Positions 1 to 64,000 of a stretch of DNA of 64,000 nt are shown piece by piece. How positions within the stretch are numbered: the stretch's first letter is position 1; every line of letters starts with the position of its first letter. A program made the position numbers and the translations under genes. The stretch lies in contig CBDEVX010000016.1 of assembly GCA_965243785.1 (NCBI GenBank), positions 106,351 through 170,350 of the forward strand, in the 5' to 3' direction. The notes under the pieces are model-generated. The model was not told where the DNA came from and searched no databases. It saw only the letters and a list, made by a program, of their open reading frames with translations. The stretch comes from Hyphococcus sp. Its GTDB lineage: Bacteria > Pseudomonadota > Alphaproteobacteria > Caulobacterales > Parvularculaceae.

Positions 1-784
1 AACGCTGTCTCATGAGCCTTTGACGCAAATTTATTCCATGGGCAAACGGCGAGACAGTCATCGCAGCCGTATATTCGATTGCCGATGCCAGCGCGAAGGT
101 CGCGAGGGATCGGGCCTTCATGTTCTATCGTGAGATAAGAGATGCAGCGCCGCGCATCGAGCTGGTAGGGCGCTGGGAACGCATCCGTCGGGCAGACGTC
201 AAGGCAATTGCGGCACGAACCGCAATGGTCGTCTTCCGGCGCGTCATGCGGCAACTTGATCGTTGTCAAAATCACGCCAAGAAAGAGCCATGAGCCGTGT
301 TGGCGAGAAACTAGATTGGTATGTTTTCCCTGCCACCCGGCGCCGGCCTGTTCGGCCAGCGGCTTCTCCATGACCGGTGCCGTGTCGACGAACACTTTCA
401 ACTCGCCGCCATAAGTTTCAGCGATCCAACGGCCAAGTTTTTTCAGACGCTTTTTGACGACATCATGGTAGTCGCGGTTTCTTGCATAAACTGAGATCAC
501 GCCATCCGACCGGTTTTGAAGCGCCGCCATCGGATCGATGTCCGGACCATAATTCTGGGTGAGGACGATCGCGCTCGATGCGTTGCGCCAAAGGGCCTGG
601 GGGTCGGCGCGCTGCTCGCGGCGTGCATGCAGCCATTCCATGTCGCCATGACGACGCTGATCGAGAAACACCATCAACCGCTCGCCGATTTCGGGCGGCA
701 GCGACGCCTTCGTGAAGTGCGCCCCGTCAAAGCCGAGGGCCAGCGCCTTTTCGCGAATGGCTTCCCGCGCGCGTTCTGTGTCAC
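1..784 (-). CDS. queG: tRNA epoxyqueuosine(34) reductase QueG (3' part runs off the window edge)
   Basis: Not in the ORF track; translated by hand from GTG at 784: [19 protein letters not shown]...[16 protein letters not shown]... and, near base 1, [20 protein letters not shown], the QueG Fe-S motif. Lies directly downstream of fzlA. Confidence 0.93.
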
Positions 785-790
785 CCACCG

Positions 791-1471
791 TCAAAAGTCC
801 GGGTCAGCGTAATGGCGCGGCGGCGGCATCCCCTCCACGCGATCGCGCAGGATCGGCCGCAGCGCCGGGCGCGACTTGATCCGCGCATACCACTCCTTGA
901 CGGCGGGAAACCGGTCCCAGGGAACGCCGTCTACATAATCGACGCAGGAAATATAGCCCGCCGCTGCAACATCCGCGGCCGTATAAATATCGCCGGCAAA
1001 CCAACTCCTTTGGTCGATCAGCCAGGCGAAGTAATCCATGTGCCAGTCGAGCGCCTCAAGGCCCGCCCGCAATAAATCATAATCCGGCTGGCCGCGTCGC
1101 ATGAGGCGTTTGTCGATCCGTTCCCGGACAATGAAGCCGATCACGTCCTGCTCGAATTTTTGCGTAAACCAGGCGACAAGCCGGCGCGTTTCCGCGCGCG
1201 GATGCGCGCCGGAGGGGAATAACGCCGGGCTTGGGTAGCGCTCTTCCAGATACTCCATAGCGACTGCGGCGGGTGCGATCGCGCACTCTGCGCCGTCCTG
1301 CGTCTCGTCGATCAAAACAGGAACGCCTCCCGCTGGATTAACCGCGGTGATCCGTTCCCCCGCTTCCCAGGGACGCGTTTCCTCAAATTCAGCCGGCAGG
1401 CCCTTTTCCGCAAGGGCGATGCGGATCATCCGCGAAGCCGGGTCCAGGGGCATATGCAACAGGCGCCGCAT
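791..1471 (-). CDS. fzlA: FtsZ-binding GST-fold protein FzlA
   Basis: GST fold ([13 protein letters not shown]). N-terminal [10 protein letters not shown] and C-terminal [10 protein letters not shown]...[10 protein letters not shown] match the FzlA pattern. Confidence 0.88.
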
Positions 1472-1735
1472 GTATTTTCCTTACCAACATCCGAGCGAGC
1501 GCGCGGTCTCCACGCGGCAGGCCATCGTACACTTTTGCCCCGCAACCCCGCGGGTTTGCAACAGCGCCCATTAACCATATCCGCCGGACGCTCAAAGGCG
1601 GGAATCGCAGCTGCAGAGCGCCTTTAGGCCCTCCGCGGGCGCCGCGGCAGGGGCTTTGCACCCATAGCATTAACAAAGCCGCAGAGGCGTCCCGATTCGG
1701 GATGCATGCGCGGCGCGGGCAAGGGGAACCGGAAC

Positions 1736-3349
1736 ATGTCCAGCAACCGCAACAGCCAATCCGGCGATTTTGCATGGCGGCGTCCGGCGCCGGCGGCGCG
1801 CCGGATCGCCGTGACGCTTTACGCCTGGCAGCGGCCGGCAATTTCCTATTTCGTCGCACTCCTTGCGGCCGCGCCGTTTATTGCCGCTGCGTTTCTCGCC
1901 CCGGCTCTGTTGAGCCTGTCGCCCACGATTGACATGATCGCGCCCATTGCCGACGCGCGCGCGGCAATGGCCGGTGAAATCCGTATAGAAACCGTGACGG
2001 CGCCGTTTTATCTCGTGACGCTGATGATCGGCGACATGTTCGCCGAGTCGCCCGGGCGCGTTCATCTTGTCGCAAAAGCGATCAGCGCGCTTATCGTCGT
2101 CGCGCCAATGGCGTATTTCTCCGTCTCTCGGTTGCCGTTGTTTGCCGGCGCTGTGATGACGGCGGCGCTCGCCGGAACCGTCGCGTCGCCTTTTGGCGGG
2201 CCGGCCGAGTTCGCGCTCGCGCTGTTCCTCGTTTGCGCGTTCTGTTTTCTGTCGCCTTGCGCGGATCATTCAAGAGGTCGCGCTCGGTTTGAAGGCGTGT
2301 TCGCGGGCGCATCGCTTTTTGTGTTGTGGCTGCTCAACCCGGTATTTTCGCTGGCCGGTTTTGCCGTCCTGTCATTCTGTCCGTTCCTTTCCGGGCCGCA
2401 TGGCTTAAACCGGTATGCGTCGACGCTGGTGATATTCGCCATTTGCGGCGGAGTGGCGGAATATTTCGCGCCGGGCATTAACGTTGCGCGCGCCGCGGCG
2501 GCGTCCGGCACACTGACGATGGGCGTTAATTTCACTGGCGATGAAAGCGCCTTTCGCCTTAGCGGCGTTGCGGTCAGCGCGTTTCTCGTACTTGCGATGA
2601 CCGGCGTTTTCGGCGGGCCTGAACACAGGCGCGCAACGCTGACGGCGCTGTTCTTCGGCGTGATCTCATTCGCGGCGGCATGGTTTGCCGGCGCCAACAC
2701 GCTGCCGGTTTTCGTGTTTGCCGCAACAATTGCAGCGTTCTCTGTTTCCTCGCCGTTTTACGACGGGCTGTTCCAGAACCATGACCGCGCCAGCGTCGCT
2801 GCGGCGCTCGGCGTTGCTGTCTTGCCGATGTTCTGGACCGGCGCCATGGCGGCGCACGCGGCGCAACAGTTTTCTTTGCAGCACCAGACAGCGCAAAATG
2901 CGCCGCAAGACATTCGGTCGGAGCTTGCCCTCGTGCAGCCTGGCGGTCCCACCATCGCCACCTGGATCGAGGAAGGACGTTTCTCAACGCCCGAAGCGCG
3001 TGAATTGCTGGCGCTAGCGCCGGTTGATCAGTCCGCAATGTTGCTGGAGGCGGCGAGCCGCGCCAAGGCAATTACTGCGCGCGGCCATGAGGTCGCTATC
3101 CTCACGGGGGCCGACGCCGCATGCGTCATCGCCGATGCGCGGGGCTGTCGCGCTGACAGCAATAAAGCCGCGGCTAAAGCAAGCGTCGTCTTTGTGCCGC
3201 GCCTCGATCTGGGGCCGAGCGCCCTCGCTGCGAAAGGTCGTGCCGAGGCCCTTCTCTACACAGAATTCAAGCTCCAGGAAGAAACGCCGTTCTGGGAGAT
3301 CTGGGTCCGACGCAACAACGCCATCGCCGGCGGTCTGCTGCGCAACTAG
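1736..3349 (+). CDS. Hypothetical polytopic membrane protein with C-terminal soluble domain
   Basis: Long ORF with many Ala/Phe/Leu-rich hydrophobic segments followed by a hydrophilic tail of about 150 aa. ATG 1736 chosen because of an upstream AAGGGGA. Confidence 0.7.
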   Translation: MSSNRNSQSGDFAWRRPAPAARRIAVTLYAWQRPAISYFVALLAAAPFIAAAFLAPALLSLSPTIDMIAPIADARAAMAGEIRIETVTAPFYLVTLMIGDMFAESPGRVHLVAKAISALIVVAPMAYFSVSRLPLFAGAVMTAALAGTVASPFGGPAEFALALFLVCAFCFLSPCADHSRGRARFEGVFAGASLFVLWLLNPVFSLAGFAVLSFCPFLSGPHGLNRYASTLVIFAICGGVAEYFAPGINVARAAAASGTLTMGVNFTGDESAFRLSGVAVSAFLVLAMTGVFGGPEHRRATLTALFFGVISFAAAWFAGANTLPVFVFAATIAAFSVSSPFYDGLFQNHDRASVAAALGVAVLPMFWTGAMAAHAAQQFSLQHQTAQNAPQDIRSELALVQPGGPTIATWIEEGRFSTPEARELLALAPVDQSAMLLEAASRAKAITARGHEVAILTGADAACVIADARGCRADSNKAAAKASVVFVPRLDLGPSALAAKGRAEALLYTEFKLQEETPFWEIWVRRNNAIAGGLLRN

Positions 3350-3350
3350 A

Positions 3351-4151
3351 TTATGCGCCCAAGGCAATAAAGTGCGGATTATCGAAACCGCGTTCGCGCT
3401 TGTTGTAGGTCAGGCGTTCGCCGGAGGGGTGCACGCAGACCCTGCCGCCGGCCGCCTCCAGCACGGCTTGCCCCGCGCCGGTGTCCCACTCCATGGTGCG
3501 TCCGAAACGCGGATAGATATGGGCCGCGCCTTCTGCGATCAGGCAGAATTTCAATGACGATCCAGCGGCCGCGAAATTAGCGACGTTAAGCGTTTCCAGA
3601 TATTCGTCAGTCTCCGGCGATCGGTGCGACCGGCTTGCGACGGCAATCACGCCTTTGGCGGGGATCGGGACGGCGCGGATGTCACGCCGGTTCGACAGGC
3701 CGCCATCGTCCGTTACCTCGACGAGCCACGCGCTGTGACCGACGACGCCGGCGTAGAGTTTTCCAATTGCGGGCGCATAGACAACGCCCAAGGCCGGCCT
3801 CGCATTTCGGATGAGCGCAATGTTGACGGTGAATTCGCCAGTGCGGTTTATAAACTCACGCGTACCGTCGAGGGGGTCGACGAGAAAAAATTCATCGCCG
3901 AGGCTCGGAATGCGGCCGTCGCTGGCGGCTTCCTCGGCGAGGACAGGTATGTTCGGTGCGATGGCGTAAAGGCCGGCGAGAATGATGTCCTCGCCGCGCT
4001 TATCCGCCTCGGTCACCGGCGAGGCATCGTCTTTTTGTTCGGCGACAAAATCGCCGCCGTAAATCGACATGATTTGGGCGCCAGCTTTGACCGCAAGGGC
4101 CGTCAGCGCGTCAGACAGTTCACAATCATCGGAGTAGGTCAGCGTGTTCAC
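3351..4151 (-). CDS. cysQ: 3'(2'),5'-bisphosphate nucleotidase CysQ
   Basis: SPVTEAD, VLAEE, FLVDPLDGTREF, GSSLKFCLIAEG and MEWDTGAGQAVL motifs. Confidence 0.93.
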   Translation of the reverse strand: MNTLTYSDDCELSDALTALAVKAGAQIMSIYGGDFVAEQKDDASPVTEADKRGEDIILAGLYAIAPNIPVLAEEAASDGRIPSLGDEFFLVDPLDGTREFINRTGEFTVNIALIRNARPALGVVYAPAIGKLYAGVVGHSAWLVEVTDDGGLSNRRDIRAVPIPAKGVIAVASRSHRSPETDEYLETLNVANFAAAGSSLKFCLIAEGAAHIYPRFGRTMEWDTGAGQAVLEAAGGRVCVHPSGERLTYNKRERGFDNPHFIALGA

Positions 4152-4194
4152 CGCTCGGCTGATAGGGCCACGCAGCGCCTATTGGCAAGCCCCG

Positions 4195-4419
4195 TCAGCG
4201 AAATGCGACGATAGTGAAGGCGGCGGCCTGTTTCGGCATTAACCCCGTCGCCGGAATGATGTCCTGAACAATCCAGCCTTCGTCGGCGAGCGCGTTAAGG
4301 CGTTCCTGCATGGCCGCGGCCGCAGCCCGTGCGTAGTCGCGTTCATTGGCGACAAGACCGACGGGTCGACGTTTGGCGTCGCGCCAACTGACATGGAATA
4401 CGGCAAACTGTTTCGACAT
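4195..4419 (-). CDS. Small hypothetical protein, DUF4177-like
   Basis: 74 aa containing RLNALADEGWIV, similar to the LN.LG.EGWE.V pattern of DUF4177-type proteins. Confidence 0.55.
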   Translation of the reverse strand: MSKQFAVFHVSWRDAKRRPVGLVANERDYARAAAAAMQERLNALADEGWIVQDIIPATGLMPKQAAAFTIVAFR

Positions 4420-4611
4420 GGGACAACGGACCCTCGCGCCGGCGTCGGCGGATTTGCTTTGACTTTATACAGGCAATTGCCGGGCCGTTAAGGCGCGATC
4501 GTGGCGTAGCGCCCGAACGGTGCGGTTTCGCGCAGAAAGAGCGCCCGTCGTTACCTTTTATTTGCCTTAATATGCGCACTCTCGACTCCTATCGGTGTGG
4601 GCTTGCGGCGA

Positions 4612-6066
4612 ATGACCTCGACGGATTCATTCACGCGCGAGGATATTGTCGAACAGCGCGGGCGGCGGCCTTCGGTCCTGCGCGTGCTGCTCGGCGATCT
4701 CGTGCAAATCGTGGAGTTCGTCGGCGTGATCGCAATATCCGCTGGCGTCGCGCTGGCGTATCACGCATACCCGCTAAACACGCCATTTGACCTGCAGGAT
4801 TACGCCGCCGCGGGCATAATCGGCGCCACAGGCGTTACGGCGCTCCTTCGGCGGGATGGATTTTATGAATTTGACAGACTGCTGACGTCGACCGGCGTTC
4901 TTCGCGCCATCGGATCACGTTGGATGTTCGTCGTGCTGGGCCTGTTGGCGTTCGGATTTGCGCTGAAGATTTCGGAAAATTATTCCCGCGTCTGGTTAGT
5001 CGCCTGGTCGATCGGCGTCGTCGCATTTCTTTTCACGACGCGTTGCGTTGCTGCGGCGATTACCGGCCGACTGGTTCGCGACGGCGGCGCCTTTGCCCGG
5101 CGAATCGCCATCGTTGGTACGACCCCGGCAGCCGCTCGGTTCGCCGAAGAAGCGGGCGCCGCGCGTTCCGGCGCAATGGTGGTGGGTGTTTATGACGCCG
5201 GCGTTGGCGGTAGCGATCAGCGCGCAGTAAAGTGCGACATACGCGATCTCGACGCGCTTGAGCGCGCAGCGCGCGACGGCGCCGTTGATGATATCGTCAT
5301 CGCCGCGCTGAGCGCCGATAAAGATGAAATGGCGAAGCTGGTGCGCCGCCTTTCGGCGTTGCCTGTTTCCGTATCACTTTGCCCCAGTCAACATTGGATA
5401 GATCATTGCGGCGGCGCCGTAACGCGACTTGGCCAGGTCAACGTGCTTTCCCTTTATCGGCGCCCGCTCGAAGGGTGGGGCGGGGTTTCAAAGATCATCG
5501 CCGATTATGTCGCCGCGGCGATCCTGTTGGTTGCCCTGGCGCCGCTGATGTTGATCATCGCAGCGGCGATCAGGATGCAGGATCGCGGACCGGCGATCTT
5601 TTCCCAACAACGCCACGGCTTTAACAACTCGGTGTTCCGCATTTACAAATTCCGCACCATGACGGTGACGGAAGACGGCGCGAAAATCGCGCAGGCGCGG
5701 CCGGGCGATCCGCGCATCACGCCCCTGGGAAAACTCCTGCGCCGCTACAGCCTTGATGAATTGCCGCAGCTTTTTAACGTCGTGGCGGGCCAGATGTCGC
5801 TGGTCGGGCCGCGCCCGCACGCTCTTGCGCACAATCATCAATATGCGCGGCTGATCGAGAACTATTCCGGCCGTCACAAGGTGAAGCCGGGCATTACCGG
5901 TTGGGCTCAGGTCAACGGCTATCGCGGCGAAACTTCCGAAAATGAACTGATGGAAGAGCGTGTTCGCTTTGACCTCGCCTATATCGATAACTGGTCTTTG
6001 TGGTTTGATTTCAAAATCCTTGTCTTGACCGTTCTGGCGGTGGCCTTTCCGAAAAATGCCGTCTAA
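4612..6066 (+). CDS. Undecaprenyl-phosphate glucose phosphotransferase (WcaJ/PssA/HfsE-type priming glycosyltransferase)
   Basis: N-terminal TM bundle and C-terminal bacterial sugar transferase domain: FRIYKFRTM, DPRITPLGKLLRRYSLDELPQLFNV, MSLVGPRPHA, KPGITGWAQVNG. Confidence 0.93.
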   Translation: MTSTDSFTREDIVEQRGRRPSVLRVLLGDLVQIVEFVGVIAISAGVALAYHAYPLNTPFDLQDYAAAGIIGATGVTALLRRDGFYEFDRLLTSTGVLRAIGSRWMFVVLGLLAFGFALKISENYSRVWLVAWSIGVVAFLFTTRCVAAAITGRLVRDGGAFARRIAIVGTTPAAARFAEEAGAARSGAMVVGVYDAGVGGSDQRAVKCDIRDLDALERAARDGAVDDIVIAALSADKDEMAKLVRRLSALPVSVSLCPSQHWIDHCGGAVTRLGQVNVLSLYRRPLEGWGGVSKIIADYVAAAILLVALAPLMLIIAAAIRMQDRGPAIFSQQRHGFNNSVFRIYKFRTMTVTEDGAKIAQARPGDPRITPLGKLLRRYSLDELPQLFNVVAGQMSLVGPRPHALAHNHQYARLIENYSGRHKVKPGITGWAQVNGYRGETSENELMEERVRFDLAYIDNWSLWFDFKILVLTVLAVAFPKNAV

Positions 6067-6127
6067 ACAAAATGCGGGGCGCAGCAGCCTGCGGCGCGCC
6101 GCGCATCAGCTATGAAAGGCCAGTTTC

Positions 6128-7435
6128 ATGCGGGTAACGATGATCGGCGCCGGTTATGTCGGGCTTGTCTCCGGCGCCTGTTTTGCGGATTTCGGTCACG
6201 AAGTCGTTTGTGTCGACAAGGACGAGGAAAAAATCCGCAAACTCGAAGACGGCGTCATGCCGATCTATGAGCCGGGCCTCGAAAGCTTGGTCGCCGAAAA
6301 TGTGAAGGCTGGCCGATTGTCCTTCAGCCTCGATCTGGCGGCGTCGACGCCTGATGCGGACGCCGTCTTTATCGCCGTCGGCACGCCCTCGCGCCGGGGC
6401 GACGGCTTTGCCGACCTCACCTATGTCTATCAGGCGGCGGAAGAGATCGCGAAGGTCATCAAGGGTTATACGGTGATCGTCACCAAATCCACTGTGCCGG
6501 TTGGCACCGGCGCCGAGGTCGAGGCGATTATCAACAGAACGCGCCCGGACGCGGAATTCTCCGTCGTTTCCAATCCGGAGTTCCTACGGGAAGGGGCGGC
6601 GATCAACGATTTTAAACGACCGGACCGCGTCATCGTCGGCGTCGAGGACGAGCAGTCGATCGCGGTCATGCGCGAACTCTATCGTCCCCTATATCTCAAC
6701 GAAACGCCTGTCGTCTTTACGAACCGATCGACGTCGGAGTTGATCAAATATGCGGCCAACGCATTTCTTGCGACCAAGATCACCTTCATCAACGAGATGG
6801 CCGACATCTGCGAGAAAGTCGGCGCCAATGTGCAGGAAGTAGCGCGCGGCATCGGCCTTGATGGGCGCATCGGCGGAAAGTTTCTTCACGCGGGGCCGGG
6901 CTATGGCGGCTCATGCTTTCCGAAAGACACGCTGGCCCTGGTGAAGACCGCCCAGACCTATGATGCACCGACAAAGATTGTTGAGGCGGTCGTCGATATC
7001 AATGATCGCCGGAAGAGACGGATGGCCGACCGCGTCGTCGCGGCCTGCGGCGGTTCGATTGACGGCAAAACGATCGCCGTGCTCGGACTTACATTTAAAC
7101 CGAATACGGACGATATGCGCGATTCGCCGTCGCTGGACATCATTCCTGCGCTGCAGGCGCAAGGCGCCAAAATCGCGGCGTTCGATCCCGCCGGCATGGA
7201 TGAGGCGGCGGGTCTGTTGACGGACGTTGACTATAAAGAGGGGCCCTATCAGACGCTGGAAGGGGCTGACGCCGTCGTTATTATTACGGAGTGGGATGAA
7301 TTTCGCGCGCTGGACGTCGAACGCGTCAAGTCGCTGATGAAAACGCCGGTCATGGTCGATTTGCGCAATATCTACGGCGCAACGGAGATGATCGCCAGCG
7401 GCGTCGACTACCACTCAATCGGCCGGCCGGTTTAG
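6128..7435 (+). CDS. ugd: UDP-glucose 6-dehydrogenase
   Basis: GAGYVGL, KSTVPVGT, SNPEFLREG, GPGYGGSCFPKD and GLTFKPNTDDMR motifs. Confidence 0.96.
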   Translation: MRVTMIGAGYVGLVSGACFADFGHEVVCVDKDEEKIRKLEDGVMPIYEPGLESLVAENVKAGRLSFSLDLAASTPDADAVFIAVGTPSRRGDGFADLTYVYQAAEEIAKVIKGYTVIVTKSTVPVGTGAEVEAIINRTRPDAEFSVVSNPEFLREGAAINDFKRPDRVIVGVEDEQSIAVMRELYRPLYLNETPVVFTNRSTSELIKYAANAFLATKITFINEMADICEKVGANVQEVARGIGLDGRIGGKFLHAGPGYGGSCFPKDTLALVKTAQTYDAPTKIVEAVVDINDRRKRRMADRVVAACGGSIDGKTIAVLGLTFKPNTDDMRDSPSLDIIPALQAQGAKIAAFDPAGMDEAAGLLTDVDYKEGPYQTLEGADAVVIITEWDEFRALDVERVKSLMKTPVMVDLRNIYGATEMIASGVDYHSIGRPV

Positions 7436-7947
7436 GCGGCGCGCAGTTTTTTCAGAACTTTAGATTTTCGGGCGCCAGCCGGCGTTCCAGTGGAGACGAC
7501 CGTATCGATGCGCGCCTGACGGAGGATGTCGGCGGTAAGCATTGGCGCTTCGCTGCGGAATTGCGTTTTGCCATCCGGGTCCACGTAAACGATGTTGAAC
7601 CCAGTTCCCGCGGCAATCGCATGGCGCAACAACGCTGGATCAAGCCAGTCGAGCGGTTCGCCGTTTTTGCGCGGCGTATCTTCGCCGTAGAGCTCCATCA
7701 CGACGACGTCGTCTCGAATGAGCGCCGGAATGGCCGGCTTCAAGAGGCGGCGCTGCATGCGGCAAGCCTGGTGGTTCGCCGCGGGGCCGACAATGAAGAG
7801 CGTATTTTTCGGCGTGAACTTACGGACCGTTTCCGTTTTGCGCAGGCTCGCTGTCACCTCGGCGGCGATGTTCGGCCGTACTGACAGGAGGGCGGCGACG
7901 CCGCCGACGACCAGGCATATGGCGATGATGAACAACGAAAAACCCAT
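7432..7947 (-). CDS. Exported or membrane-anchored DUF4174-like protein
   Basis: Hydrophobic N-terminus; FNIVYVDPDGKTQFRSEAP resembles the DUF4174 (LIGKDGGVK-like) C-terminal pattern. Confidence 0.55.
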   Translation of the reverse strand: MGFSLFIIAICLVVGGVAALLSVRPNIAAEVTASLRKTETVRKFTPKNTLFIVGPAANHQACRMQRRLLKPAIPALIRDDVVVMELYGEDTPRKNGEPLDWLDPALLRHAIAAGTGFNIVYVDPDGKTQFRSEAPMLTADILRQARIDTVVSTGTPAGARKSKVLKKLRAA

Positions 7948-8106
7948 AGCGGCCTAAATTTATGGTTACGACATTGCCGCAGCGTTAAAGCGTCAGTGCA
8001 AATAGCGGCGACATTGACCAGTGATATGCAACTCACTTGCCATACGGCGAACACGCCGCAAAAGTTCGTTAAAGCCTGTTAACTATTTGTCGGGCTGGCT
8101 CGGATT

Positions 8107-9078
8107 TCAGAGCGCCTTGCCGGCGCTAAGCCGCCACTTGGCGAAGCGTTTAATTCCTTCCGCAAGCGTAACGGTCGGTGAATAGCCGAGTTCAGACCGG
8201 GCCCGCGTGATATCGGCCCATGTACGCTCCACATCGCCGGGCTGCATCGGTTTCATGATCTTCTCGGAAGTTTTCCCCAGCTCTTGTTCGAGCAGCGTTA
8301 CCAGGGTCATCAGCTGTTCCGGCTGGTCGTTCCCGAGATTGAAAATCCGATGGAAATGATGATCGGCCCCCGGCGGGCGATCATGGGCTGCGAGGACGCC
8401 CATGACGATGTCGTCGATATAGGTGAAATCGCGCGCCATCGCCCCGTTGTTGAAGATTTCGATCGGCGCGCCACTGAGGATCTTGTCCGCGAAAATCCAG
8501 TAGGCCATGTCCGGCCGTCCCCACGGTCCATACACGGTGAAAAAGCGAAGGCCGGTCTGCGGTAGGGCGTAGAGCCGCCCGTAAGACGCCGACATCGCCT
8601 CATTGGCTTTCTTGGTCGCGCCGTAAAGTGAGACCGGCGCATCGGTCGCGTCGGCTTCACCAAAAGGCGTTTTCTCATTGGCGCCATAGACGGACGAAGA
8701 CGAGGCGTATGTCAGATGATCGACTTTGCGGCGCCGCGCTAGTTCCAAGATAGAAAGATGGCCATCGAGATTTGATTTTCCGTACTCGAATGGATGTGTG
8801 ATGGAATGGCGCACGCCCGCTTGCGCCGCCAGGTGAATGATTGATGAGAACTCCGCTCCGGCCAGGGCCGTGGTCAGCTCCTGATAGTTTGCAATGTCTA
8901 CTTTGATGAACTGGAAATTCGCATTGGCGCCGACCCGTTCGAGGCGTGCATGTTTCAACGCTGGCGAATAATAATCGTTGAGATTGTCAACGCCAATCAC
9001 CTTGTCGCCGCGCGCCATTAAAGCGAGCGCCGTTTCCGATCCGATAAAGCCGGCGGCGCCGGTAACAAGAATGGTCAT
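8107..9078 (-). CDS. NAD-dependent nucleotide-sugar epimerase (UDP-glucuronate 4-epimerase-like)
   Basis: VTGAAGFIG, HLAAQAGVR, YASSSSVYG, YGATKK (YxxxK), RFFTVYGPWGRPDMA and RDFTYIDDIV. Confidence 0.92.
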   Translation of the reverse strand: MTILVTGAAGFIGSETALALMARGDKVIGVDNLNDYYSPALKHARLERVGANANFQFIKVDIANYQELTTALAGAEFSSIIHLAAQAGVRHSITHPFEYGKSNLDGHLSILELARRRKVDHLTYASSSSVYGANEKTPFGEADATDAPVSLYGATKKANEAMSASYGRLYALPQTGLRFFTVYGPWGRPDMAYWIFADKILSGAPIEIFNNGAMARDFTYIDDIVMGVLAAHDRPPGADHHFHRIFNLGNDQPEQLMTLVTLLEQELGKTSEKIMKPMQPGDVERTWADITRARSELGYSPTVTLAEGIKRFAKWRLSAGKAL

Positions 9079-9133
9079 CCCGGAGAACTAGTCATGCTGC
9101 AAGCAACAGTAGTGCATAGACGCGAACCAATCG

Positions 9134-10480
9134 TTACGATGCTCTTAAACTAGACGCCGAAAGGGCCTCTTCATAGAGCCCCTCAGGAAGCCGGCGCCAT
9201 CGCTGGATCATAATGGCACCAATTAAGATCATCGCGGCGCCGACGCCGGCGAAAACGATGGTTGGGTCGATATTGCCGCCAGTCACGACGAGAATGGACA
9301 GCGATCCCGGGATGGCGAAGGCGGCGTTGGCGAATATGCCGGCGGCGAGGATGCGGGCGCGGATCGGCGCCGGCGCGCGCCGCTGCATGGCGGCCTGCAA
9401 AGGTGCGATATAAACGCCGGAAAGGGCCGATGTGGCGACAAAAAATCCCACAAGCGCAATACCCGCCGGAGATGAGAAAAGGGCGGCAAGGGTCAGCGGC
9501 GCGTCGCTGGTGCCGGCGGCGAAGGGCGTAATGGCGACAACGGCGAAACTCATGACGCCGGCGGCGATGATCGCGCAGGTCGACCACCCGAAGCCGGTGC
9601 GGCCTTTAGCAAGGCTTGCCGCCGCGACCGCGCCGATCATCGCGCCAATCGCAAAAAGACCGTTCAGGGCGACCCAGACAAGTGGGTCGGCGTTCAGTGA
9701 ATCCCGGCCGTAAAGCGGCACTGCGACGGTCACTGCCGTTGACAGGAAATAGAATACGCCGATGCCGAGCAGCGTCGGCGCAACGCCGCGCGCGCCAAAT
9801 GCCAGTCGGAACATGGCGATCGTTTGCGCGACGCCGTTGAAGTTGAGGTTCAGCGCCGGATCGTTCGCTGCGGCGAAAGGCGTCCTAAGCGCCGCGAGCC
9901 AGCCGATGAGCGCGGCGGTGACTAGCGCTGCGCCGACCGCAATACCGCTTTCGGTAATCAAAAACCCGCCGGCCGTATAGCCAAGGAGAATAAACGTAAA
10001 GAGGCCTGCGTTGCAGAGGCCGTTACCACGAACCAGCTCATCCGTATAAAGATATTTCGGCATTGCGCCGACCCGCACCGGCGAGAAGAACGCGGATTGC
10101 GCGCCCATGGCGAACAGCATGGCGATGGCGAGCAGACCGTTTCCAAATGCGAAGGCAAGCGCGGCGACGGTCATCAACACGATTTCCATGAATTTCGTGC
10201 GCCGAAACATCATCGAAGTTTCGTATTTGTCGGCAAGCTGCCCAGACACGGACGAAAACAGCAAAATAGCCAGCGGCAGGAGCGCGCCGATATAGGGGAT
10301 CGCATTATCGGCGTCGGTGAAGAACGGGACATTGATGAGGCCGGCTGGAATGCCAATCAGCAACGCCTGGCGAAGGGTGTTGTCGGCAAAGGTGCCAAAG
10401 GAGAGCGCCACCCACATGGGAAAAAAACGCCGCTGGAAAAACAGCGGCAGGCGGGAAATCGGTTCGGCCGCGCCCGTCAC
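9134..10480 (-). CDS. MFS transporter, LplT/Aas-like
   Basis: About 12 TM segments; FGTFADN, GQLADKYE and MGAQSAFFSPVR...P.YL...ELVRGNGL patterns typical of LplT-type MFS proteins. Confidence 0.8.
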   Translation of the reverse strand: MTGAAEPISRLPLFFQRRFFPMWVALSFGTFADNTLRQALLIGIPAGLINVPFFTDADNAIPYIGALLPLAILLFSSVSGQLADKYETSMMFRRTKFMEIVLMTVAALAFAFGNGLLAIAMLFAMGAQSAFFSPVRVGAMPKYLYTDELVRGNGLCNAGLFTFILLGYTAGGFLITESGIAVGAALVTAALIGWLAALRTPFAAANDPALNLNFNGVAQTIAMFRLAFGARGVAPTLLGIGVFYFLSTAVTVAVPLYGRDSLNADPLVWVALNGLFAIGAMIGAVAAASLAKGRTGFGWSTCAIIAAGVMSFAVVAITPFAAGTSDAPLTLAALFSSPAGIALVGFFVATSALSGVYIAPLQAAMQRRAPAPIRARILAAGIFANAAFAIPGSLSILVVTGGNIDPTIVFAGVGAAMILIGAIMIQRWRRLPEGLYEEALSASSLRAS

Positions 10481-10745
10481 GCCGGCGATCCGGCTGGTCG
10501 GGCGGCGATTATCCCTCCGGCGATCGGCCCCATTTGTTTTGGCGCTTGAAAAACGGCGCTTTTAGCGGCTGGCATTTCTGGATTCTCATTCTGTTCGCGG
10601 AAAATGGCTATCGGCCGCCTCGGCAATGAAATCAATGCATTGCAACGACGTGGGCGATGGCTATATACCGCGAAGCCGTGGCGGCGGGGGCGGCCAGATC
10701 GCAGCCTGTCGCCAGCCTGCAAATTCCCGAGGAGAGGAATATTCC

Positions 10746-11078
10746 ATGTTTATTTCGCCCGCATTTGCGCAGGCCGGGGAGGCCGCCGCGCCGAACGCCT
10801 TCATTCAGCTGGCGCCGCTGGTCTTCATCTTTGTGATTTTTTATTTCCTGCTTATCCGGCCGCAAATGTCGGCCCGAAAGAAACATCAGGAAATGGTCTC
10901 CAACGTCCGTCGCGGCGACACGGTCGTAACCGCCGGCGGCATCATCGGCAAAGTGACCAAGGTGCTCGAAGGCGATGAAGTGATGGTCGAGCTTGCCGAC
11001 AACGTCACCGTAAAAGTTGTAAAAGCAACGCTTTCCGATGTGCGCAATAAACCGGAGCCCGCTGCGAACGACTCCTGA
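10746..11078 (+). CDS. yajC: Preprotein translocase subunit YajC
   Basis: FYFLLIRPQ and VRRGDTVVTAGGIIGKV; GAGGAG ribosome-binding site before ATG 10746. Confidence 0.95.
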   Translation: MFISPAFAQAGEAAAPNAFIQLAPLVFIFVIFYFLLIRPQMSARKKHQEMVSNVRRGDTVVTAGGIIGKVTKVLEGDEVMVELADNVTVKVVKATLSDVRNKPEPAANDS

Positions 11079-11137
11079 TCGTCGCCGTTGTAACAGGCGC
11101 CGCGAAGTCAATTGCCATATCGTAGAAGTATTATCCC

Positions 11138-12769
11138 ATGCTGCAATTCTCGAAATATCAAACCGCCGGCATTATCGGTCTCGTAGCGCTCGGGATTTTG
11201 TTCGCGATCCCGAATTTTCTTGCCGAAGAGACCCGCGACGGCCTGCCTGGGTTTGTGCCGAAATCGACAATTAATCTCGGGCTCGATTTGCAGGGCGGGT
11301 CTTATCTTCTGCTTGGTGTCGATACGGAGAAAGTCATCGACGACCGAATGCGGGCGATCATGTCCGACATAAGGCGCGAAATGCGACCCAATCGCGGCGC
11401 CGGGCGCGACCGTATCTCCATTGACAATCTCACCTATGACGACGGGTCGGGCGACATTATATTGCGCGTCGCGAACACAGGCGATTTCGACGAAGCGCGG
11501 GATCGCGTGCGCGACGTGACGCGCGGCGGCGCCGGGGCGCTCGGATTGGGCATTCGGCCTTACGCCGTGTCCGCGGAAGATGGCCGCATCGTCGTCGCTA
11601 TGACGCAGGAAGCCGAGCGACAGTTCTCGTCCGAGGCCGTGCGCGATTCAATCGAGGTTGTCCGGCGGCGGATAGATCCGGCCGGCAACAAGGAAGTGGT
11701 GATCGCGCCACAGGGCGCTGACCGCATTGTCGTGCAGGTGCCGGGCGACGATGATCCCGAAGCGCTGAAGGCGATCATCAACCGCACCGGTCAATTATCG
11801 TTTCATGCTGCAGACCTTACCGTCAGCCCGACGGACGCCGCCTCGGGGCTGTTGCCGCCGGGGCGCATCATGGTTCCTTTTGCTGAATTTGAAGGCACGG
11901 GCCGCCCGCCCATGGTGCTCGTCGAGGATCCGGAAATTACCGGCGACATGGTGCAGACTGCATCCGCCGGTCAGAACCCGGATGGCGCCGGGTTTCAGAT
12001 CAATTTCGAATTCGACAGTCGCGGCGCCCGGCGCTTCGCCGACTATACGCGCGGCAATATCGGCGCCGTCTTTGCGATCGTGCTCGATAACGAAATCATC
12101 TCTGCGCCGACGATCCAAAGCGCCATTACCCAGGGGTCAGGCCGCATTACCGGCGATTTTTCCGCTCTTGAAGCGTCGGAAACGGCGCTGCTAATCCGCT
12201 CCGGCGCCTTGCCGGCGGAGCTGACAACGCTGGAGCAGCGCTCGGTTGGTCCGCAGCTCGGCCAGGATTCGATCGAAGCGGGCGCCAAGGCGCTGATCAT
12301 CGGCTTTGTCGCCGTCATCATCTACATGGTCGTCAGTTACGGCCGGTTCGGTATTTACGCCGACATGGCGCTGATCGCGAACGTCATATTGATCGCCGGG
12401 GCCCTGTCGCTCATGGGGTCGACGCTGACGCTCCCAGGCATCGCGGGCATTGTCTTGACGATTGGTATGGCGGTTGACGCCAACGTGCTGATTTTCGAAC
12501 GGATTCGAGAGGAACTCGCCGCCGGCAAATCGCCTATTCAGGCGGCTGAACAAGGCTACCAGAAAGCGTGGTCGGCGATCCTCGACGCCAACGTCACGAC
12601 CTTTCTGGCTGCGCTCATCATGTTCCAGCTGGGCGCCGGGCCGGTACGCGGCTTCGCCATCACACTCGCCGTTGGCGTCGCCACGTCGGTTTTCACCGCT
12701 TACGTGCTGACGCGGTTGCTTGCGGGCGGATATCTGCTCGCCAAGCGCCCGCAACAATTGACGCTATAG
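11138..12769 (+). CDS. secD: Protein translocase subunit SecD
   Basis: INLGLDLQGG, TLTLPGIAGIVLTIGMAVDANVLIFERIREE and AILDANVTT. Confidence 0.96.
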   Translation: MLQFSKYQTAGIIGLVALGILFAIPNFLAEETRDGLPGFVPKSTINLGLDLQGGSYLLLGVDTEKVIDDRMRAIMSDIRREMRPNRGAGRDRISIDNLTYDDGSGDIILRVANTGDFDEARDRVRDVTRGGAGALGLGIRPYAVSAEDGRIVVAMTQEAERQFSSEAVRDSIEVVRRRIDPAGNKEVVIAPQGADRIVVQVPGDDDPEALKAIINRTGQLSFHAADLTVSPTDAASGLLPPGRIMVPFAEFEGTGRPPMVLVEDPEITGDMVQTASAGQNPDGAGFQINFEFDSRGARRFADYTRGNIGAVFAIVLDNEIISAPTIQSAITQGSGRITGDFSALEASETALLIRSGALPAELTTLEQRSVGPQLGQDSIEAGAKALIIGFVAVIIYMVVSYGRFGIYADMALIANVILIAGALSLMGSTLTLPGIAGIVLTIGMAVDANVLIFERIREELAAGKSPIQAAEQGYQKAWSAILDANVTTFLAALIMFQLGAGPVRGFAITLAVGVATSVFTAYVLTRLLAGGYLLAKRPQQLTL

Positions 12770-12783
12770 GGGGGCGTTCAAAA

Positions 12784-13764
12784 ATGTATCTCAAACTTGT
12801 CCCCGCCAAGACAAACGTTCCTTTCATTAAGGTTCGCTTCATCGCTATGCTGTTTTCAGCGGCGCTGATCGTCGGATCCTTTTTCGCTCTTTTCACAATG
12901 GGCCTCAATTTCGGCATCGACTTTCGGGGCGGCGTCACGATTGAGGTCACCGATTCCGAACCGATCGAACTCGACGCCGTGCGATCAACGGTCGGCGAAC
13001 TCGGCCTCGGAAACGTCAATGTTCAGGCGATCCGAGATTTTGCCGGGTCGGAACCGGCCGTCGTTGTTTATGTCGAGCAACAACAGGTCGATGCGGCTGA
13101 ATCCGGCGAAGACGTCGCGACGGCGAATGAAAATGCGCAGCAGCAAGCGGCTGTCGCGGTACAGGACGCGCTTCGCGGCCTCCTCGGCGACGACATGGTC
13201 GTTAGAAAAGTAGACGTTGTTGGCCCCACCGTTTCCGGTGAGCTGATCCAGAAAGGCGCGACGGCCGTAGCGCTCGCGATCGCGATGATGCTCATCTACA
13301 TCTGGCTTCGATTCGAGTGGCAGTTCTCGCTCGGGGCAATTGTCGCCCTGGTCCATGACGTGATCATCACGATGGGCATGTTCGCCGTGACGCAACTGAA
13401 GTTCGAGCTCGCCATCATCGCGGCGATCCTGACCATCGTCGGTTATTCGATGAACGATACGGTCGTCGTCTACGATCGCGTTCGTGAAAATCTGCGCAAG
13501 TATAAGTCAAAACCGCTGGCGGAAGTTCTAGACCTTTCCATCAACGACACGCTGTCCCGCACGGTCATGACCTCCGTCACCACCTTGTTGGCGTTGATAT
13601 CGCTGGCGGTATTCGGCGGCGAAGTCCTGCGCGGGTTCACCCTCGCCATGATCTGGGGGATCGTGATCGGGACCTATTCGTCAATCTTTGTCGCCTCGCC
13701 GTTTCTCCTGGCGACCGGCGTCAAACGCGACTGGTCGAAACAGGCCGCTGCGGCAACGGCCTGA
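12784..13764 (+). CDS. secF: Protein translocase subunit SecF
   Basis: GLNFGIDFRGG, VGPTVSGEL and GYSMNDTVVVYDRVRE. True start is ATG 12784; the ORF-track extension overlaps secD. Confidence 0.96.
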   Translation: MYLKLVPAKTNVPFIKVRFIAMLFSAALIVGSFFALFTMGLNFGIDFRGGVTIEVTDSEPIELDAVRSTVGELGLGNVNVQAIRDFAGSEPAVVVYVEQQQVDAAESGEDVATANENAQQQAAVAVQDALRGLLGDDMVVRKVDVVGPTVSGELIQKGATAVALAIAMMLIYIWLRFEWQFSLGAIVALVHDVIITMGMFAVTQLKFELAIIAAILTIVGYSMNDTVVVYDRVRENLRKYKSKPLAEVLDLSINDTLSRTVMTSVTTLLALISLAVFGGEVLRGFTLAMIWGIVIGTYSSIFVASPFLLATGVKRDWSKQAAAATA

Positions 13765-13767
13765 CAA

Positions 13768-14340
13768 TCACCTTACGCGCTTGACCTTGAATTTCGAGCT
13801 GCGCTCGCCGTACTGAACGGTCCAGCTTCCCAGCATGCCCGGCGCCAGCCGGGCGCTTTCGCCGCGGCGGGGCTTGGCGCCGACGGCGGCGGCGAGTTCG
13901 CGCCACGTCTCGCCGTTTTCAAGTTCAACGTTCCTGACTTTATAGCCCGTCGTAAAGACGCGGACGATTTTGCTTTCATAGGCCTCGCGACTTTCCTCGC
14001 GTTCTTTTACGCCCGCTTTTCGCCTTAGCTCCGCCAGTTCCTCAGCGTCGGCTTTTGGCAGCAAGACATAATCTTCACTGGGCGCAGGCGGCGCGACCGC
14101 TGGGGCCGGCGCTGCTGAAGCAGCCAGTTCGCCGTTCTCGACGCTTTCAGGCGCCGTTTCCTCAACGGCGCCGCTGCGGCCGGCCATCGTCGCATCAAAA
14201 CAGGCTAGACGCGCAGCGTTGTCGTTTATTGCCGCGCACTCAGCCAGACGGTCCGCCTGCGGAGCGTCCGCTGCAAAGACCGGCGTAACGAACATCGAAG
14301 AAATGGCGAAAAGCGATAGCAGGCGTTTTTGTTGCGGCAC
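13768..14340 (-). CDS. Exported hypothetical protein, paralogue A (CA...D..RLACF motif plus C-terminal beta domain)
   Basis: GTG at 14340 with GGAGG 5 nt upstream; signal-peptide-like N-terminus; ECAAINDNAARLACFD and VELENGETWRE...PGMLGSW. Confidence 0.75.
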   Translation of the reverse strand: MPQQKRLLSLFAISSMFVTPVFAADAPQADRLAECAAINDNAARLACFDATMAGRSGAVEETAPESVENGELAASAAPAPAVAPPAPSEDYVLLPKADAEELAELRRKAGVKEREESREAYESKIVRVFTTGYKVRNVELENGETWRELAAAVGAKPRRGESARLAPGMLGSWTVQYGERSSKFKVKRVR

Positions 14341-14507
14341 AGTTTCCTCCGGTCCTTTCGGATGGCGGCCGATGATCATTGCCGCCACCCTCTAAGACAA
14401 TCGAAGGCGCACCATCCCGCAATCGCGCATCGCAACGCCGCAACACGTGATGCAAAAAAACCACGGATTCCAGGTTGTTGCCGCCGATTTCTGCCGGCTG
14501 AGCGGTG

Positions 14508-15143
14508 TCAGTTTATTGGGCGCATGCGTACGCCAAAGCGGCCGCCGTCCATCGATACGGTCCATCCGCCGAGAAGCCCGGGTTTCATCACAACTTCATC
14601 GCCGCGCTGCGGGTCATGGCGCGTGCCGCGCCCGGTCTGTCGCCAGATCTCGCCATTGGTGAAGGCTATGCGTAGTTCGCCGAGCCCGTTACGCCACGAT
14701 TTGTACACCGTCAGCGTATAGCGTTCGCGTTTCCGTTTTTTCTCTTTTTTCGCGTGACGCTCTTTCTTGTCGCCTTTCTTGGTGCGGACAAACGTCAAAC
14801 TCTCGTCGTCTTCCAGCGGGCGCACGGCGCTTTTCTCTGGCGAATCCGCTTCGACGGAGGCCGAGGGCGCGGTTACGGGCGGGGCCGCATCTTCCGTCGT
14901 CGGCGCATTCGGATCGGCGTCGGCCAACTCAGGCGGCGCAGCGACGGCGGCAAGCGCCTCAAAGCAGGCGAGCCGTTCGTCTTTGTCGTCAAATGCGGCG
15001 CAAAGGCGAAGTGCGTCCGTTACTGAGAGATCTTCGATCTCTTCGGCCCAGGCCGTCGCGCCGAAAATAAAAGAGGCGGCGAGCAATGCCGAAAATAGAG
15101 ACTTTGCACTGCCTGTTTGCGATATTGCGCGATAATCTGTCAT
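14508..15143 (-). CDS. Exported hypothetical protein, paralogue B
   Basis: Signal-peptide-like N-terminus; LCAAFDDKDERLACFE and IAFTNGEIWRQ...PGLLGGW, collinear with paralogue A. Confidence 0.75.
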   Translation of the reverse strand: MTDYRAISQTGSAKSLFSALLAASFIFGATAWAEEIEDLSVTDALRLCAAFDDKDERLACFEALAAVAAPPELADADPNAPTTEDAAPPVTAPSASVEADSPEKSAVRPLEDDESLTFVRTKKGDKKERHAKKEKKRKRERYTLTVYKSWRNGLGELRIAFTNGEIWRQTGRGTRHDPQRGDEVVMKPGLLGGWTVSMDGGRFGVRMRPIN

Positions 15144-15519
15144 TTTTGCCCAACCTTATGACCGCGGACGCTAAACAATACCTCGTCCGCACAAACCGAT
15201 TCGCGCGGAAAATGGATGCCGTCCCATAAACAGGCCGATTCCATAAGCGACATTCGGTACGGTGGCAATCGATGCGCGATTAGCGCCGGCTCGCTAAATG
15301 CATGATGTATTTGCGCAACATTGCCGAGCCATTGCGAAGGCAAAGCCTCTCTGACGTTTGACATGACAAAACGGTGATGAAAGGATTTCGCAGAAATTCG
15401 GGGTGCGCGATCAATGTTGCCGATCCACCGGCGGCTAGCATGATCCGCTGGTGCCGAGTTCTGGGAGGGCTGCGTATCGGCCGTTCCGTTTTATTGGGCA
15501 ACTATTGGGCAGACTAAAA

Positions 15520-18500
15520 ATGATCAAAAAAATGAATCCGGATTCCGCGCTATTGCGCGGTTTTCTCGCTACGGGTGCGTCGGTATTCGCACTTGGCGCG
15601 ACAGCACCTGTTTTAGCGCAGGGCGACGAAGACGACGTCGCCACGATCGCTGAAATCGAAGAAGATATCGAAGACGCGCGCACGGGCGATCAGATTATCG
15701 TCACGGGCTCGCGCGTTCGAAGAAACGAGTTTACGTCGGCGTCGCCGCTGCAGGTCATCGATGGCCAGGTCAGCCGCGAACTCGGCGTATTCGACACCGC
15801 GCGCCTGCTGCAGGAATCGGCCGTCGCTACCGGCCAACAAATCAACGACACGTTTGGCGGCTTTGTTCTCGACAACGGTCCGGGCGCTTCCACGGTCGCG
15901 CTTCGCGGTATTGATCCTGAGCGCACGCTGCTCCTCCTAAACGGTCGCCGGCTTGCGCCGGGCGGCGTTGAGGGCGCGCCGACGTCTCCGGACCTCAACC
16001 TCATCCCGTCGTCTCTGATCGGCCGTGTCGATGTGCTGCTTGACGGTGCGTCGCCAGTATATGGCTCTGATGCTGTTGCGGGCGTGGCGAACGTCATCTT
16101 GCGCGACGACTTCGACGGCTTCGAAATCGAAACGGCGTTCAACGTACCCTTTACGGGCGGCGGCAAGACCTCTCAAGTCTCTGCGAGCTGGGGTGTTTCG
16201 AATGATCGTGGCTTCATCGGCGTCGGCGCAGAATTCTTCCGTCGCGACCAGTTCTCCGTTGCGGATGCTGATCTCACCTGTAACGAGCACCATCAGGAAG
16301 ATGAGAACGGCAATATCCGCAATATTGAGGTCGATGTCCAACCCGGTACGAGCCGCCAGCCCTGTAAGACGCAGATTATCGGCCGTTTCAGGACTTTCGG
16401 CATCGACGACAACTTTGGCGGAAGCGGCACGTCGTTTGGCGACCTTTTCTATACGCCAGGGACGAGTAACGTTGGCGTGCCGAATTTCTCCGATGAAATC
16501 GACGCAGATGGCGACGGATTTCTTGATATTGATTCTCGCGCCCCGATCTTCACCGGTGCGGACCAGAGCCGGTCGCTGGTTCAGAACCAGGACCTCATCT
16601 CGCCGCTTGAGCGGATTTCGTTCATGGCGTTCGGGAACTACGAGCTTGAAGAACTCAACAATATGGAGACGTTCTTCGAGTTTATGTATGCAGAACGCGA
16701 CTCGAAAATCACCGGCGACGGCGCTCAGATTTTCCCAACGGTTCTGACCACCAACCCGACCAACCCGTGCGGTCTCGAAGCCCTTGCAGCCGATCCAACG
16801 CTTTGCGGCGGCGGCCCGCAGCAGGTCGTGCCGATCGTTCTGATTGACGGCGATCGCAACACGACCCAGGTCGAGCAGACGCAAATCCGCATCGTCGGCG
16901 GCATCCGCGGCGACCTGCCGTTCTGGAACGAGGATCCGGGCGACGGCCTTTTCGGGCTCAGCAACTGGAACTATGAACTGAGCGGCAGTTTCTCACGCTC
17001 GCTCGGTACGTCTGTGCGTCGCGGCATTATCGAAGATCGCCTTGCGCTTTCATTGCGCACGACGACGCGGCTCCCGGATGGCACCCTGGGTTGCGGACCG
17101 GATTTTAATGGCGACGGGCTTCCTGATCTCGCAAATGACGCCGAACTATTCGGTTTCTTGACGGACAATCCTTGCGTGCCGGTGAACCTGTTCTCCGCGA
17201 ACGTGATGCAAGGCAACGTCCTGACGCCGGAAGAAGAAGAATACCTCTTTGGCGTTCGAACGTTCGGCACCGAGATCAAGCAGTCCATCATCTCGGGCTT
17301 CCTGTCGGGCGGCGTCATGAACGTCCCTGCCGGCGAAGTTCTTCTGGGCCTCGGCTTTGAATATCGTCAGGATGAGATCGATTCCCGTCCGGACGACAAC
17401 GCGGAAGACGGCAACTTCATCGGCTTCTTTGCCGACCGTGGCGCCGTTGGCCGTCGCGAGCTGAAAGAAGGTTACGGCGAGCTTATCGTCCCGATCTTCA
17501 GAGATCAGCCCTTCGCACAGGAGCTCACCGTTGAAGCGGCTGGCCGCGTCACGAATGAGTCCTTCTACGGCACGAACTGGACCTATGCGGTCAAGGGCAT
17601 CTACATGCCGTTCGACTGGCTGACCATCCGCGGCTCCCGTGGTACGTCGTTCCGCGCGCCGAATCTGCGCGAGCAGTTCTTCCGCGGCGCGACCGGCTTC
17701 CAGTCGGCCTTCGCGGACGTTTGTACGGTTCCGCCGGCGGCGAACAATGGCGGCGTCTATGATGCAGCCAACGATCCGCGTTCTGCGCGGGTTCTCGCCA
17801 ACTGCGTGCTCGACGGCGTCGATCCGACAGCGTTGGGTCTCATGGGCGCATCGTCGATCGAAGTGCTAACCGGCGGCACCACGCTGCTGGAAGCGGAAAC
17901 TTCTCGCACGTTCACCGTGGGCGGCGTTCTAGACGTTCCGTTCGCAGACATGGGCTTGGGCGACAATATCGGCTTGAATCTTTCGGTGACGCACTTTGAC
18001 ATCCGCGTCGAAAACACCGTCGAAGAGCCGTCTGTCACGTTCCTGTTCAATGACTGCTACGACTCTCGCGATGATCTCAGCAGTGCGTTCTGTAACCGCA
18101 TTACGCGCGATCCGAACACGGGCTTTGTCGATATCGTCGATGCGGGCTTCATCAACATCGGCGTCATCACATCGCGCGGCATGGACTACAATGTGCTGTT
18201 TGAATATGACGGCTTCACGGTCGCGAACGAGCCGCTTGAACTCTCGCTCGACGTTCGTGCGACGCAACTGTTCGAACAGACGCAGACAGTCATCGATACG
18301 TTCGACGATAACGTCGGTGAATTCGGCACGCCGACATGGCGTGGTCAAGCGACCTTGCTCGCTGACTTGGCCGACTGGCGTTTCCTCTGGCGCGCTCGGT
18401 ACATCGGTTCTCAGAGCGTATTTTCGAGCGTGGATGACGGCGATCCGCCGGCCTTCGGCGCCGATGACACCTGTCAAGCGGTTCTTGACATCACGGGCGC

Positions 18501-18765
18501 ACGCGACACGTCTGATGTCGGTTGCCGTCCGACGTTCTCGGTTGACGATTACATCGTCAACGATGCGTCGATCACATGGCGCAATGATGTCTGGTCGGCG
18601 ACGGTCGGCATCAACAACGTCTTTGATCGCAAACCGCCCAGAGTTGACTCGACAAACAACTTCACCAGCGGCTTGCTCGTATCGCCGGCGGGCAACTATC
18701 CGCTCGGCGTCGGCTACGACTTCCTTGGCCGCTCATTCCAGGTTTCGGTTCAACGCAAGTTCTAA
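15520..18765 (+). CDS. TonB-dependent outer membrane receptor
   Basis: Signal peptide, TonB-box region QIIVTGSR, plug motifs (LRGIDPERTLLLLNGRR; RVDVLLDGASPVYGSDAVAGVANVI), RGTSFRAPNL, and C-terminal GRSFQVSVQRKF ending in Phe. Confidence 0.96.
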   Translation: MIKKMNPDSALLRGFLATGASVFALGATAPVLAQGDEDDVATIAEIEEDIEDARTGDQIIVTGSRVRRNEFTSASPLQVIDGQVSRELGVFDTARLLQESAVATGQQINDTFGGFVLDNGPGASTVALRGIDPERTLLLLNGRRLAPGGVEGAPTSPDLNLIPSSLIGRVDVLLDGASPVYGSDAVAGVANVILRDDFDGFEIETAFNVPFTGGGKTSQVSASWGVSNDRGFIGVGAEFFRRDQFSVADADLTCNEHHQEDENGNIRNIEVDVQPGTSRQPCKTQIIGRFRTFGIDDNFGGSGTSFGDLFYTPGTSNVGVPNFSDEIDADGDGFLDIDSRAPIFTGADQSRSLVQNQDLISPLERISFMAFGNYELEELNNMETFFEFMYAERDSKITGDGAQIFPTVLTTNPTNPCGLEALAADPTLCGGGPQQVVPIVLIDGDRNTTQVEQTQIRIVGGIRGDLPFWNEDPGDGLFGLSNWNYELSGSFSRSLGTSVRRGIIEDRLALSLRTTTRLPDGTLGCGPDFNGDGLPDLANDAELFGFLTDNPCVPVNLFSANVMQGNVLTPEEEEYLFGVRTFGTEIKQSIISGFLSGGVMNVPAGEVLLGLGFEYRQDEIDSRPDDNAEDGNFIGFFADRGAVGRRELKEGYGELIVPIFRDQPFAQELTVEAAGRVTNESFYGTNWTYAVKGIYMPFDWLTIRGSRGTSFRAPNLREQFFRGATGFQSAFADVCTVPPAANNGGVYDAANDPRSARVLANCVLDGVDPTALGLMGASSIEVLTGGTTLLEAETSRTFTVGGVLDVPFADMGLGDNIGLNLSVTHFDIRVENTVEEPSVTFLFNDCYDSRDDLSSAFCNRITRDPNTGFVDIVDAGFINIGVITSRGMDYNVLFEYDGFTVANEPLELSLDVRATQLFEQTQTVIDTFDDNVGEFGTPTWRGQATLLADLADWRFLWRARYIGSQSVFSSVDDGDPPAFGADDTCQAVLDITGARDTSDVGCRPTFSVDDYIVNDASITWRNDVWSATVGINNVFDRKPPRVDSTNNFTSGLLVSPAGNYPLGVGYDFLGRSFQVSVQRKF

Positions 18766-18790
18766 CCGAGGTCAAAACACTGCAGTAAAG

Positions 18791-18821
18791 AAAGGGCCGG
18801 AGCATCGCTCCGGCCCTTTTT
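18791..18821 (+). terminator. Intrinsic terminator, probably bidirectional
   Basis: AAAGGGCCGGAGC-ATC-GCTCCGGCCCTTTTT, a perfect stem with A and T tails, between the TBDR stop and the convergent sod remnant. Confidence 0.9.
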
Positions 18822-18850
18822 CATTAAGCAGCATTAATTGACGGTGCGGT

Positions 18851-18960
18851 TCACGCCGCCTTCAAATTTGCATTCGCGAAGTCCCAATTGATGAGATGGT
18901 TGAGGAATGCGGCGTCCGATCGCCTTTGGCGTAGGGCAGGTCCGGTAGCGTGACGGACAT
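18851..18960 (-). pseudogene. sodB: Fe/Mn superoxide dismutase remnant with a large internal deletion and frameshift
   Basis: From ATG 18960: MSVTLPDLPYAKG (SOD N-terminus). In a different frame, ending at TGA 18851: AAFLNHLINWDFANANLKAA* (SOD C-terminus). Only 110 bp separate start and stop. Confidence 0.78.
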
Positions 18961-18995
18961 TCGAACTTCTTTTTGAGGGATTTTCGGGTCGAATC

Positions 18996-19012
18996 TGCGC
19001 AATGATTGCGCA
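18996..19012. promoter_or_regulatory. Perfect 8-1-8 palindrome, candidate operator
   Basis: TGCGCAAT-G-ATTGCGCA between the divergent sod remnant and puuD-like starts. Confidence 0.5.
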
Positions 19013-19113
19013 TAAGGCCGGACTCGCGGTTTAACACCGCCGGATGCGGAATAGTTCCGGCCCGCCGAAATGTGTTATGGGCGGCGCAGAGCACAACAAT
19101 TGGAGAAAAAGGA

Positions 19114-19740
19114 ATGACAGTCCTTCTGACGAATTTGCGTAACGCCGTGACCACCGGAGCCGTGTTAGCGCTCATATTGCTGCTACTCTATTTAACGGCA
19201 TGGAGCGGTTCGCTGGACATTGCGTTCTGGCAGTTCTTTTTCCGTTGGCTGCATGTCCTGTCTGGCGTGATGTGGATCGGGTTGCTCTGGTATTTCAACT
19301 TCGTGCAGATCCCCCAGATGCCCGGCATTCCTGATGAACAAAAACCGGCCATCGGCAAACACATTGCGCCGAAGGCCCTGTTCTGGTTCCGCTGGGGCGC
19401 CATGGCGACCATCATCACCGGGCTTATTCTCGCCTATCTCAACAATTACTTCGTCAACGTCCTGACGCTCGGCGCCGTCAACGGCTTCGCAGTGCCCGGA
19501 CATATCGCGCTCGGCATCGGCATGTGGTTCGGCATCATCATGTGGTTCAATGTCTGGTTCATTATCTGGCCGAACCAGCAAAAGGCACTGAATATCGACA
19601 ACAAATATCCTGACCTGTCCGCCGACGACAAAGCGAAGGCTGGGCGTACGGCGATGCTCTTTTCACGGACAAATACGGTCCTGTCGATCCCCATGCTTTT
19701 CGCCATGGTGTCGGCGCAGGGGTTGTTCCGGATCTCATAA
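19114..19740 (+). CDS. PuuD-family (DUF989) membrane protein, membrane domain only
   Basis: FFRWLHVLSGVMWIGLLWYFNFVQ, KALFWFRWGA, WFNVWFIIWPNQQK and SRTNTVLSIPMLFAM. ATG 19114 follows GGAGAAAAAGGA. Confidence 0.85.
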   Translation: MTVLLTNLRNAVTTGAVLALILLLLYLTAWSGSLDIAFWQFFFRWLHVLSGVMWIGLLWYFNFVQIPQMPGIPDEQKPAIGKHIAPKALFWFRWGAMATIITGLILAYLNNYFVNVLTLGAVNGFAVPGHIALGIGMWFGIIMWFNVWFIIWPNQQKALNIDNKYPDLSADDKAKAGRTAMLFSRTNTVLSIPMLFAMVSAQGLFRIS

Positions 19741-19746
19741 ACGGCG

Positions 19747-20442
19747 GTGGACGCAGCAGCTCATTGTGATGCGCTGCTGCGTCAGCGCGATGAGGACCGA
19801 TGGCTGGCGGCGCGTTATGCGCCGCCACCATTACGTCGATGCCTGACTGCGCTTTACGCCTTACACAGTGAATTGCGGCTTATTCCCGGCCGGGTCAGTG
19901 AGCCGCCGCTCGGCGAGATTCGCGTTCAATGGCATCGCGACGCCCTCGCGGAACTGCGCGACGGAAAGCGTCCGCGCGCGCACCCGGTCATTGAGGAGGT
20001 CGCCGCCGCGGACCTTGCCGCGGAACCGCTTCGGCCATGGATCGACGCCGCCATTGATGCGTCGTCGCGGCCTCTTTACGGCGAAGGTTTTACGGACGTC
20101 GATGACCTCCTCGACTGGTTGCGCGCCGCTGAAGGGACGATCGACGCCGCCGCCGTCGCCTTAAGCGGCGGCGACGAGACTCTGTCTTTCGTTGCGCAAG
20201 AGGCCGGCGCCGCGTTTGCGGCGGCGCGCGAGGGAGGCGTTATTGCACCGGATGTCAACTTTGCGGAACGAACGCGCGCACTATGGCGAAAGGCAAAGCC
20301 GGTCATGCAGGTCGCGCAGGATTCATGCGCTCCGGCGCTCGCCCACCTTTTCCTGACGCCCGCGTATTTGCGGCGCGGCGCGCGGGCCTTTCCGCTCGTC
20401 AAGCGGTTGAGGATTTTTGGCGCGGTCGCTTTTGCGCGCTAG
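19747..20442 (+). CDS. Squalene/phytoene synthase family protein (NDUFAF6-like, probably non-catalytic)
   Basis: DEDRWLAARYAP, ALYALHSEL and VSEPPLGEIRVQWHRDAL; no DDxxD motif. Confidence 0.85.
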   Translation: MDAAAHCDALLRQRDEDRWLAARYAPPPLRRCLTALYALHSELRLIPGRVSEPPLGEIRVQWHRDALAELRDGKRPRAHPVIEEVAAADLAAEPLRPWIDAAIDASSRPLYGEGFTDVDDLLDWLRAAEGTIDAAAVALSGGDETLSFVAQEAGAAFAAAREGGVIAPDVNFAERTRALWRKAKPVMQVAQDSCAPALAHLFLTPAYLRRGARAFPLVKRLRIFGAVAFAR

Positions 20443-20445
20443 GCG

Positions 20446-22080
20446 CTATGTGTGATGCTCAACATGTTGATCGATAAGCGCCGTGTTATAGGCTTGGAGC
20501 GCTTTGACGCGCGACAGATACCCGATCACATTGTCACGTTCATCGGCGTCTACGACTGGCAATCCATATTCCTGTGAATCGGTCAGTCTCGCTAATGCTT
20601 CGCCCAGTGAATTCCTGTCAAGCAGGCGGGGCGCCTCTTGCGACAGGGGCGCGCCCGGCGGCATTTTCTCCATGACGTCGCGCACGCGGATCGTCTGTAG
20701 CAACACGCCGTGCGGGCCTTCGGACAAATCATAACCGCGCCGGCCCAGTTGCCAGTGGAAGAAGGATTTGCCGCAGAGCCATTGCGTAATCAGCGTTGCA
20801 ATCGCCACCGCAACCATCAGCGAAATTGTAATCCCGTATTCGCCGGTCAGCTCGAAAACGATAAGCGTTGTCGATATCGGTGCGCCGAGAATAGCGCCGG
20901 CCGCGGCGCCCATGCCGATCATGGCGTAGTAAACCGGGCTTGCGGTCGCCTCTGGAAATAGTTGGCCGAGTGTTGCGCCAAAAGCGGCGCCGGCGAAGGC
21001 GCCGATGACGATGCCTGGCGAAAAAACCCCGCCGCCAAATCGGCAGGATAACGTCACCGCCGTCGCCGCGCACTTCATCACGACCAATGTCGCCAGCGCA
21101 AGGATCGTGTATTCGCCGGCAAGGGCCTTCGTAACGGCTTCGTATCCGACGCCGAAAACTTCCGGATAGAACGCGCCGATCAACCCGACGATCAAACCGC
21201 CAAGCGGCGGCAGGAACAGATAGGAAAAGCCTATCCGGTCAGCGCGCTCGCGAACTTTTTCGGTCAGATTCTCTGTCGCTAGCAAAAAACCAGATGCGAT
21301 CAGTCCGCACAACACGCCGAGCAACGCGGCCAGCGGCACGTCGATTGTATGGACGGTGCCATAGGCGGGCGGGGCGAACGCCGGAAAATCGCCGAGGTGA
21401 ATGCGTGTGACAATTGCTGATGCGACGCTGGCCGCGGCGATCGGTCCGAATACGGACAATGCATAGTTCCCCATAATCACCTCAAGCGCAAAGAGGACGC
21501 CTGCGATGGGTGCGTTAAAGCTGGCTGAAACGGCGGCCGCTGCGCCACAGCCGAGAAGGGCGCGCCGTTGTTTCGCCGTGAACCCCATATGGCGATCGAG
21601 GAAAGACGCAATGGTGGCGCCCAGATGGACGGCTGGGCCTTCGCGACCTGCGCTGGCGCCGGACCCGAGCGAGACCGCAGAGACCGCCGCGGCGGCGAGG
21701 CCGGCCCTCAGTGATACCCGTCCGGCGCCGACAGCGCGCGCCTCAATCACGTCAGAGATCCCCTGGGCGCGGCCGTTTTCAAGCCATTTGAACCGGTCGG
21801 CGAAGAACAGCATGGCGCTGACGGCGACGCCGCCGATGACCGGCGCGGCCCAGGCGCGAAAAAAGTCAAGACGTTTGGCGCCGCTGACGACGCCGGCCTC
21901 ATCGGCCCCGAACGCAATCGTTGAGACGAAGTCGATCACGCCGCGAAAAAGGATCACTGCATAGGCGACAGCGACGCCGATCAGAATTGCGAACAGCCAG
22001 ACCCGCCACACATCGAGTCTTGCGGCGCGCCGGCGCATTCTCCTCAGGAAAATGAGAACGCGCGCAACCTTCCGGGTCAT
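20446..22080 (-). CDS. ClC-family chloride channel/transporter with C-terminal CBS region
   Basis: SAGREGPAVHLG, FNAPIAGVLFALE, GGGVFSPG, GAPISTTLIVFELTG and C-terminal VRDVM...LPVVD. Confidence 0.93.
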   Translation of the reverse strand: MTRKVARVLIFLRRMRRRAARLDVWRVWLFAILIGVAVAYAVILFRGVIDFVSTIAFGADEAGVVSGAKRLDFFRAWAAPVIGGVAVSAMLFFADRFKWLENGRAQGISDVIEARAVGAGRVSLRAGLAAAAVSAVSLGSGASAGREGPAVHLGATIASFLDRHMGFTAKQRRALLGCGAAAAVSASFNAPIAGVLFALEVIMGNYALSVFGPIAAASVASAIVTRIHLGDFPAFAPPAYGTVHTIDVPLAALLGVLCGLIASGFLLATENLTEKVRERADRIGFSYLFLPPLGGLIVGLIGAFYPEVFGVGYEAVTKALAGEYTILALATLVVMKCAATAVTLSCRFGGGVFSPGIVIGAFAGAAFGATLGQLFPEATASPVYYAMIGMGAAAGAILGAPISTTLIVFELTGEYGITISLMVAVAIATLITQWLCGKSFFHWQLGRRGYDLSEGPHGVLLQTIRVRDVMEKMPPGAPLSQEAPRLLDRNSLGEALARLTDSQEYGLPVVDADERDNVIGYLSRVKALQAYNTALIDQHVEHHT

Positions 22081-22223
22081 GACTTTTGCCTTGCCGCTTA
22101 AGGGAACTTCTTCATATCAGCATTCACCGCGCAGTCTAAATGTCACGATATGATTAACGCAGCATTCATCCTGCTTTGGCAGACTCTTGGCTGAGTCTTT
22201 CGGAAATCAGGACAGGCGAAATC

Positions 22224-25037
22224 ATGGCGGCAACGACGTCGGCGGCGACCCGCAATCAAGGCGACAAGATTGACCCAAAGCGCGCGCAGGCGGCGCTGAC
22301 CCGATGGCGGCGCGCCGTCGCCGAGGCGCTGGGTCAAGATCCTGGCGCGCCCCTCGACCAGCCTGACCGGCGCTTGCTGATGTTGCGCATTTTCGGTTCG
22401 ACGCGCCGTCTCGCTGAATTGTGCATGGCGCATCCGGCGGCGGCCGCGGCCGCGTTGACGGAAGGACCGTCGGCCGTGATTGCGGAAGCGGCGCGCGACC
22501 TCGCTGCGCTCGATGGCGGCGTCGGCGGTCCGGACGTTCTTTACGCTGCGCTCGCTCCGCTGAAAAACCGCGCCGATATAGCACTCGCCATTGCGGAGCT
22601 TGGCGGTCGGTGGAGCGTCGCCGAAGCGACGGCGGCTCGCGTCGATTTCGCCGAACGTCTCGTTGAAACTGCGCTCAGGTGGCTGGTGCGCGCAGCGGTA
22701 AAACGTGGTGAGCTGACGGTTGCCGACGAAAAGAATATGATGGCGGGCGTATGCGCTGTTGCGGGCGGGGATTTCGCCCATGAGGACCTTGCTCCATACG
22801 GACCGCTCGAACTGTTTTTTCTTTATGACGAAAGTGCGTTTCCGGGACCGGCGGCCCGCGGCGCCGACCGGGTGTTTGTTCGCGTTGGCGCGGAATTGAG
22901 GGAGGCCTTTGAGGGCAAACCTGGCGACTATGCGCTCTTCGCCTTGAAGACGCCGCTCGGTTCTGGCGTTGGCGGCGCGGGCTTTACAGACAGCGTTGCG
23001 CGCGCCCGCAAAAACGCCGAAGGCCCGCAAAGCCATGCATTTCGCAGTTGGCTCGCAACGGCCCGCATCGTCGCTGGCGATCGTTCTGCGGGCGGCGCCT
23101 TTCTAGAAGAAATCGAGGATAAGGTCTGGGGCGGCGCGCCGATCTTAAATGACGAGCTTCGTGCAGCGCTTGAGAAGGAAAGCGACGATCCGCGCGCTGC
23201 GTTTCGCCGTGTCGCCGAGCTTTGCCGGCTCGCTATTGGCGGCGCGCGTCCTGTGTTTCGCACAGCGTCGGCGCGCGAGGTTTTTGAAACCGCCGCCGCC
23301 TCGAAAGCGATCGGCGCCGATGCGGCGCGCCGTCTTGTCGCCGGCGAAGAACTCGCCCATCTTGCAGTTTCGCGCGCGCAGATGATGAAGGGCGGCGCGG
23401 CGATGGATGTCGTTCGCGCTGATGAACAGGACGCGCTCGCATGTCTCTGCGGCTACGCGAATTACGAGTCGATTGCGGCGGCGCTCGACGGCGCCCGGAT
23501 TGACGCCCGCAACACGCTGGCGCGCATGATCCGCGGGCCCCAAGTCGAGGTAGAGCGTTACCAGTCGGACGAAGAAGACGCTCAGGACGCAGACAAGCTG
23601 GAAGATCTCGGCTTCGCCAATGGTGAAAGCCTTTCAGCGGCGGTCGACGGCTGGGCGCGCCGTGCTGCTGAAGACGGCGGCGACAAACGATTTTCGGCGC
23701 TGGCGCCGGGCCTTCTCACCGCGTTCGGCGAAACCCAGCGTCCGAACCGGGCGGTGCGCCTGTTCGACAAGCTCGTATGCCTTGCCGAAAACAAGGCGGA
23801 CCTCTTTGCGATGGTTAGCGAGACCGCGCCGCAGCGCGATCCGCTCATCGATGCGCTTGGCTGTTTTTCCGGCGCGATCGAGCCGCTGACCCAGACCCGC
23901 GCCGGCGTCGCGGCGTTTTTTGAGCGACCGGGCGCGGAAACCCCGCAATCGGGCGCCGAATGGCTTACGCGCTACACGCCGCCGAAAATTGAGGGCCAAA
24001 AAACCCTCGACGACTACGCTGCCTGGCGCCGTGACGTCATGGCGCGCGTTGCCTTGTGCGCCTCCGGCGGCGCCACGTCTTTTGACGCGGCGGCAGAAGC
24101 ACTGGAAGCTATTCACATCCGTACCCTGACGGATACGTTTGACTTCGCGCGCGCGACCGCGCCCTCGGGAGAAGGCGGCGCCGCGGACAAGATTGCGCTC
24201 CATGTGTTCAACGGCGCCGGCGCGCATTTGCCCGGGGCCGCCACTTGTATGGGCTTTATCGCCGACGATGATCTCGGGGAAGCAGGCGACGCATTCGCCC
24301 AACGATACATGGCGTTGCTCGGCGATTTCGGCAGCGGCGTTTTCGCTATCACGCCCGACGTCTCTCATCGTCCATCCGGCGTTAGCGGGCCGATTGCGCC
24401 GGCGCTTAAAGCCTTCAAAACCTATGTCCAGTCCGAGGCCGTTGCATATGACCAGATTATGCTTGGCCGGGCTCGCGTCATCGCCGGCGCTGAAGGCGTC
24501 GCCGACAATGCGCGCGACGCGCTTCGCGGCGCCGTCGCCGGCGGCCGCCGCGCCGACATATTGTTCCGCGATCTTGACCGCGCGCGGGCGCAGAAAATGC
24601 GCCGCGAGCGAGCGAGCTCCGATTGGGATATCGACCGTCTCGAAGGCGGCCGCGTCGATGTGGAACTGGTCGTCAGCACGTTGATCTATCGTCACGCATC
24701 AGCGCACCCTGCTGTTCAGGACGAAAATGTTTATGAGGCGATTGACGCCATGGCCCGCGCCGATCTCATTCCGGAAGACACGGCCCAGGCGCTGAAGTCG
24801 GCGCGTGCATTCTGGACGCGGATGCAGACCGTTCGCACGCTGGCGCAATGGACAGATCCCGTGGCGACGCCGATCCGCCCGCGCTTCGGTAGGCAGATTG
24901 CGCGCGCGGCGGGCGTCGACAAGTTCGAGCAGGTGCGCCCGATCATGCGTGGTTACGCTGACGATGTGTCGCGTTTCTATGCGCAACTGGTGCTGGGCCG
25001 GCCGTCACTGAGCGTTGTTTCGCAACAGGCGGGCTAA
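22224..25037 (+). CDS. GlnE-like (glutamine synthetase adenylyltransferase-like) protein with degenerate active sites
   Basis: GlnE-sized ORF with two-module architecture; remnant motifs DVSHRPSGVSGPI, LGRARVIAG and EGGRVDVELVV. The GKLG...SDxDL signatures are replaced in both halves. Confidence 0.8.
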   Translation: MAATTSAATRNQGDKIDPKRAQAALTRWRRAVAEALGQDPGAPLDQPDRRLLMLRIFGSTRRLAELCMAHPAAAAAALTEGPSAVIAEAARDLAALDGGVGGPDVLYAALAPLKNRADIALAIAELGGRWSVAEATAARVDFAERLVETALRWLVRAAVKRGELTVADEKNMMAGVCAVAGGDFAHEDLAPYGPLELFFLYDESAFPGPAARGADRVFVRVGAELREAFEGKPGDYALFALKTPLGSGVGGAGFTDSVARARKNAEGPQSHAFRSWLATARIVAGDRSAGGAFLEEIEDKVWGGAPILNDELRAALEKESDDPRAAFRRVAELCRLAIGGARPVFRTASAREVFETAAASKAIGADAARRLVAGEELAHLAVSRAQMMKGGAAMDVVRADEQDALACLCGYANYESIAAALDGARIDARNTLARMIRGPQVEVERYQSDEEDAQDADKLEDLGFANGESLSAAVDGWARRAAEDGGDKRFSALAPGLLTAFGETQRPNRAVRLFDKLVCLAENKADLFAMVSETAPQRDPLIDALGCFSGAIEPLTQTRAGVAAFFERPGAETPQSGAEWLTRYTPPKIEGQKTLDDYAAWRRDVMARVALCASGGATSFDAAAEALEAIHIRTLTDTFDFARATAPSGEGGAADKIALHVFNGAGAHLPGAATCMGFIADDDLGEAGDAFAQRYMALLGDFGSGVFAITPDVSHRPSGVSGPIAPALKAFKTYVQSEAVAYDQIMLGRARVIAGAEGVADNARDALRGAVAGGRRADILFRDLDRARAQKMRRERASSDWDIDRLEGGRVDVELVVSTLIYRHASAHPAVQDENVYEAIDAMARADLIPEDTAQALKSARAFWTRMQTVRTLAQWTDPVATPIRPRFGRQIARAAGVDKFEQVRPIMRGYADDVSRFYAQLVLGRPSLSVVSQQAG

Positions 25038-25246
25038 GCGTTTAACCGCTTCAGCACGTAGACCCGCAGCGCCGACGCCAGTCCCGGCGGCGGCTCATGC
25101 TTCAGCCTGTCGCGGTCAATACGGGCGATCAGGCCCGCCAGGCTACGTCCGTCGGCTTCGGCGAATTCGTCAAGCGCAGCCCAAAATTCCGCCTCCAGCG
25201 CGATGCTGGTGCGGTGGCCTTTCAGCGTGACAGAGCGTTTGCGCAT
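25034..25246 (-). CDS. Ribbon-helix-helix domain protein (RHH_4 type)
   Basis: MRKRSVTLKGHRTSIALEAEFWAALDE...LASALRVYVL. Confidence 0.88.
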   Translation of the reverse strand: MRKRSVTLKGHRTSIALEAEFWAALDEFAEADGRSLAGLIARIDRDRLKHEPPPGLASALRVYVLKRLNA

Positions 25247-25332
25247 AATAGAGCGAACCGGCCGGCGAGGAGCCCCATACGCCGCCGGTTCGCCGCCGTA
25301 AATCAAGGCCGAAACGGCCTTGCTGGCGTCTT

Positions 25333-25554
25333 TTAATTCTTTGTCCAGTCGTCGAGCCCGTGGGTGCGGATTTTCGCGGTCGCGAGTGCGACGCCGTCGA
25401 TAATCCCGGCCATGTGGGAAACCGCCTCCGGGTCGGCGTTCGACAAATCCGAGCCGAGGGCGCTGTAAAGCGTTTCAATATCGACATTATTAGCGAACAG
25501 GAATTGCGCCAAGAGGAGGCGCGTCTGGCTGTCCGACGGCTTGGCGTCACTCAT
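25333..25554 (-). CDS. Small hypothetical protein (73 aa)
   Basis: Compact helical-looking ORF preceded by AAAAGGA, co-oriented with the RHH gene. Confidence 0.7.
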   Translation of the reverse strand: MSDAKPSDSQTRLLLAQFLFANNVDIETLYSALGSDLSNADPEAVSHMAGIIDGVALATAKIRTHGLDDWTKN

Positions 25555-25692
25555 GATGTCCGGTCCTTTTCCCGAGTCACTGTCTCAAATTCTTACACCG
25601 GCGCTGCCGCGCCTGACCAGAAACAGCAATTTTCAGTCCAATTTTCGCGCAAGCGTTAGCGGTCGGCGCAACAATAGGCTGCGTCGCCGCGC

Positions 25693-25730
25693 CATGACGC
25701 GAAAATGACGGCGTCATGACGCGATTTTCG
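25693..25730. promoter_or_regulatory. Operator-like array of three ATGACG boxes with 11-bp spacing
   Basis: ATGACG at 25694, 25705 and 25716; perfect palindrome GCGTCATGACGC at 25711-25722; outer inverted repeat CGAAAAT (25700) / ATTTTCG (25724). Confidence 0.6.
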
Positions 25731-25791
25731 GTGAATCCTGTGTAAGGATCGGCATAGATACGCCCGGCGTGGCGGGCGTTGCGCAGAGGGA

Positions 25792-26409
25792 ATGTTAGCC
25801 GTGAAAAAAACTGAAAAAATCGAAATCAGGGTATCGCCCGATGAGAAAGAGGCGTTGTCCGCCGCGTCGCGGTCAGAAGGTCGGACGGCGAGCGACGTCC
25901 TGCGGGAATATGTCGGCCGCTATGTCGATGCCGCGGCGACAAAGGCCGCGCCTGTAGTAAAGGAGAAGAAAAAAATGTCATGGATCAGCAAAGCCGCCTA
26001 CATCGCGCTGGGCGCCGCTGTTAGCGTCCCGGCCGTTTTGTTCGCCGCGTCTGAAGACGATCCGTCCAAGCCTGGATTTGAGGTGCAGGTCTCGCTCGTC
26101 GAATCAACCAGCGAGCAGGCGCGCGCCGTATATCGCGCCTCGACACGTATTCCGCTCGGGCGCAGCAAGACAACGACAATGGTTATGCCGGCCGTCGACG
26201 ATTCGGGTTATCAGATCACAGTCGTAACCGAAAAGAACGGCGATCAAACTTACGATTTCAGTTTCAGCATATGTCGTGAAACGGAAAGCGAGTGCGCAGT
26301 TGTTTCCTCGCCGAGAATTGTTACGGCGTTCGGCGGCCATTCGACGTTGAGCGTCGACAATGCAAGCAATGCTGAAATCAATATTGTTATTGCATCTCGG
26401 GAAACCTGA
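25792..26409 (+). CDS. Membrane-anchored RHH-type putative transcription regulator with a C-terminal extracytoplasmic domain
   Basis: N-terminal KKTEKIEIRVSPDEKEALSAASRSEGRTASDVLREYV (beta strand, helix, helix), a basic patch KEKKK, one hydrophobic helix, then a beta-rich domain with CRETESEC. Confidence 0.7.
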   Translation: MLAVKKTEKIEIRVSPDEKEALSAASRSEGRTASDVLREYVGRYVDAAATKAAPVVKEKKKMSWISKAAYIALGAAVSVPAVLFAASEDDPSKPGFEVQVSLVESTSEQARAVYRASTRIPLGRSKTTTMVMPAVDDSGYQITVVTEKNGDQTYDFSFSICRETESECAVVSSPRIVTAFGGHSTLSVDNASNAEINIVIASRET

Positions 26410-26415
26410 GGCGCC

Positions 26416-27021
26416 ATGATTGCGCGTGCGTTTCGCGCCGTGTCTCTTGCGGCGACGGGGCTGATGCTAAGCGCCGGCGCCGCCGGCGCCGAAGGGCCAA
26501 TCAACGTTCGGCTACATCATGAAATTCGCGCCGAGCGAGAGGCCCAGGCGCGCCAAGAGCTGCTTGCACTGCATCAAAAATACAATCTGGAGCGCTGGAT
26601 TTTCACGCGCGAGGTCATCGTTGAGTCCGGCGCTATTCCGCACAGTCACCCGGTGCTTACCGTCAATACGCGATATCTGGGTGATGAAATCGGCGCGCTG
26701 TCAGCCTATCTGCACGAACAGCTTCACTGGTATGCGGTAGAGAACGAAGCCGCTGTCGACGCCGCGATTGCCGATCTTGAAGAGATTTTTCCGGATGCGC
26801 CGGTCGGGGGCGCGGACGGCGCTCGCGACAAAAACAGCACCTATCTGCATCTGATCGTATGCATGTTGGAATTTGATGCGCTCACGGAACTTTTCGGTGA
26901 AGCGGCGGCGCGCGAAGAGCTTGGCTCAAAACGATTTTACCAATGGATCTACGCCCAGGTGCTTGAAAACGAGGCGCCCATTCGTAACATCATGAAAAAC
27001 AACAATATTTCGCCACCTTAA
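26416..27021 (+). CDS. Exported protein with HExxH motif (putative zinc metallopeptidase)
   Basis: Signal peptide MIARAFRAVSLAATGLMLSAGAAGA and YLHEQLHWY; starts 6 bp after the upstream stop. Confidence 0.7.
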   Translation: MIARAFRAVSLAATGLMLSAGAAGAEGPINVRLHHEIRAEREAQARQELLALHQKYNLERWIFTREVIVESGAIPHSHPVLTVNTRYLGDEIGALSAYLHEQLHWYAVENEAAVDAAIADLEEIFPDAPVGGADGARDKNSTYLHLIVCMLEFDALTELFGEAAAREELGSKRFYQWIYAQVLENEAPIRNIMKNNNISPP

Positions 27022-27036
27022 CGGCGTCATGTTCGG

Positions 27037-28428
27037 CTATTGCGGTTTGATCATCTTCTCGGGTTTGACGATGCGGTCGTAATCTTCTTCGCTGACAAAT
27101 CCCAGTTTTACCGCTTCTTCGCGCAAGGTTGTGCCGTTTTTATGCGCGGTCTTGGCGATCTTCGTCGCATTGTCATAACCGATCTCCGGCGCCAGCGCCG
27201 TCACCAGCATTAGTGATCGGCCCATAAGCTCGTTGATGCGCTCCTCGTTTGCAACGATGCCGACAATACATTTGTCCGTGAAGGATTTTGCGCTGTCGGC
27301 AAGGAGGCGGATCGATTGCAGCGTGTTGTAGGCGATCACCGGCTTGAAAACATTGAGTTCAAAATGCCCCTGACTGCCGGCGAAGCTCACCGCGGCGTTG
27401 TTGCCCATCACCTGCGCGCAGACCATAGTGAGCGCTTCGCATTGGGTCGGGTTCACCTTGCCCGGCATGATCGACGAACCGGGCTCGTTTTCGGGCAGCG
27501 AAATTTCACCAAGACCCGACCGAGGCCCCGACCCCAATAGGCGAATATCGTTGGCGATCTTAAACAGGCTCACGGCGATTTCATTGAGCGCGCCATGGGC
27601 TTCCACCATGGCGTCGTGCGTGCCAAGCGCCTCAAATTTGTTGGGCGCTGTCACGAAGGGAAGTTTGGTGTAGGCGGCGACTTCTTCTGCAAATTTTTCC
27701 GCAAAACCGACCTTGGCGTTGATACCCGTTCCGACCGCGGTGCCGCCTTGCGCCAACGCATAAAGGCGCGGCAGGACGCCTTCGACCCGTTCGATACCGT
27801 TAGCGGTCATTTGTACGTAGCCGGAAAATTCCTGACCGAGCGTCAACGGCGTTGCATCCTGAAGGTGGGTGCGCCCGATCTTGATAATGTCCTTGAACGC
27901 TTCGCGCTTGTCATTGAGCGCATTGCGCAGCGCCTGTAGCGCCGGGATGAGGCGATGAACGATTTCCTCCGCGGCCGCGATATGCATCGCGGTTGGAAAC
28001 GTGTCGTTCGACGACTGGCTGCGATTAACGTGATCGTTGGGATGCACCGGGTCTTTCGATCCGATTTCGCCGCCAAGGATCTCGATCGCCCGGTTCGAGA
28101 CGACTTCATTGGCGTTCATGTTTGATTGCGTGCCGGATCCCGTCTGCCAGACGGAAAGCGGGAAGTGGTCATTGAGTTTGCCTTCGGCGACCTCGCCGGC
28201 GGACTGTGCGATGGTTTCGCCGATTTTCGGATCGATATTGTTGAGCGCCATGTTGGCGAGCGCCGCTGACCGCTTGACGATCCCAAGCGCACGGATGAGG
28301 GGTGCCGGCATCGTCTCAACGCCGATTGGGAAATTGATCAGCGAACGCGCCGATTGTGCGCCGTAATACTTTTCGGCGGGCACGGAAAGTTCTCCGAAAC
28401 TGTCGGTTTCCTTACGGAAATGCGCCAT
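27037..28428 (-). CDS. fumC: Class II fumarate hydratase
   Basis: [38 protein letters not shown] and [13 protein letters not shown]. Confidence 0.97.
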
Positions 28429-28492
28429 GATAGGCGGCCCTTTCTATGTAGTTGTTGGCGGCTGTCTTTTAAGTGCGTTCGCAGAGCGAACG

Positions 28493-29017
28493 TTACTTTT
28501 TTCTGAAGGCGTCGAGGCTGACGATGTCAGCGCCGTCTTTGTCTTTTTCTTTCATCTTTGTGTCGTCTTCGGCGTCTCCCGCCGGTGCTTCCGTTTCGGG
28601 CTCAGACCCCGCCGGCGCATCGTCGCCGACTTCCATGCTTTCATCATCCGCATCGTCTATGGGCTCGAAGCGCAAGCCGAACTGAACGCTTGGGTCGGCG
28701 AAACTGGTGACAGCCGCGAACGGGATCTCAAGGCGCGCCTCCTTGCCTTTGAACCAGAGCGTCACGCCGAACCCCGCCTCGGTTACGGTCAATTGTTCAA
28801 ACTGATGCTGCAGAACGATTGTCATGCGTTCCGGATAATCTTCGAGGAGGAAATCCGGGATCGAAACGTCAGGCGCGCCCGTCAAGAACTCAATATAAAA
28901 ATGATGCTCGCCCGGTGCGTCTCCGACATCGGCGATCAGCTCCAGGACGTCGCGCATCAGATAGCGCAACGCCCGCTGCATCATGAAGTCATAGTCGAGT
29001 TCTACGTCGTCGCTCAC
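28493..29017 (-). CDS. sspB: ClpXP adaptor SspB (alphaproteobacterial type)
   Basis: HHFYIEF, YPERMTIVLQHQF, IPFAAVTSFADPSVQFGLRF and C-terminal IVSLDAFRKK. Confidence 0.92.
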   Translation of the reverse strand: MSDDVELDYDFMMQRALRYLMRDVLELIADVGDAPGEHHFYIEFLTGAPDVSIPDFLLEDYPERMTIVLQHQFEQLTVTEAGFGVTLWFKGKEARLEIPFAAVTSFADPSVQFGLRFEPIDDADDESMEVGDDAPAGSEPETEAPAGDAEDDTKMKEKDKDGADIVSLDAFRKK

Positions 29018-29229
29018 AAGCCGCGCCCCGGACCCTCAATCTACAAAGCTGGCCTATTTAGCGCCGCCGGACCACAAACGCCACAGCCGTTCTGGCGTCG
29101 CGCCAATCTTCCAAAATCGGATAGAAATCCCGGCTTCCTGCGCCAGGCGCTTCCTGCGGGCGAAGGCGCGCAAATTGATGAATCCCGGCGCCTGAACGCT
29201 GCGCTCCGCGATAATCTCGTCCAGAATGA

Positions 29230-29557
29230 AAATCCCGGCTTCTGTTGCCAGGCGCCGGGGGGCCCCGCCTGAGCCTTGGATGGGGCTCAGGACTTTAAGT
29301 GCGAGTCACTCAGCCGCGTTACGCAGCGAGAGCGAACTCTTCCGAATGGTTGTCATTAGCAACTATTCAGTTTGGCCAAATAACGGAGGCCAACCGGGCG
29401 AAAACATCGTCTTTAGACGTCCGTCGATCCTATTTCGGCCCCGCCGCAAGCCCCGCCGGCAATTCAGGCGGGGATTCTGGTGGAGCCGCCGGGTACCGCC
29501 CCCGGGTCCGAGCCGCTTATTACACGCGTCATTTATCGCCATAGCCCGCAAGCGGGC
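29230..29557 (-). ncRNA. ssrA: Two-piece (circularly permuted) tmRNA
   Basis: Minus strand: acceptor piece ...GGGGGCGGTACCCGGCGGCTCCACCA (CCA end at 29478), an intervening segment, then the coding piece GGGGCCGAAATAGGATCGACG from 29442. Tag frame 29360-29319 reads ANDNHSEEFALAA*. Outer ends are approximate. Confidence 0.95.
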
Positions 29558-29697
29558 GATCTAAATATAGGGGGAATGCGTAAATTATTGAAGACCCGAC
29601 GGAAAACGCGGCAAATGTCGGAAAGTGTCAACATTCTGTAATAACTATGCATTAAGTGCGCCGTGTCCTTGTGCGGGCGGCCTGAGAGGCTACGGTG

Positions 29698-29937
29698 ATG
29701 GAACCCATTGATTTCCGGAAGTGGCGCAAGTCGCTCGACATGTCGCAAAAAGACGCGGCGCATATTCTCGGTCTCAAGCGGCGCATGATCCAATATTATG
29801 AAAAAGGCGAACGGGATGGGGAAAAGGTCAAGATTCCGCGATCCGTGCGTCTGGCCTGCTACGCCATCTCCAACGGCATCGCCGACTATCACGGGCCGCA
29901 CCGGAAGGTGCAGATGATCGAAAAAGACGGCGATTAA
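29698..29937 (+). CDS. XRE-family helix-turn-helix protein
   Basis: [32 protein letters not shown]. Confidence 0.88.
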
Positions 29938-30043
29938 CTCTCGCTGCGCCGACGCATTCAAAACATCCTGCTTGAAAGCGCCCGTGACGCGGCGCAGGGA
30001 CTTGCTATGCTGGCCGGCAATTCCAACCGATTCGGCGAAGATT

Positions 30044-30838
30044 ATGCGGCAATATCTCGATCTCCTGCGGCGGGTCCTTCGTGAGGGCGACGCGCGCGTC
30101 GACCGCACCGGCGTCGGCACGCGCGCTGTGTTCGGCCATCAAATGCGGTTCGATCTCGCGAACGGCTTTCCGCTGCTGACGACCAAGAAGCTTCACACGA
30201 AATCCATCGTGCACGAATTAATCTGGTTTCTCGCTGGCGACACCAACATTGCCTATCTGAAGCAACACGGCGTTTCGATCTGGGACGAATGGGCCGACGA
30301 GAATGGCGATCTCGGGCCAGTCTACGGCAAACAATGGCGATCCTGGGCCGGTCCTGACGGACATGCGGTCGATCAGATCGCTTGGGTGATCGACGAGATT
30401 AAAAAGAACCCGTCCTCTCGGCGTCTTGTCGTCAGCGCATGGAATCCGGCGGAGCTCGACGATATGGCGCTCGCGCCATGTCATTGCCTGTTCCAGTTCT
30501 TCGTTGCGGACGGCCGCTTGTCGTGCCAGCTCTATCAACGCTCTGCAGACATCTTCCTTGGCGTACCGTTCAACATTGCCTCATACGCTCTGCTGACCGA
30601 GATGGTGGCGCAGGTTTGCAGTCTTAAAGCCGGCGAATTTATCCATACGCTGGGCGACGCACATCTTTATTCGAATCATGTCGAACAGGCGCAAAAACAG
30701 CTTGGGCGAACGCCGGGGCCATTGCCTCAATTGCAGATGAATCCGGCGATTACGGACATATTCAAATTCCGGTTCGACGACATCGCGTTCGAAAACTACG
30801 AAGCGCAATCAACCATAAAAGCGCCGATTGCGGTATGA
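30044..30838 (+). CDS. thyA: Thymidylate synthase
   Basis: [30 protein letters not shown] and [19 protein letters not shown]. Confidence 0.97.
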
Positions 30839-31329
30839 GTTTTCGCATTCGCGACGCTGCGCCCGGTGACGAGGCCGTAATTCTCGGTTTCATCCGAGAG
30901 CTTGCCGCGTATGAAAAGCTCGCCCGCGAGGTTGTCGCCGTCGAGGACGATCTCACGAAAACGCTCTTTGCAGATAATCCGAAAGCGTTCGCGCTGATTG
31001 TCGAAGACGAGCGTGGGCCGTTTGGCTACGCGCTTTACTTTTTCAACTACTCAACGTTTCTGTGCCGGCACGGGCTTTATCTCGAAGACCTTTATATACG
31101 TCAGGACCGGCGCGGAAACGGCGCGGGCAAAGCACTGCTGGCGCGCCTTGCAGCGATTGCAGAGGCCTATGATTGCGGCCGGATGGAATGGTGGGTTTTG
31201 GACTGGAATGCGCCGTCGATTGCCTTCTACAAATCGCTCGGCGCAGAGGCCATGGATGACTGGACCGTATACAGACTAACAGGCGAGCCGTTGTCGCGGC
31301 TCGCGAAGGAAGGCGAGACGTCGTCATGA
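30835..31329 (+). CDS. GNAT N-acetyltransferase (SSAT-like)
   Basis: [31 protein letters not shown] and [15 protein letters not shown]. Confidence 0.92.
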
Positions 31330-31835
31330 GACTGGCGCTTGTCGCAGCGGTTGCGCGCAACGGCGTCATCGGCGGCGACGGCGCCCTGCCATGGCGGATC
31401 AGTGATGACCTCAAGTGGTTCAAGAAAAACACCATGGGCAAGCCGTTGCTGATGGGGCGGAAGACTTTTCATTCCATCGGAAAGGCGCTCCCAGGGCGCG
31501 ACAACATTGTGCTGACGCGCGATCCTGCCTTTGCGGCGCCGCAGGTTTTCGTGGCCCGGTCGATGCGCAGCGGTCTTGTTCTGGCGTCGGCGTGCGCTGT
31601 TGCGCGCGACGCGGAAGAAGTCTGCGTTATCGGCGGCGGCGATATCTACGCGCAGACCATTGCGCGCGCCGACCGCATCTACCTCACCCGCGTCGATGCC
31701 GAACCGGAGGGCGACGCCTTTTTCCCCGCCGTCAAGCCGCGCGAGTGGCGCGAGACCTCAGTCGGCGGCTGTGAAAAATCGGGCAAAAACGATCACGCTT
31801 GCGAATTTGTCATCCTCGACAGACGCCGCTTTTAG
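31326..31835 (+). CDS. folA: Dihydrofolate reductase
   Basis: VARNGVIG...LPWRISDDLKWFK, MGRKTF.SIGKALPGR.NIVL, VIGGGDIY and GDAFFP. Confidence 0.96.
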   Translation: MRLALVAAVARNGVIGGDGALPWRISDDLKWFKKNTMGKPLLMGRKTFHSIGKALPGRDNIVLTRDPAFAAPQVFVARSMRSGLVLASACAVARDAEEVCVIGGGDIYAQTIARADRIYLTRVDAEPEGDAFFPAVKPREWRETSVGGCEKSGKNDHACEFVILDRRRF

Positions 31836-31991
31836 CAGTGAAATTAGCTCGATTTGGACAAAAAAAGGCGAGATTTACGCAACATTTAGGACGATAGGTT
31901 CGTTTCCGGGGTGCGAATCGCCGCTATTCAGCGGCTATGATGTGGGCGGCGCGGAATCCCGCGCGCGTAACGACGGTAAAGGAGGGGGATT

Positions 31992-33332
31992 ATGAGATTT
32001 CACGTTTCTGCATTTGTTGCGGGCGCCGCTGGCGGTCTGGCCTTTTGCGGCGCGGCGGCGGCGCAGTCGTTTAACGTCGCCTGCGTTAAGGGCGCGGACG
32101 AGCGCACGATTGAGATTGTTTCCCCGGGGGTTGTCGGCGCGTCTTGCGATGTGCAGTACGCCCGTGCCGGCGGCGTCAAAACGCCTTACCACGCAAACAA
32201 TTCGCCGGTGTTTTGCGAAGAGAAAGCCGGTGAAATTGTCGCGACCCTGATCACCGACGGCTTCGCCTGCGGGCCGGTTGGCGGCCCGCTGACGGCGGAA
32301 GCGCGCCCGGCGCCGGAAACCGCTAGCCTTGTCGAGCCGGAACCCGCGCCGGAGCCGATCCCCGAGCCGACGCCAGAACCGGCATTGCAGCCAAATGAAA
32401 TCGCGGCGCCGGCCGTCGACGCACCGGCGGAGGAGATTGTCGCTGAAGAGGTCGCGGAAGCCGCGGCGCTGGAACGAGCCGAACCGGCGCCTCTTATCGG
32501 GGCGGCGCCGATTGAAGAGCCGTTTTCGTCAGCAGCGGCGCCGGAGACAGTTGAATCCGAACCGTTGCAGCCCATCGCTGTCGAGAACGTCGTGATCGAT
32601 GATGCGCCGGAGATGGTATCTTTGCCGGAGACTGATGCGATTGAAGAAGCGGACACGGCGCTGCTGGATTTACCGGCGCCGGAAACGGTCGCGACGCGTG
32701 GTCCCGCAGCGCTCGCGGGCGACGATCTCGAAGAATTGCAGCGAGCCGTCGAACCCGTTCCGACCGGGCGATTGGTCGGCGCGGCGCCAACGCTTGAACC
32801 GGTGGAGCAGCCTGCGGACCAACCGACCTCGCACGCGACGCAATCACCGACGAGCGGGGCCCCTGCAGCCGTCACGACGCCAACGCCGGCGGCGGTGATC
32901 GCCGCCGCGCCGGCGCAGCCAAATTCGGTGCGTCCCTCCGGATTGCGCGACCCGGAAGAAATCATCGTTGCGACGCTGAACGCCCAAGCTGCGGCGTGGA
33001 ATGAAGGCAATCTTCAGGCCTTTATGGAAACATACTGGAACGACGATGATCTGAAATTTGTCTCCGGCACGGCGATCACGAAGGGCTGGTCGCCGACCAT
33101 GAAGCGGTACCGTGAACGCTATTCAGACGATTCCGGGCTCGGTCAGCTTTCGTTCGAGAAAACCGACGTTGAAATGGTTACCGACGACGTCGCCGTCGTG
33201 ACCGGTCGTTTCAATCACGTGAAAAACGAGGAAACGTCGAGCGGCGTTTTTACCCTGGTGATGAAACGCGTCGGCGGCGTTTGGCGCATCGTTCACGATC
33301 ACACCGCCGGCGACGCGCCTAGGAATCAATAG
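31992..33332 (+). CDS. Exported modular protein: Cys4 domain, long Pro/Glu/Ala linker, C-terminal SnoaL/DUF4440 (NTF2-like) domain
   Basis: Signal peptide, four Cys in about 65 aa, low-complexity middle, and C-terminal AAWNEGNLQAFMETYW...GVFTLVMKRVGGVWRIVHDHT. Confidence 0.75.
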   Translation: MRFHVSAFVAGAAGGLAFCGAAAAQSFNVACVKGADERTIEIVSPGVVGASCDVQYARAGGVKTPYHANNSPVFCEEKAGEIVATLITDGFACGPVGGPLTAEARPAPETASLVEPEPAPEPIPEPTPEPALQPNEIAAPAVDAPAEEIVAEEVAEAAALERAEPAPLIGAAPIEEPFSSAAAPETVESEPLQPIAVENVVIDDAPEMVSLPETDAIEEADTALLDLPAPETVATRGPAALAGDDLEELQRAVEPVPTGRLVGAAPTLEPVEQPADQPTSHATQSPTSGAPAAVTTPTPAAVIAAAPAQPNSVRPSGLRDPEEIIVATLNAQAAAWNEGNLQAFMETYWNDDDLKFVSGTAITKGWSPTMKRYRERYSDDSGLGQLSFEKTDVEMVTDDVAVVTGRFNHVKNEETSSGVFTLVMKRVGGVWRIVHDHTAGDAPRNQ

Positions 33333-34392
33333 CCGCGTCGATTTTGGCCGCTAGTTTTCGAAACCCTTCAGTCGCCGGATGATCTTCCGCCGCGAGCGGC
33401 GTTCCGGCGTCCGATGCGATACGCAATTCCGGATACAGGGGCAGCGCGCCAAGGAACGGCGCGCTGAGCGATGCGGCGGCTTTTTCTGCACCGCCTTCGC
33501 CGAATAGATAGGCGCGTTCGCCGCTTGCAGTTTCCAGCCACGCCATGTTTTCGACGACGCCAATAATCGGCACATCGGTTTTTCGGAACAGTTCAACGCC
33601 GCGGCGCACGTCAGCCAAGGCCATTTCCTGAGGCGTTGACACGATGACGGCGCCTGAAAGGCGTTTTGATTGAATGAGCGACAAATGCGCGTCGCCGGTG
33701 CCCGGCGGCGTATCGACAATCAGAACGTCAAGCGGCCCCCACGCGACGTCACGCATCAATTGACGCAGCGCGCCCGTTACCATGGGCCCGCGCCAAGCGA
33801 GCGCCTGTTTCGGATCGACGAGAAAGCCGATCGACATGACGGCGACGTCATGCGCCGTCATTGGTTGAATTTTCCCATCAACCATCGCCGCCTTGCCGCT
33901 GACCCCGAACAGCGTCGGCGCCGAGGGCCCGTAGATATCGCCGTCGAGAAAGCCCGTTTTCTTTCCCGCCCGCGCGAAGGCGACGGCGAGATTGGCGGCG
34001 ACCGTCGACTTGCCGACGCCGCCCTTGCCGGAGGCGACCGCGATGACTGTCTTTACGTCGCCGAGGGCGTCGGCCTGGACTTGAGGCGGGCGCTTCAGGC
34101 CAAACGGGTTGTCGTGGCCCCCGCCGCCCTGCGGTTTGGCTGTGCTATGGGCTGTCGCAACGGCGGAAACGGAAGAAACGCCGTCAATGCGCGCCGCCGC
34201 TTCCTTGGCGTCCGACAGGATTTTTTCCGCCGCAGGTTGTTCGTTGCCGCTGATTTCCAGCGCAAACCGCACGCGCCCGTCGGGTTCGACCCTCAGCGCC
34301 TGAACGGCGCCGGACGTCACAATGTCGCGGCCATCGGGGCGCTTTATGGTGGAAAGCGCGTCGCGAACGCGTATCAACAGGGGCTCGGCCAA
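33319..34392 (-). CDS. mrp: Mrp/ApbC (NBP35-family) Fe-S cluster carrier ATPase
   Basis: VASGKGGVGKST, DGDIYGPS, WRGPM, DTPPGTGD and STPQEMAL. Confidence 0.95.
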   Translation of the reverse strand: MAEPLLIRVRDALSTIKRPDGRDIVTSGAVQALRVEPDGRVRFALEISGNEQPAAEKILSDAKEAAARIDGVSSVSAVATAHSTAKPQGGGGHDNPFGLKRPPQVQADALGDVKTVIAVASGKGGVGKSTVAANLAVAFARAGKKTGFLDGDIYGPSAPTLFGVSGKAAMVDGKIQPMTAHDVAVMSIGFLVDPKQALAWRGPMVTGALRQLMRDVAWGPLDVLIVDTPPGTGDAHLSLIQSKRLSGAVIVSTPQEMALADVRRGVELFRKTDVPIIGVVENMAWLETASGERAYLFGEGGAEKAAASLSAPFLGALPLYPELRIASDAGTPLAAEDHPATEGFRKLAAKIDAAIDS

Positions 34393-34522
34393 CTTTTAGT
34401 CCTTGTTTTTCCTGAAAAAGCCGGGCCCGCGCGTTGCGCGCCACAAATTCAGTGACATATATAGCCCGCGCAGCGCCGGGCCAATGCCCCGGCGTGCTGC
34501 AGAACCTAACAAGAGAGGCTCA

Positions 34523-35692
34523 ATGCCCTGGCAAGATAATTCCGGCAATCGCGGACCGTGGGGACAGCCGCCGCGCGGCGAAAACGGCGGCGGACGCAAC
34601 AATGGCGGGCGCGGCCCTGGCGAGCCGCCCGATCTTGAGGATTTACTGGAAGCCTCGCGGCGCCGACTGCGCCGCGCATTCCCGCGCGGACGCGGCGGGG
34701 ACGGCGGCGGCAGCGGCGGGTTGCCGTTCAGCCCGAAGCTGTTCGGGCTCATCGCAGCCGCAATCCTGGCGCTCTGGCTTTTTTCCGGCATTTACCAGGT
34801 CAATCCGGGTGAGCGCGCCGTTGTTACGACCTTCGGGAAGTTTTCCCAGATCGAGGCGCAAGGCCTTAAATGGCGCATCCCGTTTCCGGTTCAGGCCGTT
34901 GAGATCATCTCCGTTGACGAGGAGCAGCAAACGGAAATCGGGTTCCGCGGCCAGGCGACCCGTAGCGCCGAAGCCTTGTCGGAGAGTCTCATGCTCACGG
35001 GCGACAAAAATATCGTCGATGTTACGTTTTCAGTGAACTGGAACGTCGATACGTCTCCGGCGCCGGAAGGCGAACTGCCGGGGCCTGCAAAGTTCGCGTT
35101 TAACATTGAAGAGCCGCAAAATGTCGTGCGCGCCGTCGCTGAGGCGTCAATGCGCGAAGTCGTGGGCGCCAATACGCTTGAGCCGCTGATCACATCGGGC
35201 CGCGATCTCGTTCAGGAACAGACGCGCGAGCTGATGCAGGAAGCGCTCGACTCCTATAATAGCGGTGTACGGATTATTCGCGTCAACTATCGTCGCGCTG
35301 ATGCGCCGCCCCAGGTGCGCGAAGCGTTTCTTGATGTTTTCAACGCCGGCTCCGAGGCTGAGCGAAAGGTCAACGAGGCGCAGCGTTATTACAACGAAAA
35401 AATCCCGCTTGCGCGCGGTGAAGGGCAGAAAATTCTGGAAGACGCCGCGGCCTATGCGGCGCGCGTGACGGCGGACGCCCGCGGTCAGGCGCAGCGTTTC
35501 AACCAGATTTACGACGAGTATCGCCAGGCGCCGTCGGTAACCCGGCAGCGCATGTATCTCGAAACGGTTGAATCGGTTCTTGCCGACATGAATAAGATCG
35601 TCATTGAGGACGATGCCGGCGGCGGCGTGGTGCCGTATCTGCCGCTCAACGAATTGAACCGGCAATCACAACGAAACGGAGGATCGCAATAA
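34523..35692 (+). CDS. hflK: FtsH modulator HflK
   Basis: MPWQDN...GPWG...PPDLEDL N-terminus, SPFH domain (MLTGDKNIVDV) and TRQRMYLETVE. Confidence 0.95.
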   Translation: MPWQDNSGNRGPWGQPPRGENGGGRNNGGRGPGEPPDLEDLLEASRRRLRRAFPRGRGGDGGGSGGLPFSPKLFGLIAAAILALWLFSGIYQVNPGERAVVTTFGKFSQIEAQGLKWRIPFPVQAVEIISVDEEQQTEIGFRGQATRSAEALSESLMLTGDKNIVDVTFSVNWNVDTSPAPEGELPGPAKFAFNIEEPQNVVRAVAEASMREVVGANTLEPLITSGRDLVQEQTRELMQEALDSYNSGVRIIRVNYRRADAPPQVREAFLDVFNAGSEAERKVNEAQRYYNEKIPLARGEGQKILEDAAAYAARVTADARGQAQRFNQIYDEYRQAPSVTRQRMYLETVESVLADMNKIVIEDDAGGGVVPYLPLNELNRQSQRNGGSQ

Positions 35693-36792
35693 TGAACAGG
35701 TTATTCGGTCCCGGTCTTGTCATCGGCGCAATCGCTGTTGTGCTTATTCTCAATGTGTTTCTGTTTACGGTTGGCGAGCGCGAACAGGCGATCGTTCTTC
35801 GCTTCGGTGATCCCGTGCGGATTGCGCCGGAAGCCGGCTTGAAAGCGAAGCTGCCAATCGAAAACGTCGTCAAGCTCGACAAGCGCAATCTCGAATATGA
35901 TCACAGCGCGCAGGAGATCTTTACGGTCAACCAGGAGCGCCTCGTTGTCGATGCGTTTGTTCGCTACCAGATTATCGAGCCGCTTCGATATTACGAAAGC
36001 TTCCGCGCCGGCGCCGGCGACAGCCAGCGAGAGTTGCGCAGTGAGGGTGAAAAACGCCTAGCGGCCGTGCTTGAAAGTGCGTTACGTGCAGTGCTCGGCG
36101 AGGCTACGGATATCGCGATCATCCGTGACCGGCGGGCGCAGCTGATGCAGGCGATCAACGCGCTGATGGCCGAAGAGGTCCGGAAGTTCGGCGTGCGGAT
36201 TATTGACGTCAAGATTCGCCGCGCCGATTTCCCGACGGAAAACGAAGATGACGTTTATCAACGCATGCGCTCAGAACGCCAGCAAATTGCGCAACGCATT
36301 CGTGCTGAAGGCGACGAACAGAAACGGCGCATTGAAGCGCAAGCTGATCGCCGCGAGACAGAAATCTTAGCTGACGCCAACCGCCGTGCTCTTGAAATTA
36401 AAGGTCGCGCCGACGCCGCCCGAAATTGTATTTTCGCCGGCGCCTATGACGGCGTGCCCGTGAGCATCACGGAGGAAACCATCGACGCCACCGTGGCTGG
36501 CGGCGACGATGCGGCGGCGCCAACGGAAGAGGGCGAAACCCTGCCTGCGGCGGGCGAAGGAGCGCCCATTGCAGCGGCGGCCGGCGGCGTGCAGACGGAA
36601 GCCAACGCAGCGATCATCGGCTGCGAGTTTCTCCCGGGCGGGCAGCGCGATCCGCAGCGGGCGGAGTTTTTTGCGTTTTACCGCTCCCTTGACGCCTATC
36701 AGGTCGCATTGAAACAGGGCGAGACGACGATACTGCTCAGCCCGGACTCGGAATTCTTCCGGTATTTCAGGGACTTCGAAACCCGCAACTAG
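35692..36792 (+). CDS. hflC: FtsH modulator HflC with a C-terminal insertion
   Basis: EQAIVLRFGDP, LVVDAFVRYQI, RMRSERQQIA and EFFAFYRSLDAY...LSPDSEFFRYF. Confidence 0.93.
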   Translation: MNRLFGPGLVIGAIAVVLILNVFLFTVGEREQAIVLRFGDPVRIAPEAGLKAKLPIENVVKLDKRNLEYDHSAQEIFTVNQERLVVDAFVRYQIIEPLRYYESFRAGAGDSQRELRSEGEKRLAAVLESALRAVLGEATDIAIIRDRRAQLMQAINALMAEEVRKFGVRIIDVKIRRADFPTENEDDVYQRMRSERQQIAQRIRAEGDEQKRRIEAQADRRETEILADANRRALEIKGRADAARNCIFAGAYDGVPVSITEETIDATVAGGDDAAAPTEEGETLPAAGEGAPIAAAAGGVQTEANAAIIGCEFLPGGQRDPQRAEFFAFYRSLDAYQVALKQGETTILLSPDSEFFRYFRDFETRN

Positions 36793-36894
36793 ACGTCGCA
36801 TAATTCGGTCGCTGTGTCTGGGGCGCGCTTGTCACCGCGCTGCTTTGCGTTAACTTGTTCGCGCTATCGTCTTGGGGATTGGTGTGAGGCCGTT

Positions 36895-38277
36895 ATGATT
36901 CAACGAGATTTCGGGCGCATTTTCAAAGCCGCGGCGGTTGGCGCGGCGCTGGCCGTTACGCCGTTGACCGGCGCGTTCGCCCACGGCCCGTCCCACAATC
37001 TGCCGGCCCTGGTCGAAAAATTGTCTCCGGCGGTGGTCAACATCTCCTCCTCGCAAAGTGTTCGGGGCGGCAACGCTACGGGCGAACTCGAAACCCTGCG
37101 TAAGAAGTTCGGTCGTCAGCCCGTGTCTCTTGGCTCGGGGTTTGTCATCGATCCAAGGGGCATCGTCGTCACCAACAATCATGTCATCGACAATGCCGAC
37201 CAGATCACCGTGAAGCTCAATGACGGCCGCGAATTCGAAGCGACCGTTCGCGGGCGCGACCGGGAAACCGACTTGGCGGTGCTGGAACTCCAGGCGAGCG
37301 GCGCCCGTTTTCCCTTCGTTAAATGGGGAGATGTCGACAGTGCGCCGGTTGGCGTCGATGTTATTGCAATCGGCAATCCGTTTGGCCTTGGCGGCTCGGT
37401 GACGAAAGGCATCGTGTCGGCCCGCAATCGAAACATCAATTCCGGCCTTTATGATGATTTCATCCAGACGGACGCCTCCATCAACCGTGGCAATTCCGGC
37501 GGACCGTTGTTTGATTTGCAGGGCAACGTCATCGGCGTGAACACGGCGATTTTCTCGCAGACCGGCGGTTCGGTCGGCGTCGGCTTCGCCATTCCGGCCG
37601 ATCTTGCCGAGACGGTCGTCGAACAATTGTTGGAATACGGCGAGACCCGTCGCGGCTGGCTTGGCGTCACGATCGAAGATGTCTCCGCTAACCAGGCCTC
37701 GACCATCGGCCTGAAGCGGCCTGAAGGCGCGGTCGTTTCCGTGGTCACGCCGAACAGCCCGGCCCACGATGCCGGCGTCGCGGTCAACGACGTTATTTTA
37801 GAGTTCAATCGCCAGCCAATCTCGTCAGTTCGCGACCTGACCCGCGCCGTGGCCGACACGCCCGTCGGCGAGCGCGCGCCGCTGCTGATCTTGCGCGACG
37901 GCAAACGCATGACGCTCAATGTGATTGTTGAGCGCCGCGAGAAACGCCAGCTTGCAGCGGCCGGCGGGTTCGCGACGCCGTCCAACGCCTTCAAGAGCGC
38001 GGGGCTCACGCTGCAGGAGCCGACCGAGGAAATCAGGCGGGCGTTCGGACTGCCTTCCAATGTTGAGGGCGTCGTGATCACCGAGGTTGATCCGGACAGT
38101 CCGGCGGCGGTCTTCTTGAAGCCCGGCGACGTGATCCTTGAGATCGGCTGGGAACGGATGACGCGGCCTGCTGCTGCGGTCTCAAAGCTCGACAAGCTGC
38201 GTAACCTCAATAGCGGCCCGGTGCAGATCTACATCCAGCGCGGCGACCTTTTGTTCTATGAGAGCCTGAGGCCCTGA
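36895..38277 (+). CDS. degP: Do/DegP/HtrA-family serine endoprotease with two PDZ domains
   Basis: Catalytic triad motifs VTNNHV, TDLAVL and INRGNSGGPL; RRGWLGV PDZ entry. Exact paralogue name is uncertain. Confidence 0.9.
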   Translation: MIQRDFGRIFKAAAVGAALAVTPLTGAFAHGPSHNLPALVEKLSPAVVNISSSQSVRGGNATGELETLRKKFGRQPVSLGSGFVIDPRGIVVTNNHVIDNADQITVKLNDGREFEATVRGRDRETDLAVLELQASGARFPFVKWGDVDSAPVGVDVIAIGNPFGLGGSVTKGIVSARNRNINSGLYDDFIQTDASINRGNSGGPLFDLQGNVIGVNTAIFSQTGGSVGVGFAIPADLAETVVEQLLEYGETRRGWLGVTIEDVSANQASTIGLKRPEGAVVSVVTPNSPAHDAGVAVNDVILEFNRQPISSVRDLTRAVADTPVGERAPLLILRDGKRMTLNVIVERREKRQLAAAGGFATPSNAFKSAGLTLQEPTEEIRRAFGLPSNVEGVVITEVDPDSPAAVFLKPGDVILEIGWERMTRPAAAVSKLDKLRNLNSGPVQIYIQRGDLLFYESLRP

Positions 38278-38280
38278 TCC

Positions 38281-39162
38281 CTACGCAATAAATTCCGCTT
38301 GCGGAATACCTTGCAAATATAGGAGCGCCGTGAGGTCGCCGTGGTCGATGCGCGCATGAGCTGCTTCCGCGACCGCCGGCTTTGCGCGGAAAGCAACGCC
38401 GAGCCTGGCGCGCTCCAGCATGGAAAGATCGTTCGCCCCGTCGCCCACGGCCAGCGTGTCGGCCAGGTCGATGTCGTTCTCGCCGGCGAGCCGAAGAAGC
38501 GCGTTCTGCTTCGCGGCCCGGCCAAGGACCGGTTCCGCCACGGCGCCCGTCAGGCGGCCGTCTTCAATCAGGAGCTCATTTGCCTGATGATGCTGAAATC
38601 CGCAGGCCTCGGCGACGAGGGATGTAAAAAACGTAAACCCCCCGGAAACGAGCGCAGTCATGGCGCCGGCGGCGTTCATCGTTTTGACAAGTGTTTCGCC
38701 GCCGGGCGTTAGTGCAATGCGCTGGTCGAACGCCTCCTGCAATACGGAAACCGGCAACCCCTTCAGCATGGCGACGCGTTCTTTCAGCGCCGCCTCAAAG
38801 TCCAACTCGCCGTGCATGGCGCGATCTGTGATGGCTGAAATTTCCGCCCGCTTGCCGGCGAAGTCGGCGAGTTCATCGATACATTCCTGCTGAATGATGG
38901 TTGAATCCATATCGGCGATAAGGAGACGTTTGCGCCGCCGGGCGGCGTCAATCAGGTTGACGTCAATGGGTTTTCCTTGACGGGCGTGGTGGGCGCCGAG
39001 AAAAGTATCGCTGTCGGCCTCAACCAGTTCAATATCATAGGCGACGCCCTTGCTCAGCTCACGGATTTCTGCTTTCGGAAACCACTCGCGAATCCGCTCA
39101 ATGACCGCGTCATCAATGACCGGCGCTGACGGGTTGGCGATAAGGGACAGTATGTTGGTCAT
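38281..39162 (-). CDS. serB: Phosphoserine phosphatase
   Basis: LLIADMDSTII.QECIDELA, VSGGFTFF and AVGDGANDLSML. Start is ATG 39162; the ORF-track extension overlaps miaA. Confidence 0.95.
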   Translation of the reverse strand: MTNILSLIANPSAPVIDDAVIERIREWFPKAEIRELSKGVAYDIELVEADSDTFLGAHHARQGKPIDVNLIDAARRRKRLLIADMDSTIIQQECIDELADFAGKRAEISAITDRAMHGELDFEAALKERVAMLKGLPVSVLQEAFDQRIALTPGGETLVKTMNAAGAMTALVSGGFTFFTSLVAEACGFQHHQANELLIEDGRLTGAVAEPVLGRAAKQNALLRLAGENDIDLADTLAVGDGANDLSMLERARLGVAFRAKPAVAEAAHARIDHGDLTALLYLQGIPQAEFIA

Positions 39163-39180
39163 TCGCCTACGGACGATAAA

Positions 39181-40089
39181 ATGAAAGACAACGTCATCTT
39201 TATCGCAGGCCCCACGGCAAGCGGCAAGTCGGCCGCAGCGCTTGATCTCGCTGAAATACTGGAGGGCGAGATCGTCAACGCCGACGCCATGCAGGTTTAC
39301 CGCGATTTGCGCATCGTCACGGCCCGGCCGTCCGCTGCGGATGAGGCGCGGACCCCGCATCATTTGTACGGTATGGTTGATGGCTCGGAACGCTGCTCGG
39401 CTGGGCGTTGGGCGCGCGATGCGGCGGCGATCATCGAAGAGATTTGTGCGCGTAGCGGGACGGCCATTGTCGTCGGCGGCACGGGGCTCTATTTCCGCGC
39501 GCTCGAAGAGGGGCTTTCGCCCATTCCTGAGATTTCCCCGGAAATCCGCGAACGAGCCAAAGGCCGCCGTGAAGCGCTTGGGCCGCAAAAATTCTACGAT
39601 GAAGTCGTCGCCCGCGATGAAGCCATGGCGCGACTGCCCGCGGGCGACGCCCAACGCCTCATCCGGGCCTGGGAAGTTTTTGAGGCGACCGGGCAAAAGC
39701 TCTCGACTTTTCAGGCTCTGCCGCGGGCGCCGATAGTCACTGCAGCCGCGCGGCGGGTCGTCATCGAGCCCCCGCGCGAGACGCTTTATGCGCAGTGTGA
39801 CGCCCGCGCCGAAGCAATTATGTCTGCTGGCGCGATAGAGGAGGTGGCGCATCTCGCAGCGCGCGGTCTTGATAAGGACTTGCCGGTGATGAAGGCCCTA
39901 GGCGTGCCTGAGATCTCGGCGTTCCTCGCTGAAGACACCGAACAGACCGCTTGTCTTGCTGCGCTGCAGCAGGCGACGCGCCGTTTCGCCAAACGTCAGC
40001 TTACATGGTTTCGCAATCAGGCGCGGAACTGGCCGCGCGTCGCCGATGCCGCCGAAGCAATTGCCTTCTTTTTGCGCGAGAACGATTGA
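39181..40089 (+). CDS. miaA: tRNA dimethylallyltransferase
   Basis: IAGPTASGKS, NADAMQVY, VGGTGLYF and TRRFAKRQLTWFR. Confidence 0.96.
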   Translation: MKDNVIFIAGPTASGKSAAALDLAEILEGEIVNADAMQVYRDLRIVTARPSAADEARTPHHLYGMVDGSERCSAGRWARDAAAIIEEICARSGTAIVVGGTGLYFRALEEGLSPIPEISPEIRERAKGRREALGPQKFYDEVVARDEAMARLPAGDAQRLIRAWEVFEATGQKLSTFQALPRAPIVTAAARRVVIEPPRETLYAQCDARAEAIMSAGAIEEVAHLAARGLDKDLPVMKALGVPEISAFLAEDTEQTACLAALQQATRRFAKRQLTWFRNQARNWPRVADAAEAIAFFLREND

Positions 40090-40267
40090 GACCGTTGCGC
40101 TCCGCTTTTGCGGAAGTTAAGACACCCGCGCTGTGGGGAGCAGGACCGGGCGGGGGCCCTCAGTACGGTCCAATCTGGGTGTAACAAGGCGCAACAGATC
40201 AGCGCCGCCGGCGGTAATGATGAAACGCTCATCGCCGCGGGTCAGATTGTCGGGACCGGAATAGGGT

Positions 40268-41047
40268 ATGGTCGAGTTTCTGCGGCGCCTGACAGGCTTC
40301 CTCAGTTCCATGGACGCAAAGGCGGCGACGTCGCTCGCTGTTTCTATCATCCTCCTTATTTTCGTTGTGTTCATGCTGTTCTTTGGGCAGGGCTGGATGA
40401 ACCTCGATCACGACGACGGAGGCATCCAGCAAGTCAATCGCATTGTCGCTGCGGCCGCCGAGTCGCCCTATGCGCTCGTGGGCGTCGTATCGATATTTTC
40501 GCTGCTCGCGCTGACCGGCTTTCCGCAGATTCTGTTGATCACGGCGACGGTCATTGTCTTCGGACCGGTGGTCGGCGCCCTCTACGCATGGCTTTCAACC
40601 ATGGCGAGCGCGACGCTGACCTTCGGGCTTGGCCACTTCCTTGGCGGGCGCTGGATCCGTGGAGTTGCGGGGGATCGCGTGCAGCGCACCATCAATTTTC
40701 TCCATAATCATGGGATCGTCGCCAGCGGCATGATTCGCGTCGTGCCATCGGCGCCGTTCATCGTCGTCAACGCGGCCGCCGGCACGGCGCACATTCCCCT
40801 GTGGAAATACTGGATCGGCACCGGGATCGGCATCGTTCCGAAAATTGCCCTGGTTGCGGTGCTGGCGGCTTATTTCCCGGACGCGCAGACGCTGTCGGAA
40901 GGGGTCGACGGGATCGTCGATTTCTTCATGAGCCGTGAGCCCAAAGATCTCGCCATTATCGCGGGCGTGATCGCCGCATGGCTGGGGTTCTTGCTGTTGG
41001 TTCGCGTTGTTTATCGGCGCATGCGGGCGCGGGAGGGTGTGTATTGA
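40268..41047 (+). CDS. TVP38/TMEM64 (VTT/DedA-like) membrane protein
   Basis: GFPQILL...FGPVVGALYAW, IRVVPSAPFIVVNAAAG and YWIGTGIGIVP. Confidence 0.85.
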   Translation: MVEFLRRLTGFLSSMDAKAATSLAVSIILLIFVVFMLFFGQGWMNLDHDDGGIQQVNRIVAAAAESPYALVGVVSIFSLLALTGFPQILLITATVIVFGPVVGALYAWLSTMASATLTFGLGHFLGGRWIRGVAGDRVQRTINFLHNHGIVASGMIRVVPSAPFIVVNAAAGTAHIPLWKYWIGTGIGIVPKIALVAVLAAYFPDAQTLSEGVDGIVDFFMSREPKDLAIIAGVIAAWLGFLLLVRVVYRRMRAREGVY

Positions 41048-41093
41048 TGCGTATTGCTGGGCGCAGAAATTCGTTTGCGGGGCGAGAATCCTG

Positions 41094-41109
41094 TTAACGG
41101 GTTATTAGC
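41094..41109. promoter_or_regulatory. CtrA-like box upstream of mreB
   Basis: The minus strand reads CTAA-N7-TTAAC, one mismatch to TTAA-N7-TTAAC. Confidence 0.4.
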
Positions 41110-41221
41110 CGTGATCCGTGCGAGGGCCTTCGCACGATCGCCGAAGGTTATGAGAAAGCCCGCATTTGCGCCCTGTGTTGACGATTTAGGAACGCATTAA
41201 GGATAAGCATTACGCCGATAG

Positions 41222-42292
<1,071 letters not shown>

Positions 42293-42317
42293 CGTTTCGG
42301 TGCGGTATAAGTGAGGC

Positions 42318-43232
42318 ATGGATTATTTAGGACAGGACAGAAGGGAAGGGCTGGGCCGTAAAGCGAATTCCCGCGTTATCCTTGTCATTCTGATCCTCGT
42401 CTCCGTTTTTTTGCTGCTTTCGAGCCTTTATTCCGCACAAGCCTCGGTTTTCAAAAAGGCGCGCGAGAGCGTTCTTGACGCGACGTCGCCGGTTCTTGAA
42501 ATCCTGTCGGGACCCATCGCCTATGTGAACGGCGTCATCGGTTATATCGGCGATTATTTCGCTGTCCTCGAACAAAACGATGCGTTGCGCCGCGAAAATG
42601 CAGAGCTGCGACAATGGATGAACGAAGCGCTGGAGTTGCGCTCGGTCGTTTCCGGTTTTGAACAGCTTCAATCCTACCAGGCGCCGCCGCAGGTTCGCCC
42701 CGTCGACGCCTATATTATCGGTGAGGCGAATGACGCGTTTGCACGATCGATGATCATCAACGCCGGCCGGCGCAAAAGTGTCGAACCGGGGCAGGCGGTG
42801 GTCGATCCGGAAGGCCTGTTAGGCCGCATCGTCCATATCGGCGCAAACGCATCGCGCGTCCTCTTACTGACCGACGTACAGAGCCGCGTGCCGGTCTATG
42901 TTGAAGGCGCGGACATTGAAGGCATTCTTGTCGGCCGCACGAGGGCGCGCCCGACGATATCGATCATCGAAACATCCGACGACATCGAAATTCTCCCCGG
43001 CCAGCGCGTCTTGACCTCTGGCGCCGAAGGCGTGCTGCCGCGCGGCCTGCCGGTGGGCGTTGTCGAAGGCGGCGCCAATGAGCTAGAAGTTGATCTTTAT
43101 GCGAATTATACCCGAGCGCGCATGGTGCGGGTGATCAATTTCGAATTTCCCGCCGTCACAGAGCCTGCCGAGGGCGCCGCCGGCGACGAAGCGGCAAGCG
43201 CGTCCGACGAGCAAACCCAGGCTGAGGGGTAG
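42318..43232 (+). CDS. mreC: Rod shape-determining protein MreC
   Basis: N-terminal TM helix, coiled coil LRRENAEL, GLLGRIV...SRVLLLTD.QSRVP and VLTSG.EGVLPRGLPVG. Confidence 0.93.
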   Translation: MDYLGQDRREGLGRKANSRVILVILILVSVFLLLSSLYSAQASVFKKARESVLDATSPVLEILSGPIAYVNGVIGYIGDYFAVLEQNDALRRENAELRQWMNEALELRSVVSGFEQLQSYQAPPQVRPVDAYIIGEANDAFARSMIINAGRRKSVEPGQAVVDPEGLLGRIVHIGANASRVLLLTDVQSRVPVYVEGADIEGILVGRTRARPTISIIETSDDIEILPGQRVLTSGAEGVLPRGLPVGVVEGGANELEVDLYANYTRARMVRVINFEFPAVTEPAEGAAGDEAASASDEQTQAEG

Positions 43233-43237
43233 GCCTG

Positions 43238-43750
43238 ATGGGGTATCGCGCAGAACAGTTACTCGCCATTTTAAGATCGCTCACGCCGACGCTGCTCGGA
43301 TTTCTTGGCGTTCTTATTCTGGCGCTGCCGTTCCGTTTCTTTGAGGGGGCGTTGCCGACCCCGATTATTCCGTTGGTGGTTGTCTTTTTCTGGTCCATCT
43401 ATTCGCCGGACTTTTTGCCGAGCCCCAGCGTTTTTGCGATCGGCCTTTTACAGGATCTGTTAATGGGCGGCCCGCTGGGTCTTTGGGCGTCTGTTTACCT
43501 TGTTACGCAATTCGCCGTCAGTTCGCAGCGCGCCTATTTTCTCGGCCGCGAACAAAAGGTCGTGTGGATGGGATTTGCGTTGGCGGCGAGCGTCGCAAGC
43601 CTTATGTTATGGCTCGTGATGAGTTTGATGTCCGGCGCCCTGTTGCCCGTTGGCGCACTCGCTGCACAAGTTGCGGCGACGATCCTGATCTATCCTCTGT
43701 TCGGAGCGGCCTTCCGCGAGTTGCATAGCCGCGTCCTGGTGGAGGCGTAA
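43238..43750 (+). CDS. mreD: Rod shape-determining protein MreD
   Basis: Hydrophobic 170-aa protein between mreC and mrdA, with VFAIGLLQDLLMGGPLG. Confidence 0.9.
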   Translation: MGYRAEQLLAILRSLTPTLLGFLGVLILALPFRFFEGALPTPIIPLVVVFFWSIYSPDFLPSPSVFAIGLLQDLLMGGPLGLWASVYLVTQFAVSSQRAYFLGREQKVVWMGFALAASVASLMLWLVMSLMSGALLPVGALAAQVAATILIYPLFGAAFRELHSRVLVEA

Positions 43751-43754
43751 TCGT

Positions 43755-45695
43755 ATGATGAACGCCCACGATCCGGAACGCCAGGAGATCGTCTCCCGGC
43801 GCACTTTTTTGTTTGGCGGCGGCGTTTCTCTGGGCGTCGTTGCGATCGCCGGTCGGCTCTACCAGCTACAGATCGCCGATCACGATAAGTATTTGAACCT
43901 TGCGCAGGAAAACCAATTTAATCGGCGCGTGCTGACGCCGTTGCGCGGAGACATCGTTGATCGCTTCGGCAACGTGCTGGCGTCGAACCGCAAGAACTTC
44001 CGAATTCTCCTTTTGCCGGAACAGTCGCAGAATGTGAACGACACGCTCGACCATGTGTCCGCGATCGTTCCAGTGCCGACGGAACGGCGCAATCGCATCT
44101 TCCGGGAAATCCGCCGCCGCGGCGCCTTCACGCCGATTGAGATTGAAAACAATCTCGACTGGGAGGCGTTTTCGCGCATCAACTACGAGCTGCCCTATCT
44201 CGCCGGCGTTCTTCCGGATGTCGGGGATACGCGAGATTATCCGCTCGGGCCGGCGACCTCGTTCGTCATTGGCTATGTGGGCGCGGTGACGGACGCCGAT
44301 CTCGCTGCGCAGGAGAGCGATGAGGACCGGAACCTCCTGCGGCAGCCCGGTTTCAAAGTCGGCCGGGACGGTCTTGAGCGCACCTATGAAACGGAACTGC
44401 GCGGCAAAGCCGGCAAAATGAACGTCGTCATCAACGCCCATGGCCGCGTCATCGAGGAAGTCAAAGAGGGCGCCGTTTCGTCGATTCAGGGAAAACCGCT
44501 GACGTTAACAATCGATGCGGAATTGCAGACCCACGCGATGGAAGTGCTGGCGACGCCGGCAGAGCGACAACCGGACGAGCCGCAAAGCGCGGCCGCCGTC
44601 GTAATGGACGTGGTGACCGGCGACATTCTCGTCTTGGCGTCGACGCCGGCGTTCAATCCAAACGACTTTAATGTCGGGATCGATCCTGACCTTTGGCGCG
44701 AACTCAACGAAAGTCCGTATAAACCGCTTTTGAACAAAGCCCTGACCGGCGCTTATCCCCCAGGATCGACGCTGAAGATGTTAAGCGCCATCGCTGCCCA
44801 GGAAACCGGCGTGCGGCCGTCTCAGACCGCTTACTGCCCCGGTCGCGTTTGGTACGGCAATCGGTATTTCCACTGCTGGAAACGCGGCGGGCACGGTACG
44901 GTCGATATGAAAGGGTCGCTTAAGCACTCTTGCGACACCTACTATTACGAGATTGCAAAAGACTTGGATATCGACGCCCTTGCCGATGTCGCCAAACGTT
45001 TCGGATTGGGCCAGACTTATGAGCTCGGCGTCACGGGCCAGAAACCTGGCGTCGTTCCATCGCGCGAGTGGAAGCGAACTTATTACGCTGGCGATCCCGG
45101 CAACCAAACTTGGTTTCAGGGCGAAACGCTCTCAGCGATTATCGGGCAGGGGGCGGCGACAGCGACGCCGTTACAGCTTTGCGTCATGGCAGCGCGTATC
45201 GCGAGCGGACGCGCCGTGCGCCCGCGGCTTGTTCGCGCTGTCGGTGATCTCATCCTGCCGGCGCCGGACGCGCCGGCCATTAATGTCAACGCGAAACACC
45301 TCGAAGTCGTCCGTGCAGGGATGAACGCCGTCACCAATGAGGGCGGCACGGCCGCGCGCTCGCGGCTCGAAGACCCTGAATGGCAGATGGCGGGTAAAAC
45401 CGGCACTAGTCAGGTTTACGCCATCACCGCCGAAGACCGGGCGCGCGGCCTCACCAAGCCAGAAGAGCTACCCTGGGCGCGCCGCGACCATGCCTTGTTT
45501 GTCAGTTTCATGCCGTTTGCAAATCCGCGTTACGCCTGTTCGGTGCTGGTCGAGCATGGCATTGGCGGGTCGCGGGCGGCGGGCCCCAAAGCGCGCGACA
45601 TTATGCGCAAGGTTGCTGAACGCGATCCGGCCTCGCGTCAGGCCGTCGATCCGCGTGAGCTCGTGCGCGCGACCGCTGCGAGCCGAGAGGCGTAG
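43755..45695 (+). CDS. mrdA: Penicillin-binding protein 2
   Basis: YPPGSTLK (SxxK), SCD, AGKTGTSQV and the dimerisation-domain motif RGDIVDRFG. Confidence 0.96.
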   Translation: MMNAHDPERQEIVSRRTFLFGGGVSLGVVAIAGRLYQLQIADHDKYLNLAQENQFNRRVLTPLRGDIVDRFGNVLASNRKNFRILLLPEQSQNVNDTLDHVSAIVPVPTERRNRIFREIRRRGAFTPIEIENNLDWEAFSRINYELPYLAGVLPDVGDTRDYPLGPATSFVIGYVGAVTDADLAAQESDEDRNLLRQPGFKVGRDGLERTYETELRGKAGKMNVVINAHGRVIEEVKEGAVSSIQGKPLTLTIDAELQTHAMEVLATPAERQPDEPQSAAAVVMDVVTGDILVLASTPAFNPNDFNVGIDPDLWRELNESPYKPLLNKALTGAYPPGSTLKMLSAIAAQETGVRPSQTAYCPGRVWYGNRYFHCWKRGGHGTVDMKGSLKHSCDTYYYEIAKDLDIDALADVAKRFGLGQTYELGVTGQKPGVVPSREWKRTYYAGDPGNQTWFQGETLSAIIGQGAATATPLQLCVMAARIASGRAVRPRLVRAVGDLILPAPDAPAINVNAKHLEVVRAGMNAVTNEGGTAARSRLEDPEWQMAGKTGTSQVYAITAEDRARGLTKPEELPWARRDHALFVSFMPFANPRYACSVLVEHGIGGSRAAGPKARDIMRKVAERDPASRQAVDPRELVRATAASREA

Positions 45696-45698
45696 CCG

Positions 45699-46847
45699 AT
45701 GGCGTCGCTGATCCTGCCCGGGCCGCATCGCGGTCTCCGTGCGCGCCTTGCAAAGACGCATTGGCCGCTCCTGATCCTTCTGACGCTGATCGCGCTTGCG
45801 GGCGTGATCACCCTTTATTCCGTCGCTGAGGGGCAATGGCGTCCCTGGGCCCTGAAACACGCAATTCGTTACGGCGTCGCCGCTTGCCTATTGCTGGGTA
45901 TGGGGCTGGTCGCGATCCGCTACTGGATGGCGCTCGCCTATCCGGTGTATTTTGCTGCGCTCGCCGCGCTTGTTGCGGTGCCGTTCATCGGCGAGGTCAA
46001 TATGGGCGCGCGGCGCTGGATCGAACTCGCCGGCGTCCAGTTTCAGCCATCGGAAGCCATGAAGATCGGTCTGGTGATGGGGCTCGCTCGTTATTACCAC
46101 GGGCTCCGTGCAGAACAGGTCTCCCACCTGCTTTATCTCGTTCCGCCGGCGCTGATGATCGGAGCGCCCGTCGGTCTGGTTTTTATCCAGCCTGACCTCG
46201 GCACGGCGCTGCTTCTTGCTGCCACCGGCGTCATCATTGTTTTCGTTGCAGGGCTGAGCTGGCGGATCGGCCTCCTCGGCGTTTTCGGCGCGATCGCCGC
46301 CGCTTACGCGGCCTATCGCTTTGACATTCTCAAGGAATACCAGATCCGCCGCATCACCACGTTTTTGAATCCTGATCTCGATCCGTCGGGTCAGGGCTAT
46401 CATCTCTTACAGTCAAAGATTGCGCTTGGATCAGGCGGGCTCGACGGCAAAGGGTTTATGCAAGGCACGCAAAGCCAGCTGCAGTTTCTGCCCGAAATGC
46501 ACACGGACTTCATTTTCACGATTTTTGGCGAGGAGTTCGGGTTTGTCGGTTCGGTGGGTCTGTTAACGCTTTATCTCGCCGTCATTTTGACCGGGCTGTC
46601 GATTGGCGCCCGCGCGAAATCACATTTCGCTCGCCTCACGGTCATCGGCGTCGTTGCGACCTTCGCGCTCTACGTCCTGATCAATACCGGCATGGTGATG
46701 GGGCTCGCGCCCGTTGTCGGCGTGCCGCTGCCGCTTGTTTCCTATGGCGGCACCGTCATGATGACCATCATGGCCGGATTTGGCCTCGTGATGAGCGCCT
46801 ATGTTTACAGGGATCAGGATGTCCTGAAACGCGGCGACTTCCTATAG
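45699..46847 (+). CDS. rodA: Peptidoglycan glycosyltransferase RodA
   Basis: GARRWI...FQPSEAMK, QPDLGT, LPEMHTDFIF and GVPLPLVSYGG. Confidence 0.96.
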   Translation: MASLILPGPHRGLRARLAKTHWPLLILLTLIALAGVITLYSVAEGQWRPWALKHAIRYGVAACLLLGMGLVAIRYWMALAYPVYFAALAALVAVPFIGEVNMGARRWIELAGVQFQPSEAMKIGLVMGLARYYHGLRAEQVSHLLYLVPPALMIGAPVGLVFIQPDLGTALLLAATGVIIVFVAGLSWRIGLLGVFGAIAAAYAAYRFDILKEYQIRRITTFLNPDLDPSGQGYHLLQSKIALGSGGLDGKGFMQGTQSQLQFLPEMHTDFIFTIFGEEFGFVGSVGLLTLYLAVILTGLSIGARAKSHFARLTVIGVVATFALYVLINTGMVMGLAPVVGVPLPLVSYGGTVMMTIMAGFGLVMSAYVYRDQDVLKRGDFL

Positions 46848-46860
46848 AGCGTTGCGGGTA

Positions 46861-47232
46861 TCAGGAGGCCTGTTGCAAATGTTCAAGCAGCCGCCCGCGG
46901 GCGGCTTCGAAATCGGCGTGAGCGTCGCGTACGAGCCCTGGCGCCGCGTCGGCGTTTTCGTCTTTGCAGGCGATTTCGAGATCGGAAGCCGTCGACGATA
47001 GGCACGCGGCGCCGACATTGGCCGCCATGCCCTTGATCGCATGAGCGGTATTGGCGGCAAGCTCTAGGTCCCCGTTATTCATCTGCGCTGACAAAAGGGC
47101 GAGCAATTCTTCCGTTGATCGTGAAAATGCATCGAGGATCTCCCGTGCGCCATTGACGCCGGCCGCTGCAACTAGTGCGTCGAGCTGATCGATCTCAATA
47201 TGACCGCCGTGGCCATCCACAGGCTTGTCCAC
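46861..47232 (-). CDS. Stand-alone Hpt (histidine phosphotransfer) protein
   Basis: AHAIKGMAANVGAACLS...LE. GTG 47232 chosen because of an upstream AAGGGGAG. Confidence 0.85.
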   Translation of the reverse strand: MDKPVDGHGGHIEIDQLDALVAAAGVNGAREILDAFSRSTEELLALLSAQMNNGDLELAANTAHAIKGMAANVGAACLSSTASDLEIACKDENADAAPGLVRDAHADFEAARGRLLEHLQQAS

Positions 47233-47402
47233 GTCCTCGCTCCCCTTACGCAATCGACCCGCGCCGGCGAAATCCGGCATGCGGGCGGCTTTGATCACGC
47301 ATCTGTTGAACAATATTTGCTAATAATCGTAAAAATTTGTCTAAAATGGCCGGGCGTGCCACAACCGGCGGAATTTTTGCGTCGATAACAAGGGGATAGC
47401 AA

Positions 47403-48947
47403 ATGCAGGGTACAGCGGGCGAGGGAGTCACATGGTCGTCAAAGGCGGCCTTCATCTTGGCGGCGATCGGTTCCGCGGTCGGTCTCGGCAACCTTTGGCG
47501 GTTTCCATATGTGGCCGGCGAAAGCGGCGGTGGCGCCTTCGTCGTGTTCTACGTCGTCTGCGTGATCTTGATCGGCCTGCCCGTTCTGGTTGCTGAATTG
47601 TTCATCGGCCGGCGCGGCGGTCTGTCCGCCGTCGGCAGCGTGGTGAAGATCGCCAAGGCCGAGGGGCGCTCCCCCTTCTGGGCGATTCAGTCCTGGCTCG
47701 GCATGATCGGCGCCTTCATCATCCTCACGTTTTATTCCGTCATCGCCGGGTGGGTGCTCGCCTATGTCGTGATGATCGGCGGCGATCTCATCGCCGCGAT
47801 CGCCAGCGACGGGCTCGGCGGCCTGACGGCGGGCGCCTTCGCCGGACAGACCGACGAGCAGGTCAGGGCGAAACTCGTTGAGCTCCTCAACAACCCCACG
47901 CGGATGATCATTTATCACGCCCTGTTTATGGTGCTCACCGTGGCCATTGTCGCCCGCGGCATTCAGGGAGGGATCGAGACGGCGGTGACGATCCTGATGC
48001 CGACCTTCTTCGTCCTTTTAATCGTGCTGTTCGGCTACGCTGTCGTTACCGGCGATCGTGCGCAGGGGTTCGATTTCCTGCTTGGCGTCCGGTTGGGTGA
48101 TACCGAGCTTGCCGATGGCACGGTTCGCAGCGGGCTCTTGAGCGGCATTCAGGACGGCTCGGTGATTTCCGCCGCGCTCGGCCAGGCATTCTTCTCTATC
48201 GGCCTCGGTTCCGCGCTGATGGCGACTTACGGCGCCTATATGCAGTCCGACCAGAATCTGCCGCGTTCCGCGCGCCTTATCGCCATCGCTGATACGGGCG
48301 TCGGCATTATTGCCGGTCTCGCTATCTTCCCAATTGTTTTCGCCATGGGGCTCGCCGCAGGCGCTGGCCCGACCCTGATGTTCCAGACGCTGCCGCTCGC
48401 CTTTCACGGCATGCCAGGCGGCGGCGTCTTCGGCGTCCTCTTCTTCCTGCTTGCGTTTTTCGCCGCCATCACATCGTCGATCGCTCTCCTCGAAACATCG
48501 ACAAAATGGGTGGACGAGCAGTCAAAGAGCGACAATCGCTGGAAGTCGGCGGGTGTCATCGGCGTCGTTATTTTTATCATCGGCGTGTTAAATGCGCTCA
48601 GCCAGGTGCCGACAACCGGGATCGACGGCGCCGACCAGTCGACATTCTGGAATACCTGGCAACCGGGCGGCGGTATTCCGATCTTCGAGGGGATGGTGCT
48701 GTTGGACTTCCTGTCCGCGACGACGGATATCATTCTGCCGCTGTCGGGGCTCGTGGCGTCGATTTTCGCCGGCTGGATCGTTTCGACGTCGACGGCGCGC
48801 GAAGCCATTGGTTTCAAGTCTGAGGCGTGGTTTGCACGCTGGCGTTTTCTGGTCCGGTGGGTCTGCCCGGCCGGTATTTTCCTCGTCGTTTTCTACGCGA
48901 CGATCTGGGTGCCGTATATTCTGCCGGCGCTGAACGGAAACGGTTAA
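47403..48947 (+). CDS. Sodium-dependent transporter, NSS/SNF family
   Basis: GSAVGLGNLWRFPY, GGGAF and ALGQAFFSIGLG. Confidence 0.95.
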   Translation: MQGTAGEGVTWSSKAAFILAAIGSAVGLGNLWRFPYVAGESGGGAFVVFYVVCVILIGLPVLVAELFIGRRGGLSAVGSVVKIAKAEGRSPFWAIQSWLGMIGAFIILTFYSVIAGWVLAYVVMIGGDLIAAIASDGLGGLTAGAFAGQTDEQVRAKLVELLNNPTRMIIYHALFMVLTVAIVARGIQGGIETAVTILMPTFFVLLIVLFGYAVVTGDRAQGFDFLLGVRLGDTELADGTVRSGLLSGIQDGSVISAALGQAFFSIGLGSALMATYGAYMQSDQNLPRSARLIAIADTGVGIIAGLAIFPIVFAMGLAAGAGPTLMFQTLPLAFHGMPGGGVFGVLFFLLAFFAAITSSIALLETSTKWVDEQSKSDNRWKSAGVIGVVIFIIGVLNALSQVPTTGIDGADQSTFWNTWQPGGGIPIFEGMVLLDFLSATTDIILPLSGLVASIFAGWIVSTSTAREAIGFKSEAWFARWRFLVRWVCPAGIFLVVFYATIWVPYILPALNGNG

Positions 48948-49900
48948 AGCGCCGCGTATTTATTTGTCGCGCGCACCAACGCATCAATGATGCCGGGCTC
49001 GCTTGCAGCGTGTCCGGCGTCAAGCACGAGATCAAAGTCGGCTTCGGGCCACGCCTTGTGCAATTCCCAGGCGGTGACCATCGGCGTTACGACGTCATAA
49101 CGGCCCTGCACGATCGTCGCCGGGATATGCCGTATACGGTCGATATTGGCGAGAATCTGATCGTCGCGTTCAAAAAACCCGCCATTGACGAAATAATGAC
49201 ACTCAATGCGGGCGAAGGCGGTCGCGAAAACGTCGGATGAAAAATTATGCATGCGCTCTTCGGAGGGCAGGAGGCTGACCGTGCCGCCCTCCCAAAGGCT
49301 CCACGCTTTCGCCGCTTCGATCTGCGCCTTCTCATCCTCGCCGGTCAGGCGCTTGTAATACGCCGCCATCAGATCGCCGCGCTCGTCTTCGGGGATAGGC
49401 TTCACGAACCCTTCCCAGGCGTCGGGATAAATGGCGCTGGCGCCGTCCTGATAGAACCATAAGAGTTCGGAGCGACGTAGCGTGAAGATGCCCCGCAAAA
49501 CGAGCTCGCTGACGTGCTCCGGGTGCGTCTGCGCATAGGCGAGCGCCAGCGTCGATCCCCATGAGCCGCCAAAAACCTGCCAGCGCTCGAAGCCGAGGCG
49601 TTCGCGCAGCATTTCCATGTCTGAAATCAACGCCCAGGTCGTGTTGTCTTCAAGGCATGCATGCGGTGTTGACCGCCCGCAGCCGCGCTGGTCGAAAACG
49701 ACAATCTTGTAGCGCTCGGGGTCGAAATATCGCCGCATGGACGGCGTCGATCCGCCGCCCGGGCCGCCGTGGCATACAATCACGGGTTTGCCGTTAATTG
49801 CGCCGGAAACCTCATAATAAATTTCATGAATGTCGGATACGCGGAGCATGCCGGTCTCGAACGGCTCCACGGGCGGAAATAATTTGAGGCGATCCGTCAT
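48944..49900 (-). CDS. pip: Proline iminopeptidase
   Basis: HGGPGGG, DQRGCGRS, FGGSWGSTL and IVQGRYD. Start is ATG 49900. Confidence 0.95.
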   Translation of the reverse strand: MTDRLKLFPPVEPFETGMLRVSDIHEIYYEVSGAINGKPVIVCHGGPGGGSTPSMRRYFDPERYKIVVFDQRGCGRSTPHACLEDNTTWALISDMEMLRERLGFERWQVFGGSWGSTLALAYAQTHPEHVSELVLRGIFTLRRSELLWFYQDGASAIYPDAWEGFVKPIPEDERGDLMAAYYKRLTGEDEKAQIEAAKAWSLWEGGTVSLLPSEERMHNFSSDVFATAFARIECHYFVNGGFFERDDQILANIDRIRHIPATIVQGRYDVVTPMVTAWELHKAWPEADFDLVLDAGHAASEPGIIDALVRATNKYAAL

Positions 49901-49986
49901 TTCGCGGCTGACTTTTCCGAGCGTGTTTGTTAATAAACAGAAAGGGTGTTCGTGGGCGTTCCAAGTGTTGTGGGAGTAGGGGTCTG

Positions 49987-50625
49987 TTGAAGGGCGGTCA
50001 ACCAGCAACGTGCGCGTTGTGCGCTGCGGTATTTTTCATGATTGGCGGCTGCGCGGTCGGCGGCGGCGACAGGGCGCAGACCATGAATGCGCCGGTGGCG
50101 GAACGCGACCTCCTCGCGGAAGCGGCCCGTGATGTGGAGAGAGCGAAATGGCCTGCGCCGGAACCGGCGCCGATACTGGCCTGGATCACCGGCGACGATA
50201 AAGACCGCTTCACCAAGTCAGACGCCGTTGCTTCCTACGTAGCCTTGCTGCCAGTCGCCGGCCGGTTCCCGGCGCTGCTCGCTGATGCCGACCGGAAGCT
50301 GGCCGACGCTGAGCAATTTCACGCAATCGCCGTTACAGCTGCCGCCGCGCCCCGGGTTTCGACCCGGGATATTGCGCTCGTCGAGGAATGCATCCGGACG
50401 CTGCGGGAACATCGCGATATCTATGCCGCCGCCGCCCGCGAATTGGATGACGCGGGCGAGCCGGTCGATGACGAACAGGTCGACATAATGCGCAACCGTT
50501 TCAGCGATATTGTGCGCGCGCTCAGCGCTGCCGCTGATGAACTGGCGGACCGCCATGCGAAAGACCGTTCCGAGACATTTGCAGCACCCGGGCGCGTGAT
50601 CGCCGGCGCTGCGTCGGAACTGTAA
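49987..50625 (+). CDS. Hypothetical lipoprotein
   Basis: Probable TTG start after GGAG; hydrophobic stretch ending in a lipobox-like IGGC; helical body. Start is uncertain. Confidence 0.6.
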   Translation: MKGGQPATCALCAAVFFMIGGCAVGGGDRAQTMNAPVAERDLLAEAARDVERAKWPAPEPAPILAWITGDDKDRFTKSDAVASYVALLPVAGRFPALLADADRKLADAEQFHAIAVTAAAAPRVSTRDIALVEECIRTLREHRDIYAAAARELDDAGEPVDDEQVDIMRNRFSDIVRALSAAADELADRHAKDRSETFAAPGRVIAGAASEL

Positions 50626-50726
50626 AGCGCAAACCGGCTAACCGAGCCGCGTCCAGAGGCTGAGCAGAATCCGCCGAGCAGATGACGCCCTGTCCGCGCG
50701 CGTCGTTATCGTATAAACCGCGCGCC

Positions 50727-51926
50727 ATGGAATTCGGCCGCCCGACGCTCGAACGCACGCCGAGGCGCTTCGCCGGGCTGTTCTACGCGCTATTTTACAG
50801 CGGCCAGTTCGTCCTGCTCGGCGTGCAACTTCCATTCTTTGCCGGCTGGTTGACGTTGAAGGGTTTTACCGCGCCGGAAATCGGCGTGCTGACCGGCGTC
50901 GCCTTGATCGCCCGCCTTGTGCTGGGGCCGTTCGTCGCCTTCTGGGCCGACCACCAGGACGATGAACGCCGGGCGCTGACGCTTGTCTCCGGCTTGTTCG
51001 CGATTGGCGCCGCCGGGCTAGTTGTTTTTCCCGACAAGATCATGATCGCTGTTTCGGCGTTTTTTATTTTATGGGCGTTCGGCATGCTGGTGCCGCTCAC
51101 CGATGCGGCCGTTCTGCGCGCCGACCGCAATGGGTGGCTTCACTATGGACGTACGCGCGCCTTCGGGTCTTTTGCGTTTCTGGCGACGACGCTGGCCGGC
51201 GGCGCGGCGCTTAGCCATTTCGGGATTATCGCGGCGGCGCCCGTCATGGCTGGCGCGGCGTTCTTCGCGTTTGCGATGTCATTCCTGTTGCCGGCGCAGG
51301 CGGGTGATCGCGGCGGCGCGAAGCCGGTGTCATTTCGCGAGGCGCCAAGACTGTTGCGCTCGCCTGTCTTTTTACTTGTTTTGCTCGCCGCCGGCCTGAC
51401 GCAGGGAGCGCACGCCGTCTATTACGCATTTTCCTATTTGCGATGGTCGGCGATCGGATACTCGGAGATTGTTATCGGCGCGCTGTGGGCGACAGGGGTT
51501 GTCGCCGAGATATTCGTGCTCGTCGCAGCGCGCCGGCTCGTACGTCGTGCATCGTCTGCCTTTCTGCTTGCCGCTGGGGGCGGCGCGGCGGCGTTGCGAT
51601 GGACGCTGACGGCGATGGAGCCGCCGCTCGCTGTTTTATTCCTTGTCCAGATGATGCACGCCTTTACCTTTGCAGCTGCTTATCTCGCTGCCATAGAGTT
51701 TATCGACCGAGCCGTCCCTGTTCGGCTCGTCAATACGGCGATGACGTTGATGTCGGCGACCGGCGTTGGCGCCGTGACTGGTCTTGCGACCGTTGTCGCC
51801 GGGTTCGTGTGGCGCGATATGGGGCCGGCTCAGGCCTACTTGATGATGGCCGCCATGGGCGCCGTCGCGTTGGTTCTGGCGATTTTTGTGATGCGGGCGT
51901 GGTGCGGCGGACGGCTTTTTGAGTAA
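50727..51926 (+). CDS. MFS transporter (HcaT/MFS_1-like)
   Basis: GVQLPFFAGWL, YGRTRAFGSFAF and VQMMHAFTFAA; about 12 TM segments. Confidence 0.88.
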   Translation: MEFGRPTLERTPRRFAGLFYALFYSGQFVLLGVQLPFFAGWLTLKGFTAPEIGVLTGVALIARLVLGPFVAFWADHQDDERRALTLVSGLFAIGAAGLVVFPDKIMIAVSAFFILWAFGMLVPLTDAAVLRADRNGWLHYGRTRAFGSFAFLATTLAGGAALSHFGIIAAAPVMAGAAFFAFAMSFLLPAQAGDRGGAKPVSFREAPRLLRSPVFLLVLLAAGLTQGAHAVYYAFSYLRWSAIGYSEIVIGALWATGVVAEIFVLVAARRLVRRASSAFLLAAGGGAAALRWTLTAMEPPLAVLFLVQMMHAFTFAAAYLAAIEFIDRAVPVRLVNTAMTLMSATGVGAVTGLATVVAGFVWRDMGPAQAYLMMAAMGAVALVLAIFVMRAWCGGRLFE

Positions 51927-51960
51927 ATGGTAAGGCCTTGCCGCTTATGTTGGCGGCGAG

Positions 51961-52383
51961 GTGACAATCGGCGACCCTATGTTGAATCTGGCGCGACAAC
52001 TTATTTCTTTCGGCGGCGTTGGAACGCTCGGCTTTTTGATTGACGCCGCGGTTTTCACGGCGGCGAACCTGCTACTGCAGAACCTTTACCTTGCGCGCGC
52101 GGTCTCTTACTTCGCCGCTGCAAGCAGCAACTGGTTTTGGAACCGCAAATTCACATTCGGCGCCAGCGATCGCGCGCCCGCGCAGGAATGGGGGCGCTTC
52201 CTTGTGCTGCAAACCGCCGGGGGCGCCGTCAATTACGGCCTCTATGCATTGTTGGTATCGATCTATCCTTTTTTTGCGGCATATCCGATCGCCGCGATCG
52301 CCGCCGGCTCCGTTGCCGGCATGGGCGTCAATTTTCTTACGGCTAAGTTTTTTGTGTTTGGCGACGTTGGCGACCAATCTTGA
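51961..52383 (+). CDS. GtrA-family protein
   Basis: RQLISFGGVG.LGFLID, NWFWNRKFTF and four TM segments. Start could be ATG 51979. Confidence 0.88.
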   Translation: MTIGDPMLNLARQLISFGGVGTLGFLIDAAVFTAANLLLQNLYLARAVSYFAAASSNWFWNRKFTFGASDRAPAQEWGRFLVLQTAGGAVNYGLYALLVSIYPFFAAYPIAAIAAGSVAGMGVNFLTAKFFVFGDVGDQS

Positions 52384-52564
52384 CGGATGTCAGCGGGCCG
52401 GACTAGCTTTTGGTCAGCGCTCAGGACGCTTCCGATCCGCGGAAAGGGCTGCGCCCGCCTGACTTGGTTTTTGCGTACTCTACCATTCCACCTTCTTTCC
52501 GCCCGCCTTGCGGATACGGGCTCGCCGTCGCGACGTTTCGCGGCGCATCGGAGAGGAGGCTCGC

Positions 52565-53857
52565 ATGTCCCACCCATCTACGCCAAATCCATCCCCGTCC
52601 AAATCATCAGCGCGTGAGCCGCGTTGGCGGCTTCTTGCACGCAGCAATATCGATCACTTGAAGCGTCGCGCGCGGGAGTTGATGCGCGACTACGCCGCTA
52701 GCGACGGCAACGCACGGGCGCTATTCACCGAGTTCCATCCGTCGCCGCCATCGCCGACGACCGCAAGACTTGCGGATGCACAACTGACGCTGGCGCGCGC
52801 GCACGACTTTCCGAGCTGGCCAAAATTTCAGCGCGCGGTGAAGCTCTTTAACGCCATATGCGATGACGACGCAGGCGAAGCGCTGGCCCTTATTCGTAAG
52901 CACCCCGCTCTACTTACCGATCGCGTCAATGGCGTGACGTCAAACTGGGGCGCGCCGCTTGCCTGCTCGGTACAAGTCGGCGCCGAGAGCGTTTTTCGCG
53001 CGTTGTTGCCCATCGCCGGCCAGGATCTGCAATGGGCGTTTGGGCGTGCGACACTGAAAGGCCGAACCGAGATGGCGCGCGCGCTCCTGGCGGGCGGCGC
53101 GGAAATCGCACCCGGCGAAGTGATGGGACCGTGCGAGTCCCTTAACGTTGAGGGATTGCGGTTTTTGGCGGAGATAGGAGATCCGCTTACGGATGAAAAC
53201 GGAGACCCGCTGGCGCCAGTGGCGTTGCTGCTCGAAGGATATCACCGCAATCCGACTGCGAAACACGCTTGTCTGGAGTTTTTTGCTGATGGCGGCGTTG
53301 AGTTTCCCGACACGCCTATGATGGCTTTTCATCGCGGGCGTATTGATCTTCTCGAAAAGCACGTTGAACGGGATCCGAGCCTGACGTCGCGTCGGTTTTC
53401 CTATCGTGAAATCTACCCGCTTGAAGTCGGTTGCCATGAAGATGAAACGTTAGGCTTGCACGGCTGCCCGATCGGCGGAACGACGCTATTGCATATGGCG
53501 GCCGATTTCGATGAGCTAGAAATCGCAAGATGGTTGCTTGCGAAGAATGTCGGTATAGACGCCGTCGCGGAAATTGACGCCGACGGCTTTGGCGGCCACA
53601 CGCCGCTCTTTAACATCGTTGTATCGCAGGCGTATCTCAGCGGCCGTCAGCGGGACGGCGCGTTTGTGCGGCTACTGCTTGATCATGGCGCCGCGCCCGG
53701 CGCCCGCGCTTCGCTGCGCAAGAGCATTCGGTTTATCGCTGATGAGAGCGCTCACGAATACAAAAATGTGACGCCGGTCGGATTCGGCCGTGCGTTTCAC
53801 GAAAAACGTTGGGTCAGCGTTGAGGCAATCTCGGAAATCGAGGCCCGCGGCGGCTGA
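52565..53857 (+). CDS. Ankyrin-repeat protein with an N-terminal helical L..LK..A..L...AQ..LAR..F.SW domain
   Basis: NIDHLKRRARELM...ADAQLTLARAHDFPSWPKF; ankyrin motifs GTTLLHMAADF.ELEIARWLL and GHTPLF. GGAGG before ATG 52565. Confidence 0.8.
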   Translation: MSHPSTPNPSPSKSSAREPRWRLLARSNIDHLKRRARELMRDYAASDGNARALFTEFHPSPPSPTTARLADAQLTLARAHDFPSWPKFQRAVKLFNAICDDDAGEALALIRKHPALLTDRVNGVTSNWGAPLACSVQVGAESVFRALLPIAGQDLQWAFGRATLKGRTEMARALLAGGAEIAPGEVMGPCESLNVEGLRFLAEIGDPLTDENGDPLAPVALLLEGYHRNPTAKHACLEFFADGGVEFPDTPMMAFHRGRIDLLEKHVERDPSLTSRRFSYREIYPLEVGCHEDETLGLHGCPIGGTTLLHMAADFDELEIARWLLAKNVGIDAVAEIDADGFGGHTPLFNIVVSQAYLSGRQRDGAFVRLLLDHGAAPGARASLRKSIRFIADESAHEYKNVTPVGFGRAFHEKRWVSVEAISEIEARGG

Positions 53858-53866
53858 AGTCTTTGG

Positions 53867-56104
53867 TCAGGCGTTCGCGGTCGTCACGCCGTCCCAGTCT
53901 TCGGGCACGCCGTCTGCGGCGAAGGCGTCGAGGCGGTCTTCGTAAATGTCGAACAGCGCGATTTTGGCGCCGGGGGACTTCTTAATCCGCGCCAGAATCT
54001 CCTGGGCTTCGCCAACGTTCCCGCTTCGATAGGCGGCAAGCAGCGCACGGTGAGAATCATCGAGATCGCGAAAGCCTTTCGACGATTTGATAAACGGATT
54101 ACCGATCAACGCATAAATGCTGAAGGGGCGGGCGGCGTCGCGGGTCCTGATCTTATCCAGTTCAAGATAGGCGAACTGGTGATGGGTTTCTTTGTAGACG
54201 CCTTCATCGCAGATCATCGCCGGTCCGTAATACGCTGACAGGCTGCGCAGGAACGCTGCGTGATCGACAGCGGGACCGAATGCAGAGTACCGGTTATTGC
54301 GGCCATGGCCCATGGGGCCGGCGAAACATACGCCAGTGGCGACGCCGATCGCGAGATGGACCTGAATGCCGCGCGTGCGGCTTGATGTTTCGAGGTCGGT
54401 GTTGATCTTGTCCATGCTTTCAATAAGGCGCAAAGCGGTGGCGCAGCCGGCCTGAATATGGTCGGCGAGATCGCCCGGCGCATTGAAATAGGCGAAGGCG
54501 CGTCCGCCGTCGGCCTGGTCCGCTGCGCCGCCGGCGTCGATGATGGTCTCGCGCAAATCGATTGACGCCGCCGCAAGAATTTTTGTGACGTCGTCGGGAT
54601 GATCTTTGAGCGTTTCCAGGTCTTCATCAGCGATGCGTAACTCGCAGGCGAGGACGGTGATCTCGCGCCGCGTGCCAGAAAGAATGGCGCCTGTTTCGCC
54701 TTCGCGCAGGCGTTTCATAACCGGTTCTGGCAGCGTGTCGTGAAATGATCCGCGTACAGAATCATCGCGCAGCACGCCGCCGATCGAGCGTCCGCCGGCG
54801 ACTGAAAGCGCGCCGACAAAAAGCGCCAGCGACGGCGCCAGCGGGTCGAGCAAGAGTTTCGAACCAGCGAAGATAAAAAATGCGCCTATCGTAAGCAAGG
54901 CGCTAAGCGCGACAGCGAAACCGACAGCCTGCCAGAACTGCAGCCGTTGCGCCGTCATGATCGCTGCTGCGCCAAGAATCATCACGCCGAGCGCCTCTAG
55001 ATAGCCGGCCCATCCGGGACGGATGGCGGCGGCGCCGTCGGCGATCTGCGCTGCGGCAAGCGCGTGCACCGTGGCGGGCGCGAGGCGGCCGCGGGCGGTC
55101 GCCACAAGGTCGCCGATCTCGCCGTCGCGTCCGATCAGGACAACTTTATCGGTGAGTTGGCGGTTCGAGTTCCGACCGAGCAACTGCGCCGCCGACGTCG
55201 TCGGCGTGTTGATGCGTTTCGGCATGTAAAGGCGCATGGCGGTGTTGCCTGCGACCTTCATGTTGCTGTCGTGTACGGCGACGCGGCGTACGATGCGGCC
55301 CTGCGATTGCGCGGCGGACGGGTCGGTCGACAGGACAATCTCCTCTTCGTCGCGAACGAGATGGGCGGCCCGCAGCGCGATCGCCGCCGCCGGATCGCCC
55401 TCGAGCGCCCAGAGCAGGGGTAATCGGCGCACGACGCCGTCAGCATCCGGCGCCAGTGCGGCGATGGAGGGCGGGGCGGCGGCGGCCAGCGTCGCATCCA
55501 AATTATAGAGATAGCGCGCAGCAGGAAGCGCCACATAGTCAATGCCGCCCACATTCGTTGAAAGCCAGGGCGCCTTAGCGAGATCGGCCCTTTGAAGCGC
55601 GATTTCAGAGGTCGGATTCTCCGGCGGGTTAAGCGATGCGCCGACGCCGCCAGCGACGCCGTCAAAAGCGGCGGCTAATGCTGCATCCGTTGACGGCAGA
55701 CGGGCCAGCTCGCGCGCCAGCGCGTCGTCGCTCGCGCCCTCAAGCCAGAAAGCGCCGATGGTCTCAGGCGACAAAGGATCGGGCGCATCGGCGGGCTCGG
55801 CCAGAATAACCCCTTTTGCGCCCGCTTGTGCGGCCGCCTCGACAAGGTCGGCGAGAACCGTGCGCGGCCAAGGCCACGGGCCGACAAGATTGACGCTCTC
55901 ACGGTCAATGAGGACGACGTGGAAATTCTCGCCCGCGTCATAGTCCGCCGGTGCCAGGCGCTGATAGTAGTCGAATAGCTGCTCGCGCATGCGGCCGTCG
56001 GGGGACTGCGCGCCGGCCAGCGCGAATATTGCGATGACAGCGAGCGCGCCGGTTACCGCCAGCAGCGGCAGGGCTTTGAGCCAGGCGAAGCTGTCGCGGA
56101 ACAT
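53867..56104 (-). CDS. CHASE2-domain class III adenylate/guanylate cyclase homologue with a degenerate catalytic domain
   Basis: CHASE2 (GPWPWPR, DADGVVRRLPL), three TM helices, cyclase scaffold (AYFNAP, IGVATG..FAGPMG) and C-terminal WDGV. Confidence 0.85.
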   Translation of the reverse strand: MFRDSFAWLKALPLLAVTGALAVIAIFALAGAQSPDGRMREQLFDYYQRLAPADYDAGENFHVVLIDRESVNLVGPWPWPRTVLADLVEAAAQAGAKGVILAEPADAPDPLSPETIGAFWLEGASDDALARELARLPSTDAALAAAFDGVAGGVGASLNPPENPTSEIALQRADLAKAPWLSTNVGGIDYVALPAARYLYNLDATLAAAAPPSIAALAPDADGVVRRLPLLWALEGDPAAAIALRAAHLVRDEEEIVLSTDPSAAQSQGRIVRRVAVHDSNMKVAGNTAMRLYMPKRINTPTTSAAQLLGRNSNRQLTDKVVLIGRDGEIGDLVATARGRLAPATVHALAAAQIADGAAAIRPGWAGYLEALGVMILGAAAIMTAQRLQFWQAVGFAVALSALLTIGAFFIFAGSKLLLDPLAPSLALFVGALSVAGGRSIGGVLRDDSVRGSFHDTLPEPVMKRLREGETGAILSGTRREITVLACELRIADEDLETLKDHPDDVTKILAAASIDLRETIIDAGGAADQADGGRAFAYFNAPGDLADHIQAGCATALRLIESMDKINTDLETSSRTRGIQVHLAIGVATGVCFAGPMGHGRNNRYSAFGPAVDHAAFLRSLSAYYGPAMICDEGVYKETHHQFAYLELDKIRTRDAARPFSIYALIGNPFIKSSKGFRDLDDSHRALLAAYRSGNVGEAQEILARIKKSPGAKIALFDIYEDRLDAFAADGVPEDWDGVTTANA

Positions 56105-56197
56105 TCTGCTATTCGACAATCCCGGCTCCCGAAAAGGCAAAAGCGCCCAAGACTCAAGCCCCTCGATGGTTCAAAATGGGCCTCGACGCACAAAATT

Positions 56198-56218
56198 GAG
56201 GATGATTTTAACATCCTC
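56198..56218. promoter_or_regulatory. 7-7-7 inverted repeat, candidate operator
   Basis: GAGGATG-ATTTTAA-CATCCTC in the divergent intergenic region between the cyclase-like gene and the MlaE-type operon. Confidence 0.45.
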
Positions 56219-56280
56219 GAAGGCATGATGACACTGTGAGGCTCGGTTTATTGCAAGCAGAAGGCCGGGCCCGCGGGCAG

Positions 56281-56296
56281 TTAAGAAAGTACTAAC
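56281..56296 (+). promoter_or_regulatory. CtrA-like box abutting the mlaE start codon
   Basis: TTAA-GAAAGTA-CTAAC, one mismatch to TTAA-N7-TTAAC. Confidence 0.35.
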
Positions 56297-56297
56297 T

Positions 56298-57437
56298 ATG
56301 ACGGATTCGGCGGCCCATTTCGATATCGATCTTGCGAATGACGGCCTTTTGCGCCTGAAGGCGTTCGGCGACTGGCGCGCGCGATATCTGAAGCCGATCG
56401 ACGGTCCCTTGCGCGACTTCGCCGATGATTCGGTGGGCCGCGACATCATCATCGACCTGTCCGGCATCGAACGCCTCGACACCGCCGGGGCCATGGTTCT
56501 GCAGCGCACGTTTCAGGCTTGTCAGAGCCGCACCGAAAAATCGAAATTTGTCGGCGCCCACGACGCTCATGCGGAATTGCTGGAACAGATCGAGGATCAT
56601 TTGGCGCCGTGTCATGTGGAGCCCTATCACCGCAACGCCTTCATCATGATGACAGAGCGGTTGGGCGAGGGCGCCGTCAATGCGACACGGTCTATGCTGG
56701 AGCTTTGGGATTTCATCGGGCGCACGCTCGTTAGCGGCGCCAGCCTGATCGTACGGCCGGCGCGGATGCGCTGGCGCGCAACGGTTCACCATATGGAGGC
56801 GACCGGCCTCGATGCGATGCCGATTGTAGGCCTGATGTCTTTCCTGATCGGCGCCGTCATCGCCTTCATGGGCGCAAAGATCTTACGTCTTTTCAACGCG
56901 GAGATTTTAACCGTGCAACTTGTCGGCATTTCGGTGTTGCGCGAATTCGGCGTGTTGCTGGCGGCCATTCTCGTGGCGGGCCGGTCCGGCAGCGCTTTCA
57001 CCGCGCAAATCGGTTCGATGAAACTGCGGGAGGAAATCGACGCCATGCGCGTTCTCGGCCTCGAGCCCATCGAAGTCCTGGTGGTGCCGCGTGTCATCGC
57101 TTTGATAATCATGTTGCCGGTGCTCGCTTTCTGTGCGGCGATGCTGGGGCTTGTCGGGGGCGGGTTAGTCTCGTGGCTGGTCATGGAAATCCCGCCGGCG
57201 CTCTTCATGGCGCAGTTTCAAGAGACGATCGGCATCAACAACTTCTATGTTGGTCTGATTAAGGCGCCGTTCTTTGCATTTGCAATTGCCGTGATCGGCT
57301 GTTTCCAGGGGATGGAAGTAGAAGGCAGCGCCGAATCCCTAGGTCAGCGTACGACGCTATCGGTCGTTCAGGCGTTGTTTCTTGTCATCGTCATGGACGC
57401 TTTCTTCGCCATGTTCTTTCTTGAGATCGACTACTGA
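56298..57437 (+). CDS. mlaE: MlaE-family ABC permease with an N-terminal STAS-like domain
   Basis: IDLSGIERLDTAGA, LREFGVLLAAILVAGRSGSAFTAQIGSMK.REEIDAM and QRTT.SVV. Confidence 0.9.
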   Translation: MTDSAAHFDIDLANDGLLRLKAFGDWRARYLKPIDGPLRDFADDSVGRDIIIDLSGIERLDTAGAMVLQRTFQACQSRTEKSKFVGAHDAHAELLEQIEDHLAPCHVEPYHRNAFIMMTERLGEGAVNATRSMLELWDFIGRTLVSGASLIVRPARMRWRATVHHMEATGLDAMPIVGLMSFLIGAVIAFMGAKILRLFNAEILTVQLVGISVLREFGVLLAAILVAGRSGSAFTAQIGSMKLREEIDAMRVLGLEPIEVLVVPRVIALIIMLPVLAFCAAMLGLVGGGLVSWLVMEIPPALFMAQFQETIGINNFYVGLIKAPFFAFAIAVIGCFQGMEVEGSAESLGQRTTLSVVQALFLVIVMDAFFAMFFLEIDY

Positions 57438-58219
57438 TGACCGAAGCGGCGCGCGAAAACGTTATCGAAGTTAGTGGGTTGCGGTCGCAATTCGGCGATC
57501 ACGTTGTTCACGACAATCTCGATCTCAACGTGCGACGCGGTGAGATATTGGGCGTGGTTGGCGGCTCCGGCACGGGCAAGTCCGTCCTGATGCGGTCGAT
57601 CATCGGCCTGAAACATCCGGACGCCGGAACCGTCAACGTCTTTGGCCAAAATTTCTACGAGGTTGACGAAAAAACGCGCCTTTCGATTGAACGGCGGTGG
57701 GGCGTATTGTTTCAGGGCGGCGCGCTTTTTTCGTCCATGACGGTGGCGCAGAACATCATGGCTCCGATCCGGGAACATCTGGGTTTTGAGGGCGATCTCG
57801 CGAAGGATATGGCGGCGCTGAAAATTTCCATGGTGGGTTTGCGGGCCGAGGCCGGCGCCAATTTCCCGTCGGAGCTGTCCGGCGGCATGAGAAAGCGCGC
57901 CGGGCTCGCTCGGGCGCTGGCCCTCGATCCTGAGCTTGTATTCCTTGATGAGCCGACCGCGGGCCTAGACCCGATCGGAGCGGCGAAATTTGACGATTTG
58001 ATCGTCAATCTCAAGGAAACATTAGGGTTAACGGTGTTTATGGTGACCCATGACCTTGATACGCTCCACGCCGCCTGCGACCGGGTCGCGGTTCTGGCCG
58101 AGAAACGCGTTATCGCGGCCGGCCCCCTTGATGAAGTGCGCCGGACCGATCATCCGTGGGTTCAGGAGTATTTCGCGGGGCCACGCGGTCGCGCGGCGCT
58201 CGCCGCAAAGGCGAGTTAG
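57437..58219 (+). CDS. mlaF: MlaF-family ABC ATP-binding protein
   Basis: Walker A GGSGTGKS, LSGGMRKRAGLARAL, FLDEPTAGLDP and VTHDL. Confidence 0.92.
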   Translation: MTEAARENVIEVSGLRSQFGDHVVHDNLDLNVRRGEILGVVGGSGTGKSVLMRSIIGLKHPDAGTVNVFGQNFYEVDEKTRLSIERRWGVLFQGGALFSSMTVAQNIMAPIREHLGFEGDLAKDMAALKISMVGLRAEAGANFPSELSGGMRKRAGLARALALDPELVFLDEPTAGLDPIGAAKFDDLIVNLKETLGLTVFMVTHDLDTLHAACDRVAVLAEKRVIAAGPLDEVRRTDHPWVQEYFAGPRGRAALAAKAS

Positions 58220-58238
58220 AGGGGGGTAGGGTTGCGTT

Positions 58239-59162
58239 ATGGAAACCCGCGCGCATTACATTCTGATCGGATCATTCGTAATGGCGGTGGTCGCCGCGGC
58301 GTTTGTGTTCGTGCTGCGCGTGACGTCAACCCAGGGTGACTTTGACAGCTACGACATCATTTTCGAAGAGAGCGTCACCGGGCTTTCCAACGGCTCGATC
58401 GTCCGCTTTAACGGCATTCAGGTCGGCGAGGTCGAAAGTCTGACGCTTGACCCCGACGATCCCTCGCGGGTGATTGCGCGGGTGCGCGTCGCTGAGGGTA
58501 CGCCGGTCAAAACAAACACAACAGTTGAACTTGAGCCCGTCGGTTTTACGGGGCTCGCAATTATTCAGTTCGTAGGCGGCGGTGCAGATGAGCCGCTGCT
58601 GAAGGACGAAACCGAAGAGCGCATTCCTCAGCTCACCGCGGATACGTCGGGCATTTCGCAGTTTCTTGCCGGCACCAGCGAAATCATCGGCCGCGCCAAC
58701 CTGATTTTGTCGGACCGGAATATCGACAGTATCTCGCAAACGCTTGCGGATATCCAAACTGTGACGGGCGCCGTCGCGGAAAACCGCGATGAAATCTCTG
58801 AGCTGATACAGAACGCTAATGCGGCGACGGCGGAACTCACCGTTACACTCGAAAATCTGCGCCGGGCGTCGGACGGGCTCGAAACCATGCTCGCCGAGGA
58901 TGGCCCGGAGGTTGTCAGGAATGCTGACGAGCTGGTTAGCGATATCAGAAAACTGATTGGCGAAACCGAGGCGTTGGTTAGCGAAAATCGCGAATCCTTC
59001 CGGTACTTCACTGATCAGGGTCTTGGGCAGGTCGCCCCGGCGCTCGCCGAAGCGCGCCGGCTCATGCGCAGTCTTGACCACATATTGCGAGAGATCGAAC
59101 GTGACCCCAAGGCGTTTTTCCTCGGAGAGGCGACGCCTGAATATGACGCGGAGGCCAATTGA
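58239..59162 (+). CDS. mlaD: MCE/MlaD-family protein
   Basis: METRAHYILIGSF, VTGLSNGS.VRFNGIQVGEV and a long helical C-terminus. Confidence 0.9.
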   Translation: METRAHYILIGSFVMAVVAAAFVFVLRVTSTQGDFDSYDIIFEESVTGLSNGSIVRFNGIQVGEVESLTLDPDDPSRVIARVRVAEGTPVKTNTTVELEPVGFTGLAIIQFVGGGADEPLLKDETEERIPQLTADTSGISQFLAGTSEIIGRANLILSDRNIDSISQTLADIQTVTGAVAENRDEISELIQNANAATAELTVTLENLRRASDGLETMLAEDGPEVVRNADELVSDIRKLIGETEALVSENRESFRYFTDQGLGQVAPALAEARRLMRSLDHILREIERDPKAFFLGEATPEYDAEAN

Positions 59163-59776
59163 TGAAGACACTACTCCGTATCATGATGTTTTTTGGCGCT
59201 GCCGCCGCCTCAGGGTGCGTTGGGGGCCTACTTGAAACCAGTCCGCCGAAGCCGCGTTACATGATCGGCTTCGTCGACGCCGGCGCCGTCGCCGGCGCGG
59301 ACGTCGACTGGTCGCTGATTGTCGAAAACCCCGGCGCGTCGCGGGCCTACGATACGACAAAGATGGCCGTGTCGCCGGCGTCCGGCCGCATCGAATATTT
59401 CGGCGGCGGGGAATGGGCCAGTCGTGCGCCGGTGGTGGTGCAAATGGCGATGATCCGGGCGTTTGAAGACTCCGGCCGTATTCTGGCGGTGGGCAATCGC
59501 GCCGATATCGGTTTGAGCGACTTGGCGCTGCAGACGGATATACGCCGGCTCGATCTCGATGTCGCCGGCGGCAATCGCTCAGCGCGTATTGACGTCTATG
59601 TTCGGCTAACAAACGGCCGCTCGAAAGTGTTCGCCGCAAACGCGTTCAGCGCCGCCGCGCCGGCACGCAGCGAAGCGGGCGATGATGTCGCGGCCGCCTT
59701 CGACGCCGCACTGAAAACCGTTATCGCCGATGTCGTCAATTGGACATTTGCCGAAGGCGCGGGCGCACAGTCGTAG
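59162..59776 (+). CDS. PqiC-like ABC transport auxiliary lipoprotein
   Basis: Lipobox ASGC, WASRAP and RAFEDSGR; last gene of the MCE operon. Confidence 0.85.
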   Translation: MKTLLRIMMFFGAAAASGCVGGLLETSPPKPRYMIGFVDAGAVAGADVDWSLIVENPGASRAYDTTKMAVSPASGRIEYFGGGEWASRAPVVVQMAMIRAFEDSGRILAVGNRADIGLSDLALQTDIRRLDLDVAGGNRSARIDVYVRLTNGRSKVFAANAFSAAAPARSEAGDDVAAAFDAALKTVIADVVNWTFAEGAGAQS

Positions 59777-59849
59777 TTTTATCAAGCCGCAACGCCCGCT
59801 TATTGTCGTTGCATGGGCGCGTTCGCGCCACTCCGTAACCGAACGATCG

Positions 59850-60311
59850 TCAATTCGGTTTTTGACTATCAATTGGGTGCAAGGATCTAAACCCGACCGC
59901 AAACCGGTTCCAAACGTTAATGACGCCGACGGCCAATGTTAGCTTTACGATATCTTCATCGGAGAAATGCGCTCGCAATTCTTCGAAGTCCGCATCGGGT
60001 GCGCCGGATTCGCTGAGGGTTGTAATCGCCTCGGTCCAGGCCAAAACGGCGCGTTCCTGCGCCGTGTAAACAGGCGACTCACGCCAAACGCAAATCAGCG
60101 CAATCCACTGATCGCTTAAACCTGCGGCGCGCGCTTCCTTCACATGCATATCGACGCAATAGGCGCAGCCATTGATCTGCGACGCGCGAATTTTCAGCAA
60201 ATGAAGGAGTTCGTGATTCAAGCCCGACTCTTTGGCGACGAAACTTTCCAGCGCGTAAACGGCGCTGAACGATTCAGGCGATGCTTCAGCGGCGTCGATA
60301 CGTGTTTTCAT
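59850..60311 (-). CDS. Carboxymuconolactone decarboxylase/AhpD-like protein
   Basis: IRASQINGCAYCVDMH, ERAVLAWTEAIT and INVWNRF. Confidence 0.92.
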   Translation of the reverse strand: MKTRIDAAEASPESFSAVYALESFVAKESGLNHELLHLLKIRASQINGCAYCVDMHVKEARAAGLSDQWIALICVWRESPVYTAQERAVLAWTEAITTLSESGAPDADFEELRAHFSDEDIVKLTLAVGVINVWNRFAVGFRSLHPIDSQKPN

Positions 60312-60835
60312 GACATTTTTTCCTTTCTTTCAGAAATCGGATTATTCAGCCGCAGATGCTCGTCAAAAAACATACAGGCGCGCCCGGCGATGGCGCCGTC
60401 GTCTGCTTTTTTTACCTTGGCGATCAGACTTGCGACGGTCACCTTGCGTAACGCCTCTCGATAGGCGTTCTCCGCGTTCAGCATTGCGCTGTTGATCTGA
60501 CACGGAGCCTTAAAGTATCTCGCGGGAAGGGGGTTTGGGCCGTTCTGCCGTATTTCTTTGCATCTAAACGCCGGTTCGCGCCCCTCAACCGCAAGCACGA
60601 CATCAAGCAAGGTTATTGCGGCCGGCGATTTAGCGATACGGTATCCGCCGTTCGGACCTGGCTCCGTTTTGACAATGCCGGCCCGCGACAACGCCTGCAA
60701 ATGTTTCAAAAGATAGCTTGTCGAGACGCCGTAAAACTCGGCGAGCGCCGCTGCAGACAACAACCCGTCGTCCGGCAATGACGACAGCAGCGTTACGCAA
60801 TGTATCGCCTGCTCAACGCCGTCGCCCAGTTTCAT
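60308..60835 (-). CDS. Rrf2-family regulator, RsrR-like
   Basis: MKLGDGVEQAIHC, SYLLKHLQAL.RAG, GPNGGY, ITLLDVV.AVEG, AFRCKEIRQ and APC. Start is ATG 60835. Confidence 0.9.
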   Translation of the reverse strand: MKLGDGVEQAIHCVTLLSSLPDDGLLSAAALAEFYGVSTSYLLKHLQALSRAGIVKTEPGPNGGYRIAKSPAAITLLDVVLAVEGREPAFRCKEIRQNGPNPLPARYFKAPCQINSAMLNAENAYREALRKVTVASLIAKVKKADDGAIAGRACMFFDEHLRLNNPISERKEKMS

Positions 60836-60848
60836 ATCCGATCCCTTG

Positions 60849-60883
60849 TCACAATCATAGATAATATTTATCCATGATTGTGA
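60849..60883. promoter_or_regulatory. Long palindrome upstream of the Rrf2 gene, candidate autoregulatory operator
   Basis: TCACAATCATAGATA-ATATT-TATCCATGATTGTGA, with one mismatch in the arms. Confidence 0.7.
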
Positions 60884-60990
60884 TGTCAATCAAGACACAG
60901 CGGCTGTATGCGAAAAATGACTGTGCATGAGCGAAACCGCTCAACCGTAACCGTCGGCGTTGCGTACGGTTACAGACGTTGTCGGTTTAT

Positions 60991-63387
60991 TTAGGCGAAA
61001 TACCCGACCGTTGCGCCGATCAGGAGATATACCCGACCGAGCGGAGAGGAGAGATACTCCTCCAACTCTTCGTCAGCCGTTTCTGACGTCGTTGCGTCCT
61101 CCAGCAGTTTTTCAAAACTCTGCAGGAAATCCTGCACATTGCGTTCAAAGTCGCGGTCGCGTGCGGACTCGCTGCGGATGCGCCGTTTGACGTCGGCTTC
61201 GTTTAAGCGCAGCAGCCGATTGGCGAAGACATTACGATCGCCGCGTTCGTAGCGTTCCTGCAGCGCCGGCGGCGGGTCGCCGTAAAGCCGCGTTTCAAGA
61301 TCGTAGGTAAACGCCTGCAGGTTGGCGATAATGCGGATTGCGTCGTCTGCCGCGTCGTTCTTCGGCGCCGATTTTTTCGTCGTCGGCTTGTTGAGTTCCA
61401 GCGGTTCGGCGTCGTCCGCCGCGTCGAGGATTTCCCGCCAGGAAACATCCCGGCGCGACTTCGCTTCGCTCTCGGCCTTGGCGTGCGCCGCGGCGCCGAT
61501 GCGTTCCGGCGTTGATTTGCGGGCGCCGCCCTTCCGTTTGCGTGGCCGGCGCTCGGCAATATCGCGTGCGAGTTCGTCAAGGCGCGCCGCGCCGGCGCCG
61601 TTGGCGGGCGTCTCTGCGTTCGCAGGGCGCGCCGGCTTGGCGTCGCGATCCTGCGCTTTTTGCTCACGCGCCTTTTGCGCCTGCTTTGCTTCTTCTTCGG
61701 CGGCTGCCTTGCGAGCGCGGTCAGCCTCTGCTGCGGCGCGCGCCTGTGCTTCGTTATGGGCTTCGGCAAGGCGCGCAGCGGTTTCCTGCTCGCGTAGTTG
61801 GGCTTCGGCGAGCTTCGTCAGACGGTCGGTCTGAGAGGCGATGGCGTCGGCCAGGCGGTCCGCGCGTTGGCGCTGCTCATCGATCAGGTTTTCCAACCGG
61901 TGGTTTTCTTTTTCCAGCGCCGCGCGGGCGTCGGCGAGGGCTTTGTTGCGTTCTGTAATTTTGTCGGCGGCGGTTTGCGAATGGGTGAGCGCCTCTTCCG
62001 AATGCCGGCGCGCGGCCTCGCTGGCCGCCGCGACATCTTGCGACGCCTTTTGCGCCACGTCAGCGGCCTGTCTCGCCGCGTCGGAAACATCCGCCGCGGC
62101 CTTTGCCGCCTTTTCCGCATCGGCGCTCGCCGCTTTGACAGCTTCCCCGGTCTTGGCCGACATCTCGCTCACCGCCTCTGTCGCGGCCTCTTTGACGCGT
62201 GAGGCTTGCTCCGTCGCGGCGTTGATCGCTGAATCAGCAATCCGTTCGGCGTCTTTCATGGCGGCTTCAATAGCGTCGTCTGCGGCCTTGCGGCTGTTGT
62301 CGAATGCGCGTTGGGCCGAGGCCGCGACATTTGCGGCGTTGAGGGCGGCCGATTCAGCTGCGGCGTCTGCAGCGGCGTTGGCGCGTTTGGTTGCGGTTTC
62401 AGTCTGCCGCGCGGCTTCGTCAATTGTTGAAACGGAGCTGGTGAAATTCGTTGATGATTCCTGCAATGCGGAGCGCAGGGACTCAAAACTGGAGACGGCG
62501 CGCCCGGCGGCCGCTTCAAGATTGCCGAGCCGCTCCTGAAAATCGCGCTCAGCGAGACTTGAGATATTGTCCGCCGATTGCAGGGATTCGATCGACGCCT
62601 TTGCGCGCTCCGCAATTGCGGACGCAAACGAATCTGCGTGAGTGTTAAGGCTTTCAGTCAATTCCATCAGGCGCGAGCGTTCGTCCGCAACGCGGGTCAC
62701 GGCGCCGGTCGCTTTCTGCTCAATCGCCTCGCCGGCGATTTCGATCGCCTCCACATGCTGCCGGATCATGGCTTCAACCGAAGCAAGCCGCGTCAGCGCC
62801 CCGTCGAGGCCTTCATTGAGGGCCACCATATGACTGCGCACGACCTCGCCGACCGCATCGGCGTTATGGGCGGCGGTGACGTCCGGCGTTACATATTGCT
62901 GCGCGGCGACGGCGATCGATTCGGCCGCATTCATCATCGTCGCCATGCGGGAGAACCAGTACCCCGCGAGCAGGACGATCGCCGGCAACACGAATGCAAA
63001 CAAGATGGTTTCGGTGCCGTAGGCCACGAGCGGGTTCCAGCCGTCGGCCGAGCCGTAAATCTGCTGGTGGGCCAGATAATTCCCCAATGGCGGTCCGACG
63101 ACGAAAGAGAAAAAGACAAACAACGCCACGAGTTGGCTCGCCAGCCAGACCTGCCGGCTCATGGCGGTCCAGCGGCGTGCGTCGCGATCGATCGTCAAGA
63201 CGCCGTATTCGTCCTGCAGATGATCCGACTCGACGATGCCCTTGAAGCGGACGCGGCTCGGCTGGTCGGCGTTGTCCGCGGCGACGGCGTTTCCAGCGCC
63301 TGCGTCAATATTCTCGGGCGTTTCGGTCAAAACCCTCTCCGGCCGCCAAAAAAACACCCGCATAGCGGATTTTCGATAGTCCGCCAA
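60991..63387 (-). CDS. TipN-like polar landmark protein (two TM helices, long Ala-rich coiled coil, conserved C-terminal domain)
   Basis: Two hydrophobic segments near the N-terminus, extended heptad-like repeats, and C-terminal RYERGDRNVFANRLL...FEKLL...GRVYLLIG similar to TipN-family C-termini. Confidence 0.6.
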   Translation of the reverse strand: MADYRKSAMRVFFWRPERVLTETPENIDAGAGNAVAADNADQPSRVRFKGIVESDHLQDEYGVLTIDRDARRWTAMSRQVWLASQLVALFVFFSFVVGPPLGNYLAHQQIYGSADGWNPLVAYGTETILFAFVLPAIVLLAGYWFSRMATMMNAAESIAVAAQQYVTPDVTAAHNADAVGEVVRSHMVALNEGLDGALTRLASVEAMIRQHVEAIEIAGEAIEQKATGAVTRVADERSRLMELTESLNTHADSFASAIAERAKASIESLQSADNISSLAERDFQERLGNLEAAAGRAVSSFESLRSALQESSTNFTSSVSTIDEAARQTETATKRANAAADAAAESAALNAANVAASAQRAFDNSRKAADDAIEAAMKDAERIADSAINAATEQASRVKEAATEAVSEMSAKTGEAVKAASADAEKAAKAAADVSDAARQAADVAQKASQDVAAASEAARRHSEEALTHSQTAADKITERNKALADARAALEKENHRLENLIDEQRQRADRLADAIASQTDRLTKLAEAQLREQETAARLAEAHNEAQARAAAEADRARKAAAEEEAKQAQKAREQKAQDRDAKPARPANAETPANGAGAARLDELARDIAERRPRKRKGGARKSTPERIGAAAHAKAESEAKSRRDVSWREILDAADDAEPLELNKPTTKKSAPKNDAADDAIRIIANLQAFTYDLETRLYGDPPPALQERYERGDRNVFANRLLRLNEADVKRRIRSESARDRDFERNVQDFLQSFEKLLEDATTSETADEELEEYLSSPLGRVYLLIGATVGYFA

Positions 63388-63467
63388 TCGCCCTGCCTTG
63401 TTCGCGCCAAAAAGAATCTGCGTATTTCATAGGACTAGCCGATCCTGAAACCGGGCTTGCCGACCTC

Positions 63468-64000
63468 ATGAGCACCCTGCAGCAGCGCACTCAAAAGCTC
63501 GTCGAAAGCGCGGTTTTCCAGACCGCGATCCTTGCCTTGATCATCTTGAACGCTGTTATTCTGGGCGCGGAGACTTTCCCGGGCGTCGTCGATGCGACGG
63601 GCCCGGTGCTGCGTGTTGCTGATCGCCTGATCCTGGTCATTTTCATTTTCGAGATCTGTCTCAGAATTTTCGCCTGGCGCGGGGCTTATTTCCGGCAGGG
63701 CTGGAATGTTTTCGATATTGTAATCGTCGCCATATCGGTAATCGCCGCGACGAGCGGCCTGGCGGCGCTCAGGGCCTTCCGGGTCTTGCGGGTCCTGCGC
63801 GTCATCACCGTCATTCCGAGGATGCGAGTCGTTGTCTCGGCGCTCCTCGATTCCCTGCCGGGGATCGCATCGGTGGGCGTCGTCCTGACGCTCATCATTT
63901 ATGTCTTCGCCGTCATCGCCTCCAATCTCTATGGCGGCGACCATCCCGACCGCTTCGGTGATGTCTTCGCCTCCATGTACACGCTCTTTCAGATTATGAC
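63468..64000 (+). CDS. Bacterial voltage-gated ion channel (NaChBac/BacNav-like), 3' end outside the window
   Basis: Not in the ORF track; translated by hand: ...IILNAVILGAET...WNVFDIVIV...LRAFRVLRVLRVITVIPRMR...FGDVFASMYTLFQIM. Shows S4 arginine repeats and the pore helix. Confidence 0.92.
   Translation, partial: MSTLQQRTQKLVESAVFQTAILALIILNAVILGAETFPGVVDATGPVLRVADRLILVIFIFEICLRIFAWRGAYFRQGWNVFDIVIVAISVIAATSGLAALRAFRVLRVLRVITVIPRMRVVVSALLDSLPGIASVGVVLTLIIYVFAVIASNLYGGDHPDRFGDVFASMYTLFQIM

Follow-up and report, generated by a model that had tools for sequence, protein, structure and literature searches.

A superoxide dismutase gene reduced to its two ends, probably by a single deletion, in a Hyphococcus genome, and the recurrent absence of the enzyme in the genus

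Aerobic bacteria are usually considered to need a cytoplasmic superoxide dismutase (SOD) almost without exception. An E. coli sodA sodB double mutant is said, from work by Carlioz and Touati in 1986, to show oxygen-dependent auxotrophies and high mutagenesis. Lactobacillus plantarum reportedly lives in air without a cytoplasmic SOD by accumulating manganese (Archibald and Fridovich are said to have described this in 1981), and Mn-dependent protection is found in Neisseria gonorrhoeae. Deletional bias of bacterial genomes is well established, and unitary pseudogenes can be produced by deletion between short homologies. SodB itself belongs to the Fe/Mn SOD family (Sod_Fe_N plus Sod_Fe_C) and is known from solved structures such as 1ISA of E. 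coli and 4L2A and 3LIO of Pseudoalteromonas.

The locus described here lies in a 64,000-nt stretch of Hyphococcus DNA, called the window below, and can be set against each of these systems. It consists of two arms that are the 5' and 3' ends of a SodB orthologue; compared with a working SodB it is without 162 of 198 codons and all four metal ligands, and what remains is frameshifted, so that we are dealing with a relic. With unitary bacterial pseudogenes arising by short-homology deletion it shares a single internal deletion accompanied by a frame shift, the conservation of flanks and signals, and an imperfect homology at the breakpoints. It differs from the usual ones in that the gene is normally held essential for aerobic life, and in that the host is not obviously reduced and has many intact stress genes. 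The genotype class is that of the E. coli sodA sodB mutant (no cytoplasmic SOD, periplasmic SodC kept), but the E. coli strain is a laboratory construct, whereas the state seen here is natural and was found repeatedly in the genus, in 7 of 34 high-quality genomes; such a natural recurrence implies tolerance or compensation. In its gene content the host resembles the Mn-accumulating bacteria devoid of SOD: a cytoplasmic SOD gene could not be detected, and it encodes an importer of the Nramp/MntH type. Unlike L. plantarum, however, the present host is a respiring alphaproteobacterium with an aa3 oxidase, and its Nramp transporter is near-universal in the genus.

What is left of the Fe-type SOD gene is its first 18 and last 18 codons (plus the stop), joined out of frame on the minus strand between 18960 and 18851 (Table 1). 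Translation from the ATG at 18960 (ATG TCC GTC ...) gives MSVTLPDLPYAKGDRTPHSSTISSIGTSRMQI and stops at 18862, and a second frame across the same 110 nt of the minus strand gives a peptide ending in DAAFLNHLINWDFANANLKAA and terminating at 18851. Both frames had been reported in an initial annotation of the window, and the coordinates given there came out unchanged on re-reading the sequence. The retained portions had been put at about 13 and 20 codons, a count that has to be replaced by codons 1-18 and 181-198 plus stop; the 'AA' that was then placed in the C-terminal piece is probably N-terminal arm sequence (CGCCGCA) read in the other frame. The arms measure 54 and 57 nt and have one T (18907) in common, hence the total of 110 nt, and the C-terminal arm is no longer in frame with the ATG. 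A continuous Fe/Mn SOD frame of about 190-210 codons is absent at the locus, where the open reading frame (ORF) from the ATG has only 32 codons; this fusion ORF is presumed to be without function.

Table 1. Coordinates of the sod remnant and of neighboring features in the window
Feature	Position	Strand	Remarks
TonB-dependent receptor gene, convergent with sod	15451..18765	+	85% identical to G051 orthologue; start codon uncertain
GC-rich hairpin with flanking A and T runs	18787..18821	.	-30.2 kcal/mol, z -5.6; stem identical in G051
C-terminal arm	18851..18907	-	codons 181-198 and stop, FLNHLINWDFANANLKAA then stop; 52/57 nt identical to G051 3' end
Frameshifted fusion ORF, deletion product	18862..18960	-	32 codons and stop
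Junction zone of the 487-nt deletion	18907..18914	.	minus strand CGCCGCAT; two BLAST segments to G051 overlap here
N-terminal arm, Fe-SOD gene	18907..18960	-	codons 1-18, MSVTLPDLPYAKGDRTPH; 46/54 nt identical to G051 codons 1-18
Former sod Shine-Dalgarno, weakened	18966..18970	-	AGAAG here, AGGAG in G051 (upstream sequences compared)
17-bp perfect dyad, divergent promoter region	18996..19012	.	TGCGCAATCATTGCGCA; conserved in G051 and in sod-less G050 and G013, also in G003
208-aa membrane protein gene, Urate_ox_N/PuuD-like domain, divergent from sod	19114..19740	+	
SQS/PSY-like gene	19747-20442		next after membrane-protein gene
ClC channel gene	20446-22080	-	

The ancestral state of the locus was found in relatives. 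Fifty genomes of the same genus were searched with positions 18300-19750 of the window, and genome G051 was the sole relative in that search that matched both flanks and carried about 480 extra bases exactly at the junction. G051 is the closest relative compared (about 84% nucleotide identity) and is colinear with window positions 14512-23638, or about 9 kb (10 kb of G051 by BLAST, in two segments), the only gap being a block of 487 nt. This extra block is the core of an intact ORF of 198 amino acids, whose nearest solved structures are the Fe-SODs 4L2A, 3LIO and 1ISA (E 2e-74 to 7e-72). Its best NCBIfam model is superoxide dismutase [Fe], with 261 bits against 161 for [Mn], a score that does not reach the strict equivalog cut-off of 348, and it has the Fe-type motif AAQVWNH with the active-site Gln (NNAAQVWNHTFYW). 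By orthology, the window gene would have been of the Fe type as well (SodB rather than SodA), the diagnostic segment itself being among the deleted ones. The order TonB-dependent receptor, sod (on the opposite strand), PuuD-like membrane protein, SQS/PSY-like gene and ClC is found with an intact sod in G051, G023 and G052, so that the comparison of syntenic loci advised in the initial annotation does recover the full gene in relatives. Given that an intact sod occupies the same place in these genomes, the locus is ancestral and the deleted state of the window is derived.

Both arms taken together are identical to the ends of the G051 gene at 98 of 111 positions (88%, at the DNA level), and when the intact G051 SOD was compared by tblastn with the whole assembly containing the window, the two adjoining arms were the only matches (E 1.5e-4 and 6e-3). 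The SOD similarity first proposed by eye is therefore beyond chance. Each arm comprises just 18 codons, and neither reaches the Pfam threshold, which is what could be said for a fortuitous likeness of two short peptides to SOD termini. However, the arms are adjacent, in the right order, in exact synteny with an intact gene and at the above identity to its ends, so that a coincidence of this kind, whose probability we consider negligible, is already refuted.

A global alignment of the window with G051 shows that the missing 487 nt correspond to 162 codons plus one nucleotide (codons 19-180 and one base), and the additional base shifts the reading frame. The deleted part contains all four metal ligands, namely the histidines of the FHYGKHH and WNHTFYW segments and, in DVWEHAYY, an Asp and a His. 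The early statement that no metal ligand was left is thus borne out by the alignment, which places them within codons 19-180.

In G051, the context of the left breakpoint reads GAT CTG GCG CCG CAT/ATT and that of the right one GTC GAC GCG/TTC CTC (slashes mark the breakpoints), while the window reads GAT CGG ACG CCG CAT TCC TC across the junction. An imperfect 8-mer is present at the two breakpoints, CGCCGCAT on the left and CGACGCGT on the right in G051, with 6 of 8 positions matching; this microhomology is judged against G051, the sole close reference, which stands in for the true ancestral sequence of the lineage. We looked for a perfect repeat of at least 8 nt at the G051 breakpoints and found none, and a perfect direct repeat was rejected as the substrate, G051 having just the 6/8 imperfect homology. 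We infer that illegitimate recombination or replication slippage at short homology may have produced the junction.

The sequence of events could then be as follows. The ancestor would have carried a 198-aa iron SOD gene of the sodB type on the minus strand, between the genes for the TonB-dependent receptor and the PuuD-like membrane protein. One event of illegitimate recombination or replication slippage between about CGCCGCAT and CGACGCGT would have removed the 487 nt, and with them both His ligands of the N-terminal domain and the Asp and His ligands of the C-terminal domain, while shifting the frame. The region of the start codon, a nonsense ORF of 32 codons, codons 181-198 and the terminator would have stayed behind, and a few substitutions would have been gained afterwards at once-invariant positions and in the ribosome-binding site.

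A CGATCG palindrome had been noted at the junction. Its position (18917-18922) is correct, but it really lies 3 nt away from the junction zone (18907-18914). About 76 copies of the hexamer would be expected in the window, which has 64, and this copy arose by a T-to-G change, G051 reading CGATCT at the same place. We therefore rejected it as a recombination or restriction signal, being no more frequent than expected and non-palindromic in G051: it is a chance palindrome and carries no meaning.

How old is the deletion? Residues 15 and 16 of the N-terminal arm are RT, where LA is invariant elsewhere (L-A-P-H in 11 of 11 intact SODs collected from the genus), which corresponds to substitutions L15R and A16T at residues invariant in the 11 relatives, and the Shine-Dalgarno sequence has changed from GGAG to GAAG. 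Residues of the C-terminal arm are all inside the variation among SODs of the genus. To call both ends undecayed, as was done initially, was thus an overstatement. For four flanking genes, dS between the window genome and G051 is 0.68-0.98. Since the arms have kept their 88% identity despite a flank dS of 0.7-1.0, purifying selection must have acted on them during most of the period after the split. This supports a deletion that is recent compared with the separation of the species without being brand new, and the recent loss of most of sodB suggested at first is upheld in this relative sense.

An artefact of assembly, consensus or population should also be considered, in which the organism, or most of its cells, would have an intact sodB and the contig would represent a deletion allele that is either collapsed or carried by a minority. 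Exact searches for the neighboring membrane protein, and for the 27-nt junction in two public collections of genome and metagenome contigs, gave no match, a result that weighs neither way as these collections seem to lack the genus. The contig is long, and on both sides of the junction it is colinear with G051. With 8 nt at most, the microhomology is much shorter than the k-mers of assemblers, so there is no repeat on which to collapse, and none of the missing 487 nt is found elsewhere in the assembly. Moreover, substitutions at invariant codons and in the Shine-Dalgarno sequence fit time spent as a pseudogene and are not expected from a misassembly, and other routes have led to the loss of the gene in related species (see below), so that its loss is tolerated in the genus. 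For these reasons we consider an artefact unlikely. A genuine pseudogene scar, left by a single 487-nt deletion in an Fe-SOD gene at its ancestral locus, is by contrast highly probable, and we infer that the deletion has become fixed in the organism and is not a variant of the assembly or population. As such, the scar is an ordinary pseudogene of a known family.

Regulatory elements around the former gene are still in place: relative to G051, both the upstream region and the terminator are retained, as the initial annotation had it. The hairpin downstream of the C-terminal arm is a retained terminator, probably a bidirectional one, common to sod and to the convergent TonB-dependent receptor gene; a simple consensus terminator scan did not flag it. 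That it also terminates the receptor gene accounts for its having been kept. Most sod genes that are unlinked to the membrane-protein gene do not have the dyad TGCGCAATCATTGCGCA of the divergent promoter region upstream of them. Because it is kept in genomes without sod and missing at most unlinked sod genes, it may not belong to sod; a role for the PuuD-like gene, or for this gene and sod together, is more likely than one for sod alone. The search for known RNA families in the interval gave none above threshold.

These conserved elements raise the question of whether the remnant has been kept for a function, either as a 32-aa peptide or as a transcribed unit of leader, promoter and terminator serving the neighbors. 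Conservation of the promoter-region dyad and of the terminator hairpin, together with the service rendered by the latter to the convergent receptor gene, would go in this direction. However, the Shine-Dalgarno sequence is weakened, the fusion peptide is out-of-frame nonsense, and no RNA family matches. Furthermore, in G050 and G013 the dyad and a terminator persist where no sod sequence at all is left, which makes the coding arms dispensable, and the preservation of the arms is accounted for by a young deletion. A retained function is therefore very improbable, more so than an artefact, and the pseudogene reading is kept in what follows.

Does the cell have another SOD? The assembly (G000; 17 contigs, 3.4 Mb) is 97.8% complete. 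The Sod_Fe_N profile (PF00081) has no match in this genome at E<=10, and the single match of Sod_Fe_C (PF02777), on another contig with E 0.29 and an internal stop, is noise. By tblastn, the missing 487 nt are not present elsewhere in the assembly. Apart from the scar, Fe/Mn SOD is absent from the assembly; a second sod copy could sit in the unassembled part, as four members of the genus have two copies. No superoxide reductase was found in the assembly, nor any match to Ni-SOD, the latter being a weak negative since the positive control of that search matched in no control genome either.

The only remaining SOD, and the sole find of the genome-wide search for other sod genes that had been recommended, is a lipoprotein of the Cu/Zn type (L002 1309-1941; contig C14:367264-367896 of G000) with the signal ...FLTAC.... 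All four Cu ligands are kept, and a Glu occupies the position of Zn ligand His80 (GPERADLPN). Damage to SodC was considered as an explanation for this Glu and rejected, as it is conserved in orthologues across the genus, even where sodB is kept, and hence a trait of the lineage. The Cu/Zn SOD of G013 is of a different subtype, with His at the Zn-ligand 80 position. A periplasmic SOD cannot clear cytoplasmic superoxide. The reliance on another SOD that was initially put forward thus holds insofar as one exists, but this enzyme is a periplasmic lipoprotein and not a cytoplasmic one, and the gene content suggests that the cell would now live without cytoplasmic SOD.

A low-oxygen niche had been offered as another way out. 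The assembly encodes subunit I of an aa3-type oxidase, KatG, AhpC, a SoxR equivalog and an Nramp transporter; with the oxidase, KatG, AhpC and SoxR present, this gene set gives no hint of an anaerobic or strictly low-oxygen life. The KatG ORF (contig C11 of G000, from near 33935, minus strand) begins with a lipoprotein-like N-terminal signal (...AFAASCGNNE...), which suggests that KatG may be exported, leaving the removal of cytoplasmic peroxide to AhpC.

Absence of Fe/Mn SOD is not restricted to the window's genome. Sod_Fe_C is found in 33 of the 50 genomes of the genus, and in 27 of the 34 high-quality ones; the seven high-quality genomes without Fe/Mn SOD are G000, G013 (closed and 100% complete), G050, G047, G043, G046 and G054. 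Sod_Cu is present in 44 of 50 genomes. G054 (99% complete) has neither Fe/Mn nor Cu/Zn SOD, and G051, which has sodB but no sodC, is the mirror image of the window's genome. Nramp occurs in 30 of 34 high-quality genomes irrespective of sodB status; being near-universal in the genus, it was rejected as a discriminator, that is, as a specific compensation for the loss of sodB. Searches of the literature for SOD loss in these bacteria turned up nothing of use.

The genomes devoid of sod differ in the organization of the locus. The receptor adjoining the membrane-protein gene in G050 and G013 is another TonB-dependent one (about 30% identity), and no sod sequence is left. In G047, G015, G011, G044 and G018, secF directly adjoins the SQS-like gene, whereas sod sits between the two in the sod-bearing G019. 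No SOD trace was detected at the corresponding loci of the sod-less genomes G050, G013, G047, G054, G015, G011, G044 and G018. The tree of the SQS-like protein has well-supported branches that require the absence to have arisen three times or more, to which the window scar adds one more; this is a tree of a single gene, and the count of origins is a lower bound. Fe/Mn SOD was therefore lost in the genus by at least three or four separate events, and by different routes. A nucleotide tree of the right flank places G000, G051 and G050 at equal distances and does not order the events.

Some further observations concern the same region and its remnants. The interval from secF to the SQS/PSY-like gene (about 13700-19740 in the window; L129, L144-L151) is a variable hotspot in the genus, which may be empty, contain sod alone, or contain a TonB-dependent receptor, sod and the membrane protein. 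G045 has, besides an intact copy, a partial match to Sod_Fe_C (profile positions 1-47) with an in-frame TAA near a contig end (G045:C19:324-461), which may represent a further sod pseudogene. In G003 (L046, G003:C215, 5571-5824), the contig covers just 253 bp upstream of the membrane-protein gene. Its last bases hold ATGCCCGTC, the first three codons of the G051 sod, a 9-nt match that may well be due to chance.

Taken alone, the scar is a textbook pseudogene of mainly annotation value: the locus deserves the label of sodB remnant, and no cytoplasmic SOD should be credited to the organism. The genus context, with its 7 of 34 high-quality genomes without Fe/Mn SOD, is more interesting. It raises the possibility, which we advance only tentatively, that a respiring marine alphaproteobacterial genus can live in air without any cytoplasmic SOD, having shed sodB repeatedly; this apparent way of life is read from the absence of genes in draft assemblies. 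If true, it would point to an unrecognised control of cytoplasmic superoxide, by Mn-based chemistry or a new enzyme class, or alternatively to selection against an iron enzyme where seawater is poor in iron, and the window scar would be the only one of these losses caught early enough to reveal its mechanism. If confirmed in culture, close natural pairs with and without sodB, such as G051 and G000, would serve to study how a respiring bacterium manages in the absence of the enzyme, and whether its loss is driven by iron economy.
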